The position numbers were made by a program, and so were the translations under genes. From contig JALMLS010000455.1 in assembly GCA_038496445.1 (NCBI GenBank), positions 434,001-498,000 of the forward strand: a DNA stretch of 64,000 bases, given 5' to 3'. A model generated the notes under the pieces. The model worked only from the letters and a program-made list of their open reading frames with translations. It was not told the DNA's origin and made no database searches. This document shows, piece by piece, positions 1-64,000 of this stretch (position 1 is the stretch's first letter; every line of letters begins with the position of its first letter). The DNA is from Trichosphaerium sp. ATCC 40318 (Eukaryota > Protista > Tubulinea).

Positions 1-99
1 TTTCAAGTACTACTGGCTTATTACACTGAAAATGTTTATGTAGTATTACCGCATATTCGTGTCATTCAAGTATTTACATAGGGTTTTTGTACTAAGATA

Positions 100-2431
100 T
101 CACGCAGCGCCAAGAAGTAAAGGTAATCTAGGTTTCCCGTTTTCTGTAATTTCTTGACATTTGAAACGAATTTTTGATCCGATTTCAGGTCGTGAGGGTA
201 GTGTTACACCTCTACTAATTACAAAATCTACATTCTCACTTGTTTTACATAATAAACATCCTAACAAAACATCAACAAACTTCAGACCAGGCTTTTTTTT
301 TGAAGAACAATTTTCTGACAAAAAAATCTGAAATGTATGGCATAAAAAACACTTACCAACATGATTTGTAGTTGTTCCATATCCAGTAACTGTAGCAATA
401 CTTTCAATAAATATTTTTACCTTAAGAAGTTTATGTGTACGACCAGTAGCGTATCTATAAAGATAATTAAAAAATGAGTCAGTATTCAAAAAAAAGATTT
501 AAAGAAAGCAAACATTTTGAAATCATTCACTCTCACACCTTCTCTTCTTCCCCACACCCTTTAAAATATCGGTTTTGAAATAAAATACAATGTGTGGTAA
601 TACACAAGTATACAACAAAGGAAATACAAGGAAGGAAAGGGAAGTGAATGATAAAGAAGAAAAAAAGAGGAAAAAGTTACGAACAGTGTTCTTGGTTTGC
701 TCAGCATTAAACCTTCTCCTCCTTTCTTTTCTATTTCTTTCAGCATTACTCTAACATGATCATTATCTTCTGCTTTTTTATGGTCTACCATTGTAATATG
801 TGAGTCACATGGCTCTAAAACTTGTTTAAGATATTTCATCCTGTGTTCGAATAGTAGATCCGCTTTTGGGCAATCAAACACTTTGTATTCGATACAAGAC
901 CAAAGATCGGCTAAAAAATAGTGAATACACAGTGTCAAACGATCAAAAAAGTTGTTATTTTTCTTGTAAGTGAAAGGCACAAGTCACAGCAAAAACTTTT
1001 GTTGAAAAGATAGTTGTGTGCAAAGAAAGTGCGCTTTCAGGTTGTTTAAACTTTCTCAAATCGCTTGCCTTTCACTACAAAGTAAAGGACGCATTTTACA
1101 AAGAAAAACCGTGAGGTGGCTGCAAATGGAAAATAAACTGTTTGAAACAAACGAATAAAAAACAAGATTTGATTATAACTTACAGCGTCTATTCATAACG
1201 ATGTTAGACGTTGAGTAGAACTTTCCTGGTCCACCATATAGCTCTCCATCAAGGTGATCATTTGGTAGAGTCTCAGTAAACCAATCAGGAGAAGAAAGTT
1301 TTTTACCACAACGTGATACAAGCGACCTTACAGATTAAAAAATAAGAAAAAAAATAAACTAGATCCTTTGTGACGCTTACTTTCCATCCCAATAAGCCCT
1401 GACGCCATCATATTTTTCAGAAACCCACCAACCAGTTACATCTTTAACACCATCCCACTATGTCGAAGTAAGTAATGACAACAAGAGGAGAGAAAGTATT
1501 ATATGCTTACTACTTTAGCCAACATTAACTCCGGTGCATCTGATGATCGAGTATTCTCAGGTGATATAGTTGACCAGTCTTCGAATGGATATAAGTTAGC
1601 TAATGCTCTGTAGAGAGAGTGATTATATCTAAGATCATTATTGAGAGATAGGAGGTATAGAACAGGAGAAAGAAGAAAAAAAAGAAAAAAAGAAGAAAAA
1701 AAGAGAAATTTGTTTTTATTTTTTCTCAAAAGAAACACACGCGTACTGCCTAAAAAATGCGCTGCCAACATCTTCAATATCTTCAGGTAGAATATTTTTA
1801 AAATCAGAGAGAGTTTTGACTTCCAAAAAACGAGCTATGGTTGATCCTAGATACTGTTTTTGGTTGTCTAGATCGTCCCAATACCCTCTCGGTACCTTAT
1901 CAAATGATTATGTTGATATATAAGATAAACTTCGCGCATACCTGACTAGAAAATCATAAATACGTGAAATCTTGTAAAAATTAACGTAATTTCGCAAAAA
2001 CTTTCATTTCAAAAACTGAACTTATCTCGGGGTATTGTTACTAGCGTTACACGTACCTGAATAGTGTGGGGTCCCATTCAAAATGACAAAACACAGATCT
2101 TAAGAGCAGCAGAGGAGAACGGTTATACCAAAGCAAATGTCAGTTTGAGTGGTCATTAAATGACTAACGAGCGCCGTGGAGCGTTGTTAATATAGTGTAA
2201 TTCGCGGTACCTGGATAGTAAGCCAGAACCTCCGTTACGCTCTAAAGCGGTTACAGTAAGCTTATAGAAATCGTCTATAGTCTTGTAGTTGAGTTCTGGT
2301 GCTATTTCTTCGGTCAAGTATTCGTGCTGGTCCTTTAATGTCCCCCAATCTGATATTTTTTTGAATGAGTCCAATGCTCTGACCTTTGTGGCGCGTTTTA
2401 CTCGCTGTTTGTAACCAGGTATTCTTTTCAT
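100..2431 (-). CDS. Small ATP-dependent DNA ligase (adenylation + OB domains) with two N-terminal W-x-rich helical repeats; multi-exon
   Basis: Spliced exons give WWVSEKYDGVRAYWDG (motif I KxDG), LDGELY, YKVFD, EGLML, LLKVK and GKPRLP. The N-terminus has two ~65-aa repeats (DWGTLKDQHEYL...GGSGLLSRYNRS...FEW and GYWDDLDNQKQYL...RQYNHSLYRALANLYPFEDW). Confidence 0.85.
1942..1945 (-). other. 4-nt microexon (TCAG) of the ligase gene
   Basis: Minus strand reads ...ttttctag|TCAG|gtatgc. It joins a phase-2 donor (TTC AG) to a phase-0 acceptor (GTA CCG AGA GGG TAT TGG), giving F-S-Q-V-P-R-G-Y-W. Confidence 0.7.
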
Positions 2432-2540
2432 TCTTTCTATACACTATCACAAACATGTGAATAATACTGGGCGTCTGCGCATACTTGTAAAAATAATAAC
2501 TGACGGCAAACTGTTTAAGTCAGAACAACGGCGGAATACA

Positions 2541-3832
2541 ATGGAGAGCGCTCCTAACCCCATTTTCGAGCGCACAGTGTCGTATTACCACATGAAAAAA
2601 GTATTCATAGTCAGCGTATCATAATTTACAAACAACTGCTAGTCCTGGCAAGTGGTGCGCATTATGCTTGATTTCTACTGCCCAATGTATGGTGTGCCAC
2701 CAGAAAAACTCAATAAGGTACGATTCTTTCTAACGCTCTTGATATCCACTAAAAACGCGTTTGAATGGTGCCATAAGCCTCCGATATCAAAATTATAACG
2801 GACTGACATTAACAGCTTGTTCCCATACTATACTACGTGGAATGCGTAGTTTATGACATGGACAAAGCCGTGGAGGACGGACAGCAAAGGTGAGCCGCTT
2901 TCCGAGTGTCACGCCAAAACCAAAAAAACAGATCTGAAAAATCCTCCATTGGGCGTAGTTCCTCTTATACTTCTTACGAATTTACTCAGTGATAAACATG
3001 TGTCGCTACAGGGTGAAATTGATCGGTTAGAAAGTGTCCTAGAGACTGAGAATCTCCTGTGTGATGCAGTGAAAGAAGAGATAAAACAATTAGTGTCTTA
3101 CTTTAATTTGGAAACTGACATTGTCATCGCCTCAAAGAAGCACGTAACTAATCAGGTACTATATAATAGTATCATTTCTGTTGACTGGTAGTAAAGGATA
3201 TCCTCGAATATACCCTTGAAGACGTGAAAAAAGCATGGAAACTGAGAAGTTCAGATTTTAGGATTTTGGCTGCTATTATACTTCAATTTGTTGATTTGGA
3301 ACCAAATCCTTCATATGCCACAGTATTAGACAGTCTCTACTTATGGATAGGTATCAATATTTTATCTTTTTGAGCTAGCACGCTTAGTTGTGTCAAAGGA
3401 ATAGAAAAAACAAACTTTTGTTGTCAAGCTCATTTATTTGGCGATTTTGCTTAACCCTGTTTTAGAAGTTGCATCTGATGTACCTGATGTTCTCAAAGAC
3501 TTTGAAGCAAATCAATTCAATACATTTAATCTTTATCATCAAATGTATGGAGACAAGTGGCAAGCCAAATTACAAGAAGAGCTGCTTCAAGTACGTAACA
3601 AAAAGTATAATGTAAAATTGTTGTTTTTTGGTTCCTATTAGCACAGATGTCAACTTTGTTGACGTGTACGTAGATTAAAACGACAACAGAAGAGCTTATA
3701 GCTAAGACACCAATAAAGATGATTTTATTTCAGCTTTGCAGACAATGGTGGGGTCGCGTGCCTTTGCCTTTACCACCAATAGAAACCTTGAAAGCCATTA
3801 AAAAATCAAGTAGTAACAAAAGTAAAAAGTAA
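2541..3832 (+). CDS. Uncharacterised all-alpha protein (possibly isoprenoid-synthase-like fold); multi-exon
   Basis: GT-AG exons join into one ORF: MESAPNPIF...LRSSDFRIL...EVASDVPDVLKDFEANQFNTFNLYHQMYG...SKK*. Confidence 0.65.
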
Positions 3833-4379
3833 AAAACAGCTTTCACATGTAGAATAAAAACTTAGATCTATCGACAAATGCCGTTGTAGGAAACTTCAGA
3901 GATAGGGTGAGTAGGTTAGTACCAACACGTTACCAGCCGGCGAGATTCGTACACATCTTACACGGAGCATTAAAATCCCGGAGTTAAAGAATAATGTTAA
4001 GGTAAAGTAATAGTGCATTTCTTGGGCTACGTACTTTGTTGACTACCTCTCTTTCCTTTCTAGTGACAAGTCTGTGCTTGTTATTTTGTCTTTAAAGAGC
4101 TTCTCATAACGCGGGGAACTGCTATTTACAACTGCCAAGATTAAAGCTCATAAGGAAACTTCAGTGTTTTCACACAAAAACTTGAAAAAGGTGTCTGCAA
4201 AAAACAGCCTATCTCGCGACAGGCTATTGCATAATGGTTGAAGCTTAACAAAAGTGTCTACGCACTAGGCTGTTACATATAAAACAACAAAGTACTTGGC
4301 AGTGACTAGGTGATGTGGCTAAATAATGTGTTTACATTGATGTAACTTAGTTAGTGCAATTCATTGAACTCCCAAAAGA

Positions 4380-4790
4380 ATGGGTGGAACTGTAACGAGA
4401 CAACAACTGAGCGAAGGCTGGGAAAATGGAAGCTCACTACCTGACCGTATGGAAATTTGGACTAGCCGCACAAAACCTCATCAACTATATGCTGTAATGG
4501 ACGAGACTGGGCGCGTGTTCGAAAATGGCCGTGCAGAACCGTTTTGTTGCGGTTTTGTTAATAATAAGGGCGAAGTTTTTCAAGCAAACGTGCAAAGGCT
4601 CAAAGTTGGTAGAGTGGACCTGTCTACAGGCATAATCTACAATCACCACAACAAAAAAGCGGCAGTTTGTAGTAAAGACGGACAAGTGACTTCATATTTG
4701 ATGAACCCGCCGACAGTGCTCGGCTACGTCCGCGGACCACCAGAGGGCTATTATTTGGCAGGAGCAGCGTTGGCAATTCTTTGGTCTTGA
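4380..4790 (+). CDS. Hypothetical protein, single exon, hydrophobic C-terminus
   Basis: 136-aa ATG ORF with higher GC than its flanks, ending YYLAGAALAILWS. Confidence 0.6.
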   Translation: MGGTVTRQQLSEGWENGSSLPDRMEIWTSRTKPHQLYAVMDETGRVFENGRAEPFCCGFVNNKGEVFQANVQRLKVGRVDLSTGIIYNHHNKKAAVCSKDGQVTSYLMNPPTVLGYVRGPPEGYYLAGAALAILWS

Positions 4791-5224
4791 CCAATTCTGT
4801 TTCCCAGATCTGAATACATTTCTGTCCTTTGTTCGTCCTTCATGAACGCATCTATAGCGCTTTATTTAGCCACATAGAGGCATTCATAGAAAAACCATAC
4901 ACTACAGAAGTAGTTCCATGTTGGAAATAAAAAAAGAAGATTCCATAAAATTATCATGAAAACACGTGTCATGTTTACCTGTTGACTCACCTCTATCATT
5001 TTCAACAACATGTTTGTAACAAAAAGTGTTCACGATGCATCACAATTAAAAATCTAAACGCGAGGTTGTGACTACGTTATACGTCTTTTTCGGAGTATTC
5101 TGTAGCACCTCTGTAGCAACCTAGAGCAGTATCTACTCAAAAGAGAGAAGCGACATCTTATTCAATTAAGCCAACCGTATTTTGGATCCTATTTTTCAGA
5201 TTGCTATCTGGGTCATAACATCGC

Positions 5225-8200
5225 ATGTTCAGAACAGTAGGCCTCGTTTTATTATCCCTACATATTTGTTGGTGTATCAACATACCCAGCGTTGGTGGTA
5301 CGTGGTTTCCTCGTAATTCTGTTCATCTTTTTCTAAAACATTCCGAAAACATATCTAAAGCGACTTGTAGCTCCTGCTATTGATGGTACACGAAGAAATC
5401 TTGGACACGACTCCTACGGAGCGGCGCATACGCCTCTTAGACGCGTAGGTGGCGAGCCTGTATATTCTGATGGTAATAACGCTGTTTCTTCTTGCTTTTT
5501 GTTTTTGCGCTTGGTTTGCTACACGTGGTTTTTCGCGTTTTTGATTACGCGACTTCTAACTGTTTGATTAAGGATACCAAGAATTCCGTAGATCCACTGT
5601 CAACGATAATGAACTTCCGTCTCCACGTGAGATTTCCGAAAGGCACGCTTTTTGTTTTGTAGTTTTTTTACTTTTTTTTCCATTGGCGTTTGCGTGATGC
5701 TACTACCGACAGTTTATTGAAACAAAATATGGAAGTGGCCTACTTTGTGGTTGCCACAATTAAAGTAAATTTATTCATATCACTTTGTTAGCTTTTAAAA
5801 AATCTACAGTGGCAACGTGGTTTTTGTTTACCAAACTATAAGAATTGCGAAAGTTTTTTGTTTCGTTTTTCGAAGTTAACGCCTATTTCGCTAACTAGCT
5901 TCTAGAATCTTTGGACAAAACCTCCTCGAGGCTACAAAGTCTGTAGACAATACTGGAAGAAATCTTCTACTTGGTTCGTTGTGAACAAATAATTATTATT
6001 GTATAACTTATTTGTACAAGGTTACTTCGGACAGATGCTTGATCACGATATTACTCTAACAAAGGAAAATCATGATGATGCAAAGCCTTTCTCTATACCT
6101 GATAATGACAGATTTTACGATCCTTTCAACACAGGTACAAGAAAGACACTAAAAACATAGGAATAATTTGTGTTTGAAAAAAAAAACGTTTTTGTCTTTC
6201 AAACTCACGTGTTCTGAAGTAAATTGAAAACCTAATGATTATTTTAGGAAACGTAATATCCGAGCATCCTTTCTCTCGTTCCGAGACTATTGAAGGTTCT
6301 GGTACAGATAGTTCAAATCCAAGACGATTCGATAACTTCATTACTGCATGGATTGATGCTAGTTTTGTATATGGATCAAGTGAAGAAGAGGTCAGTAGAT
6401 TACGAGACGATAATGGTGAACTTTTACATGGCGCCAAGGTACGGCTGTTTGTTGAATAGAAAAGGAGTTCGTTACTTATTTTTCCTGCAATGTTTTTATA
6501 TTGATCTTCTTTAAACTAGTTTCCTGGTGATGGTGTTTATGATGAGGAGGGCTATTTGCTACCTCACGGTTTGTTGCCTATGGATAATCCACGTGGATCC
6601 GCTACCAATGACGACATGATGGCAGCCGGTAAGCAATGCAGTTGTACTTTTCGATTTTTTAACAAAAATCGTTTTTAGGTGATATCCGCTGTAATGAAAA
6701 TCCTGTCCTTGCTTCTTTGCATACTGTTTTCTTTAGAGAACATAATAGAAAGGTCAAAGGTACGCCTCACATTCCAATCCTAATTATTTAAACAAAAACC
6801 ATGCTCACTTTGTATCAAAATTAGAAATGACTGAAAAGGGTGAATGTTCTGGTAGCGACGAATGCTTTGATAAAGCAAGATTATGGGTTGGTGCATTAGT
6901 TCAGGTACTATTCTTTTAAAGTGAAAAAAAATCAAAAATTATGAAAGGTCACGTGTCTTGGAACACGCTAAAACGTTTTCACGTGAAAAAAAAGTTTGAC
7001 GCAAATCTGATATTTCCTTTTCCCATTTCACTTTTGTATTGACTGTACGTAGTCTATTGTTGTCAGCGAATACCTTCCTGCTCTTTTTGGAAGAGATGAT
7101 CCTTTGGGTGCTTACACAGGTTACAAAGAAGATGTAGATCCTGCAATTGCCATTGGTATCCTTCTACGCCCCTTTGCGTTTATACTATTTTTACTTTTAT
7201 ACCTTGAGTACTCTTTAATCCTTGACTTTATCTTCAAGCTTTCAGTACTGCTACTTTCAGATTTGGTACGACAAAGATTGTTTACACCTAAATTTTATAA
7301 TAAAGGGTTTTTTTTGATTTGTTTCGTAGGTCACTCACAGATTAGCGGTTTGATCCCTAACCTTGGACATGGTGGTAAAAATTTGGGTGGTCTATTGCTC
7401 AGAGATACATACTTTATGCCTAGTGTTGTTGATGAAAGAGTATGTGGGAGCAATACAAGAGTTTTTTCTTACTTTTTTCAAGGGTATCTCCGGTATTCTC
7501 CGTGGTGTTATGAATGCTCCTGTTGAAGAATTTGATCATTTAGCTGTTGGAGATCTGAGAAACAGTCTCTTTAGCTTACATAGTGGTGGTCTCGGTCAAG
7601 ATTTGATCTCCAGAAACATTAACGTACGTACAAGCAACAAACAAAAGAAATAAAGTCATCTCACCTCTGTTTTAAAGCGTGGTCGCGATCACGGTATTCT
7701 CACATACGCTATGGCTAGAGAATACTTCTTGAACGAACAATACACTTCATTGGATGATTACATGTCTGATGAACAACAATACTTGAAAGACGAAGTTCGT
7801 GACATCTATGAATCAGAAAGAGACATTGATTTATTCTTGGGCATGTTCCTTGATAAAAAGACTTCTAATTATTCGTACGAACCTTTACTTCTAAAGCTAG
7901 CTCATCCAACACACCATATTCGCGAATTCTCACGTGAATTATTAGGGTCTTTGGTGACTTACTCGAAGAAATGGTTTCTGAACAGTTCAGACGTCTCAGA
8001 GACTCTGATTTCTACTGGTATGCTAACGCAGGTACGCAATCAAAGCAATTACAAGCAACTAGATGTTCTTGTTTCCTCGCAACTTGTGAAGTTGAAGCCG
8101 GCTTACGTATTTGTTAGATAATGGTATCTTTGACGCAAATGAGAGAAGTCTCATTGAAAATACAAAACTTGTAGATATTATCATTCGAAACACCAACATT

Positions 8201-8520
8201 CGAAGAAAGGAGGTTCCTCAATACTCATTCTTCTTTGGACGTCCAGTCCGTCAACCAACACCAAATGATCTTCCTATTGTTATTTGTGATTACGGTCATC
8301 TAGATGATGAAAATAACGTCTGCAGGTACCTTATAACCCATCCGCTAAACCACAACAAGAAAAACCAAAGAAACTTACCAAAGCGCGTAGATGTATTGAT
8401 GGTTCTGATTGCAAATGTGATATGACTAACCGCAACGGAGACTGTGATTGTGGTAAAGCTCATAAATGCCAAGCAACCACTTCTGAGGGTAGAATACTCG
8501 GCGGATCAGCTCAAGTGTAA
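5225..8520 (+). CDS. Secreted animal-type heme peroxidase (peroxinectin-like) with Cys-rich C-terminal tail
   Basis: Signal peptide followed by LPSPREIS, YFGQMLDHDIT (distal Q/D/H), ITAWIDASFVYGS, GDIRCNENP, FREHN, AFSTATFRFGHS (proximal His), RGRDHG and QFRRLRDSD across about 14 exons. Confidence 0.92.
7156..7238 (+). other. U12-type (minor spliceosome) GT-AG intron
   Basis: Donor GTATCCTT. Branch TCCTTGAC at 7219-7226, 12 nt before the AG end. Removal restores IAIAFSTATFRFGH. Confidence 0.85.
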
Positions 8521-9304
8521 GAACAACTTCTTGTATTATACCATTCATTCCTATTGACCCTTTTTTAAGTGTATTGGCTCTTTACGGTGGCGATTCTGAG
8601 GTTCATTGCGAAAATGCTATGTCTTGTACTTGTTCCACACTCTCAAGCACAAATAACAGGGTACACGTTTGCGTGCTCTTTTCTTTTTTTTCTCATCTTG
8701 TTTTAGGGTATCTGTTATAAACAAGGAGCAGTTGCTTTCGATTGTTTGAGCCCTACCAGAGCTCAATGCGTAAGAAGCTAAAACAGTTAAAAGGTGTACA
8801 TACAAAACGCACAACAACGATTTAAATAAAACAAAACTTTTTAGCCCTTTACGTATTAAACCTATCACAAAGTCGTAATACTGTAAGCTCTTCATATTGT
8901 AGAATGGCTTCCGAAGCTAGCGTATTAGATACGATCCAAAAAGGCGCCGTTGGCAACGCTCGTCATTAACTCGGAAGTATTCCAACTTGCTTGATGGAAG
9001 TCTCAAAGAGATGGACATTGTAAAGGAGTTACGGAAGTTCGCTTGGCGCGTCCATGCATTATAAACTAAGTCGACGCAAATTGGACGTATTGGGCACGTG
9101 TATCTTTCACTTATAATTAAATAAATCATTGTTTTTGAGGGAAATCTCGTATCGTTTTTAAACCTCATCACGGCAATGCGGAGAGCTAGGTAGTAAGTTC
9201 TTTTTTTGGTGCGGGGCGACGTGGCTTAATACAAGGCGAACGCAATAAGGTACAAATAAAGAGTCGTTAAGTTTTTGTACAACAAACACCTCAACTCTTC
9301 TGGT

Positions 9305-10734
9305 ATGGTTAAAATTGCTTCGTACGAAACTGAATTTGCCGAAAACTACAACAAAAACGGACAAGCACAACCTTTGCACTGGTACGGAGTTCAAAGAAAA
9401 GAAAGCCCATCTAATCAGTACGCCAATTCATTTTAACCGCAATTAGGGTTGTAAGAGGAACTCCCTTCGCACTCACTCTAGCACGTACAAACGCCGGTGA
9501 TTGGAACGTAAAATGCTCTCTGGTATTGGCTAAAGATCATTCAGCTGTCCCAGTGCTCGAAAAGCAGCCTTTGACGTATTCTGTTTTGGACCAGAGGAGA
9601 AACGCACAGAACGCGACAGTTACCTGCAAGATACATGTTCTAAGCAGCCAATTGAACAACTCGTTCTTTAAGATTAAAGTCACCGTCGTAAACGAAGCAA
9701 CTGGAAAAACAGAGGAAACATTCACCCAGGCAATTAAATCAGTCTCAAAACCGGCTCAAATCCGCCGAAGAAAACAAGAGTACGCCTTTTTTTTCTTTTT
9801 TTTTCGTTTTTTTTTTGAAGTGAATTTATCAAATATCTGACCGCGGTGATATCCTATTATTACGTTTCGCTTTATTGGTATAACCAGAATAGCATGACGC
9901 GAGCCGGAACTTTTCTTAGGCGACGCCGCAAAAAAAACCTTTTTTTGAACTTGAATTATTTTTGAAACTTCCCGCAAAACCTGAAAAGAATTTCACCAAA
10001 ACACCTAAATTACCTTGATAAATGATAATTTACCGTATTTATCTTGGTCGTAAATTTTGAAATAATCTATTTAGAGTTTGAATTGTCTAACGTCTTTTTA
10101 TAGGCTTGAAAACCCTGGTTTACATAAGCGTGGTGTAAAACGAGCACGATCAGAGGATGTTTTCGCAAGTCTACAAGAAATTAAAAAGCAACAAGAAACC
10201 CAAATGGAAATACTCAAAAAAATTTTAAATAACCAACCAATTGGTGCTATTAATCCAGTAATGGCAACCGCACTACAACCAGATATGCCTCGGCTTAAAA
10301 GAGTGAAAAAGGAGTCAGAAGAAACAAGCCACTTTGTACAAAGCATGCCTTTAGAAGATGATCTACCTGCGCTTGAACGTACCTCTAATATTCCATTTGG
10401 CCTAGTCGTTGGTGGGTACGGGATGGGTAAGTCAAGCGAACAACTTTCTTTTTCAGCACGCAGCGATTTTGATAGTGCTTTTCACAACTTCCTTTACGCT
10501 TGGCAAAGCACACCACCTGAAGAGCGACCACGTAAACTAAGGAGACTGGTCATGAATGAGGGCGTTCGCGACGTACGTGATATTGTGGAAACAATGGCAA
10601 CTTCAATCGAGGCAAAGACATCAGAACAGGTGTGCCTATGTACGAGATGTCCGTACAAGCGTCAAGTAGCGGAATTCGATGGGGCTGTTGCAACATTCCT
10701 TCAAACTGGCGCGGAAGACTATTCCACGCTCTAA
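9305..10734 (+). CDS. CudA-like transcription factor (start codon uncertain)
   Basis: WVVRGTPF, PLTY, KIHVLSSQ..FFKI and IKSVSKP resemble the amoebozoan CudA DNA-binding region. C-terminal EERPRKLRRL. Two introns. Confidence 0.75.
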
Positions 10735-11689
10735 AAAGTGCGCTTGTTGGATGTCAGTGCTTATTTTATTGGGGGAAACCTTGTTTTGGCCCGTCCTTTT
10801 CTTTTTTTTCTGTTTTTTCGCTTTTTTTGAATTTCTCTGTTTTTCATCAAGTTTTTTGAAATCTTTTCTAGAGAGGCTTGTTGTAGAACTTGGAATTCGA
10901 AAATTTTGAAGAGAAAAAGGAAAAGGCCCAAGAAACATTATTTTTGTAAAAACCTTAGCGCTGACCTCTCCTTCACCTTAATCCGGGAAAAAACTTTTTT
11001 TTTTTCCGCTCTTTCTCTCCTTTCCCCTCCTTTTTTTTTTGAAATATAAAGGGCTCGTTAATGACGTAGGACCACTCGCCTTGATCGATCAACAACAGCC
11101 CACTCACACTTCGCTGCTTGCGCCGTAGAATAAAAATAACAAATGTAAAATAAAAAAAAAACAAAAGTATTATAAAACCCAAAAACCCAAACAAAACAGC
11201 GTCAGTTATCTTGATTGTTCTTAAGATTATCTTTATCATTCACAGGATCACGTAGTCGGATCTGCGTAGAGTAGTCAAAGCAACTGGTACGTTGCTAGGC
11301 TTGATAAGAGCAACGGTGTACAGTTAGGAGATGCTCAAGATTATGTAGGAAACATACCGTCTGCACGCGGATTCCGAATACTCTGGCTTGTTACAAACCA
11401 AAATTTTTCAGCAAATAACTAAGAAGGACGCTCCGCAAGCGATTGAAGCCAAACATTGTGACTACGTGGTAGAAGCGCTACATTTCCTGTGTCATTGTTT
11501 ACGCACCGCTTGGCACCAACTAGTGATGGCGAGTGTACTACGAAGCCGACTGTCGAGATGCCAAGAGTAGAAAAAAGCGTGTTGGTTTTTTGAAATTGTT
11601 TCGTAATTCTCGTCGCCACATTCGCCAACAAAGTTGTGAGGTTATAAAATGGTCTAGTGGGTTTATTGCAGTGTTGTGTTTTGACATTT

Positions 11690-12164
11690 TTATACATTGC
11701 TAACCAAGCGAAGTAATAGGTCTTGTACTTTAGATTTGTTTTCGTTAATTTGCTCTCCTATTTTGACGATGTCTTCTTCAGTTTGCTTCCTTATTTTCTT
11801 TTGGTGTTCGTCTGTACCTGCCATGTGCTAAACGTAGTGAGAATACTGTATTTATTGCTATTTCAATGACAATAGCGCTTGTTAAACGTTCTTTTTTTTT
11901 TTTTTTTGTTCAAACAACTACACTCAGTATACGTACGATCTTCTTGTACTCTTGAAACTGTTCCATCCTCTCGTTTTTATATTTCTCTATTTCACGCTGT
12001 GCTTCCTCCTTGGCTTGACGTAGGAGTTGAATACGCTCTAAAACGACTTATTATTATTGTAGAATAAAGGTCCAAGTACTTTTGCGGGCATCATCGATGA
12101 CCTCGCGAGCGTCTTTCTCAGCTTCCATAAGCATAGACAAGCCTGTATTCGAATCAAGTGACAT
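11690..12164 (-). CDS. vatG: V-type ATPase subunit G
   Basis: Three exons, absent from the ORF track: MSLDSNTGLSMLMEAEKDAREVIDDARK-KRIQLLRQAKEEAQREIEKYKNER...KSKVQDLLLRLVSNV*. Confidence 0.9.
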
Positions 12165-12247
12165 AATGTAGTTCTTGTGGGGTTTGTAATATTTTTTTGA
12201 ACCGCCTTAGAAGTTGATTAAGCCTTTTGTAAAGAAACTTTAACAAC

Positions 12248-13340
12248 ATGGCCTTGTCTCTATCAACCGTCTTTGATTCTATTGCTGCCGGTATTAAGGC
12301 CGACCCTTCTCTTGTTAAAAAAGTCGGTGGTTCATACTTGTTTGAGGTTAAGAGCGGTGGTGATACCAAAAAATGGCTCGTTAACCTAAAAACCGCACCT
12401 GGTGGCGTTACTGAAGGTACGTTAATTTGGTATTGCCTAATTTCCCCTTCTGTGTGTACGACTTCTCAAAATGGCTGTAGGTGGTGACAGTGGTGATTGT
12501 AAAATTACCCTGGCTGAAGAAGACTTCATCAGCATGGTCGAAGGTACGAACACGAGAAAAAGCCATCAATAACCGACCATTTAGGTAAACTATCTGGCCA
12601 ACAAGCCTTCATGCAGGGCAAACTTCGTATTGCTGGAAACATGGGTTTAGCAATGAAATTGGAACAGGTGACGTTGTTAACTCTTTTAGAGTGTTTAAAT
12701 TCGCTCATTAACGTGTCACTGTACTAAAATGAGTTGACATTTTTAGTAGGTTTTTAAAGCTGCCAAGAGCGCTGCTACTGCCGCTCCAGCCCCTGCTGCC
12801 GCTCCAGCTGCTGCTGGCGCAATTACAGCTGCTGTTGTGTTTAGAGAGATCAAGAAGAACATCGCAAGCGATCCTTCTATGATCCAGAAAGTTGGTGGTA
12901 CTTATTTGTTCAAACTCGGTGATAAGGTAAGTATAAATATCTGATTATGTAACCTCAGGCTTATTTCTTATAGTCCTGGACTGTTGATCTTAAAAACGCA
13001 CCTGGTTCTGTTTCAGAAGGTACGAATTTCTTTTGGAAAACTCGATTAAAACCCTGAAATCTCGTGACATTTCGACCTTACATAACATTAGGTGGATCAT
13101 CTGCTGATTGTACTATTACCATGGCAGAGCAAGATTTTATTGACTTGATGCTCGGTAAAATGAACGGACAGCAAGCATTTATGCAGGTACGTGGAACAAA
13201 CATTGACATAAATTATTTTTTGATTTTTTTGCTCAAAAATATCTGATGACTTTTTTTTAAAGGGTAAACTTCGCATTTCTGGCAACATGGGATTAGCTAT
13301 GAAACTTCAAGTACTCAGCGCTAAGAAATCAAAATTGTAA
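12248..13340 (+). CDS. Tandem SCP2 sterol-binding domain protein, peroxisomal (PTS1)
   Basis: Two copies of ...F..M..GK.GQQAFMQGKLRI.GNMGLAMKL joined by an Ala/Pro linker. Ends KSKL*. Confidence 0.9.
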
Positions 13341-13550
13341 TGTAGCACTAATGCATAAATACATGACACTTTAGCATATTTTCTTGCAGCTGGAATTCGT
13401 AGCTTAAATAAGTTGACTTTTTTTACCGTCTTGCATTCTTCTTTTAGAACTACTTGTTGCAACTTACTACACAAATACGCTAAATACACGCGTAAAACAT
13501 AGACACTCGCTACAAACGTGATTGTATTGTTGGAGTCATAAAAGAAGACT

Positions 13551-16500
13551 ATGTTCAAGTCACTACGTAGGTCCAAGCCTAAAAGTAGCCGCGTAACTAG
13601 TGGTGGGCCAGCCATAAATAAGATAGACAACGGAACTAGATTACGTTCCACTACCATCGAGGATGAGCCACCTAGGCCAGACCAAGCAGAGCTCAATCGC
13701 CGTTTTGAGCAGTTAATGGTGAGAAGAATTAACGCAATGCACCTATGACAGAAAACAAGTTGTCCTTATACGTGTAGGTATCACTAGATGTAGACAAAAA
13801 GCAAAAGAAGCAAATGCTTGATAACTTTACGCCAGAGCAAATGTGGACCCTAATCATACAAGAGGAGCGTAAACGTACGTATATGAATACACGTTAAACA
13901 CGCTAGCGTGTTTTTTGAACATTTCTTCAACTGCATTTTTACTGCAATTTGATGAGCGCTCACTCATACCCTAATAGAAGCACAACATATTTTGACAGCC
14001 AAGGAGCAAATTGCGAAAGTAACCTTTAATTTGACGGAAGAATCCATGAAGGGTTTACGTCTTAGTTTGACATCAGAAGGCATCAATTGGGTGAATGATT
14101 TTATAGGTAAACGTTTAAAAAAGAGAATTTCCGACTTTCCGCGTGAAATTTTTTTAATTTTGTTCTTTTCTCGTTTTCTGTCTTCTTATGTTAAGTATCT
14201 TTGGTTATTTGCTTACACAGTCATCTAGAACTACAAGGTCCGAAGTTTCTAACTGCCATTCTTGACGGCTTGTCACAGAAAATGTCGTACGTTTTTTTTT
14301 TGGAAGTTTTTTTTAATCAGTTTTTTTGTTTGATGAGTGTTTCCAGTTTAGTTTTGTAGTTTTTTGATTTGTTAGTCTTATTATGTGTTTAGGTTGTCAA
14401 GTAATGCGAAGGTTATATCTCAAGCTCGGTGTCTTGCTACTGAAGTCATTCTGGCATTGAAAGGGCTTATGAAACATAAAGTACTTTTTTTTATTTATTT
14501 TTTTTAATGTTCGTTTAACGGTTCTTTAGGCAGGTTTTGACTCTGTGGCTGGTACAGATACGCTAGCAGGAAGTTTTATAGAAGCTGCTAGACATGTTAG
14601 TGAGCGTACTGTTGTGATTACACTTCAGATTCTGGCTGTCTTAGCCATTTGTGATTTGGATCAATTTCGGTACAATTTTTATCTGTTTTGTTGTTTTGGA
14701 GTCGGTTGTTCGTGTTAGGCCGGGTGTATTCTAATGGTATTTTGTTAGGTCTGTCCTTAATGGATTTAAGACAAGTAGCACATCATTGACAAAGTTTTTA
14801 TCATCTAATAATATGGAAGTAAAAGCAGCTGCTTTAACTCTAGTTAATGCTCTTATTTCTGACTCTACTTTTGATGATCCAGAAAAAGAAGATTTTAAAC
14901 AACAATTATGGGATCAAGGTGTACCTAATCTTATTCTGGTATGTTCTTAAACGAATAAGAGATAGTATGATCGTAGTGTTGATTTTATTTTTTTTCAGAA
15001 CATGCGTGATGGTGCTATGTCAGAAGAGATGCATACACAGTTAGATTTATTCACTTCTGTTCTTGATGATATGACCAGACCAGAAGAGTTTGCTATTGAT
15101 CCTGTTGAGCTTTGTAAGAACCTTAAAGGTGAAGTTCGTAATACACCTGCTGAGCCTATTTTATCCCGTGTACGGTTATCGATATTTCATTTTTTTTTGT
15201 TCTTCAATATATATAACCAATGGACATGATCTCCTTGTGTCTTTATTGTATTGACGATTTCTTTAGATTTTACAACATCTACTACTTGTAAAACGTGGTG
15301 GTGCAACTGGTAGAGCTCATTGGCATTCAATAGATAAATATATTACTACATCTGCTGGTTCTAGAGCTGTAGGCACAGAGGCAGCAAGTGAGTATTTTTT
15401 TTTCTTTTTTTCTTCTGTTTTATTTTTAATCGCCGAAAGAAACTAATCTCGTTTTTTTTAGTTACTGAGGCATTGTGTACATCGCTACTAAAACAATATG
15501 GTATTAAAGGTACATTACATATTTCAGTAACAATGATATTTACACTATAACTAGGAATAGAAATTACTGGTAGTGCAGGAGGTGCTGCAAGTGCCAACGC
15601 TGGAACTGGTAATGAAACACCTGCGCCACCAGCTATAGTCGAAGGTGGTATTGATGGTGAAGCACCTAAAGAGTTGCCAGGTGGCAACTTAGTAGTAGGA
15701 GGACCACCTCGTACGTGACTTGAGTGTTAGAGTTACAGAAAATTTAACCTTATTTTAGCTGGGCCAATTACAGATGCACCTCCACCTCCGCCTCCAATTG
15801 AAGGTGGTGAAGCTCCGCCACCACCCCCTCTTGCTGTAGAAGGTGGGCCACCACCGCCACCTCCTATGGCCGTAGGTGGAGGACCACCACCGCCACCGCC
15901 ACCACCAGGTATAGCTGGTATAGGTGGAGGACCACCACCGCCTCCTGGAATGCGTAAGTATTTATTGATGATTTATGTTCTTGTTTTTTGACTTTATTTC
16001 GTTTTAGCTTCTGCAAGACCAAAGATGCCTCAAAAACCAGTAAAGAAGCCTGCTATTAAAATGAAACGTTTCAATTGGGCTAAGATGAATCATTCAAAGA
16101 TTCAAGGTACTATATGGGAAGGTATAGATGATGAAAAATTGAGTATTAGTACAAAGGTAATAGCAAACAATTTTTGTTTTGCTAAGAGTTCTTTTTTTCT
16201 AGGAAATAGAAGAATTGTTTGGTGCTAAAATCATTCCAAAGAAAGGCCTTAAATCTCCTTCTTCTGCTCCAAAGAAGGCAAAGCAACAAGTTATTACTGT
16301 GTTGGAACCAAAGCGACAGAATGGAATATGTACGTTGTTTGAGAGGATGAGACTTCTTGTGTCCAACTATTTCATACTTACTGGTTTTTTTTAGCGATTA
16401 TGTTGTCTAGATTTTCAGACTTATCTTACAAACAACTTCGTACTGCTATAGTTAATATGGATGATAAGGTTGTACAAGACCCAGAGGATCTAAAGATCCT

Positions 16501-18393
16501 CTCTCAGTTTTGTCCAGAGCAAGATGAGGTACCCTTTTTTTTCCTTCTTCTTTTTTGTTTTTCTTCTCTACTTTTGATGTTGCAGCGAACCTTAGTTAAT
16601 ATGTCTTGTTTTTTTATAGATTGATCTATTGAAGCCTATTGCTTCTGAAAAGAATCTTGGAAAAGCAGAATCTTATTTTTGCACTGTACGTCTTTTGTCT
16701 TCGTTTTTCTGAAATTTTCTTAATTTTACATTTTCTGTTTCTTTTTTTGTTGTTCTGACATACCCTCTGTTCTTTGATTGGTTTTTTCTGTTTTAATGAT
16801 GTTAATAGGTTATGAGTATACCACTCATGTCGCTATGGATAAATGCATGGACAACAATGCGTACATTTGATCAAAAAGTTGAGGAGGTTGAACATGCTGT
16901 TAATACAGTATCAAAGGCTTGTCAGCAACTTAAGACAAGCAAGAAGTTTTCAAAGCTTCTACAGATTGTACTTGCGTATGGTAACTACATTAATGGTAGT
17001 ACAGCACAGGGTGGTGCATGGGGTTTTAAAATGAGTACACTCATAAAGGTGCGTTGACAAGGAGGTTTTCTTTGTAGGATTTTTTTTTTGTTTTTTTTCT
17101 TGTTCTCTTTTTTTCCTTCGTGAGCTCATCATTATGTATAAAATTCTTTATTGTTTTAAAATATACGATAGTACATACAAGTATTATTTGCACAATTTGG
17201 TATTTAGAAGTAGTGACGCTATTTGATTTAAATCAAATTGAACAAGATTTTTTTGTTTCCGTGAAGCTGATTTTTCTCTGCAGATGATGGACTTGAAGTC
17301 CACTAGTAAGATGACATTAATGCACTTTTTGGCAAGAGAGATGCAAGGAAAATATGCAGATATTGCTGGTCTTACAGCAGAATTAGATAAGACACCTTTG
17401 GCTGCAAGAAGTACGTTTTTCTTTTTATCACGATTTATTAACTGTTTTGAAGTGAACGTTGGCTTGATATCTGGTGACCTAGCAAAGATTAGAGGAGGTG
17501 TTACAAAGATTGGAGGGTTATTATCAAACCCTAAATGTCCAACAGGCGCTTGTAAGCAGCGTTTGGAAGTATCCTAAAGCCAAGTTCTTGCAACCAAACT
17601 TTTTTTTCCTCGGTTTGATTATTTTTATCTTAACAACTTCTCTGAAATTCCACGTTCCTGCTGAAACTAAAGCAAAGAGTCTTGTAGAGAAACTAAACAA
17701 ATTACGTGCTAGTTTCTCAGAGACAGTAGTATTCTTTGCTGAGCCAAAGAATACACAATGTGAAGACTTCTTTGGACAGTTGAATAGATTCTTGACGTCT
17801 CTTGAGGTTAGGAATTCTTTCTTTTTCTTTCATTTTGAGTTTTCGTTGTTTGTTTCTTATTGTATGCGTGGTAGAGAGCTCGTATGGATCTAGATCGTTG
17901 GAAGAAACAAGAAGAGCAAGCTAAGAAAGCAGAAGAGCGAAGAGCAGTACGATGATTTTTCTTCAGCATTTTTTTTTTTGTGTTGGTTCTAACTTTTTTT
18001 TTCTTCTGCAGAAAATTGCCAAGCTTGGTAAAGGTAAGTCTCCACGCGTGGATGGTAATACAAGTTCCAGTAATCAAGGCGGTGGTATGCTTGGTATGAT
18101 GATATCAGAATTACAATCAGGTGTCGCCTTTACAGAGTACGTTGAACATCAGATTGTAAAATCCTTTTTTTTTCTTCTTTTTGAACAAAATTTTTTTGGT
18201 TCGCATGTATTCGCCTGGATCACTACAACTTCCCTTTGGGTGGTTTCGAGGGGATTGTAGGTTTTCATTGTTATTCTTTTCTTTTGGCTTTACACTATCT
18301 TTCATAATTCGGCCGTAAACTGCCCTTTTGGGCTCAGAAAATAGCTCATTTTTTAGTTCATCACGTCGCTCTAATCAAGTTCGCGAAAAGTAA
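13551..18393 (+). CDS. Diaphanous-related formin (GBD/FH3-FH1-FH2-DAD)
   Basis: Polyproline FH1. FH2 motifs MKRFNWAK, IWE, LAYGNYINGST..GGAWGFK, KMTLMHFL and FFGQLNRF. DAD-like GGMLGMMISELQSG. Confidence 0.93.
15775..15946 (+). repeat. Coding CCA/CCG/CCT repeats (FH1 polyproline tracts)
   Basis: Five runs of Pro codons separated by GG-containing spacers. Confidence 0.85.
17569..17644 (+). other. Putative U12-type intron with GT-TG termini in formin FH2
   Basis: Donor GTATCCT after RLE. Branch-like TCTTAAC at 17628-17634. No AG within 35 nt downstream. A phase-0 join at CTG|AAA gives RLEKFHVPAE. Confidence 0.6.
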
Positions 18394-19405
18394 AACCCTT
18401 TTTAAGCTTGTATTGATTTTGTTTTAGTAAAAAGAAGAGGCAGATAAGACATCAACAAAGTAAAGCTGTGTTGTTACAATGAAGAAAAGAAAACAATACT
18501 CTTGTGATTTAAAAATATTTGATAAAATTTAATATTAGTAGGTGTTGTTATATGTTTAGGTGGTATAAGATAAGGCTAGTAGTGCACAAAAAAGTAAATA
18601 AAGGCTATTGCCTTTTTGCTTTTAGCAAGTAATAGATGCGTCTACGGGTTGTCTTGGTAGCGTGTGTGCACTGTAGCTTAGTTTGAGTGCGTAGCGTTTG
18701 TATCTTTATGCGTTATTGTAAAGCGAAATTGTGTAAAACTGGATATGTACGCAGTTCTACTACGCGTTAGCAAACAGAGCGAACAACTGTTTTATTTGTT
18801 GTCTACGTATTGTTTTATTAAAACTTGCTTCATTTAGTATAAGGTCGTAGCACTAGTGCTATTGATGTGCTCCTTGCGTTGTGGCCTGGCTTGCCAACCT
18901 TAGACTCTAACTCCGTTATTTCCTGATATGCGTCTTATTACTTATTGTTCTGGTAACGTTGTAGACGTCTTGAGCATATTGGTTGTATTGTTTTACAACC
19001 TTTAGTAAAAAAGCTCACTGTTAGACTTTTTAAACATCGTAACACCTTTCCAACGGTGGTAATATAATACGCGAGCAATAATCTTTTTGTAGAATTGCGA
19101 CTGTAAGCAAGTTTATAGTGCTCAATCGTTATCGCATTACCGTAAAATGCCTTCGGCACGCTGGAAAATACCGGTACGTAACCACCTCTTGCACGCGTAG
19201 ACAAGATTAGTGTTGTTCTGGCAGTTTCACAAACTTCTGCCGTAACGCGTAATTAAATGGCGCAATAGAGAATAACCTTATCGGCTATAGCTGATAGTTT
19301 AATGTGTGATAGTGGGTGTTAGATTTAGGTGTTTTATCGTATTGGAAAGTAAATAACGGACAATTACTTCGTAAGTTCTTTCGAACATAAAAAAAAAGAA
19401 CAAAA

Positions 19406-20149
19406 ATGGGCGAGGCACCTACCCACAAGTTTATACTTTGCATAGCCGGATCATGTAACCCAGTGCATATGTCATATCTTAACGCATTAGAATGGTCAAA
19501 AGAAGCACTTGAGGAGAGATTTGGAGCAGGATGTGTTTTACGAGGTTATATTGCACCAGCAGCTGACGGGCATGTTAGCGGTAAGGTAGGACCGAAAGCT
19601 ATCAAAAGTAAACACAGAATGGCGATGATTTCGGAAATGATTAAAAAACACAGTTGGATAGACCCTTGCTCTAAAACGTTTGGTAGCGCAAACACGTGTT
19701 TGAATTCTTACGCTCGTATTTTACGATCAGAACACGGAGAAGTTACAAAAGTTATTGTGTTGAATAATAACGGTTCAAACGAAAAGAGTGATAAATCAGC
19801 AAATAAACTTGCTGTGAAGAAAAAAAGGAATGAATTTTATTATGTCATAATCGACAAGTCACAGAAGTCTGGCTTCCGACAATACACGCGTAGCACGCGT
19901 AAGCAAAAGAAGAACGATAATACGCTACATATAGACGAAAAGGTGGCTATATCGGCTAAGAAAATAACAAAAAGGCTTCAGCGTATGCATGAAGCATCTA
20001 CAGCAAAAGATAAAGCTCAAGAAATCAATTATATGGTTGTAAATGGATGGCTATCAAAAAGAGTTGGTAAATACTTACTAGAGCATGAAAAAGACTTATA
20101 CATGAACAAACCGCTTGATATTCTTTACAGAGAGCCTACGCGGCAATAA
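19406..20149 (+). CDS. Nicotinamide-nucleotide adenylyltransferase-like (cytidylyltransferase superfamily), single exon
   Basis: AGSCNPVHMSY (GSFNPxHxGH-like), GYIAPAADGHV..K, HRMAM and ISAKKI. Confidence 0.7.
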   Translation: MGEAPTHKFILCIAGSCNPVHMSYLNALEWSKEALEERFGAGCVLRGYIAPAADGHVSGKVGPKAIKSKHRMAMISEMIKKHSWIDPCSKTFGSANTCLNSYARILRSEHGEVTKVIVLNNNGSNEKSDKSANKLAVKKKRNEFYYVIIDKSQKSGFRQYTRSTRKQKKNDNTLHIDEKVAISAKKITKRLQRMHEASTAKDKAQEINYMVVNGWLSKRVGKYLLEHEKDLYMNKPLDILYREPTRQ

Positions 20150-20532
20150 CAATACCTCATAACACAAAAACCAAAAAAATGTAAATACGGTTTTCGCAGT
20201 TTTTTTTCAATTCTCTTAAAATAAATGTGTATAATTTGAATAGCAGCTTTATGTTTATTGTGTGGGTTGACTATAGTATGTGGAATAAAATCCAATGTGT
20301 TGATAGAATATCAGCTTTGGTAGTATTAAGTTACAAGCTATTTTTATTGTCAATTTAAAGCACGGCTAAGTCTTGTACTGCGTACATGCAGTGCCTTTGG
20401 CGCGTCAACCTATGTTTAAGAAGATCGCCACGTATATCTCAGAGGGAGTACGCGACGAATGAACAATTTGGTACAACGGGTTTGCGAAAAACAATTGTAA
20501 GCTATGTGTGCTAATATTAGATAGTTGATAGG

Positions 20533-22088
20533 ATGCCTGAGGGTACTGAAAAGGCTTTGAAGGTACAATGTAAAGAATTTGATCAGTTTGCGTAACAACG
20601 TACCCTAATGGCCTTTTACAGTCGATAAACACTGAATTTTACAAGTAATGTCAACGATTGCGTAAGCTACACTAAAAATTGATAAAAGGACAGCCAACGC
20701 TGCTTTCAACGCGTCCAGAGATCATCCATGGCCTGGATGGAGTAAAATACCTTCGTTAAAAGTAAAACAGCCTAAAGTTCTTGATGTGGCATGCGGTATC
20801 CTGAAAAAGCGACTCGACGCGAGTTCTAAAACATCCTGACAGGTAATGGTCGATTTGGCGCGTTTTTAGCTTCAAACAACAAAAATTCTTTGTTGGACTA
20901 TCATGGCGTTGATAATAATCAGATGTTCCTTGAATCTACAAAAAAAACGTTATCAGGTACATACTCAATACATCTAAAGCCTACCTTTGTTCTAAAAATC
21001 ACGTGATAGCACATGACAACATTGCAAAAGTCACTTTAGAAAATGCCGATGTTCTTGATGAAAAATACGTGTTACCCAGAGGCTCAGAGTACGATTTGGT
21101 TGCATTGAATGCTATATTGCATCATGTACCAGGACTACACAATAGACAGCGTTTACTGTCTACAATGGCCAAAGGCGTTCGCCAAGGTGGTAAGCAAGCA
21201 CAAAATGACAAAGTTGTGTTTTTTTTTTTGAACGCCAGCAAGTCAGAAAATCTTTCTCCTTGTTTATGAAATAGTTAGCCGCGGTTTATTAGTAAGCTTT
21301 TATTGTGATGAACTCAACTTCTTTTTTACAAAGCACTGGGCGTCAGTTGACAACAAAGTCTTATCTTTTTTTTTTCACTCTTGTTGAAGATTAATTTTGT
21401 TTTTTCAGGTACACTAATGTTTAATTGCTGGAGATTCATGGAGTATGACCGCTTCAAGAAAAAGATTGTGAGATAATTATATGGAGATATAAGATAAATT
21501 AACTTCGTTTAGATACCATGGGATGCATCATATAGTGTGGAGGCAAGTTGGCGTTTTTGTAGTTTTTTGTTTGCAATTTTTTTGTTTTGGCTTTTTGTTC
21601 ATCGTGACAATATCCTACATTGGATTCAATGTGAGAGCGAAACAAAACCATTACTGTAACATTGTAAAGACAATTGTTACCCTCCCATAAGTTTCCCAAG
21701 TGACCATTGATCAATTTCATTTAATTTCTTTTTCGAATTACGTATCTTTCATTGAAAGAGACAGTAACGTTTTAGCCGTAGAATTGCCTTTGGCCTTTTC
21801 TTTGATTGTTTGTCTTGTCTTATACGTTGTATTAGAAAAACGATTATCTAGTTAATTGGCTCAGAGGAAAGAATTCTACTCGCTATTGTCACTATGTTGA
21901 CGATAAAGGTATCAGTTTTTTTTTTTTCCCATTTTTTTCATATCAAAACTGAACAAATCTTCGTTTTAATAGAGCATGATATCCTTGTGGATAGCTTAAA
22001 GGATCTTCGGTTTGATGAAATAGATAGATACAGAGCAGATGGGAGTAATAATCAGTTAAATTGCTATAGCATATTGCTAAAGACGTGA
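20533..22088 (+). CDS. Class I SAM-dependent methyltransferase
   Basis: INTEFY...FNASRDHPWPGW, VLDVACGNGRFG, YHGVD, LHHVPG, NDYLVNW, RYCHY and YRADG across 7 exons. Confidence 0.85.
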
Positions 22089-22385
22089 ACCTGTAGCTAT
22101 AAAAAAAAAGTTAGCTTCGAACTAAAGTAGTCTCATTTATTCAATGCTATTGTTATCAAACTCCGTTTTCTCGTTTCAACAAGCCTTTAGAGTATGCCAC
22201 CTACGATTGTGGATAAGACAAAACAACTTTATTTCAATCCAAAAAAAAAGTGTTTTGGGCTCTTTACTCGGTTTGACCTTTCAATTGTGCTCTCAAACCC
22301 ACCTAGTTTTTATATGAGAGCCACAGCGGTATGACAATGAGCATTTGGGTCACTTATATTCTACAAAGTCAACAACTAAAAAGAA

Positions 22386-22467
22386 CGATGGCGACAGGAT
22401 TCGAACCTGCGAACCCAAGGGTACTCGCTTAGCAAGCGAGCTGCTTTAACCAGCTGGCTACACCATC
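22386..22467 (-). tRNA. tRNA-Ser(GCT)
   Basis: GATGGTG/CGCCATC acceptor stem, CTCGC-TTGCTAA-GCGAG anticodon arm, long variable arm, GGTTCGAATCC T-loop, T-run downstream. Confidence 0.93.
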
Positions 22468-23117
22468 TTTGTTGATAGTATACAACAAGTGGCAGCCGAC
22501 CAGCCGCAAAAACAAGAATATAAAATCTCTCGACAGTGCAACAAAAAAAAGAAAATTTTGGGAAAGACACGATTGTTCCGATATCATGTAGGTCTTTTCT
22601 ATCCTTGAGATCAACAATGTGCAGATAGGGTTAGAAACTGAACATCTTTTGTGTTTCAGTGAGGCACTGATATGTTGAAGATGTCAACACAAGTGAAGTT
22701 AAGCAGTAAGTAACTTTTATGTTCATATGTACAATTTTATAAATAAACCATTTGTATAGGTATTGTCTATTATCTTTTTCATCATTGCATTTGTTACCAA
22801 ACAATCTAAACGAGTATATTTCTTTGATTTTAAAATAGAACAAACAGCATAGAACAGCTTTAAAGAAATAACATCATCGCAGCCATCTTCAACAAAAGCG
22901 ACACAACTTTTTTGTTTGTTTACACCATCAACTGCTACAGTAGATACCTATGGAAGAAAAATTAAGAGAAGCTAGTTAAATCTAAGACAGGTACAAGTAG
23001 AGAGTAGAAATTGTAATGAGAAAGTGCGACTGATGGTTCAAGAGAGAAAGATTTGAAAAAAATATTTTTTCGCTCAAGTTTTCTGAGAAAACTAGTGTGC
23101 ATTCATAACCATCTCTA

Positions 23118-24077
23118 TCATTTTTGATGGTTTTTATAAAACTTGATGTAACTTACCAATTTACCTTGTTTCTTTAAGACTAAAACAGCATCTGCAGCTT
23201 CTAAGGAAATTTTGTTAGCTTGTACAATTTTCTCATTTTTTTCTGTTTTTTTCATCCATGAATGAAGTGAATAACCGGGTGCTAATATATCCAATGTTTT
23301 GTTACCAATATCGATATCATTTAAATCAATACTCATCCTAATTCTGTAGAGTATCTTACGGCAGTGCAAAGAACTACACATACATCTCTGGTTGTATCTT
23401 TTTGAATTTTTTTCAAATTCAGCCAAATCAACAGACCAATCGTAATCTATCAATAGCTCATCACCACTCTTAATTTCTTCTGTGGAAAACAGACCAATAT
23501 ATGTACCACCATAATTGACATACTTATCACGCCGAATCACGTGTTGTAGATACTATTTTGGTCCTTAAAACAAAAAGGAAAAAAAATTTGAAAAGAAAAA
23601 AAAACAACTAAAGCGTACACAATTAGGATTGCAGGAGTGGTTCAAAAAATGAGCCATACTACCATACATGCATGGGTTAATACAAACATTAGTGTTATCT
23701 GTAGATAGAGTTCCATAGTGAACAAGATGTTGCTGATCGCTCCAAGGCATCTTAAAACATTCTTCTTGTCTAGATATTGTTCCTGTAAAGTACAGCAGTA
23801 GTGAACCTTTTGGTAGATTCTCAGCGCCATTGTAAGTGACGTGAAAGCCTTTTGAGGTTTTAAAGTTTAGTGTTAGGTATTCTGTGTCTAGAGGTTCTTG
23901 ATGAATATGAATAGGGTTCTTTGTACGTGAGACTATGTTTGTTTTATCGATATTTGCACTACAGCGTAGTTTGGTTGCTGTATCACAGAATAGTTTAATT
24001 ATATCACAAAGGCGTCTTTCATGCGCAATAGCGTATGCTGAGCAGCTAAATGGATCTTCACCTCCTTTTAGCGCCAT
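23118..24077 (-). CDS. SET-domain lysine methyltransferase with post-SET cysteines (5' end may extend to ATG at 24235)
   Basis: KGF, GSMAHFLNHSCNPNC, IKSGDELLIDYDW and CMCSSLHCRK. One GT-AG intron joins the two ORFs. Confidence 0.85.
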
Positions 24078-24313
24078 TTTAATCTTTGGGAGATATCTAC
24101 ATGGGTTCAAAGCGTAGCACTTGACTGTAGTACAGTGTTAGTGAACGTCACAAAAAACAAATAGCGCGAATTTCACTAGAAGCGAAGCTATTTAATTGTA
24201 CCCAGGTATTCTAAGCCTTTCCTACGTGTGTTCATTATCGAAGGATTGAGTCGATACCAGGTGGTGTTAACGGCGCTTAGCGGCAGTTAAGTTCTATTGG
24301 CGTTTTTTCGAAC

Positions 24314-26219
24314 ATGACTCGTGGGATATTGCTTCTCGCATGCCTTTTGGCTATTTCCTATGCCGCAACGATGACTTGTGCGTGGGGTAAAAACTCAAAC
24401 ATTTCTTTAACGCAGGACCCCTATTTTACCTGTGCTCCGTTAGCCTACGATACAAAGTACGTATTTTTAACGAAAGAGACCTATTATCAATGAGCCTATC
24501 GCTATTAATTAATCAGCGTATCTCTCTGAGTTGCCCACGCCAAGACAAACACCGTTAACCGCTTTTTGTAGAATTCAAAATGTAGAATCATTTCTTACAG
24601 TTGAAGAAGAAGTTGTTGAAAACAACCTCTACGCTGATACTGTCACATTCTTGTATGATATAGAGCATAAACCGGCTAATACACGAAAAGTTAAAATTGC
24701 CATTGTACGCATTGGTACTCTAGGCGTTGGAAGCCATAACGCCTCTGAACAAATGATTCAAGCCAAGCACGTGAATTTTAGAGCCAAAAACAAAAAACAA
24801 GCCAAAAACCCTTAAAACTTCGCTTATTGTTTATAATTAGGAAGTATCTTAATATTGCTGGAGAATCAGGTATTGATATAGCTCTTTTACCGGAGGAGTT
24901 TTCAATAGAAAATACCGACAAAGCAGAAGGAATACCTGGTCCTACTACGAATGCTATCAGGAAGATTGCTGCTAAATATAATATGTATATTATCTGTCCT
25001 ATATGGGAAGCTGTAAAGGACGCCAACACAGGTCTCACGAGGTAATGAAATTGGTATTCTTCGCAACATGATTTTTTTTTTGCTTCTTTATTCAAAAAAG
25101 TTGCGTGTGAATTTGATGCACTTCCTAGCGTTTTTGTGAGCTACCTGTATTTTTTTATTATCTATTTATAATCTAATTTTAATTAGTTATTATAATACTG
25201 CTGTTTTAATAGACCGAAAGGGAGAAATTATCGGTACGAACCATTAGAAATAGGTTTACTTTTTTTTTCCTTCTTTTTTTGCAAAGTTCTTACATTTACA
25301 CTAAGGTACCTACCGTAAATATTTTCCATTCTGGGGAGGTGGCATTAGACCACCAAGAAATGGTATTCCTTATTTTGACTTGGACTTTGGACGTATCTCT
25401 ATTCTTACATGCTACGACCTGGTAACAAAGACTTTTTTATTTCGTTGTCTCAAGAAGTTAATTCTTTTTTAGAACTTTCCTGAAATTTTCCAACAAGCTG
25501 CTGCTAATAATGTTGATATCGTTTTCTGGCCTTCTGCATATGGTGGCGGCCCACCTCTTAAAGCTTATGCAGCTATTCACCACTACCATATGGTAGCAAA
25601 TGGATGGGGTTGGTTTATTGATGTACGTGATTAAATATAGAAACAGTAACTTTGTTCTCTTTTCTCTGACGATTTTATAAAGATGACCGGTGCTACGATC
25701 GAGCCAGAGACTTACACTGATGCTATTTTGTTCACAGCAACATTTGACCTTGATAGAACACTCGTACATAAAGTAAGCGTTCAACCATTTTAATTCGAAG
25801 ACTTTTTTTTTGGTCACCTCAAAATAAGACCTCACACTCATGTGATTGTAGGACTTTAACTATGATAAAGTAAGCAAGTTACTTCAAGAGAACCCCGATA
25901 TCGTTATAGAATGTGACTTCACAGCAGGTAACTGGTGGGCTATACGATCTAAAAGCGAGAGTACGTCAAAAACAAATAGATGAGTCCAACTGATTTTCTT
26001 CATTCAGCTGTGAGCGCTCGCGAAATGCTTGAGAAATACGAGATTGAGCCATTGAGGCATTACCAACAACGTTCTAGACGTGAGATTAATTTATTACGTC
26101 GTGCAGGAGGACACGTTTTTGATACATTACCATCACGTGATTTATCTCAAAGATGGACTCCAAAGCACCAGGAACGGTTTGAAGCTAAATTCGGTAAACT
26201 ACCACCATGTAATTTTTAG
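24314..26219 (+). CDS. Secreted carbon-nitrogen hydrolase (nitrilase superfamily)
   Basis: Signal peptide plus the catalytic triad motifs LLPEE, YRK and LTCYDLNFPE. Also YYNTAVLIDRKG and VFWPSAY. Confidence 0.88.
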
Positions 26220-26678
26220 TCATTGTCACGTGATAAAAATACCTCAAACAGAGAAAAGTAAAACAAAACAAACGAATTGTCTTTTGTATTCAAAGTAATC
26301 ATCCACTGAACACTGAAAGCTTGACTCGTGTACAATACAGCGTCCGTCAAACTGACCTTTAGAAAAAACCGTCAACCCTGAGTCATTTTGGACATAACGG
26401 ATGGGAATCAAAGTGTTGGCTGGTACACTATAGTCTTACTAATAGCTCAATAACAAGTGAATGCTTAAAGGTGTACACAGTATACACTAGGCTCATTGTG
26501 AACAAATAGCAGATGGAGGAATCCTTGAGTCCATCAGATCTTTTTAAATAAATTTACCAACTCGTAGGCTTCACTCAGATCATTGTAGCTCATTGTAAAT
26601 CAAAAAACAAATGTTCTGTGTTTTGAAACTTTTTTTTTGTTGCTTTATTTTTTTTTCTTTGAAATAATTACTGTTTTG

Positions 26679-28626
26679 TTATGATAGCCTCTGTAATATA
26701 TTCTCTAATGATAATCTAGAGTCAAACATTTCACCAATCAATGTGAATATAATAAGAGCAATAAAAGGCATAAATCTTTGCTTGTCTTGAGGGTACATGC
26801 TTCCAGAATCAGATTCATAATATAAAAATTTCATGGTTCCCATGAATCCACGTGTGAGTAAATCAGACTAGAAACAAAAGTGTCAAAAACACGTGTGCAA
26901 AAGTGTCAAAATAATAGAAAAAAAAGACATGAATGTTTGGGTGTTGTAAACGAGAAAGGAAACAAGAATTGTGTCTTGGTGGACCACAAAGAGAAAAAAA
27001 GACAACTTCAAGTTGCTTTTATTGGACTCCTCCTCCGGGAATCGAACCCGGGTTGGCAACGTGACAGGCTACCGTGCTAAACCACTACACTAAGGAGGAT
27101 ACGTGTATACTTTAGAGTGGTGCTAGCGTGGAGCAGTCCAGAAAAGAGGCTTGGGAGTCACAAGAGTTCAAGAATAATCGTTACAAAAAAAAGATGAAGA
27201 AATTTGGCAAAGAATGGCTTGTTTTTGATTGTCAAAAAAAAAAGAACAAAAACCCATATCTGAGAGAATTATTAGTACGTACTTGATACTCTGTCATGTA
27301 TAAAATAAGTGCCAAACTGGCACCAGCGAAGATACGGAAACCAAGTTGATTTCCACCTCTTCCACCACGTACATCCCAAGGAAGAACTTTATGCTTCAAA
27401 GCCAACATACGCAAAAATGCTTGGAAACCCCTACAAAGGATTATTCGTTAGAAGTTGTCTTAATGTTGTCTTAAGCAGGAATTCGATAAATGCTCAGTCT
27501 AAACTGTTTAAAATGTAATTATTTTATGTTATATCGCTGCACGTAGTATTTTTTTAAGAGTAGGAGGACAAAAGAGAGTTTGAACTGAAAAGAAAAAAAA
27601 TTTCCCAAAAGTTCAGTCAGTTTTCTACATTTAGTGGCGATTAACGGACATAGTAAATGTTTCATTACCTTTATAAAACATATAAAATATCGTTTTAGTC
27701 GAAATTAGTAATCAAAAATAAAACACAGATAAAATATTCTGCTTTTTTTCGGAAAAACGAAAAAGTACTTATCAAACATTACAAAAGTATGTTTTTCTCA
27801 CCTTGCAAAGAGGTAAAGTGTAATTTGATTATTGACTGCCCCCGATATACCAACACTCTGTCCAAATCCATAGTATCCGCCAACAAAACCAGCAATCAAG
27901 CTCTCCGCGCCACCTTTATTGAAAAAAGAAAAATTTAATCACAAAATCGGCAAAGTAGTTAAGAAGCAAAAAAAAGCGCTCAACGCGCGTACCTTTTAAT
28001 CCATAGTAGCGTAAGAGATTACAAATAAACTTGTAGATTAGAATAAACATGCCAAGGTTCCTTCCATGAGTTACCATTTGCTTCATAACATGTTTTATAT
28101 CGCCTACAAGCCTACAATACGCTTAGTTATTGTATAGACAATCCCTTCGGTAACTAAAAAGCTACCAAAAAAGAAAAAAGTGTAATGAGCGTGTAGTTAA
28201 TTTATACGCTATTATAGCGCTAGAGGTACTGTTTGTTATCGCTCAGTGTACAAAAAACGGGAAAAACAGGTTTATTGGATTAAATAATTGTATTAGATGG
28301 CCTGTATAGTAATGAACGTACCTTCCACGGAAGATGATGGCGTAAATAGCTGCTTGCATCACGTATGGCACTCGTACTTGTACACCTTTTATTATACCAT
28401 TGCGTAGCCCTCTGAATGGCGACAACCAAAAATCGGCGTCGTTAATGTTATGAACTGTAATATAAGCTCCTGGTTTGTATGCAGGGCCAGGCGCTCTTGG
28501 TCGTGGCGCTCGCGCTGGCTCAGGTGCAGTAACCAACTCCATCATGTAAAAGAAGGCCTCTTTTAACTCTTCCTTTGCCCGCAATAGACGATCACGTAGC
28601 GTTGGGGCACCACCCGTATCTGCCAT
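26679..28626 (-). CDS. PXMP4: Peroxisomal membrane protein 4 (PXMP4/PMP24, Tim17 family)
   Basis: RGLRNGIIKGVQVRVPY, HGRNLGMF...YK, AGFVGGYYGFG, VNNQITLYLFARG and MKFLYYESD over 5 exons. Confidence 0.82.
27027..27099 (-). tRNA. tRNA-Asp(GTC), inside the last PXMP4 intron
   Basis: TCCTCCT/AGGAGGA acceptor stem, GTAGC-CTGTCAC-GTTGC anticodon arm, GGTTCGATTCC T-loop. Confidence 0.93.
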
Positions 28627-29082
28627 AGTGCGGTGACTGCGAGATTGTCAAATTAAGGCTTTTGAGAACCGGAACATTTAAGTTATTTGGAAAAACTTCT
28701 AGAACAGCCTCTAAACACCTCCAAACGTACATATTACACTAGAGTATACTAAAATCAACAGTAAATACAAGGTAAAACTGTTGTTTCCTCGATACATCAA
28801 ATTTTTTACTCAATTTTTTGGTTTTTTTTTACAAATATTTACAACGCCATCAAGCATTATTTTTCCCAAAAGAAAATGGCATGATACTCTGACTTATCTT
28901 TTCTTTCGTGCAATCAAGCAAAAAGAAAAGAAAAAAATCAACTCTGCATAGATGCACAAGCCAAACATTCTTTCGTTTGTTTTTGTTTTTTTCAATGAAA
29001 CGTTTTAAATAAAAACAACCACCATGAAGCGGAGGTTGTTGCCTTGCTGTTTAAAAGCAAGTTTTAAAAGCGACCTTAAGAT

Positions 29083-32000
29083 CTACCGCTTCGTATTCTT
29101 TCCTTCTTTGCTATCCTTGATACCACCCTTTGAACTCTTGCTCAATCCTTTACTCTTCCTTGACCGATGTTGCCCAAAAGGAACTTCGTTTAAAGGTGTC
29201 ATTTTAAGGTTGGCTTGTTGTTTACTACTACTACGGGGCGCACGTTTATCCCTTCTACTAGCACGTCTTGTCGCACGTGCTTTTTTCTGTTCTTTGGCCT
29301 TGTCATCATTCGATTTTGTTCTACGATGAGGACTTTCCTGTCTTTTGACAGTCGAATTACGAAGAGTCATGCTATGTCTTGGTAACTCATCTTGTTCTTC
29401 AACTACAGTATCAATTGTATCACTTGTAGACACTAAAATATGAGTAAGAAAACTAAACTGGAAAGTATTCGAAGCATGATTTTCTTTCGTTCTCTCTTCG
29501 GTGTTTTTAGGCCTAGTAAAAGTTTCTTACATGATTGTTGGCTTTGAGAGAGATCAGATCTTTGTGTGGACATTGGAGAGGATATCTTTGATAAAGTGAG
29601 TAAAGAGAAGACAGAAAGAAAAAATAATCTGTACAGCTGAAGTAGAACTTTCTGAACCTGAACTATCATCGACCTTGCTATGTGGAGACATAACACCACC
29701 CGCAGGATTAAGATTCCTTACAATATCTCCTAACAGACGGTTAACCGAATTTTGTGTTCTAGAGTATCCAAAAGACGCTATAGAACAAAGAGTTAAAATA
29801 AACTATCAAAAAAGGAGTTTGTTCCCTTTTTTATGTACTATTTGACATACCTGACATTGTCGATGTTTCAGCATTACTCAAGAACATACGTTGCCTCGTT
29901 TGTCCATCTCTACTAGTATTTGCTTGAGCTGATGATCGCCCCTTAGCTATGTTTCCTAAAAAAAACAGTAAGAAAGAAGTAACAGAAGAACAAATGGTTT
30001 ATCACTTCTACGTACCAATTTTCGGCCCTGGTGCTCTTGAATGTGCTAGATAAAATATAAATAAAACAAAGGAACAAGGAAAAATATACATCAACGCTGC
30101 GAAGTGAAAAAAACCGGCAACATTGCCAGCAACAAAGATCGACTAAGGTACCTGGATCAAATTCTGGTGGAGCCCAAACGGTTCTACTACGCGATTGTTT
30201 ACCAGGTTGTGATTCATCATATTCCAAGTGTGCGGAAACCTTTTTTTGTAGTCGTTTTGAAAGAAAAAATGAATCAAATCCAATAGGATTAAAGTCTTCA
30301 GGTAATTCATCATAATACAGCCGAATTCCTTCAACAACCATCTTGACATCATCTTCTATCTCAGGAACAGGATCTTTTCCCTACAATTCAATGTCAGTCG
30401 TAAAAATAGTAGTCCAAAGTAAAGCCCTTTTTTGTATGCTGGAAAATAGAAGTTAAAAATAGTACAAACCTTTTTCCACAATGTCACGCAAGTATTGTGT
30501 ATCTGGAATATTTTATTTAATATCTTAAGTATCGGTAAAATGTGAGGATATAATGAAGACCCATTATCTGAAATACAACATTTAGTAGAAGCCTCAAAAA
30601 CTAATAAAAAAAAAGTTTATGCACCTGTCGCCACTAATCGCAAAAAGTTGCAGATATGAAACCTAATAGCATATCCTGATCTAAATGCAATAATACCAAG
30701 GGAATCAACACACATAATACGTGTCTAAATAAACGAAAAAGTCAACAGAAAGCACAAGTAAAAAAAGAAAAACCATCAAAAAAGAAGGAAGCAAAAAAAG
30801 AGTCTGTCTCATATTTTTACCTCCCAAGGTCCAAAGGCAATAGCATGTTCTAGCCTTAGTACTATAGCACGCATTGCAGGGTTTGCAATTTGAATATTTC
30901 CATCACCCTTTAATATCAACTTAGCAAGAAAAACAAAAGAGTCTACTCTTTACCTCATCATTTGTTGAAGAAATCACTAAAGGATTTTCTACGTCTAAAG
31001 AACTCAGTTTCTTTTGCTTAGATTCTCCAGATCTTGTTGGCGTATTCGATCTTTCTGTGCCATCTGTTCTAAAAAATAGACGAGCACCTACCATAACAAT
31101 CAGTTGTCTATTCTCACAACCAAGCAGGAACAAAAAACAGCTTCAAAGTGTCAAAAAAAAACATACCTTGGGCCATCTCTGATAGAGGTACTTTGTACCG
31201 TTCAGGTAACTCATCTGCAAGTTCATTACCTCTATACCCCAAGAAGGAATAAATATTCTTTCTGATATTATACACAATAGTCCGTGGCGTTTCTTGAGAT
31301 GGTACCATATCCAAAATATTAAAAACATTCTACAAAAAAAAAAGAACATAAGCACGTGTCAGAAAGTAAACAAAGATGATTCCAAAGCTACCAATTTGAA
31401 GAGATAACTCTATTTAAAGGTGCTCGGGGTTATAAAATTGAATCTAACGTACTTCAAGGACCTTGCGGCGACCTTCAATGCCAAGATTCATTATAGTATT
31501 CCAAGCATCAAATAAGATACTCAGTTCTGCTTTTGCTGGTTGCATATAACACAACTGAAAAAATAAATTGAGTGTAACATCTGCAAACCCAGGTGTTGCC
31601 TTAACGCGTTGTACGAGCTCGCGGAAAATTGCTAATAAATGGTTTTAACACTCTTGTAAACAATATTAATCGGTCACTTCGGTCTTCTATACCTTGGAAT
31701 GGCCATGGAGGCAATGCAGTGCTTTTCCCTTTTGTAATCTCGTGAATAAAAGTATCTGTTATCGTTTTAGCATCAGAAGAATACGTTAACCACATTAAAG
31801 CTTGTAATGCCTTCAGACGAACAAAGTGTGTTAGTCTACAAAAAAAAAACATAAGCATTTGGTAACATCAGGTATTGGTAATCGCGTTATCGTACGAAGG
31901 CTTTCGTAAGAGTTGTAGAATAGCTTCTCGAAGTTCATGCAAAGGATGTTTTTGAGTCGAACGGACTTTTCCTGAGCTCTTTGTAGAATCCTCAAGAAGC

Positions 32001-34178
32001 TTCCGTCGCTCTTGTTCTCGTTTTGGAGCGTAATACCTGTTTAAAAAACCATTAAGAAAAATATAAACTAAAATGAGCATTTTTGACTCACTTTATATGA
32101 CGTTCAGCAAGTGTAGCTATTGTACGACATCCTTGATGAACTAATGGTATTGAATCACTTTGAATAGCTTCCTTGAGTCGCTTAATAGCGATTGGCAACA
32201 CATCAAAGCTCTAAAACAAATAAACAATTGAAAATGATACTAAAAACGCTACTGTTGTTCCACAATAGTTGCGCAATCTTTATCGTACCGATATACCAGG
32301 ATGATGTTCAATATAAACCCAGGATTTTTGAGTAAGACCTAAAAGCGCAGCGAAGCAAACACGATTACTCTCATCTTTTACAAGATTATGAAGTTCATTT
32401 AAGAAAACATCATCTGACGCTCCAGCTCCCTAACAATCCGTTTTAATTTACTTAAAAGCGAGTCATATTATCTACCTTTTGAGACCACACATCTGAACCA
32501 CTATTGCTAACCTAAAGCCACAAATAAGCCAAATGAATAAATAATTACTCAAAAAACACAAAAAAACAGCACCTTATCAAGCCACAACATAGTACATATT
32601 TTAACTAGATAAATACGTGCATCCTCATCATCTGGAAAGACATTAAAACACAAAAAAAAATATCTAAAAACATTACTTGGTGGAGCTCTTCGCCGTTTTG
32701 TTGGAGACTCTAGGACTGCTTTTCCCCTAGCAGAATCCGCTGGGCAATCCAATATAAGATGTCGAAGATCTGACATTGCAACTTGCGGCTCCTAGGGGCG
32801 AAACATTAACCAGACAGCTCACAATAATTTCAACAAACCTTTTTTGCAAATTTGTACAACAACGACATGGCATGTCGAATGGCTACAGGATCATCATAAG
32901 TAGTAGCAACCTCTACAAGTGGCTAAAATTAATTAGTCTTTCAATTAAATACACAATTTGAAAGTTAAAAAAAGAAGCAACAATGTACACAGATAATAGC
33001 GCACCGATAGGGATTTAGAGAGCGTGTCATTTGTAACGTCTTCATAACGTAATGATATATAGCAAAATGCGTTACTGTGTACGCTGTATTTAAACGGACT
33101 ATACTCGACAATAGATGATTTACCTAAAGAGTAAATAAAATCAAACAATTAAATCAAAAAAAAAAAAAACCCAACAATACAAAACGGGTTAATTTTAATC
33201 TATAAATTCGCGACTGTTTTGCACGTACCGCGAAACGCTCTTAAAGAAAACGTGTTTTGTTTTTTTGTTTTGCCAATATCTAGTTTTACGCCAGGTGTTA
33301 CAACGTAAGTTTTGAGCCATTGTAGTAATGCAGCTAGCGAGTATTAGCTAAAATAGGATATTTACAAAGGTAGAAAAGCTTATTTGTTCGGTTTTAATGC
33401 ATGGCACGTACACTCAGGCATGTCCTTAGGTGTCAGAGAACCCAACGTTTTTATTAGAGCTGCACGAACTAGTATTTGCTCTGGCGTTGCACACTCTGCA
33501 AGCTGCTTGGAGAACACGTCCTCGATCTTCTTTTCCAACTGTAAAGCAGTTAAAACGGAGCAAGTACCCGAACAGACGCCATACCGCAGGATTTCGGTTT
33601 CTTTGCACCAGTGTAGTAGTTTCTCGCAACAAATAATGTACAAGAGGTAAAATGCTTGCTTTCTTCACGTCATAAGGTATCACTGCACCGTGTCAGCGCT
33701 GGTAAAGCTAAAACAACGGCTTTCGTACAAGATATTAGTGGCTCGATCAAACTCTCGTCAGGGTTGAAGAAACACATTTGCTTTAATATGGGCACCAAGC
33801 CATCGCGTTTCCTTTTCTTTTGTACCTCTTCCAGAAACAGTGCCTTGACATCTTTCCAGTTGCCAACACCTTGCTTCCCAGCCAAGTAATAGCTTCTATA
33901 ACTTCCTCCTTGCATGAGGTTATTCTAGAAAACGCCGTTAGATGCCTTCATTCTTTGTCTTTGTTTTGACGTCTAAAAATTCATAATTTTTCATGTTTTT
34001 GTTTTATTAAAGCAATTCTCGTCAAAATTAGGTTTATATTGAATATTATTACTTCCTCCAAGCGAATTTCTCTTTCATAATCATCATAAGAAGCGCTTCG
34101 TAATTTACTGCTTTTATGCTTTTTAGATGGCTTTTTTAGCTTTGTAGAGAATATTGTATTGCTGTGCGGCCTACTCAT
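29083..34178 (-). CDS. tstB: TSET complex large subunit, TSAUCER/TASH3-like; many exons
   Basis: Exons phase together from MSRPHS. FVRLKALQALMWL, ELVQRVKATPG, IYSFLGYRGNELADE and RLEHAIAFGPWETRIMCVDSLGIIAFRSGYAIRFHICNFL match my recollection of plant TASH3 motifs. Confidence 0.75.
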
Positions 34179-34993
34179 TGTCACCACATCGAAATTCACA
34201 TTGATAAAATCTCACATAACTTATAATCGCACAAGCGAGCAGCAATGCAAGTCTTATCAACAATAGCAAGTAAGAAATGCGTGGTTATAAAATACTTTTC
34301 ACAAATAGCTCAAAACGACGCTCTACACAACATTTTTGTTCCTACGGCGTTTATCGTGGCTACAAATTCTTTGTAGATTAACTTGAGCGTGCAGACGTAA
34401 ACGTCAAAGCAATTTTTCTCACTTGACATTGCGTGAGGTGGCAAAGAGGCTCTAGACTCGCTATATACCGCCATTGCATGTAGTACTGTTGTGTTGACAA
34501 CGATAGCTGCGTGAACTACCAACGCAAAAGGTAAGCATTAAAATTTGAGTGTTTGTGAACATAGGTAGCCTTTTGCAACTCTATAGCTATACCATTAGCG
34601 TATCCTTGTGGATTTCTGAACGTGAGATTCCAACAGAAAGGCACTGTGCGTGATACTAATTGGGAGCGGCTGGTTAAAACGTAGGCTTAACGTTACAATA
34701 AAATTACGTTATTTCAGGTCAAATCCATGGTATTTTACTGCAATACTTTTGAAAGGCTTTTTCTACGATTATTAACCGTGATTTCTGAAGACTGCGATGC
34801 AAGAATAGGCAAAGACTTCGGCTTCGTCAATGTCAACGCTATCTCCATGTTTAACGCATTTAACGAGTACTGAAACTGTGTCTCATTGTCACGTGTAAAC
34901 GGTTTGTGTCACACAGAACAATAAGAAGCAACGCCGCTTCTTTTCTTTGAACGTTTCTTTTTTTCTGTTTACCACAATACTCATTATCACAAG

Positions 34994-36352
34994 ATGCAAG
35001 CAATAACAGGCGGTTCTAATTTACACAATAACCAGTTCTTTACGGCTGGTTTCTGGCTTCTTATAGCCGGATCTGGTGTAGCCTACTTCAAACAAATACT
35101 GAGCTTTATCGTTGGTATTCTCATTCGTATGTTCTTCACAGAGGTCTGTATCAACGGTCGTGACTCCTCTTACGAAGCAGTCCTTGAATTTATCGCCTCT
35201 CATCCGGAAATGGTCATCATCTCTGACAGCTTGAATATGGAGATTGACCGCAACAATTCTTCTAAAGTTTACACTACTGATGGTGCAGTGATGGGTAAGT
35301 ACTCTGAACCTCTTTCTGTGCGACCTGGTTACGGATTTCACCTATTCAAATGGCAATCAAAGTTCTTTGCGATGGTCGTTAAGAAAGAAGACAACCAACA
35401 GCAAACAATCAAAACAATGAAACTATATGCTCTTGGAAACAGCTTAGCAAGTGTCAAGAAGCTAGTTAACAGAGCAATGGAATACATGCGTAATGAGACT
35501 AAAGACTCTGTAATCATCTATGACGTTTGCTTCAATTGGACCCCTCTAAGATTCAGCCGATTAGCGACAAAACCAACGCGTTCGTTCGAATCTGTCATTT
35601 TAGCTTCTGGCGTTGCCCAGGAGCTATTCGAAGATGTTCAACAGTTCTACAACTCTGCTGATTGGTATAAAAAGATGGAAGTACCTTATAGGCGCTCTTA
35701 TCTGTTGTACGGAACTCCTGGCTCAGGTAAAACGACTTTGATTGGTGCTCTCGCTGCAAAAATGGGATTGAACATCTGTATCATTGCTACAAATGATCGA
35801 TCATTGACGGACAGAAAAATCTTGAAAGCTTTCAACAGTACACCAGCGAATACCATCATCTTGATAGAAGATGTAGATGCTGCTTTTCCTAAGCGTGAAA
35901 GCGCAGAAAACAAGAATCGTAAAGTGACATTTAGCGGAATTCTAAACTGCTTAGATGGAGTTGGTTCAGCAAATGGAAAGATTGTTTTTATGACCACTAA
36001 CAAGTTCGATCAACTAACAGATCCAGCTCTTATACGTCCTGGTCGTATAGACAGGCTTGTGAAGTTCACGCACGCTTCAAGAGAACAAGCTAAAAAGATG
36101 TATTTACGGTATTTTCCAGAAGAAAAGGATTTAGCTCATGAATTTTCTCAAAAAATTCCTGAAGAAAAATTCTCAATGGCGATGCTCCAAGGATACTTTA
36201 TAAAACATAGAGATAATGCGCTTAATGCTTCAACACACATTTCTGAACTTATTGATCATTTGAAGTTAATTGAAGAAGCTCAAATACGCAAAGAAAAAGA
36301 AGAACAGCAGGAAAAGAAAGCTCGTGAAGAAAAACAAAAAGAAACAATGTAA
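34994..36352 (+). CDS. BCS1: BCS1-like mitochondrial AAA chaperone, intronless
   Basis: N-terminal TM segment, RSFESVIL, PYRRSYLLYGTPGSGKT, IEDVD, VTFSGILNCLDG and DPALIRPGRID. Confidence 0.92.
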   Translation: MQAITGGSNLHNNQFFTAGFWLLIAGSGVAYFKQILSFIVGILIRMFFTEVCINGRDSSYEAVLEFIASHPEMVIISDSLNMEIDRNNSSKVYTTDGAVMGKYSEPLSVRPGYGFHLFKWQSKFFAMVVKKEDNQQQTIKTMKLYALGNSLASVKKLVNRAMEYMRNETKDSVIIYDVCFNWTPLRFSRLATKPTRSFESVILASGVAQELFEDVQQFYNSADWYKKMEVPYRRSYLLYGTPGSGKTTLIGALAAKMGLNICIIATNDRSLTDRKILKAFNSTPANTIILIEDVDAAFPKRESAENKNRKVTFSGILNCLDGVGSANGKIVFMTTNKFDQLTDPALIRPGRIDRLVKFTHASREQAKKMYLRYFPEEKDLAHEFSQKIPEEKFSMAMLQGYFIKHRDNALNASTHISELIDHLKLIEEAQIRKEKEEQQEKKAREEKQKETM

Positions 36353-36989
36353 CCTTGTAATGACAATGTTTGTAGTAATGTATATAACATAATTAATCTT
36401 TACCTTCATCTTAAGTATGCGCGTGATCATCGCAGTGTTTAAACTATGAATACAATGAATATCAGCCGTTGAAATCATAATAATAAATGGCACTCTTGAT
36501 GTTTCTTTTGCTGCCAAACCAGTAATTATTTTAACATCCTGTTACTAACGAATCGGTTAAAACAACTAGCATCCAGCAGTAATGTAGTCTCATACAATAC
36601 CTCACAGAGTACTGTTTTTGAAACCAGGGTAAGCTTAAGAAGATCATGACAACCACATAAATATTGCCCCAAAGACAAAAATTGTCTTTTTACCAAATCA
36701 GTCGCTACCTTTCAACAACACGTGTCCAAAAAAAAAGGCTCAAATGAGTAATAACGCAAATAGCATTGTCACGGCTTACGACGAGAAAATTGGTTCTTAG
36801 AGCGAATTTTACTAAGCAGTACCCATTTGGAAAAAAAATCGTCAACAACTTAGAAACCCGTAAAACAGTGAATTTATTTTTTGTATACAAGCTACTATAT
36901 GTTAGGTATATGCGTGTAGCTTAAGAGAGCTCTAAAAACTATTGACCATTCTCCATCAGTCGATTAAGTTTTTTTGTCATTTTTCCGTA

Positions 36990-37847
36990 TTAAAGACAAA
37001 AAGTCTCATCTCCAATGCCATTATTTTCATCCAAAACATCTAGTGTGCTCCATTCAAATGCCTTGCGTACTCTTTTATCATTAGCAGGAACTTGACTAGC
37101 AACAAAATCCTCATCCAATTCCCAAAATTCAAAGTTTTTTTCTTGTTTACTACTCTCGTATTCAAGCAACTCTATTTTTCGAACTTGATACAGTAACTCT
37201 GCACCTTCTTGCATACCTACTTTGAGTTTTAAGAAACGCTACCACGTGTTGTTGCACTTTGTTGTTAAACGCATCCAACTGCCTATCCTTGTGTAAGTGT
37301 GATTATTGGAGTAGTTTGACGCACTGTTTTTGGTATTTTTTTGATTTGAGTTTTGAAAACGGTCCAATAGGCCTTCCTCTCCTCTTACACGCCTTATAGA
37401 TGCGTTAACTGTCGCGTACTAACCACTACGCTATACAAAACGTATTAACACACTCACTCTGGAGTATGGTGGAACCTTATACGACATAACAACACTTTGC
37501 GGAAGTTGGTAAAAAAAAAAATAGGCACGTGATTTTGTGTTGGCCTGAAATCTCAAGCCAAAATCAAAAAACGGCAGCCAAACTCTCAGAAGTAGTAGTA
37601 AAATAGGTGCTGTAGAGTTTGTCGGCTTTTGGCTGCCGTTTTTTGGTTTTAGACATACCTTTACCGCAATTGCGTTTTCATTCCGACACTGAGCACACGC
37701 AAATCCTTTATCCACTTCGCTATGCACATCTAACAAACAAAGAAAGCTTCCCATGTGCCATTGGTCATTTTTGTAATGTACTGTAACTCCAGAGCCTTTA
37801 GCAACCCTGACGTATTCACAGCACACACAACGTTCCACCTGCGCCAT
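36990..37847 (-). CDS. Hypothetical protein with CxxC pairs; exon structure unresolved
   Basis: ATG ORF with CVCCE and CAQC, a GTATGT donor, and downstream protein-like ORF segments. Confidence 0.4.
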
Positions 37848-37999
37848 GCAACAGCAGTATCAGTACTGCCAAAGCCTAACAGGTGGAGGAAATAGTGATT
37901 TAAATTCTTCGCGGCAAAAATTTGACTTTTTTTGCGTAAACAGTATTGTTTTTTTTTTGACTTTCAAAATAACACAAACGCACTAAAACTAGTGACAAC

Positions 38000-39065
38000 A
38001 TGTTTCCCATGCGTATTTACGTGTGTACAACAAGTGGCACTGCTTAGCAAAATTCGCTCTATCAGCACATCTAACTTACAAGCGCTGCCAGTCGAGATTA
38101 TCGTTCATATTATAAAACAAGGGACGTTTACTCTTCGTTCAGCTCAAACATGCCGCTTTTTTCGAGATATTGTCCACAACCATGTTGGATATGGTGTTAT
38201 CGGCCTTTCAACCTTAAATGAAATGTTCATGCTCTCTGGGAGCCCTTTACTTAAGAATACAAAAATTTATGTCATGCTCGGTATTGAGTCATTAGATAGA
38301 GGTCTTAAAGCATTGGCTGGAGTACACACAATCGATCTTTCAGAGACGTATGTAACAGATGAAGGTTTGAAGGCATTGGCAGGTGTACATACCATTGAGT
38401 TAACGGACTGTAATAGTATTACAGACGAGGGTCTTAAGGCGTTAGCTGGGGTACATAGAATTGACATATCAAAGACAAACATAACAAATGAGGGTATTAA
38501 AGCGTTGGCTGGTGTACATACTATAACGATGTACAACTGCAGTATTTCAGACGAAGGTATTGCAGCTTTAGCTGGTGTACATGCAATTTATCTATCATGG
38601 ACAAGTATAACAGATGAAGGTTTGAAAGCATTAGCTGGTGTACATACAATTGACCTAGAAAGGACAAACGTAACAGATGAAGGTTTGAAGGCATTGGCTG
38701 GTGTACACAGCATTGATTTATCTGGTTTGAATATCACTGATGAAGGTATTTCAGCTTTAGCTGGTGTGTATGCTATCTTTTTGTGTGGGTGTAAACACAT
38801 CACTGACAAAGGTGTCTCAGCTTTAGTTGGTGTACAAAAGATTTCGCTTGCTTGTTGTATGGGTATCACAGGATCATGTATGAAAGATCTTGCAGATGCA
38901 CATACCATAAATCTATCAATGACAAATGCAACTGATGATTGGCTTGTTCCACTTGGTGGAGTCAAACAATTGTGTCTACGTTCTTGTACCAAAATCACAG
39001 ATGTAGCTATAAAGTCACTGAAAGATGTGGAGATTTGTGATTATCTTGACAGTTTTTGTTTTTAA
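38000..39065 (+). CDS. F-box/leucine-rich-repeat protein, intronless
   Basis: LQALPVEIIVHII F-box-like segment, then about 11 repeats of the 21-22-aa unit TDEGLKALAGVHTIDLSxTxI. Confidence 0.88.
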
Positions 39066-39891
39066 GACTGCTATGGACAATACAAGTAAGGAAATTAGAT
39101 AGTAGAAAATGACACTAGATGTAGAACTTAAATAAATAGTAACAAGCGAGTACAAGGCAGCTAGCTAACCCATTGTTTTTGACAATTTTTCTTAACTTTT
39201 TTCCTCACCAAAAAAAAAAGGTAATCAAACACAAGGTACATGTAATAGAGTATTACGTGCATTGTCTATAAGGTGATATGGACCTCACTTTGATGACATT
39301 TAGAGTCAGCGCTGATAGATCAAGAAGAAGTCTGTTACTCAGCAAAGTGTTGTTTAGAAATGTAAAGAGAAAGAGCTTGAAAAAGCTTAGAGTTGTTGCT
39401 AAACTTGCAAACGCGACATAGTGGCTTTGAGGCTGTACAAAGTGGGATGATTAAAAAAGCGATGGTTTTGCTTGGAATCAACGATCTGCTACAGTTTTCT
39501 AAACTAGGAATGGTTTCATATCTTTACCACGAAAATGCCTTTACATCGAACAAATTACTAGTTGTCTTCGTGACCAAAAGTCAGCTGGGTAAATAAGTCA
39601 AAAAACGCCAGCAAAAAATCAATGAAAAATAACAACAGTTCCACTAACATCATTGAACTTCACTCATTTGGGGTACCAAGCATTTGGTAAGCGTGACAAT
39701 GGATGTTTGCCTTAAGGCCCGCGCTATAGAGAAGCCTAATTCACGGCTAGTCAATTGTGTTGACGGTTACCGAGATTGATGACACGCATCAACGAAAAGA
39801 AATTAAGTTTGTATTTACTATTTGATGTTTCTGTTTTCTCTTAAGAGAGAAATCGTCAACGCTAGTATTAACATAATTTTATCTTCTAACT

Positions 39892-40705
39892 ATGAACCGC
39901 ACAGTACCAATAACCGATATTTCTGAGTACTTTGGACTTCCAGAGGATATGGTAACAATAATAGTCGAAGACAAGAAGTTCTATGCCCACGAAACTATCT
40001 TAACGATGCATAGCCCAGTATTCGAAGCTATGTTAAAGCATCCCTTGAAAGAGGGAACTAGTAGAGTTATCAAACTTGAGGTACAGATTTTTAATCAATC
40101 ACTCAACTCATATCGAAAAACTTGCCTAAAAGAAGTTTGTGCAGATTTTCTGTTAAGACTGACGCTGTGTAGGGTAAAACATACCAAGATGTTTTCAATC
40201 TCTTATCACATGTGTATGACCCACAGCCTATACCCGAGGAGAATTTGGTGAGGTTATTGGAGCTTGCTAGAGAGTATATGATGCAGCGACTTATTGAGAA
40301 ATGTGTTAGAGCAATAGAAAACCTTCCTTGCAGCCCAGGTAGGTAGATCTAAAGATTTAGTAATAAAATTATGTTGTAGAGCGGTTCTTGGCCGTTGATC
40401 AGTGTGGACAACAATTCGAAAGTATCATTGCCTCCAAGTTTTTAGCTTGGGCAGTTGTACATTTCGCAAGTTTATCTACCGTTTTACATTTGTTATCACG
40501 TGAAACTACCTCTTTGCTAGCACAAAAAGCAGGTTCAATTATTAATCATATGGTTTCAGAGGTTGATCGCCTAGACCCTGTTTTAAGAAAATTGGCTGCG
40601 AAAACTGTGCGTGGCTATCCGAACCATCTTGTTGTGTTATTCAACAACAAAAAGTACACAATCTCACAGCCGCAAAACGGGTGGCACTTTCAGAAAATTA
40701 CTTAA
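39892..40705 (+). CDS. BTB/POZ domain protein
   Basis: VTIIVEDKKFYAHETILTMHSPVFEAML...I.LE and LLELAREY. Two GT-AG introns. Confidence 0.85.
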
Positions 40706-40936
40706 TACCATTTGCAAATCTAAATTACTAGTAAATAAATCTTTCAATAAGCCTTTCTAGAGTTTCGATTTCATACTAAATTTTCATAAGAGTAAAACTA
40801 TTTAATTCAGGTTCAATAATAATGGAGCACTTATAATCTTACAGCTCTTTGAATGTCTTCAATAAATTCTTATTTCAAATGAGAAAAGAGTTTTTATTAT
40901 CAACACAAAACAAAGTTGCAAACACTTACAGCCAGT

Positions 40937-42184
40937 TCAGTTTTTATTGCGTTTACGAAGCTCGTGTTCGAGTACACGCCAAGAAGTATGCACGCCAGTA
41001 CAACTAAATACAAGAAGTAGCACTATATTTAGAACAAGCATAACAACACTGAACGGTATAACAGAATATGTCAATCCTCTGAAAGTATACCCTTCACAAT
41101 TATCAAAATCAACATGATATACATTCATAATGATACCCCAAGTGAGAATAATAATATAACAAGAAAAGTTAAACACGTGATAATAAAAAATAAATGGGTA
41201 TAACATGAGACCAACAATACCAATCCAATTACTAACTTGTACCCTCGCTTTCATACCTTTCTCGCATTTCTCGTTATTAATACTATGTTGAGCACATACT
41301 GTGTTTGATATTGAGCATGTTAGAGTATCAGCTGATAGTCCTGTTCTTCTAGCAACAATAAATTCTTGAAGAAGTTCCTCACGTGATAAATCAGCACATG
41401 CTTCTTGTTTATCATAAATCGTAAAGTTACACGGAGTGTCACTTTCTGTTCGGATATACTCAGCAGAAACAAACTCTATTGTACTACCTAGAAAGACATA
41501 TTAGGCGATGTTCAAAAGATACAATAAAAATCCTTGTAACACCGTTGACACGTGTTCACAAGTTGTTTTTAAGCGTCAATAAATATCCGTTACAAAGTTT
41601 TGTTTTCGTAGAGTTTTGGCGTTTTAAAACAATAAAGTGAATCTGTACTTGAACAAACGCCACCAAGCTGCGTATCTCTGTTTTCAAATAGCTGGTCTCT
41701 GCCGAATACGAAAATTCTGTTGCTCAACGCAGCACGTGGGGTAGTTTCATCAGAACAATATACGTTGAGTATTGTATTAACTCTGGCTGCTGATTGGGTC
41801 AGATTGACATCTTCTGTAGTTGCCAGTACTGCCAAGACAACAAATATAAGAAACACGCTATAAAAACAATATTAATACGATACAATATGCGTTCAGCATG
41901 TCCCAGCGTATGGAGACAAAAAAAAACTTGTTGAAGGCGAAAACAAAACAGTGTCGACTCCACGTGTTGTAAAGATAACGCTACGTGCTCTAAAATGCTG
42001 TAGGAGAGATTTTCAATATGATAACGGTTTGTATAACGTACTTGACGTTGTTTGCTGTTGTTCTTGCAAAGAACACATGCCAGTAGCTATCTGTATCTGT
42101 CTTCGATGATTGTTTTTCTTTATTTAACGTATCTCCTCTAGTGACATCATCTAACTCGATATCTTCGTCAGTATTTGAAGTCAT
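40937..42184 (-). CDS. Hypothetical multi-pass membrane protein; 5' exons unresolved
   Basis: Collinear ORF pieces with hydrophobic segments and GT/AG signals between them. Confidence 0.45.
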
Positions 42185-43306
42185 AGTATTAATGTTTAGG
42201 AACTACTAGTAGGTGGCACCACTCTCGTGTTTCACAGAAGAAGGGCAATCTTAACTAGTAATCAAAATATGAATGAAGGATGTGGAACATTTCAAGCGTT
42301 TGGTTGATTGTCTAGACAATCGAAAGAAATGCGTACCTTACAGGTTAGATTCACGCATTCTTGTTGATCTACGATACCAGATTCAAGGAGAGAATACGTC
42401 TCAGTCATCTTCGATCCCTGGATCACGTAGCGAGACCCTTCCCAAGCCTTATAACCATGAAGGTACTTATTCTCAAAACTGTTTGAATTTTAATATGCCA
42501 TTGTATAGAACTGCTACTTGCCGATGTTGTTTTACAATACTACCATACTTAAACAACTACCTCTCACTTTTCAAACGCCAGTAAAATACAAATTTATACT
42601 GTCACAATAAAGATGATAGCGAGCAATAATCACAATAGCCTAACCCCTTTTCATCTTTTTTTTTTTTCAAAATGTTCACACGAGTCTCCTTAGGTGTAGA
42701 ATAAATCTGCTCGTGGCTAAGCAGGAGCCACCAATACTAAATATCCTTCCTAGAGTGCTCCTTTATATTGACAACTTCGTTGCCCTGGAACGGGAGCCTC
42801 CTCAAGTAGCCAAAAAGACAGTAGCGTCCTTAAGACAAGATTTAACCAACAAGTGTTGTTTTTGTAGCAAACTGGGTGTACTTGACTTCCTAAGGTTACA
42901 GGATTACACTTCGATATCGTTACATGTTCTTATGAAAATCACAAAAAAAAAAAACCAGCGAAGTGCAAAGGTTTTGTTGAATATTCAAAGTATTGCTTCA
43001 CCAAATGGTAACACATGAACCTAAGACTTGATGTACAGGCTACATTTATACCTGTCCTCAAGGCTTAAACAAACCATGGTCAAAGTTGACAAACAGCGGA
43101 GTAGGTTTCATGCGAACTTTTTAGCTAAAATGAAGGTTCCTTTAAGGAGTTTAATGTTTAACGCAAAAAATTCGACTCTTCCAGCAACCAGTCGAATCAT
43201 TTGATCTTGCGTTCTTAAATAAATTCGGTGTAGAAGGGAAAATATGTGAGTTGTAAATACGTGCACACTCAAAAAGCTAAAACAAAACGAAAAAAAAAGC
43301 AACTTG

Positions 43307-44455
43307 ATGACAACACCTCGCTTTATCTTCCTATCCCTAGTTCTCTTTGGCATGGTACTTGCGTACTGGACTCCTTTCGCTGGTAATGCATCGCCTTCTC
43401 ATATCACTGCCAAGAGATATGACAACATGTTCTTCAGCGGAGGTCCCTTCACTGTTGAAACGTGGATAATCCAACCTGGAGACAAATTCATACAGATGGA
43501 ATGGTTGGGTCATACCCGAGTAGCCTCTTTCACCCTCTTTATCAAGCCCGGCCTTAAGTGGATGCTAGCGTGGGTAGACTCCAACGGCGATTGGAGATAC
43601 CAAGCAAAAGGCGGACGAACTATTGGCACCTGGCCTACATCTTCTTCCGATCAATACGTTTCAGGTAGCTTTCGAGGAAACCTTGAAAAGGATTTGCTCA
43701 TTTCGAACCCCAATGGTCGCTATGCTACGCTTAAACTAGACTTGACGGTCGCAAACACCAATGGATTCTTTAATTACATCTTTAACTGGGTACAACTCCA
43801 GTATGCCTCAAACGCTAATGTTCAAGCAAACGATAAACTCATCTCTGGTTTCTTCGATCATACTCTCAGAATAAGACAAGAATATGTTGTGTTGATCAAA
43901 CCAACAGGGTACTACGTCATGAAGTTCAATACCGTAACGAACAACTGGGATATCCTCTCAAGCTCCAGCAACGGACAAATTTACTGGTGGGTTATTAATC
44001 AATCGAGTGACAAGTACATCGTAGGCGGATTCGAAAACCGAGCACATGACCTCCTCCTTTGTGTTAATCCTAACGGATGGCATCATCTCATGAAATTAAA
44101 CCCAGCAACGAATACCTTCCAGTTCATCGAAGGTGGCTCAAACGGCAAAATTGGCACGTGGACAATCGGTCATCACAACAGATTTCTTGCGGGGAAGTTT
44201 GACGGTTCAATCAATGGCGGAATAAATCCTCCGCATCACTTGCTCGCTATTGATCCAAGTGGTAATTCCAAAACACTTGAACTAGTAAATAACCATTGGA
44301 CGCAAGTAGCAACGAACAACGGAGATGGTAGGATTGCTGGATGGCATATTGGTTGGGGTGATCACTATGTACGAGTTGAATCATTTGATGACAACCGATA
44401 TAGAGTACTAGCATTTAACAACGGTGGCTGGTGGAAAAGTATGCAACTGTTGTAA
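43307..44455 (+). CDS. Secreted repeat protein, probable FG-GAP/VCBS-like beta-propeller, intronless
   Basis: Signal peptide and 4-5 repeats of G-x-I-G-x-W...D-x-Y/F-x-x-G-x-F...DLL...NPNG. Confidence 0.8.
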   Translation: MTTPRFIFLSLVLFGMVLAYWTPFAGNASPSHITAKRYDNMFFSGGPFTVETWIIQPGDKFIQMEWLGHTRVASFTLFIKPGLKWMLAWVDSNGDWRYQAKGGRTIGTWPTSSSDQYVSGSFRGNLEKDLLISNPNGRYATLKLDLTVANTNGFFNYIFNWVQLQYASNANVQANDKLISGFFDHTLRIRQEYVVLIKPTGYYVMKFNTVTNNWDILSSSSNGQIYWWVINQSSDKYIVGGFENRAHDLLLCVNPNGWHHLMKLNPATNTFQFIEGGSNGKIGTWTIGHHNRFLAGKFDGSINGGINPPHHLLAIDPSGNSKTLELVNNHWTQVATNNGDGRIAGWHIGWGDHYVRVESFDDNRYRVLAFNNGGWWKSMQLL

Positions 44456-44999
44456 ATAAACTGAATGTTTTACCCTGTTTCTGTTACCTTTTGTGCTTCT
44501 TGTTCAAAGTGAGTAACGCTCCAGACTCTTATATTCCTTGACTTAACCCTTAAATGTACTTTATAAAATATCTTTATATTCAACTCTGTTACGTTATCTC
44601 TAAACCTTACAATGTGCTTTTTGTCGGGTTTTAAAATGACCTGTGACTTTGATAAAAGGCTGTTGACCTTCACATTCTCACGAAGCAGGCACTTTCCGGT
44701 TGCCTTTAGCAAGTATTACAATGTACATTCGAAGTAGCCAAGGCAGCTATCAAACTAGGTATAGCAATCAACTGCACATAACTCATACTATTAATTACAA
44801 TGAAAACAGAATTAAATAGTTTCATAACATTGTCACTCTTTGCAATTACAAACGCCTCAACGAGTTGTTAAACACTATCATGCTAATATTACAACTCGCA
44901 ACAGGTTTTCCTTACATACAGAACGCGAAAACGGTTGGCTGGCTAGGTTGTTTTTGTCAAAGATATTCATGTTTAAACAGTTCGTTACAGCGTTTAACT

Positions 45000-47900
45000 A
45001 TGTCGCTGTTTCAGTACACCCTGATTTTATGTTGTACAGCATTTATATCAACAGTTCTATGCTCTCAAGTACAAAAAGGAAAATATGATGTCACGTGGAC
45101 AACACCAAGCACAGACGCCTATGGTACGTACTTTCTTTGGTAACAATAACGTTGAGAAGAAAAAAAATACCTTCAACGTATCTCTAACGGTTTAAAAGGA
45201 TCTATGCCTATTGGTAACGGCGATATTGGCGCAAACGTTTGGGCTTTGGTAAGGGTGATGGTTAAATCATTTCTCCTTAGTATTTGTTAGTCGAATGGCA
45301 CTGTATCTATTTTATTAAGCAAAACTGACGCGTGGAGTGAAACAGGGACCCTTTTTAAGGTCAGAAAACTTTTCTTCTTTTTTGATTCCAAAAACACGTG
45401 CTGAAAAAGTCGGTTGACTTTTCTTCTAGTTGAACTTATTGAATGTTGTGTTTGAGCCTAATCCGTTCACTTCTGCGTTCCGTCAACACCTTAATTTGAC
45501 AGCTGGTACAATATCTATAACTGATGATGGGTTTGAAGCGAAAGTATGGATGGATGCGACTTCGCCAAGATTTGTTCTCGAAACGACATCAACACGTGAT
45601 TTGGATGTAACTGCAAAGTGCGGTTGACAACACAATACTGTTATAACTTATATCTCTTTTAGGCTCGCGCCTTGGCGTTTATCTAAAGAGTCAGCGCAAG
45701 GTGATTTCTGCGGCAAACTATACATGTACCCTGATGTGCAGGTGTCGAACTTACCTTCCAAATGGGACCCTAACTCATGTACAATTTTACTTTTTCGATG
45801 CTGTGTTCCGTGACTTTCTTTAGTGGTGTGGTATCATAGAAATGACCCAGCCAATTCTCACTGGGCTCCGTCAATGAAGTACCAAGGATTGGAATCTTTG
45901 ATTCCATTTTTAGATGATCCGTTATCCAACAGGACTTTTGGTGGAGCAGTTTTGGTTCGTAATACTCTAGTTCAAAGAAAGACTTATTTGTGTTCCAAAA
46001 GGGTCAAGGTTTCAAGAGACTTGATGCGCAAACTATTCAACTTAAGAGCTCAAAATCTTCCGTCATCACTTCATATGCGTTGACCGAGCAAACGGATGAT
46101 GCGGACACGTGGATGAACAAATTATTGACTATTGTTGAAGACGGGCTTAAAAACGAAGTTTCAAAGGCTTATTCCAAGCACCTTTCAACTTGGGGTGATT
46201 TTTGGGAAAGGTAGAATGAACTTGAAACTATTCAAGGATATTTTCTAATGAACTTTTCTTGTAGAGGATACGTTGATGTCTCTACATCAAACTCAAGTTC
46301 AGATTTCGAGTTAGTTTCATTGAAATTTACATTGCAAAGATATATTGATAGATGTATGGTACGTCTCTTTACTCGATAATTAACTTGTCTTATGTAATAT
46401 ATAGGGTCTTGGTAACTCTCCAATAAAGTTTAATGGTCAAATATTTAACGCTGATTTTCCAAATCCTGATGTAAGGAAATGGGGTAGATGTTTATGGTTT
46501 CAAAACACAAGATTACCTTATTGGAATTTGATGGGAACAGGTGACTTTGATGAAATGTTCCCTTGGTATGAAATGGTACAACATTTATCAATCACGTGAT
46601 TTTTCTAATAATATAAAGTACCTCAATATTATACCAATGGCAGAGCGCCGATCTAAGGTGTACTTTGGTCACAGTGGATCTTTTTTTCCAGGTTTGCTTA
46701 ACTAAATTTTCGCTTGTTTTCTTCCTCTAAGTCGTGGTTTAGAGACTATGACGTTCTATGGATTATACTCTAATGCTGGTTTTGGTTACGGATGTGGTCA
46801 TAAAGAAGCCTTCAATATTGCCGATAATACTTACATACGATACTACTGGCAAGGTAACGTTTCCGCGGTTTTTTGGATGTTTTTAACTGTTTTTTTTTAG
46901 GTGGCATCGAGCTTACAATGATAATGCTCGATCACTTTGATATGACAAATGATATGGATATGCTTAAAAAGTATTTGGTGCCTATAGCAAGCTCAGTGAC
47001 AACTTTTTATAAAGAACATTGGCCTGAAAAAGACAAAAACGGCAAACAAATAATGTTCCCAAGTACGAAGAAAAGATCTTTTGTTATTATTCACATCCGA
47101 CAAGGTCAAAGTCTGGAAACGTGGCAATGTCCGGATAATTCTTCATGTGTTACAAATCCTACACCTGACATAGCAGGACTTCGAAAAATATTACCTAGAC
47201 TGTTGGCTCTACCATCGAGTGGTACGTTGTTAAACTGTATTTCAAATGGAGCATGTTAATATTTTGTAGCTACGACGCCATCTTTGATTGACCTATGGAA
47301 AACAATGCTTCAGCAGGTTCCAGATATTCCTGTAGTGGGTAAGATAAGCGTTTGGTAAGTTTATCCTAACAGGGTACTTCAAGGTGGTATCATACAACCC
47401 TGGGAAAAATTCACAGGACCAAGAACAAGAAACTCTGAAAACACAGAATTATATACTCTGTTCCCTTATAGAAATTACCTCCCTCTTAGCCCTAATATAA
47501 CTGTAGCTATGGACAGTTATAAAAAGAGAAGATTTCCATGCAACAAAGGTACAAACTAAACCAACGAGCAAAGAACCTTCCCACCTTTTCGTTACAAACC
47601 TTTTTCTACGGACTTGATGAAACAAGGTATCTTGTTAGTTAATGCCGTTATGATTTTAACTACAGATTTGCATGCACTCTCATGGGTACTAAGAACTCTT
47701 TTTAGGGTGGTGTCAAGATATTGTGGATGCAGCATTTCTAGGTGATTCTGAAGAAACTTTTAAACAAATACTTGGGCGCGCTGAGGCATGGATAGTTTTT
47801 GTTTAGGATGAGTTGTCTAATTCTTTCAAAAATAGTCAGGGTCATCTCCATATAGATTTTCAGGATTTGCAGGGAATTATCAAGACTATGCTCCAAGTGA

Positions 47901-48276
47901 AGATCATTATAGCAACCTCAAGACAGCAATACAATATGCTCTTTTACAGCCAACAGATGACAACGAAGGTAGCATCTTGCTATTCCCTGCTTGGTAAGAC
48001 GTTCTTTGTTCACATAATATCTAAGCTCCTGAAGTCTGTTTCAGTGTTTTAAGAAACGAACTACTCTTTAGAACACTACCATCTCTTGTGAATATTGACT
48101 AACTTATTTCCAAAAGGCCTGCTGATGTAAATGTTTCGTTTAAGCTCTACGGAGCAAAATCCACTATTATAGAAGCTACATGCACTGAAGGTAAACTGGT
48201 ATCATTGAAAATTGAACCAGAGAGTAGAAGGAGCGCTATCAAGTTCGGTAACGTTTGCAAGCCATCTTTTGATTGA
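45000..48276 (+). CDS. Secreted GH95-like glycoside hydrolase (DUF5703-type)
   Basis: GSMPIGNGDIGANVW, KTDAWSE, PIKFNG, WFQNTRLPYW, QSLETW, NSENTELY, GWCQD and LLFPAWP across about 16 exons. Confidence 0.85.
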
Positions 48277-48762
48277 TTTAAATCGTACCACGTTTCAAAC
48301 ACGGTGTATCACATGATGGGAAAAAAATCTTTCACCAACAAATAAACTGTCACTGACATATCAAATATTTTGTACTCACTAACATTTAATGTAAAGCAAC
48401 ATCCGGAACAGCTCATCCTTGTAATTAATTTGACTGATAACAACGATAACTTTCGGATAGGATTCACAGAAAGGATTACCGGCTTGAGAAAAATATTGAC
48501 AAAACTTTCGTTTAATCCATTACTAACGTACCACTCTTTGCGGTTTGTTTGTTTAAAAATGAGTTTCCTGATGAGGTTACAGAGGTACGGCCATGTATAA
48601 CGCTATTCTTCTCAACTGACACTCAATCTTCGTAAAAGATGCTGTAAATCGGCATAGACGCATCGAAAACGTAGTAACATACGCGTAAAGAACATTGCAA
48701 AGGGTACGCTTTAATTTCCTTATTTTTCATATCTATGACTTGAAAGCATCCCAACGTAAACA

Positions 48763-50220
48763 ATGTCTGCTGTGTCGACATTCATCAGCTCTCGTTGATT
48801 GATTTCTTGGTGAACATATCACAAAAGGCAACATTTACAATTTATCATTTACACCAACTTGACAAGTCGTGAAATAGGTAGTCTCAAACTCAAGCGTCAA
48901 GTACCACGCTGGCCAAATACTTCGTGCCCAATTGAGTGATGACAAAGTTCGTAAAATATTTGCCGAGTTTAAGAGAGGCCAACAACAGCAGAAAGGAGAA
49001 CTTGACAACCACAAACAAGAGGTTGACAAGCGCCAACAAGAGGTTGAAAAGTGCCAACAAAAGGTTAAAAAGCGCAAAGAAAAGGTTGAAAAAAAAAGCA
49101 AAAAGATACTGAGAAGGTGGTAAGAGAAATTGCAAAACATGACTCAGACATGACAGTATGTGCATCCTACAAATGGCAGTTGGGTTTGCTAACCCAATTT
49201 GTGTTTTATAGAAACCTAGTGGATATTACAGGATACACATTAAACCAATGGATTTGAGATTCAATTCATCAAATTGTCGACAAGATTGGTAGTGATCCAG
49301 TGTTCTATGCGACGCCATGTTACAATTTCATTGATAAAGGACTTGATATGTTGTTGGCATTTATGATGTAAGATGACTTTGGTTACACAGTGCCTCATTG
49401 GACACCAAGTCTCCCATCTTTTGCTTAAAACAGCCTCAATCAAATACAATCACTTGAATTCTGTGCTTGTAAACAGTTGGGAGAAGGTGGGTCATCACAA
49501 GCATGGCGTATATTATCACCAAACGGTGATGATAAAGTGTGGATTCTCAAAGAGTTCAAGAAGCATTGTGAAACTTTTGAGACTGAGATAGATTCTCTCA
49601 GATCTGAAGTCAAATTGTGTACCTCATCTCGAGTTTGCTGGAGAAACAGAATCCGGTAAAAAGTTTATTGTAACAACTCAAACTGTACCTCCTTTATCAA
49701 AACACAAAATGACTGCCAAGTCATTCAACTCATTGATCTTCTTGAAGGTGCTCACAAGCTTGGTATTGGTCAAAGGTATGTCCTACTAAACTAAGTGTTG
49801 TATTAACTTGATATTTTAGATATTGTTCCTCGTAATATTGTGTGTGATCAAGACACTGTTGTTCTATTTGACTGGGTATGCTCTTGTGCCATTGATGAAC
49901 CACAACAAGGATTTCACGGTGATCTATAGTATGCACATACAGAGCTTAAATCAAAAGTTAAGTCTGATCGAGAACTGAAAAATTAACTTAAGATCACCAT
50001 GTGTTGAATTGTACCGATTATCCATCTCCCATGTGCAGTTCATGATTGGTCCAATATCGTATTTGGTAAGGTATGGTACAGTGCCAACTCCTGTCTTTTG
50101 TTGCAGACGCACCAGAACCTGGTGCGATCTGATTGTTGTATTAAGAGAGTACAGTAGTAATAGTTTTAGCGCCTTTATTCTACTTTGAAAAAAAGGAACA
50201 ATTTTTTGCAGCATATTTCA
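48763..50220 (+). pseudogene. Decayed protein-kinase gene
   Basis: Fragments QLGEGGSSQAW, WILKEF, DIVPRNIV and VLFDW, broken by frameshifts and stops (for example GFHGDL*). Boundaries approximate. Confidence 0.55.
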
Positions 50221-50909
50221 GTGAATAAACAAGTCTGAAAGGCGAGTTTGTGAATGTGTAAAGCTCATTCACAATTAATTATGAAGACAAGTGTATCTAA
50301 AATGCAAAGCGTTTTGGTACACAAATAACTAACGACAAATATCAACAAAAGGCAATGCTTTTGTAAACAAGTTGCAGACACAATCTTGTAGCCAATAACT
50401 TTTTATGGTAAAGCTGTGCTGTTTTTCCATTCTTCCAGTCGCCATAGATATTCCCCTCTGGACTGAAGCTGTGTTGTGCAGCCATACTTAAGAGCAATAT
50501 CTCAATTTGGGTTAAGTTGCCAATGTTTATTTGAAATATAGCTTCTAGTGTCTACAAAAAAGGTATCACTTGTTCAAAAAAGCTGTATTGCCACTTGTTG
50601 TTTTAGGCCCTAATTTACTTGTACTATTCATTGCACAACCAGGCCGAAAAACAACTTGTTGTAAAATGACTCAGGTCTTAAAAAGATTTCCACTGACATC
50701 TACAAGAATAAGGTGCTGGGCAAGCTTATTATGAAAACTATGTACAAGATCTGTTATTAGTTGCACTTCTAACACTCTAGTATTGAACTAATGAAAGTAC
50801 TTCCAATTTCTATAAACATTTTTACAGCATACATAAACAAAAAGAGCCAAGTACATTATTTTTTTCTCTTTTTTTTTCTACTTTTTTTATAAAAAAACTG
50901 TGGTCATGT

Positions 50910-53900
50910 TCAGCGAGGATTACGCTCCATCACCCATACTTCAGGTCCTTTTCGTTTTCCATTAGATACCGACTCCTTTTCAGTAGAAGTAACCTAAAGA
51001 TAATACAAATTACTAAAAATGTACACGTGAGGTGTACTTACGTCGAATGCCTGTCGTTTAAAGAATTCCTACAAAAAAAAAAAATTAACACGTGGTTTTA
51101 TGTTTCTTTTCATTACTCACCACATTCGTGTCTTTATGTGTAAACAACCAACATTTAGATTGCTCATAGTCTTTAAAATTATGATTAGTATCCTTTTAAA
51201 CATTTAACTATAATACATACCAACAGTTTGCAGCATATTTTTCAACAACTCTGAACCGATTCCTTTCCTTTGCGTATCTGGATGAACAAATACACTCCAA
51301 AGAATCCAAGCATTATCAGGGCATTGATCCCTAATAAGTTTCTCCAAGTACGCATAATAATCTGTTATCAATCTGCTTGCTTTATTCAAACCACGCCATA
51401 GCTTGAAACCAACTAAAAAAAAAAGTGTTACTATTAACTATTGTCTCAAGATCAATGTGTATGTACCTCGCCACGTGCCCAGCCATTGAAGAAGAGCTTT
51501 ACTGTTTTTTGGAGAAATCCACAAAGCAGCGCCAACAAGTTTTTGACTTTGGTATCTTCCCCAAACGTTTCCCTAAACGCACGTGAATATCACGTGTCAC
51601 GAAAAAAAAGGAAAAATATGGACTAAACGCGCCGCTGACTCTGTGGCTTCTAACTGCACGTACTTGGCGAATACAAAGACGAACAATATCTGGATAAAGC
51701 TCCTCTGCCATGCACTGAAAAAAAAGTCAATAAAAAGTTCTGATGGAAAGAAAACAACGTACTCGTATTCGTTTATCATCTTTTTGTATGAGGTATGCAA
51801 TAGCTGGATTATTAATAAAGCATTCAGCCATCAGAGAAACAACATCAGAAACTTCTGATCGTGTCACAGGCTTTGTAATACCACTGCCTAACATAAAATT
51901 TAGTGTAAAACATAAACGTTAACATGAAGAGAAATACCAGCCAAACTAGTCGCCAAAGGTTTAAAATCGTTTGACCTTGTTAAATTCCCATTCTTCTTTT
52001 TACGCTACACAACAGTTGAATAAAACAGACAACCTTATAATGGTTACGTCATCATACCTTTCTTCTTCTTTTTGGATTAAACTCATCAAAGAATTGCTCC
52101 TTCATAATCTCTCTTACATTTGGTCTAAACACAGGATCCACTGTAAGCATTTTACAAGTAACCCTACAAAGATTCTCTAATCCCTAAACATAAATGTAAG
52201 GTCAAGTCAATAAAACGAACTAAATCAATTAAATCTTACATCTGGGAACTCATTTCTTATCCTGCTATGGATATCTGATGCCTCGGCTTCCTTGGCAAGA
52301 CATCTGTCATCAGCTGCGAGCAACCTGTGTCGAGCAAAGTTAGAAAACAAAGCATGGGTTTTTTTTGTTTTTTTTTTGGAATCTTACCTTGTTGTAGCGA
52401 GCTCGTATATGATGCATCCTAACGACTATAATCTTAGATATTATTGATAATTTACAAATACGGTTACGGACCCAAACATCAGCCTTATGATTGTATCTAA
52501 AGATGTAATGAGTTTAAATAATTAAAACAAAAATCAAATAAACTTACGGATGATTGTTAAGAAGTTCTGGTGCCCTATTTAGTTAACAATTAGTAATTGC
52601 TGGTAGGTAGCTCATATCGTACATATAATGCCATGTACCAGCTTTTTCTTTGGTACTATTCATCACTTGTTTTGCAAGGCCTTGAACAAGTAAGAAAACA
52701 AAAACCCTTGTTTCTGAAATATTGTACCAAAATCTCCGATTTTTAAGTTGTTGTTATTATCTACAAAAATATTTTCGAGCTTGAGGTCTCTGTGTACAAC
52801 GTTTCTCTTATTTACATCCAACATACCGGAGCACAATTGGTGTACCCACACCTTTAGTTGCTTCAAAAAGTGTCAAACAATACTATTTTGCCACGGAGAG
52901 AAAAAAATAGTACCTGTGCTGAAAATTTATCTCTTGCTGGGCCATCATAAGGCAACTTGAAGCTAATTGTCTTTTTTCTTTGGCGTCTAGAACTAGAAGA
53001 AGAATCTTCAGAAATACTCGTCTCGCTTAAAGCCGCTAGCGCTGATTGTCCGGCCTAAATAATATTTAGAACATATTAATAAAGTCGGTGGTTTCTATTC
53101 ACCTCTGAGTTGGAGGAATGAAAACGAAACGGTTGTTTGTTCTTTCTATTCCGTCGCGGAGAGTTTGAAGGCGATTGAAAACTCTTTTTTCTACGACTAC
53201 TACCTCTTTTAGCTTTCTATTTCCTAATACATTTAAAAAACTGCTTGGGCAAAATAATTATCACGAAAAAACCACAAAACGCCCAAACGGGCGTCTAAAA
53301 ATTCACGTGATAAATAAGGCAGTCACGTGACTTTTTGAAAAATAGAAAGGATTAAAAACTTGAAATTTTGATCGGATTGGCTTGTATTGCAGACCTTGGG
53401 GTTAGTTTGGCGTTTGATTTCGATGTGGTCATTGTCTTTAAGATATTGTCCAACTGTATCAGCATCACGAAGCGGAATACCATCCTTGACAAGCACCATT
53501 TTGAAAACAAGCTGTGGATTATTTACACGTAGTTTCCTCTTTAATTCTCCTACTGAATTCTCTGGGGATAGAGTAACATACATTGGAGAATGCCCAAGGT
53601 AAGTAGCATTAATAGTCACTTGAAGAAAAAAAAGTATTAATTCCTGTTTTTTGAATAACCCTTACAACTACGTACATGCTCTCAGCCTGTAATTATCTCC
53701 CACCATAACACTATATCTTCCTGCACCATCTAAACGTTGGGTATAAGTAAACACGTCATTTCATGACTTGTTATTTGAAATAACGGAACCGCACTCACTT
53801 TTGTTCTTTGCAAGATATTCTATCGCGCCTTCTAAGCTACTAGCGTGCTTTTCTGCAAGGCGTATATCTTCTATACTATATTTGAGCCTTCTTAACTCGT

Positions 53901-55424
53901 CAGTAAATCGAGGCCGACCATTAACAGAGTCCGTATCTATTGTGATAAGCAAGGAATAGAATTAAAAAACTATTTTGCTTACTGGCTCTGCTTCTTGCTG
54001 GTCTTGGGCTTGAGTTACGCCATCCTTTTCTCCTTATTTGTGCTCTTCTACCACGACCGTTTGTTGATTGATTCATTGCGCGTGTTATTGACTGTTTGCG
54101 ATTAGTTTTTCGCTTCTTTGAAATCTTTATTTTGCCATCTCTTGTAGACCTTTAGAAGCATTAACACAAGAAGCTGGGTGTATTGCGTGGAATGGAAAAA
54201 AAATTATTGCTCTAGACTTACTTCTCAGGTCTCTTTCTGATATTTGATGCTGAGTTTCTTGGCTCTAGCTTCTTTCGTAAATCAGATTCACTGTTTGATT
54301 TTCTTATATCAGACATCATAAGCCTTCTAATTCCAGGAGAAGATTTCGATACAGATGTACCATTAACTATTTTTAAAGTAAGTTTACACTATTTTTTTAT
54401 AATCGTTTATGCTTGTTTACAGCCTTTGGAAGTTGTCACAAGGGCATAAAAAAATGTCACGTGCTGAGTTTTTAAAAAATATTGAAAATAAAAATAACCG
54501 CCATTAAGGTTATGTTGTGTATGTATTAAAAAAGACGAAATGTACCACGCCAAGCACAAGGAAATTTGGTTTTGATTTTCTCATCAAATAAAAAAAATTG
54601 AGGTGGCGCTATTTTTACTTGCCTCCATTGTGGTTAGACGGTAGAGCAACAGGCGAAGGCATTCTGTTTTTAGAACCATTCCTTTTAGTCTTAACACGTG
54701 ATTTTGTTGTACGCGGCTTTTGTTTACGTATATCTAAGAGTACACTTTAGCAATAAAAGGGTAAAAACTACAACTCTCCACAAAATAAAAAAAAACAAAA
54801 AAAAAAGAAAAAAAGCTAAAAAACCCGACCACAGTATCGTTCTAGTGACTTCTTTTTATCTAACTAAGTAACTTCTACTATACTATAATCTATACCGCAC
54901 CTTCTAGAAGTTTTTCTCTTCGTTCTTTATCCTCTTCGATTGCTTTTTTGTTTGCATCGTATTTTGTAAGAACCTTATCAAAAAGAGATCCCATAGAGCA
55001 ATACTCCATTATAATACACAGAAAATAAATAGTCATGCCCTCCATTTCTTGAACATCTAGAAACACATCCTCATACCTTACAATATACTCACTACTAAAC
55101 TGGGCCAAGTATAGTGCCTTATATAGAACATTAGATGAGGCTCAAACTCAACAAAAAAAAAAGATCAAACAAGACAGTAACGCACTTCTTTTAGCCCAGC
55201 GTTAGCCTCTTGTAGGTCCGTACATAGTTTTTTCTTTAAAACGTATTGTTTATCTGTTTCCTTGAGTCGGACTAATAAAACATAAATAAGCTCGTTGAAG
55301 GTAATCACGTGATGTATAAACTAAACAAAAACGACAAAAAAAACGCTTAAAAAATTAACGGACCTAGTATACAAACGCCTTCACCTCCCTTGCCTATCTC
55401 TCTTATAACCTCGTACTTTTCCAT
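50910..55424 (-). CDS. NEK-like Ser/Thr kinase with internal UBA-like and ubiquitin-like domains and a C-terminal GNAT acetyltransferase
   Basis: [30 protein letters not shown], then an insert, then [30 protein letters not shown], then FINNP and [17 protein letters not shown]. All introns are phase-compatible. Confidence 0.8.
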
Positions 55425-56411
55425 AGCACGTGAGGTACTATTAATCCCAAATAGAAATATACTAAGCGCCTTTTAATCACGCTCTCGTGTCACCATCATA
55501 CAATTCACAAAAGGGATCAATTTTATTCAACTTTTTTCAATAACACTACTTTTTGTATGGCGTCATCACTGTGAAGATACTTTTGGGTTTGGCACTTTTC
55601 TTAAGCTACCGACAAGTTAACTGAAATAGAAAAAGTAAAAATAACTTACAGACACAAAAAAGAGAAAAACGGTGTCTTTCTCATTTATTTTTTTTAATTG
55701 ATGCTAATTATAATTGTCTTTTATTAAACAGGTCATTGTAGAGATGTTTGATTTAACAACGAGATAATCTGTTATTATTTTGTGTACAAAAACTACTAGT
55801 GCTTCATTAAACTTACCTAGGTAAGTCGTGGATGCCGATAGTAAAGTCTGGCAATACAATGATTTACTTGTAGTACATTCGACAATGACAACCTTAACCA
55901 CGATCGAGACAGCGGATATTACGGAGAAGTTACAAATTGAGGGTTCCAGAAGAAGTAGCACAGGTTGTCCTGAGCATTTTATCAACGATGACTTATTGTT
56001 TTGCAATGATCATGATTGTCAACAAGAGAATTTATTGGAAGCAATTGTTTATTTAAGTGGTTTTTATGTCTTGGTGAGCTGTTGACGCATAACTGTCATT
56101 TCAGAGAGTGTTTTTGATTAGTTTGGATGAACTTACAGCACATTTAGTGATTGGGTAGCTCAGTTTCGAGCCATTCGTAGCACTCATTGTTTCAATCAAA
56201 CTATGTATCAACATTGTGTGCACAAACCAGCTCGATTCAAATTGTGCAAAATGCCGAGTTAGAGGCTTCGTGAGACCAAATATGATGCTACAGGCACACC
56301 TAAAAAACTTAGGGAGAAAAAGTAAACTCAAATCTCAATAAATTACAAACAAGTTGTTTGCAATCCTTCGTTAACGTTGTTGTGATGAGTACTCTAGGAA
56401 GAAAAGAGAAA

Positions 56412-57466
56412 ATGAACTACTCTGAAACCTTTTTTTGCATCCTCCTAAAACTTCCAAACGACATATTATCTCATATCTTGCTACAAACAACAACTTCTCG
56501 GTTTTCAGCAGCACAAAGCTGTTCTACTTTAGCGTCAATTATTCATAACATTATTGGATACACCTGCATTAACGTGTCAAGCCTTTCAACAGCAAAGAAG
56601 GTCGTTGAATACCCAGGAATACTTAACCACAGAAATCGTTGTACAGCCTAGCCTGCACGAAGATATCGACAGTTGTGTAGCAGCACTTTCAGGAGTTTGT
56701 TCAATCAACGCTTTACACTAAAGTAACAGATAAAGGTATAAAGGCTCATGCGGGAGTGCATAGTATTAGTCTTAATTGTTGTGAAGATAACAGATGAAGG
56801 CATTAAATGGCTTGCTGGAGTACATACTATTAACCTTGGAGACACTTATGTAACAGATGAAGGACTCAAGGCATTGGCTGGCGTTTCTTCTATTGGTCTT
56901 TTTAAAGTGTCATCTATATCAGACGTTGGAGTTAAAGCATCAGCTGGTGTTCATACTATTGATCTCAGTGTTACTCAAGTAACAGATGAGGGTATCAAAG
57001 CGCTAGCAGGTGTTCATACAATCAGTCTTGAGCATACTCAAGTAACAGATAAAGGGAATCAAGTCATTGGCAGGGTACCTTAATTTTACTTCCCTTGTAT
57101 CAGATGAAAGCATCAAAGCACTAGCAGGTGTTCATACTATTCACCTCAAAGGTACACAAGTAACAGAAGATGGAATCAAAGCGCTATCCGGAGATCTCAA
57201 TATTCTTCTTGAGTACTAGCAAGTAACAGATGAAGGTGTTAAAGCTCTGGAAGGTGTTCATTCAATAGACCTTTCCGACACCAAAGTAACAGATGAAGGT
57301 GTCAAATCACTTGTAGGTGTTCATACTATTTACCTTTCCAGAACTTCAGTAACAGACGAAGGTATTAAATTGCTTACAGAAGCAAAAAGGATTTTTGTGC
57401 CTTTTACTACAGTAGCTAAAGAAGGCGTAAAAGGACGCAAAAATGGTGTTGTGTTTGGATTATAAT
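56412..57466 (+). pseudogene. Frameshifted F-box/LRR paralog of 38000-39065
   Basis: LPNDILSHIL F-box and the same GTAACAGATGAAGG..AAAGC..GGTGTTCATAC repeats, with several indels and in-frame stops. Confidence 0.8.
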
Positions 57467-57909
57467 AAACAACTTTTTTTCTTGATTTAAAATTAAAGTG
57501 CCGAGTTGTAGCATTTATTACCATGTCTGATACATCTTGTTTATGTTTCCACTGACTAAGAACACCACGCTATGCAAATCTGAGTCATGCTTTGCACAGT
57601 TTTTAGTTACAAACTAGCGGCAAACGGGCTCACACTGCTATCGAAAAAGTACTGTAGAAGACCCGCAAAGAGCGGCAGTCAATAGAAAACAATGGCCGCT
57701 ACAGCGCGGCTAAAAACCATCAGTTTGCCGAAAACCCAAAAAATCCGATCGGCTAGAAATGACTCTAGGCACCTTACCTTGTTTTTAAGAACATATCAGA
57801 GCGATTGTGTGAATTGGTTCAGGAAACAGACTTTCCTTCACGTGAAAATAAAAGAAACGTGAACCAACAAAATCAAAAAAACAGAATCAACAACGAAGCA
57901 ACAACACTC

Positions 57910-58381
57910 ATGATCTTGAAAACACTTTTGTTTACTCTTGCTCTTCTTATTGCCTTGGTACCGTATCATAAATTACTGGTTTATAACGCTTGTCACTCAC
58001 AAAAGCGCCATAGGTCTCTTCAGAGCCATGTTGTAAGCTTGAGAATGGAGAATGTATTGACAACTCTTGTAAAATACGCGGCGACTTTGTAGATGAACCT
58101 ACTCGTTGTGTCAAGGTATTACGTCCCAATCCAATGGGTGGTACGCACCAGAACCCACACTAATTTTGTCTCTAATATGTCAGTAAGGAAACCCTAGACC
58201 ACAATGTATATGTGTGCCAGTAGATGAAGCCCTAAGAGAAAACACGTGCAGATTGTCTACAATCAATCCAAACAACTGTATTGATGACACTTGCATTGAT
58301 CGCTTGAACAGTATTGGTTTCCCAAATCCTGTTGGCTGTACCCGTACTGTACTTCCGTGCCTATGTGCTGTATGCCACTAA
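57910..58381 (+). CDS. Small secreted Cys-rich protein with a duplicated module (3 exons)
   Basis: MILKTLLFTLALLIALVSS-EPCCKLENGECIDNSC...RC...CIC...TCRL...NCIDDTC...GC...PCLCAVCH*. Confidence 0.75.
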
Positions 58382-58821
58382 AGGGCATACTGTTGTTGTA
58401 ACTTCAAAATACAAACCTCTCATTCGCAATGTTTAGTTTTTAGCAAAATACGTTTGTTTCAAAGCACGTGCTGTAAATCATAGCGACAAAAACTGGACAG
58501 TGACAGAAGACAGATTGAACTGGCGATACAATGCACACGCAATGTCAGTCTCACTAGAGCCGCCAAAGAAAAGAAAAGGCTCAACGAGCTAGAAAAGGTG
58601 CTCAGGCGGAGCGTAGCGGGGGTGGTGGGTAGAGATCGCGATAGCTTGTTTATTGAAGGACATTGGAAACGCGACGAGCGAGAGGTGAGAGAGAAGGGTG
58701 AGTCAAGATGCTTCTGTTGACCTTTCTTTTCAACGCCGCAAAAGTCTTCGACTTTGTCTCTGCCGTCTAACTGATGTGGGTGAGGTAAAAAAAGTTTGGT
58801 TTTATTAAACGTTGTTTTCTT

Positions 58822-60559
58822 CTACACTATAAGTTTGTTCTTCTTTGCTTTCATCACTTTGACACGTTCAATACCTGTGAATCCAACTTCTTTCAACAAA
58901 TTTTTATCAACCTCATCAAATTCTAGACCCGATTCATCCATCAATGATCCAAGCTCTTTTGCTCGTTTGGTAGCAATACCTAATGTTACTAGTATTGAAA
59001 ACCAATTAGTTATCTCCTCTTCTTGTTTACTTGCTGCCACATTGAGATCAATTGATTGAATATTCTGTGGCTAAGACGTCAGACTTGGATTCCAAAATGT
59101 ATTTTAAGATAACAGTACCTTGGTATAAATGGAAGCATCGGGTTTATCGCTCCATGACTTACGAGATAGCATGTCGTACGTGTCAATAGATGAAGGTGCT
59201 TCACATTTTCTTTCATTTGTATCGCCAGATAGACTATCACGTGATAGTGGTTCGCTGGAATATACGTCCTTTTAAAAGAATAGTTGTGAGTAAGATATAG
59301 CTTGTATTAATAGTACCTCAGTAAGGTCATCTTGTTGATTTTTTTGAAGGGCTTCAACAGCATCTTGAATAATCTGTAAATCTTCTAGAGCGCCTCCGAA
59401 CTTTGCGTATTTGTGTTTTGGATCATACACCGCTTTTGACAAGTACTTGTCGCTTGGGTCCGCTTTCAACTTTGCCCGCATCTGTTCTAAGTTATTCTGA
59501 TCAGTTGTTTCTGTTTCTGTTTCCACATCTGTGTCTGTTTTAAGATTTAGCATTGAAAAGGTATGAATATATCTATTGTTACGAGAAACATACCTTGCTC
59601 CAAAGACGTTGATTGATGCTCTGATTCATCTAATTAATAAAAGTCACAAACACGTGATAAAGAGTTGTTAACAGGTTACCTTTTTTCAAGTTCTTGATGT
59701 ATTCTAGTATTTTATTTGCGTATCCCAGAGGTATTTTGAGTAATAGCATCACGTTAAGGTTCAATCGTAAAAAGTCTTGGCCGCTTTTGGATAAAAGAGA
59801 AAGGTCAGTGTTTCTTACACAAGAATAATAAGTACCTTAACTTATGATCTTTTAACAAGTCAACAAGTGAAGGTTCAATCCTATGAAGCACATATAACAC
59901 TTGATCACATGTCCAAGTTGATGGTGGTACTGCCGTATTTCTACCAGAATACGTGATTTCAAAAGGGTTTAAGGAAACGTTATACTCATCAAGGAAGGTT
60001 ATCAATTTTTTTTCAGTGCACAACCACTTTGCCTCAATTGCCTTCTCACCAGGAAAAGTAATCTCGACATTCTCATCTGGTAAATCTGAAATCCAGTTAC
60101 TATCCCATATTGTGCCATCAAGAAAGTAAATGTGCCCAATACCATCGCTTTTGTCATCTTTAAATTCACCAACATATCTATTTCCATTTGCCCATGTGTA
60201 TTCTCCTTTGCCATTACGTTTATCATCTTTAAATTCGCCATCTTTAAATTCTCCTTTGCCATCCTTTTGTCACATACCAACATAGCTATTTCCATTTGCC
60301 CATGTGTATTCTCCTTTGCCATTGCGTTTGTCATCTTTAAATTCGCCAACATATCTATCTCCATTTGGCCATGCCCATGTGTATTCTCCTTTGCCATTGT
60401 GTTTTTGTCATCTTTAAATTCGCCAACATATCTATTTCCATTTGCACATGTGCCAACATATTCTCCATTTGCACATGTGCAATTTTTGCCATCATCTTTA
60501 AATTCGCCAACATATCTATTTCCATTCGTATAGGTAACCTCTTTTTTTGTACTAGTCAT
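58822..60559 (-). pseudogene. MORN-repeat + two SAM-like domain gene with disrupted MORN array
   Basis: NGNRYVGEFKDDKRNGKGEYTW repeats with a frameshift near 60403 and a TGA at 60270-60272. SAM-like WTCDQV...SGQDFLRL and LLKEVGF..IERVKV follow. Confidence 0.6.
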
Positions 60560-61206
60560 TTTGACAATCTGGCTAGGACAAAACGACGCTAAAAAACGCC
60601 TCGAAACTATCACGTGAGTTTAGTAAACGTTTCGCTAACCACAAAATATTTGCAGTACCAAGAGAATAGCGTATTCAAGCTTCTTTGAGCTTACTTTACT
60701 TGCGTAAGGCTATTTACTGCGTGTTTGAAACTATTTAGTACTAATGGCTATTAAAAGTATGTGGAGGTACCCAGTATCCAAAGTCCACGCAAAGTTGCTT
60801 CTAGCGTATCAAACGAACTTTCAATAAGTTCACTTAAAATATGTTTTTGAGGTCATGCGATTCTTAGCGTTCCTCATTATCAAGAAAAGTACAACAAGTT
60901 TAAAAACAGAGTAAGTAATACCTCCTTGGCTAATTCTTACGCATTGAAAAGCTGTATCAGCTGCGTTAAGGATGTTTGTTTTCAAAAAAACAATCTAAAA
61001 ATACAGTACTAACACTCCCACACTTAAACTAGGTGTAAACGGGCTTGAGTGATCAAGGTTATTTTGATATAAACCAAGCAAAATACGAAGTGCCGTAATC
61101 TAATGATTTTACAGTAAACGTTATGATGCATTTCACCGTTTACGTTTTTGAAGCAGATTTTAGGAATTTATTATTAACACGTGATATGAAAGAATTTTTA
61201 ATGACA

Positions 61207-62075
61207 TCAGTTGGAGGAGCTTAATACAGCAAAGAATAGGATAAGATATACTATTACAATTGTGACAGCACATCCGCAGTTAACACCAAAACCAACAAGC
61301 GCTCCTTTTCTCCTAAAACAAATAAATCAGTAAATTAACTTCATACAAAACAAGCCTTGGCTTTCAAGTACTCAACCTCCACCGTGTAAGAGTAAAAGAA
61401 AAAATAGATGGCGGGCAAGAAAAATAGTAACGTAAAATCATTTCAACGCGCTTTCGCACGTGCTAGGTTTGTTTTTTGAAGCGGCAACTGTTTTGAAAAA
61501 AACTGAAACGACCTCACTCTTTTTAGTCGAATTTAACTCTACATACCCTCTCCTGTTGTTTGAGAAAGCACACATGCCTATCAATAGGCCAATAAGTCCC
61601 AACCAAAATCCAATAAGACATCCGACCCAAAAATCACCTTGAGTTCCTAAATTCAAAGCGTTAATCACGTGATTTCCCAAAAAAACGTTAAACAACAAAA
61701 AAAAAACAGCAAGCAACTTTTTTTCCTTATTTCCAATTGACGGGTACCTTCGCTATAGTCAGTCGCATTTACATGTACAATAGTTTGAGCAGGAGCTGGT
61801 GAATATCCAGTTGGTTGATACTACGAAAAAAAAGTTAATTAAAAGTATAAATATCGCTAGAGAGCTATAAACCAATACGTAGTACTTAGTTTTAATGGAA
61901 AAGTAAAAAGTCGTAATTTTGAATGTAAAGTTCTGGTGTTTAAACTACAATTAACGTATACGTGTGAGGGTCCAGGCTGGTGTACTAGAGGAGAGTTTGG
62001 GTTGTATTGTGGTTGTGGAGTGGGTTGATATGGTTGAGGTTGAGGAGCATACGGAGTCTGGTATTGTTGGGCCAT
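61207..62075 (-). CDS. Small membrane protein with P/Q/Y-rich N-terminus (4 exons)
   Basis: MAQQYQTPYAPQPQPY...GTQGDFWVGCLIGFWLGLIGLL...GRKGALVGFG...ILFFAVLSSSN*. Confidence 0.75.
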
Positions 62076-62322
62076 GATTATTAAACAGTAATTTGCGTAA
62101 CTTGAAGGTGCAGAAATCACAGCTTAACGCTGGACCGAACCTTAACCACACTGGACACGTGATCTCACCTATACATAGCAGTCAATGGTAAAAACAATAG
62201 GTTGGCACGGCGGTATGAAATTGGGCAACAACAAAAGAACAATGCATGTTGATGGAAGTAAAGAGTTAGAACAAACAACCGAATAAGTTGGTTTTTTTAG
62301 CGGCTCAAGCAACTATTTATAT

Positions 62323-64000
62323 CTACTTTAATACAATATTACAATATGTAAGAACATCTGGTATACTACTTAGGTTGTTCTTACATCTTAGTATTTCAGA
62401 CAATACTTCGTATCTAAACAAAAGTAAAAATGAGAATTTCGAAATAGAGCCTTAATTTGTGGGGTTTTTTAGAGGTCAGGCAAGACATATTTCAAAACTT
62501 TATGTAAATATTGAAGTAATAGTAAACAGTGATTGCGTTGCGTTTATCAAATACGTATCATTTGGTTTACAACGTCCGTCATTGCAACAAAAAAAAGAAA
62601 AAAAATATTGTTCTGAAGTCTTCTCGTACTTTAGTTTAACATTATCCCAGATATATCTCAACTCAAGAACCAAGAATGTATCTTGACGATCTTTTAAAAA
62701 CTCAGGAGGCTCAGCTAATAAAACAACCTAAATAAAACCGATTAATCACGTTGACTCTTCATAATCCAAAGCGGAAAAAAGTAAGAAAAAAATTCATTGA
62801 TATACCTTCTGTTGGGCTTGAATAACGCATTGTTCCTTGCTCGTATGCTTGCTTGTAACATCTTCTCCGTGATAAAAATAACGACATGATATTTGAGGGA
62901 CTTGATATACTTTAAACCCAGCAAGAAGTTGTACACTATCAATAACTTTCTGTGCTGTAATTCTTGGCACCTTTGCATCATCAAGGAGACATAGGATAGC
63001 CTATAAAGATATTTAACATATAAATATATTCTATCATATGACACTCACATTAAGGAACTCAGAGCTTTGAAATAAGGTCTCATATTCACTCTTGCGAACA
63101 CCAACTATTCAAACAAGTGAGATTAAACACAGTGTTGGCTGAAAATAACGTACTTTCTTCATAGTTCTCTGGCAGTTGCTGTTGCAGTACTTTACTCAAC
63201 AGAGGTACTTCCAAGCATTGACCAATCCGTGATGGTATTCTAGGATGTAAAATAGGTACCTTATCCCAAGTGATCATCTACAAAGAAAGGTTTTTTAGTC
63301 TAAACTAATCATTGGTTTGTATATGATGTTGTACCTCACTGTGATAACTTACGTCCTTGAATAGTAAATCTTTGGCATTGCGAAACTTTCCATTAATGTC
63401 AGGTAGCTTAATAGTACCGATACGAGCATCGCTTTCAAGAAATTTTGGCAAAATCAAAATAACTTCAACAAAGCTATCAATGAACTCAGGGTTTGCTTCT
63501 GTTGCCACTGCTGCTTCCTCGCAAAGACGAACAAGAACTTCTAGATTAAGTTCCTTTATACCAATTTGTTTGAATAGGGTAGGATAGTCTTCAAGGTATT
63601 CATCAGGTACTGTATAAGCGAATGGCGGAATGTCATATCGTAAATTGCTGTAGACTTTCGAGAACGGCAAGAAAACTGAGGACGGACTCCATGTGTTTTC
63701 GTATCTGAGCATCATGTACTGTTAGTAACTTTCAACGTCTTCGTTTAATAAGGGTATATTTACAGCTACTGTACCTGTAGTATGGGAACGCTATATGGTC
63801 AACTGTGAAGTCGTTTTTGCAATGTTTTTCGAGGAATCTATAAATTGCTCTGACTTGTATTGAGATATCTTTGGAGTCTTTGTCTTGTTTCTGCGCTGAA
63901 AGGAATTTAAGATGATTTGCAACTTGTGTAGGCGTTGGTTCAAAGCTTATAGAATCTGGTTGGTTCCAACCATAGTGTATATCTAACAAAGGAGTTTGTG
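62323..64000 (-). CDS. Sacsin-like protein, 3' part (runs off the window)
   Basis: QVANHL, PPFAYTVP..LFKQIGI, LPDING..AKDLLFKD, LHPRIP...LEVPLLS and QSSEF. Phase-consistent exons to a TAG at 62323. Confidence 0.65.

Follow-up and report, generated by a model that had tools for sequence, protein, structure and literature searches.

A Trichosphaerium gene that joins a predicted NEK-like kinase, split by a long insert, to a puromycin N-acetyltransferase-type GNAT domain

Introduction

Kinases of unusual architecture are common among protists. Among kinases with an interrupted catalytic domain are the class III/V receptor tyrosine kinases (PDGFR, KIT, VEGFR), in which a kinase insert splits the domain in the alphaD-alphaE loop. 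A gene found in a 64,000-nucleotide stretch of the genome of Trichosphaerium sp. ATCC 40318 (contig JALMLS010000455.1, positions 434,001 to 498,000; hereafter the window, in whose numbering all coordinates are given) encodes a predicted kinase that is interrupted at the topologically equivalent position. The receptor inserts are ~70-100 residues long and are mostly disordered regions for phosphotyrosine docking, whereas the insert described here has 384 residues, is strongly basic, and apparently contains two folded modules. The two kinds of insert share no sequence relationship.

The kinase itself is best compared with the NEK family. Like NEK kinases, it has an N-terminal kinase domain that begins at residue 1 with a MEKYE...GKG pattern, and NEK1, NEK2, and NEK7 are among the best solved relatives of both lobes. 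However, its identity to the NEKs is only modest, and similar scores are reached by PLK1 and GCN2. The NEK activation signature GTP.Y.SPE is also absent; the segment reads GTWHYMAPE, as compared with GTPYYLSPE in the nearest database kinase, P0007. We know of no NEK that has an alphaD-alphaE insert of folded domains or a GNAT tail.

The presence of a UBA-like and a ubiquitin-like (Ubl) module in one polypeptide is reminiscent of the UBL-UBA shuttles Rad23, Dsk2/ubiquilin, and Ddi1. At the level of predicted structure, the UBA domains of Ddi1, Dsk2, and HHR23A are among the neighbours of the helical module, and the Rad23 UBL is among those of exon 9. Unlike in the shuttles, the UBA-like module here precedes the Ubl, and about 20 residues lie between them. 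In MARK/SIK kinases (UBA) and in IKK-beta/TBK1 and plant UbDK-gamma (Ubl), such a module sits beside the kinase domain, whereas here the putative modules lie inside it.

For the GNAT domain, the closest described system is puromycin N-acetyltransferase (PAC; PDB 7k09). The likeness extends over a whole domain of ~200 residues, with motif A reading QRKGIG here and QGKGLG in PAC. PAC and the atlas neighbours of the domain are stand-alone proteins of ~200-260 aa, whereas here the GNAT forms the tail of a kinase. A GNAT and a phosphotransferase of the protein-kinase fold occur in one polypeptide in AAC(6')-APH(2''). Unlike the present protein, that enzyme is bacterial, carries its GNAT first, and has as its APH half a small-molecule phosphotransferase without the eukaryotic kinase motif HRDLKxxN; it offers an analogy only.

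Results

The gene lies on the minus strand and consists of 26 exons between 55424 and 50910. Phase arithmetic showed that the exons are compatible throughout and give 2652 nt, or 883 codons and a stop. No internal stop codon occurs in this ORF, and none of the 14 codons split at exon junctions is a stop. The introns (n=25) are 46-256 nt long, and all follow the GT-AG rule (24/25) except intron 4, which is GC-AG. The GC donor at 54622 was accepted because its phase fits and a transcript confirms it; a GT donor at 54618 yields phase 2, which is incompatible with exon 5. The features of the transcribed unit are as follows.

50807..55489, minus strand: transcribed unit with a 65-nt 5' leader, 26 exons, and a ~103-nt 3' UTR, from the alignment of contigs L006 and L007
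54367..54622, minus strand: intron 4 (256 nt), the single GC-AG intron, donor GCAAGT at 54622; the exon 4-exon 5 join is exact in L006
51892..51894, minus strand: in-frame ATG within intron 19, 7 nt upstream of exon 20, from the ORF list
50994..51041, minus strand: intron 25 (48 nt), retained in L007, which has these 48 nt in addition and otherwise equals L006

Expression of the gene is documented by L006, a public polyadenylated transcript contig of 2825 nt from the same organism (JGI sample 3300016894). Both L006 and L007 are short-read assembly contigs and not single molecules. L006 contains all 26 exons contiguously, 24 of them as exact copies of the genome. The other two, exons 6 and 17, occupy slots of exactly 167 nt and 85 nt and differ from the genome by five SNPs alone. 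All five are synonymous, which has a probability of about 0.003 without selection, and four of them fall within exon 6, an insert exon. All 25 introns are precisely removed, including introns 18 and 19 that border the exon between kinase and GNAT, and all 26 exon peptides are found at consecutive offsets in the L006 product, P0006. The 5' leader is identical in transcript and genome. Poly(A) is added near 50807, where the terminal A run of the transcript has no counterpart in the genome. As L006 holds all 26 exons, both kinase lobes, the insert, and the GNAT are on one mRNA. In other words, the locus is one expressed 26-exon gene.

An initial annotation, made from the letters of the window, had proposed that about 20 exons join in phase into one protein with kinase, UBA, Ubl, and GNAT parts, and had named a transcript check across 55424-50910. 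The exon number was an undercount. The stop-free ORF of 883 codons bears out the in-phase joining, with the features where they had been placed, and L006 spans N-lobe, C-lobe, and GNAT unbroken, so that kinase, insert, and GNAT do belong to one message.

Variant forms of the message were also considered. Retention of intron 25 gives an 871-aa product that lacks the last GNAT strand, and the sequences of P0001 and P0006 part from residue 858. The 871-aa tail was rejected as the main form because a homologue from another organism (transcript L005, protein P0004) agrees with the spliced tail; P0004 supports its GP.xW.M.R.P pattern. Splicing exon 3 directly to exon 12, which would leave out the insert, joins phase 1 to phase 0, runs out of frame, and reaches a stop. 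The sole in-phase shortcut around the insert would remove alphaD. When exons 3, 7, 9, and 23 were searched against the organism's own genome for paralogues, only the gene itself was found. Genome exons were searched singly, and for analyses of the whole protein or of its domains the public sequences P0001 and P0006 and contig L006 served as input. The sequence CACGTG occurs in excess in this DNA.

The coding exons fall into the following parts.

54901..55424, minus strand: exons 1-3, kinase N-lobe, hinge, and alphaD (residues 1-~102) and the first ~20 insert residues
52914..54733, minus strand: exons 4-11, most of the insert, with K/R/S-rich tethers around the UBA-like and Ubl modules
53799..53936, minus strand: exon 7, predicted UBA-like three-helix bundle (residues ~274-307), from AlphaFold2 and VIA-align
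53395..53618, minus strand: exon 9, probable Ubl beta-grasp domain (residues 328-~398), from Pfam, model, and Foldseek/VIA
52058..52860, minus strand: exons 12-18, kinase C-lobe from alphaE to subdomain XI (residues 487-650)
51938..52004, minus strand: exon 19, basic kinase-GNAT linker (residues 651-672), spliced in L006
50910..51887, minus strand: exons 20-26, GNAT domain (residues 673-883), puromycin-N-acetyltransferase-like

The Pfam kinase family (Pkinase, PF00069; cut-off 31.7) matched the whole protein with 163.6 bits, the match being broken in two by the insert, and exon 3 was matched by Pkinase by itself as well. In the 883-aa product, the motifs lie at residues 11 (GKGGEG), 31 (VLKK), 86 (MEYCSMGSL), 509 (HRDLKLEN), 529 (DFG), and 551 (APE); the C-lobe contains [14 protein letters not shown] and DVWSLG. 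The motif set is complete, comprising the Gly-rich loop, the beta3 Lys, an HRD motif with a DLKxxN of the Ser/Thr type, DFG, and APE. PDB neighbours were NEK1, NEK2, and GCN2 for the N-lobe and NEK1/2/7 and PLK1 for the C-lobe. The NEK-like P0007 is 35-38% identical and collinear apart from the insert. Judged by its sequence, the kinase is a NEK-like Ser/Thr kinase with intact catalytic motifs.

Alignment with P0007, a canonical NEK-like kinase that has 7 residues in the alphaD-alphaE loop, placed the insert at residues 99-482. It keeps phase across eight exons and is present in the mRNA, and together with the synonymous nature of the SNPs this indicates that the insert is coding. The K/R/S-rich tethers that flank the modules carry net charges of +37 and +16; they are very basic and probably disordered.

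Between the tethers, exon 7 was modelled with AlphaFold2 from the single sequence as three helices (274-279, 284-293, and 297-307; pLDDT 64-79). A VIA-align comparison of the model with 48,161 chains returned at the top the UBA domains of UBAP1, Ddi1, USP5, Dsk2, HHR23A, Mud1, and Ede1 (Z 6.0-4.5), with the best scores for UBAP1 (6.0), the UBA domains of Ddi1 and USP5 (both 5.5), and that of Dsk2 (5.2). Most of the top 20 matches of the helical part were UBA or UBA-like, at Z values (<=6) in the noise range of the tool for helical models. Small three-helix bundles are a common arrangement. At E up to 10, exon 7 matched no Pfam family, the UBA family (PF00627) and its relatives included, and no PDB sequence. 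A UBA-like fold is predicted here from the three-helix structure only, whose neighbours are almost all UBA/CUE domains.

Exon 9 probably encodes a beta-grasp Ubl. Ubiquitin (PF00240) was the sole Pfam family to match it, with 21.0 bits (E 2.9e-4), which is below the gathering score of 25.4, as are the 20.1 bits obtained for exons 8-9. The single-sequence model (pLDDT 66, falling below 50 in a longer construct) has the element order beta-alpha-beta-beta-alpha-beta, as expected of a beta-grasp. Almost all of the top 50 Foldseek matches were ubiquitin, SUMO, or Ubl proteins, but they were weak (E 0.17 or worse); the top VIA matches were likewise mostly Ubl and weak (Z <=4.5). No C-terminal Gly-Gly is present in residues 386-410, so the exon does not have this hallmark of a conjugatable ubiquitin-type modifier, and the Ubl is an internal domain. 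A word search with the Ubl exon gave zero candidates, and an atlas look-up with the UBA-Ubl region gave scores of 0.75-0.78, under the lead level.

The GNAT domain was recognized by Pfam in the whole protein as Acetyltransf_7 (PF13508; 29.1 bits, cut-off 27) and Acetyltransf_1 (PF00583; 26.9 bits, cut-off 20.7), and its acetyl-CoA motif A, QRKGIG, is intact at residue 814. PAC was its only clear solved relative (E 2.1e-9), residues 20-223 of the 224-residue query aligning with residues 12-199 of the 208-residue chain in 7k09, and the match includes the C-terminal GP.xW.M.R.P strand. Atlas neighbours were bacterial and fungal stand-alone GNATs, among them a 'Puromycin N-acetyltransferase family' cluster at 0.97. 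The domain is, as far as homology tells, a full-length relative of PAC and not of protein lysine acetyltransferases. Enzymes of the PAC type use a small-molecule amine as substrate. Within the GNAT superfamily, the substrate class is not readable from similarity at this level.

Several parts of the initial annotation are sharpened by these data. The insert of about 380 residues that it had placed between alphaD and alphaE was located there, and the GNAT domain with an intact acetyl-CoA motif is supported by Pfam scores above both cut-offs. The two modules fared less evenly. A three-helix fold was predicted where a UBA-like bundle had been described, and sequence matches in Pfam and the PDB were lacking; for the Ubl, the weak fold matches agree with one another, and the Pfam score stays under its cut-off.

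A partial relative was found in a second organism. In a single contig, the environmental transcript L005 runs from kinase subdomains IX-XI through a linker into a GNAT. It is 32-39% identical to the present gene, and both the approximate length of the linker and its C-terminal part are conserved. The contig begins inside the C-lobe, and its reading frame is broken by one base near nt 500. Since the kinase end is fused to a GNAT there as well, the fusion is conserved.

No other relative with this architecture emerged from searches of billions of proteins. An HMMER search of a large protein collection with GNAT exon 23 gave five matches, of which P0002 and P0003 were discarded as repeat or low-complexity artefacts and P0005 as a bacterial-type tandem GNAT. 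In a word search with the whole of P0006, none of the best 120 of 939 kinase matches had a GNAT in its precomputed Pfam list, the gene's own product excepted, and when the GNAT region of P0006 was the query, this GNAT appeared in no other long protein. Neither GNAT nor kinase-end patterns brought up a relative in metagenome scans, and a literature search gave nothing relevant on a kinase-GNAT architecture or on UBA/Ubl modules in a kinase insert. The domain combination was otherwise found in one transcript only, the environmental L005 (kinase end and GNAT). It is a new domain architecture assembled from known parts, and the architecture that the initial annotation did not recognize is indeed essentially unrepresented in the very large protein collections searched.

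Discussion

How might these parts work together? We consider it reasonably probable that the 883-residue protein is a NEK-like kinase with an insert of UBA-like and Ubl modules, a basic linker, and a PAC-type GNAT, and that it works along the following lines. The two kinase lobes would fold together as usual, and the insert would loop out behind the hinge. The UBA-Ubl pair may be a cassette like that of the Rad23/Dsk2-type shuttle proteins and may dock the enzyme on ubiquitin-marked partners or proteasome receptors; alternatively, it may act as a regulatory latch by folding back on itself or on the kinase. With their several KR clusters, the tethers and the linker, all of them basic, could serve in nuclear or nucleolar targeting or in polyanion binding, and they would probably be autophosphorylated. 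The GNAT in turn would transfer acetyl to an amine of a target that this scaffold also brings close: a protein N-terminus, a lysine, or a small molecule, the last because the nearest relatives of the domain act on a small molecule. A coupling of phosphorylation, ubiquitin binding, and acetylation in one 'reader/writer' is purely speculative. A more elaborate version, in which the UBA-Ubl pair is an allosteric switch, seems improbable to us. Ubiquitin or a ubiquitin chain would bind the UBA, displace the Ubl, and alter kinase activity, and the ubiquitin-marked target so recognized would also be acetylated by the GNAT; a single protein would then read ubiquitin and write phosphate and acetyl, for example by capping lysines against further ubiquitination.

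All of this presupposes a single gene. Two or three adjacent genes (an N-lobe fragment, a kinase, and a GNAT) could in principle have been falsely joined by a wrong model, read-through, or a chimeric assembly, with the GNAT starting from the ATG at 51894. A separate GNAT gene could conceivably begin only at that ATG, which is in frame and precedes exon 20 by 7 nt, and the transcripts are assembled contigs. However, it lies within intron 19 and is spliced out in both contigs, and L006 has every intron precisely spliced, including 18 and 19. No stop codon separates the parts, and there is no promoter space between kinase and GNAT because introns 18 and 19 measure just 53 and 50 nt. Furthermore, each kinase half is incomplete and the two are exactly complementary, and another organism has a transcript with the same junction of kinase end and GNAT. 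A false joining is, on these grounds, scarcely credible.

The nature of the insert and the role of the GNAT leave more room for other readings. The insert could be a lineage-specific disordered spacer of the kind seen in many protist kinases, its 'UBA' and 'Ubl' being generic small folds unconnected with the ubiquitin system, such as a protein or nucleic-acid docking element. The extremely basic flanks would suit a spacer, as would the missing Pfam and PDB sequence matches of the UBA, the sub-threshold Pfam score of the Ubl, fold-match Z values in a range that the tool calls common, atlas scores under the lead level, and the lack of a homologue for the Ubl exon in the word search. Yet the first 20 structural matches of the helical part are mostly UBA or UBA-like and not a random mix, two aligners agree on ubiquitin/Ubl for exon 9, whose sole Pfam family is ubiquitin, and known shuttle proteins combine just these two domains; we regard a mere spacer as possible but rather unlikely. 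About the same tentative weight can be given to the view that the GNAT is an N-acetyltransferase for an aminonucleoside or another small-molecule amine, unrelated to the kinase substrates, and that the fusion only co-expresses or co-localizes two activities. The nearly full-length match to PAC, its only clear solved relative, and the stand-alone bacterial and fungal atlas neighbours speak for it, and the action of these relatives on a small molecule weakens the idea of a protein-acetylating partner of the kinase. On the other hand, the substrate class is not inferable at this similarity, and the fusion, the linker length, and the C-terminal linker residues are kept between organisms whose sequences are 32-39% identical, which suggests that the junction matters.

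The modules are all of known kinds, and the arrangement is what is new: putative ubiquitin-system modules inside a kinase, with a PAC-type GNAT behind it. No long-standing question is settled by the architecture alone. If the parts cooperate, the protein would be a natural single-chain link of three major protein-modification systems. It would also show how much folded cargo the alphaD-alphaE loop can bear, which could be of use in kinase engineering, and it may provide a functional context for the poorly understood eukaryotic puromycin-acetyltransferase-like GNATs.

Gene structure and transcript evidence

The 64,000-nt window is AT-rich eukaryotic DNA with a GC content of 34-40%, in which very short introns are abundant, and it belongs to an assembly of 70.3 Mb. 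A gene model of 26 exons was read from the minus strand of 50700-55700 and checked arithmetically against the window sequence. The exons span 55424-50910 on the minus strand and total 2652 nt, corresponding to 883 codons and a TGA stop codon. The model has no internal stop codons, and none of the 14 codons split by a junction is a stop. The initial annotation had the start, the stop, the UBA-like and ubiquitin-like (Ubl) stretches, and every quoted motif right, and its estimate of about 20 exons was too low, since phase arithmetic gives 26. The 25 introns range from 46 to 256 nt and are of the GT-AG type, with a single GC-AG exception. The exons that were searched for were single-copy in the organism's own genome. 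The main features, with the Pfam matches obtained in single-exon family scans, are as follows.

Features of the gene (all on the minus strand)
Exon 3: Pkinase, E 1.4e-3
Intron 4 (54367-54622): sole GC-AG intron, donor GCAAGT, canonical for the GC class; junction confirmed by transcript
Exon 7 (53799-53936; exons 7 and 8 together cover 53676-53936): proposed UBA module; no Pfam family
Exon 9 (53395-53618): candidate Ubl; ubiquitin as the sole Pfam match, E 2.9e-4, 21.0 bits, below the gathering score of 25.4
Exon 12: Pkinase, E 6e-11
Exon 23: Acetyltransf_7 and Acetyltransf_1 (GNAT), E 3-5e-6
Intron 25 (50994-51041): 48 nt, retained in one transcript contig

An exhaustive HMMER search with exon 23 retrieved P0001, a public protein of 871 aa that is 100% identical, and the 90% cluster of P0001 also contained P0006 (883 aa). 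JGI sample 3300016894 is the source of both: P0001 lies on a 2873-nt contig and P0006 on a 2825-nt one. Since these contigs are hardly longer than their ORFs, they must be spliced transcripts. The contig encoding P0006 (L006) holds all 26 exons contiguously; 24 of them match exactly, and the other two, exons 6 and 17, occupy slots of exactly the expected length. Its 65-nt leader corresponds to 55489-55425, and its 3' end is an A run that is absent from the genome and directly follows 50807. The single protein proposed in the initial annotation would have been contradicted by transcripts ending between the kinase lobes or before the GNAT domain; what L006 displays is the opposite. L006 and its companion L007, which encodes P0001, are short-read assemblies, not single molecules. 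Nevertheless, kinase, insert, and GNAT almost certainly share one mRNA, and a chimeric or two-gene artefact is very improbable. The whole-protein and domain-level analyses below used P0001, P0006, and L006.

L007 is the same molecule as L006 with intron 25 retained. Retention exchanges the final 27 residues for 15 different ones, so that the 871-aa product is devoid of the conserved last GNAT strand. This form could be a regulated isoform, or the assembly may simply have included unspliced RNA. Of the two tails, the conserved one is the spliced form, as shown by a homologue from a second organism (L005, discussed below) with a matching tail. Within the coding sequence, genome and transcript differ at five positions, all of them synonymous third-position transitions, and four of them fall in exon 6, midway through the low-complexity insert. 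The chance that all five would be synonymous without selection is ~0.003, which is evidence, from a small sample, for translation of the insert in this frame.

Exons 7 and 8 both begin and end in phase 1, and exon 9 is also entered in phase 1. As a result, isoforms without exons 4-6 and/or 10-11 that keep the UBA-Ubl exons would remain in frame; none was seen among the transcript contigs found. Skipping of the entire insert is out of frame, as it would join the phase 1 end of exon 3 to the phase 0 start of exon 12.

With 56 copies in the window, where 9.0 ± 3.0 are expected, the palindrome CACGTG is in excess. Eleven sites belong to the gene (51024, 51089, 51472, 51580, 51591, 53304, 53324, 54458, 54695, 55306, and 55427): eight in introns (1863 nt), two in exons (2652 nt), and one immediately upstream of the start codon. 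Of the five introns that exceed 90 nt, four contain the palindrome.

A kinase domain interrupted by a 384-aa insert

The Pfam Pkinase model matched whole P0006 with 163.6 bits in two stretches, and the catalytic motifs are intact: GKGGEG at residue 11, VLKK at 31, HRDLKLEN at 509, DFG at 529, and APE at 551. The nearest database kinase was P0007, an MMETSP transcript product of the NEK-like type (GTPYYLSPE). P0007 aligned to residues 1-98 and 483-643 of P0006, with just seven residues of its own between the two blocks. Thus, the insert comprises residues 99-482 (384 aa) and lies in the alphaD-alphaE loop, the location put forward in the initial annotation. Among solved relatives of both lobes, NEK1 and NEK2 were near the top, PLK1 and GCN2 scored similarly, and the activation segment (GTWHYMAPE) is devoid of the NEK signature. 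Judged from its sequence, the kinase is NEK-like, not a proven NEK.

The insert consists of two basic tethers with two patches of normal composition between them. The tethers (residues 99-271 and 399-482) contain 26-30% K+R and 18-25% S+T, and hydrophobic residues make up just 12-16%. They carry net charges of +37 and +16, respectively, and clusters of KR lie near residues 215-225, 422, and 461. No Pfam family matched either tether.

What do the two patches encode? The initial annotation had placed a UBA and a Ubl domain in the insert; both folds were predicted, the UBA with no sequence match and the Ubl under the Pfam gathering score. Residues 266-403 (138 residues, from L006) were folded from the single sequence, and the UBA-like module was predicted to form helices at 274-279, 284-293, and 297-307 (pLDDT 64-79). 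In a comparison with 48,161 representative chains, UBA domains gave the best matches to this model: UBAP1 (Z 6.0), Ddi1 (5.5), USP5 (5.5), a human UBA (5.4), and Dsk2 (5.2), values in the range that the aligner calls common for helical models. Further matches included HHR23A, Mud1, and Ede1, as well as the UBA-like N-domains of EF-Ts and CUE domains. Pfam and PDB sequence searches found no support for a UBA, and on the model a UBA module is plausible, its presence being slightly favored over its absence.

Exon 9 folded alone (pLDDT 66) gave the order beta-alpha-beta-beta-alpha-beta; its part of the longer 266-403 construct had pLDDT <50. The Foldseek list for exon 9 consisted nearly entirely of ubiquitin, SUMO, and Ubl domains, all weak matches (E 0.17 or worse). 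VIA-align likewise returned mostly Ubl domains (tubulin cofactor B, midnolin, FUBI, ISG15, and Rad23; Z ≤4.5). Together with the Pfam match, these fold matches indicate that exon 9 probably encodes a beta-grasp Ubl. It lacks a Gly-Gly end and is thus an internal domain, not a modifier.

The GNAT domain and its fusion to the kinase

Residues 660-883 matched puromycin N-acetyltransferase (PDB 7k09) with an E-value of 2.1e-9; the alignment extends across almost all of the domain and takes in both motif A and the C-terminal strand. The catalytic motifs of this second enzyme are intact as well. In the language-model comparison, the neighbors of the domain were bacterial and fungal GNATs that stand alone as proteins of 200-260 aa, and one cluster among them bears the name puromycin N-acetyltransferase family. 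This departs from what the initial annotation implied: the domain has no visible kinship to protein lysine acetyltransferases. A substrate class cannot be deduced from similarity to puromycin N-acetyltransferase.

Further evidence for the fusion comes from a second organism. The exon 23 search also retrieved P0004, a 114-aa fragment 50% identical to the exon, encoded by L005, a 965-nt environmental transcript contig (JGI sample 3300030603) that begins inside the kinase C-lobe. Its translation covers kinase subdomains IX-XI, which are 32% identical and share the characteristic LLAA[DE][DE]RCLA stretch. A linker of comparable length follows, conserved in its C-terminal part (...LA.S...GITKP), and then the whole GNAT domain (39% identity) through the GP.xW.M.R.P end. 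Thus, the second organism has the kinase-GNAT junction, and this junction is conserved. L005 also displays a single-base frame break near nt 500 (about nt 495-505), between the first and second GNAT halves, which could reflect either faulty assembly or a genuine frameshift.

Beyond these two organisms the kinase-GNAT fusion appears to be rare. A word search with whole P0006 yielded 939 kinases (E ≤0.001), and a GNAT was found in none of the best 120 besides the gene's own product. When proteins of 486-1545 aa were searched with the GNAT region, only the protein itself came up. Apart from the protein itself and the L005 fragment, the exhaustive exon 23 search gave only two artefacts and a single GNAT of bacterial type. 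Metagenome scans gave no match, and literature searches turned up no description of the architecture. The absence of relatives is partly due to poor sampling of the lineage.

Functional interpretation

How might such a protein work? In a tentative picture, the kinase lobes would come together in the usual way and leave the insert as a loop behind the hinge. The UBA-Ubl pair could serve as a docking or latch cassette similar to that of Rad23 or Dsk2. The basic tethers might direct the protein to the nucleus, the nucleolus, or a polyanion and offer autophosphorylation sites, and the same scaffold would hold the target whose amine the GNAT acetylates.

This picture as a whole is less likely than not, and two alternatives to parts of it are each about as likely or slightly less so. 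The insert may have no role in the ubiquitin system at all, a reading that suits the missing UBA sequence match and the modest fold scores; against it, the top fold matches were mostly UBA domains for the helices and mostly Ubl domains for exon 9. The GNAT may carry out small-molecule chemistry independent of the kinase, as its stand-alone neighbors would suggest; retention of the kinase-GNAT junction in a second organism suggests, on the other hand, that the junction matters.

The gene is real and expressed, and it joins known domains in a new combination and arrangement. Odd kinase architectures are frequent in protists; what sets this one apart is the apparently folded cargo within the catalytic domain of the kinase, together with a kinase-GNAT fusion that is conserved.
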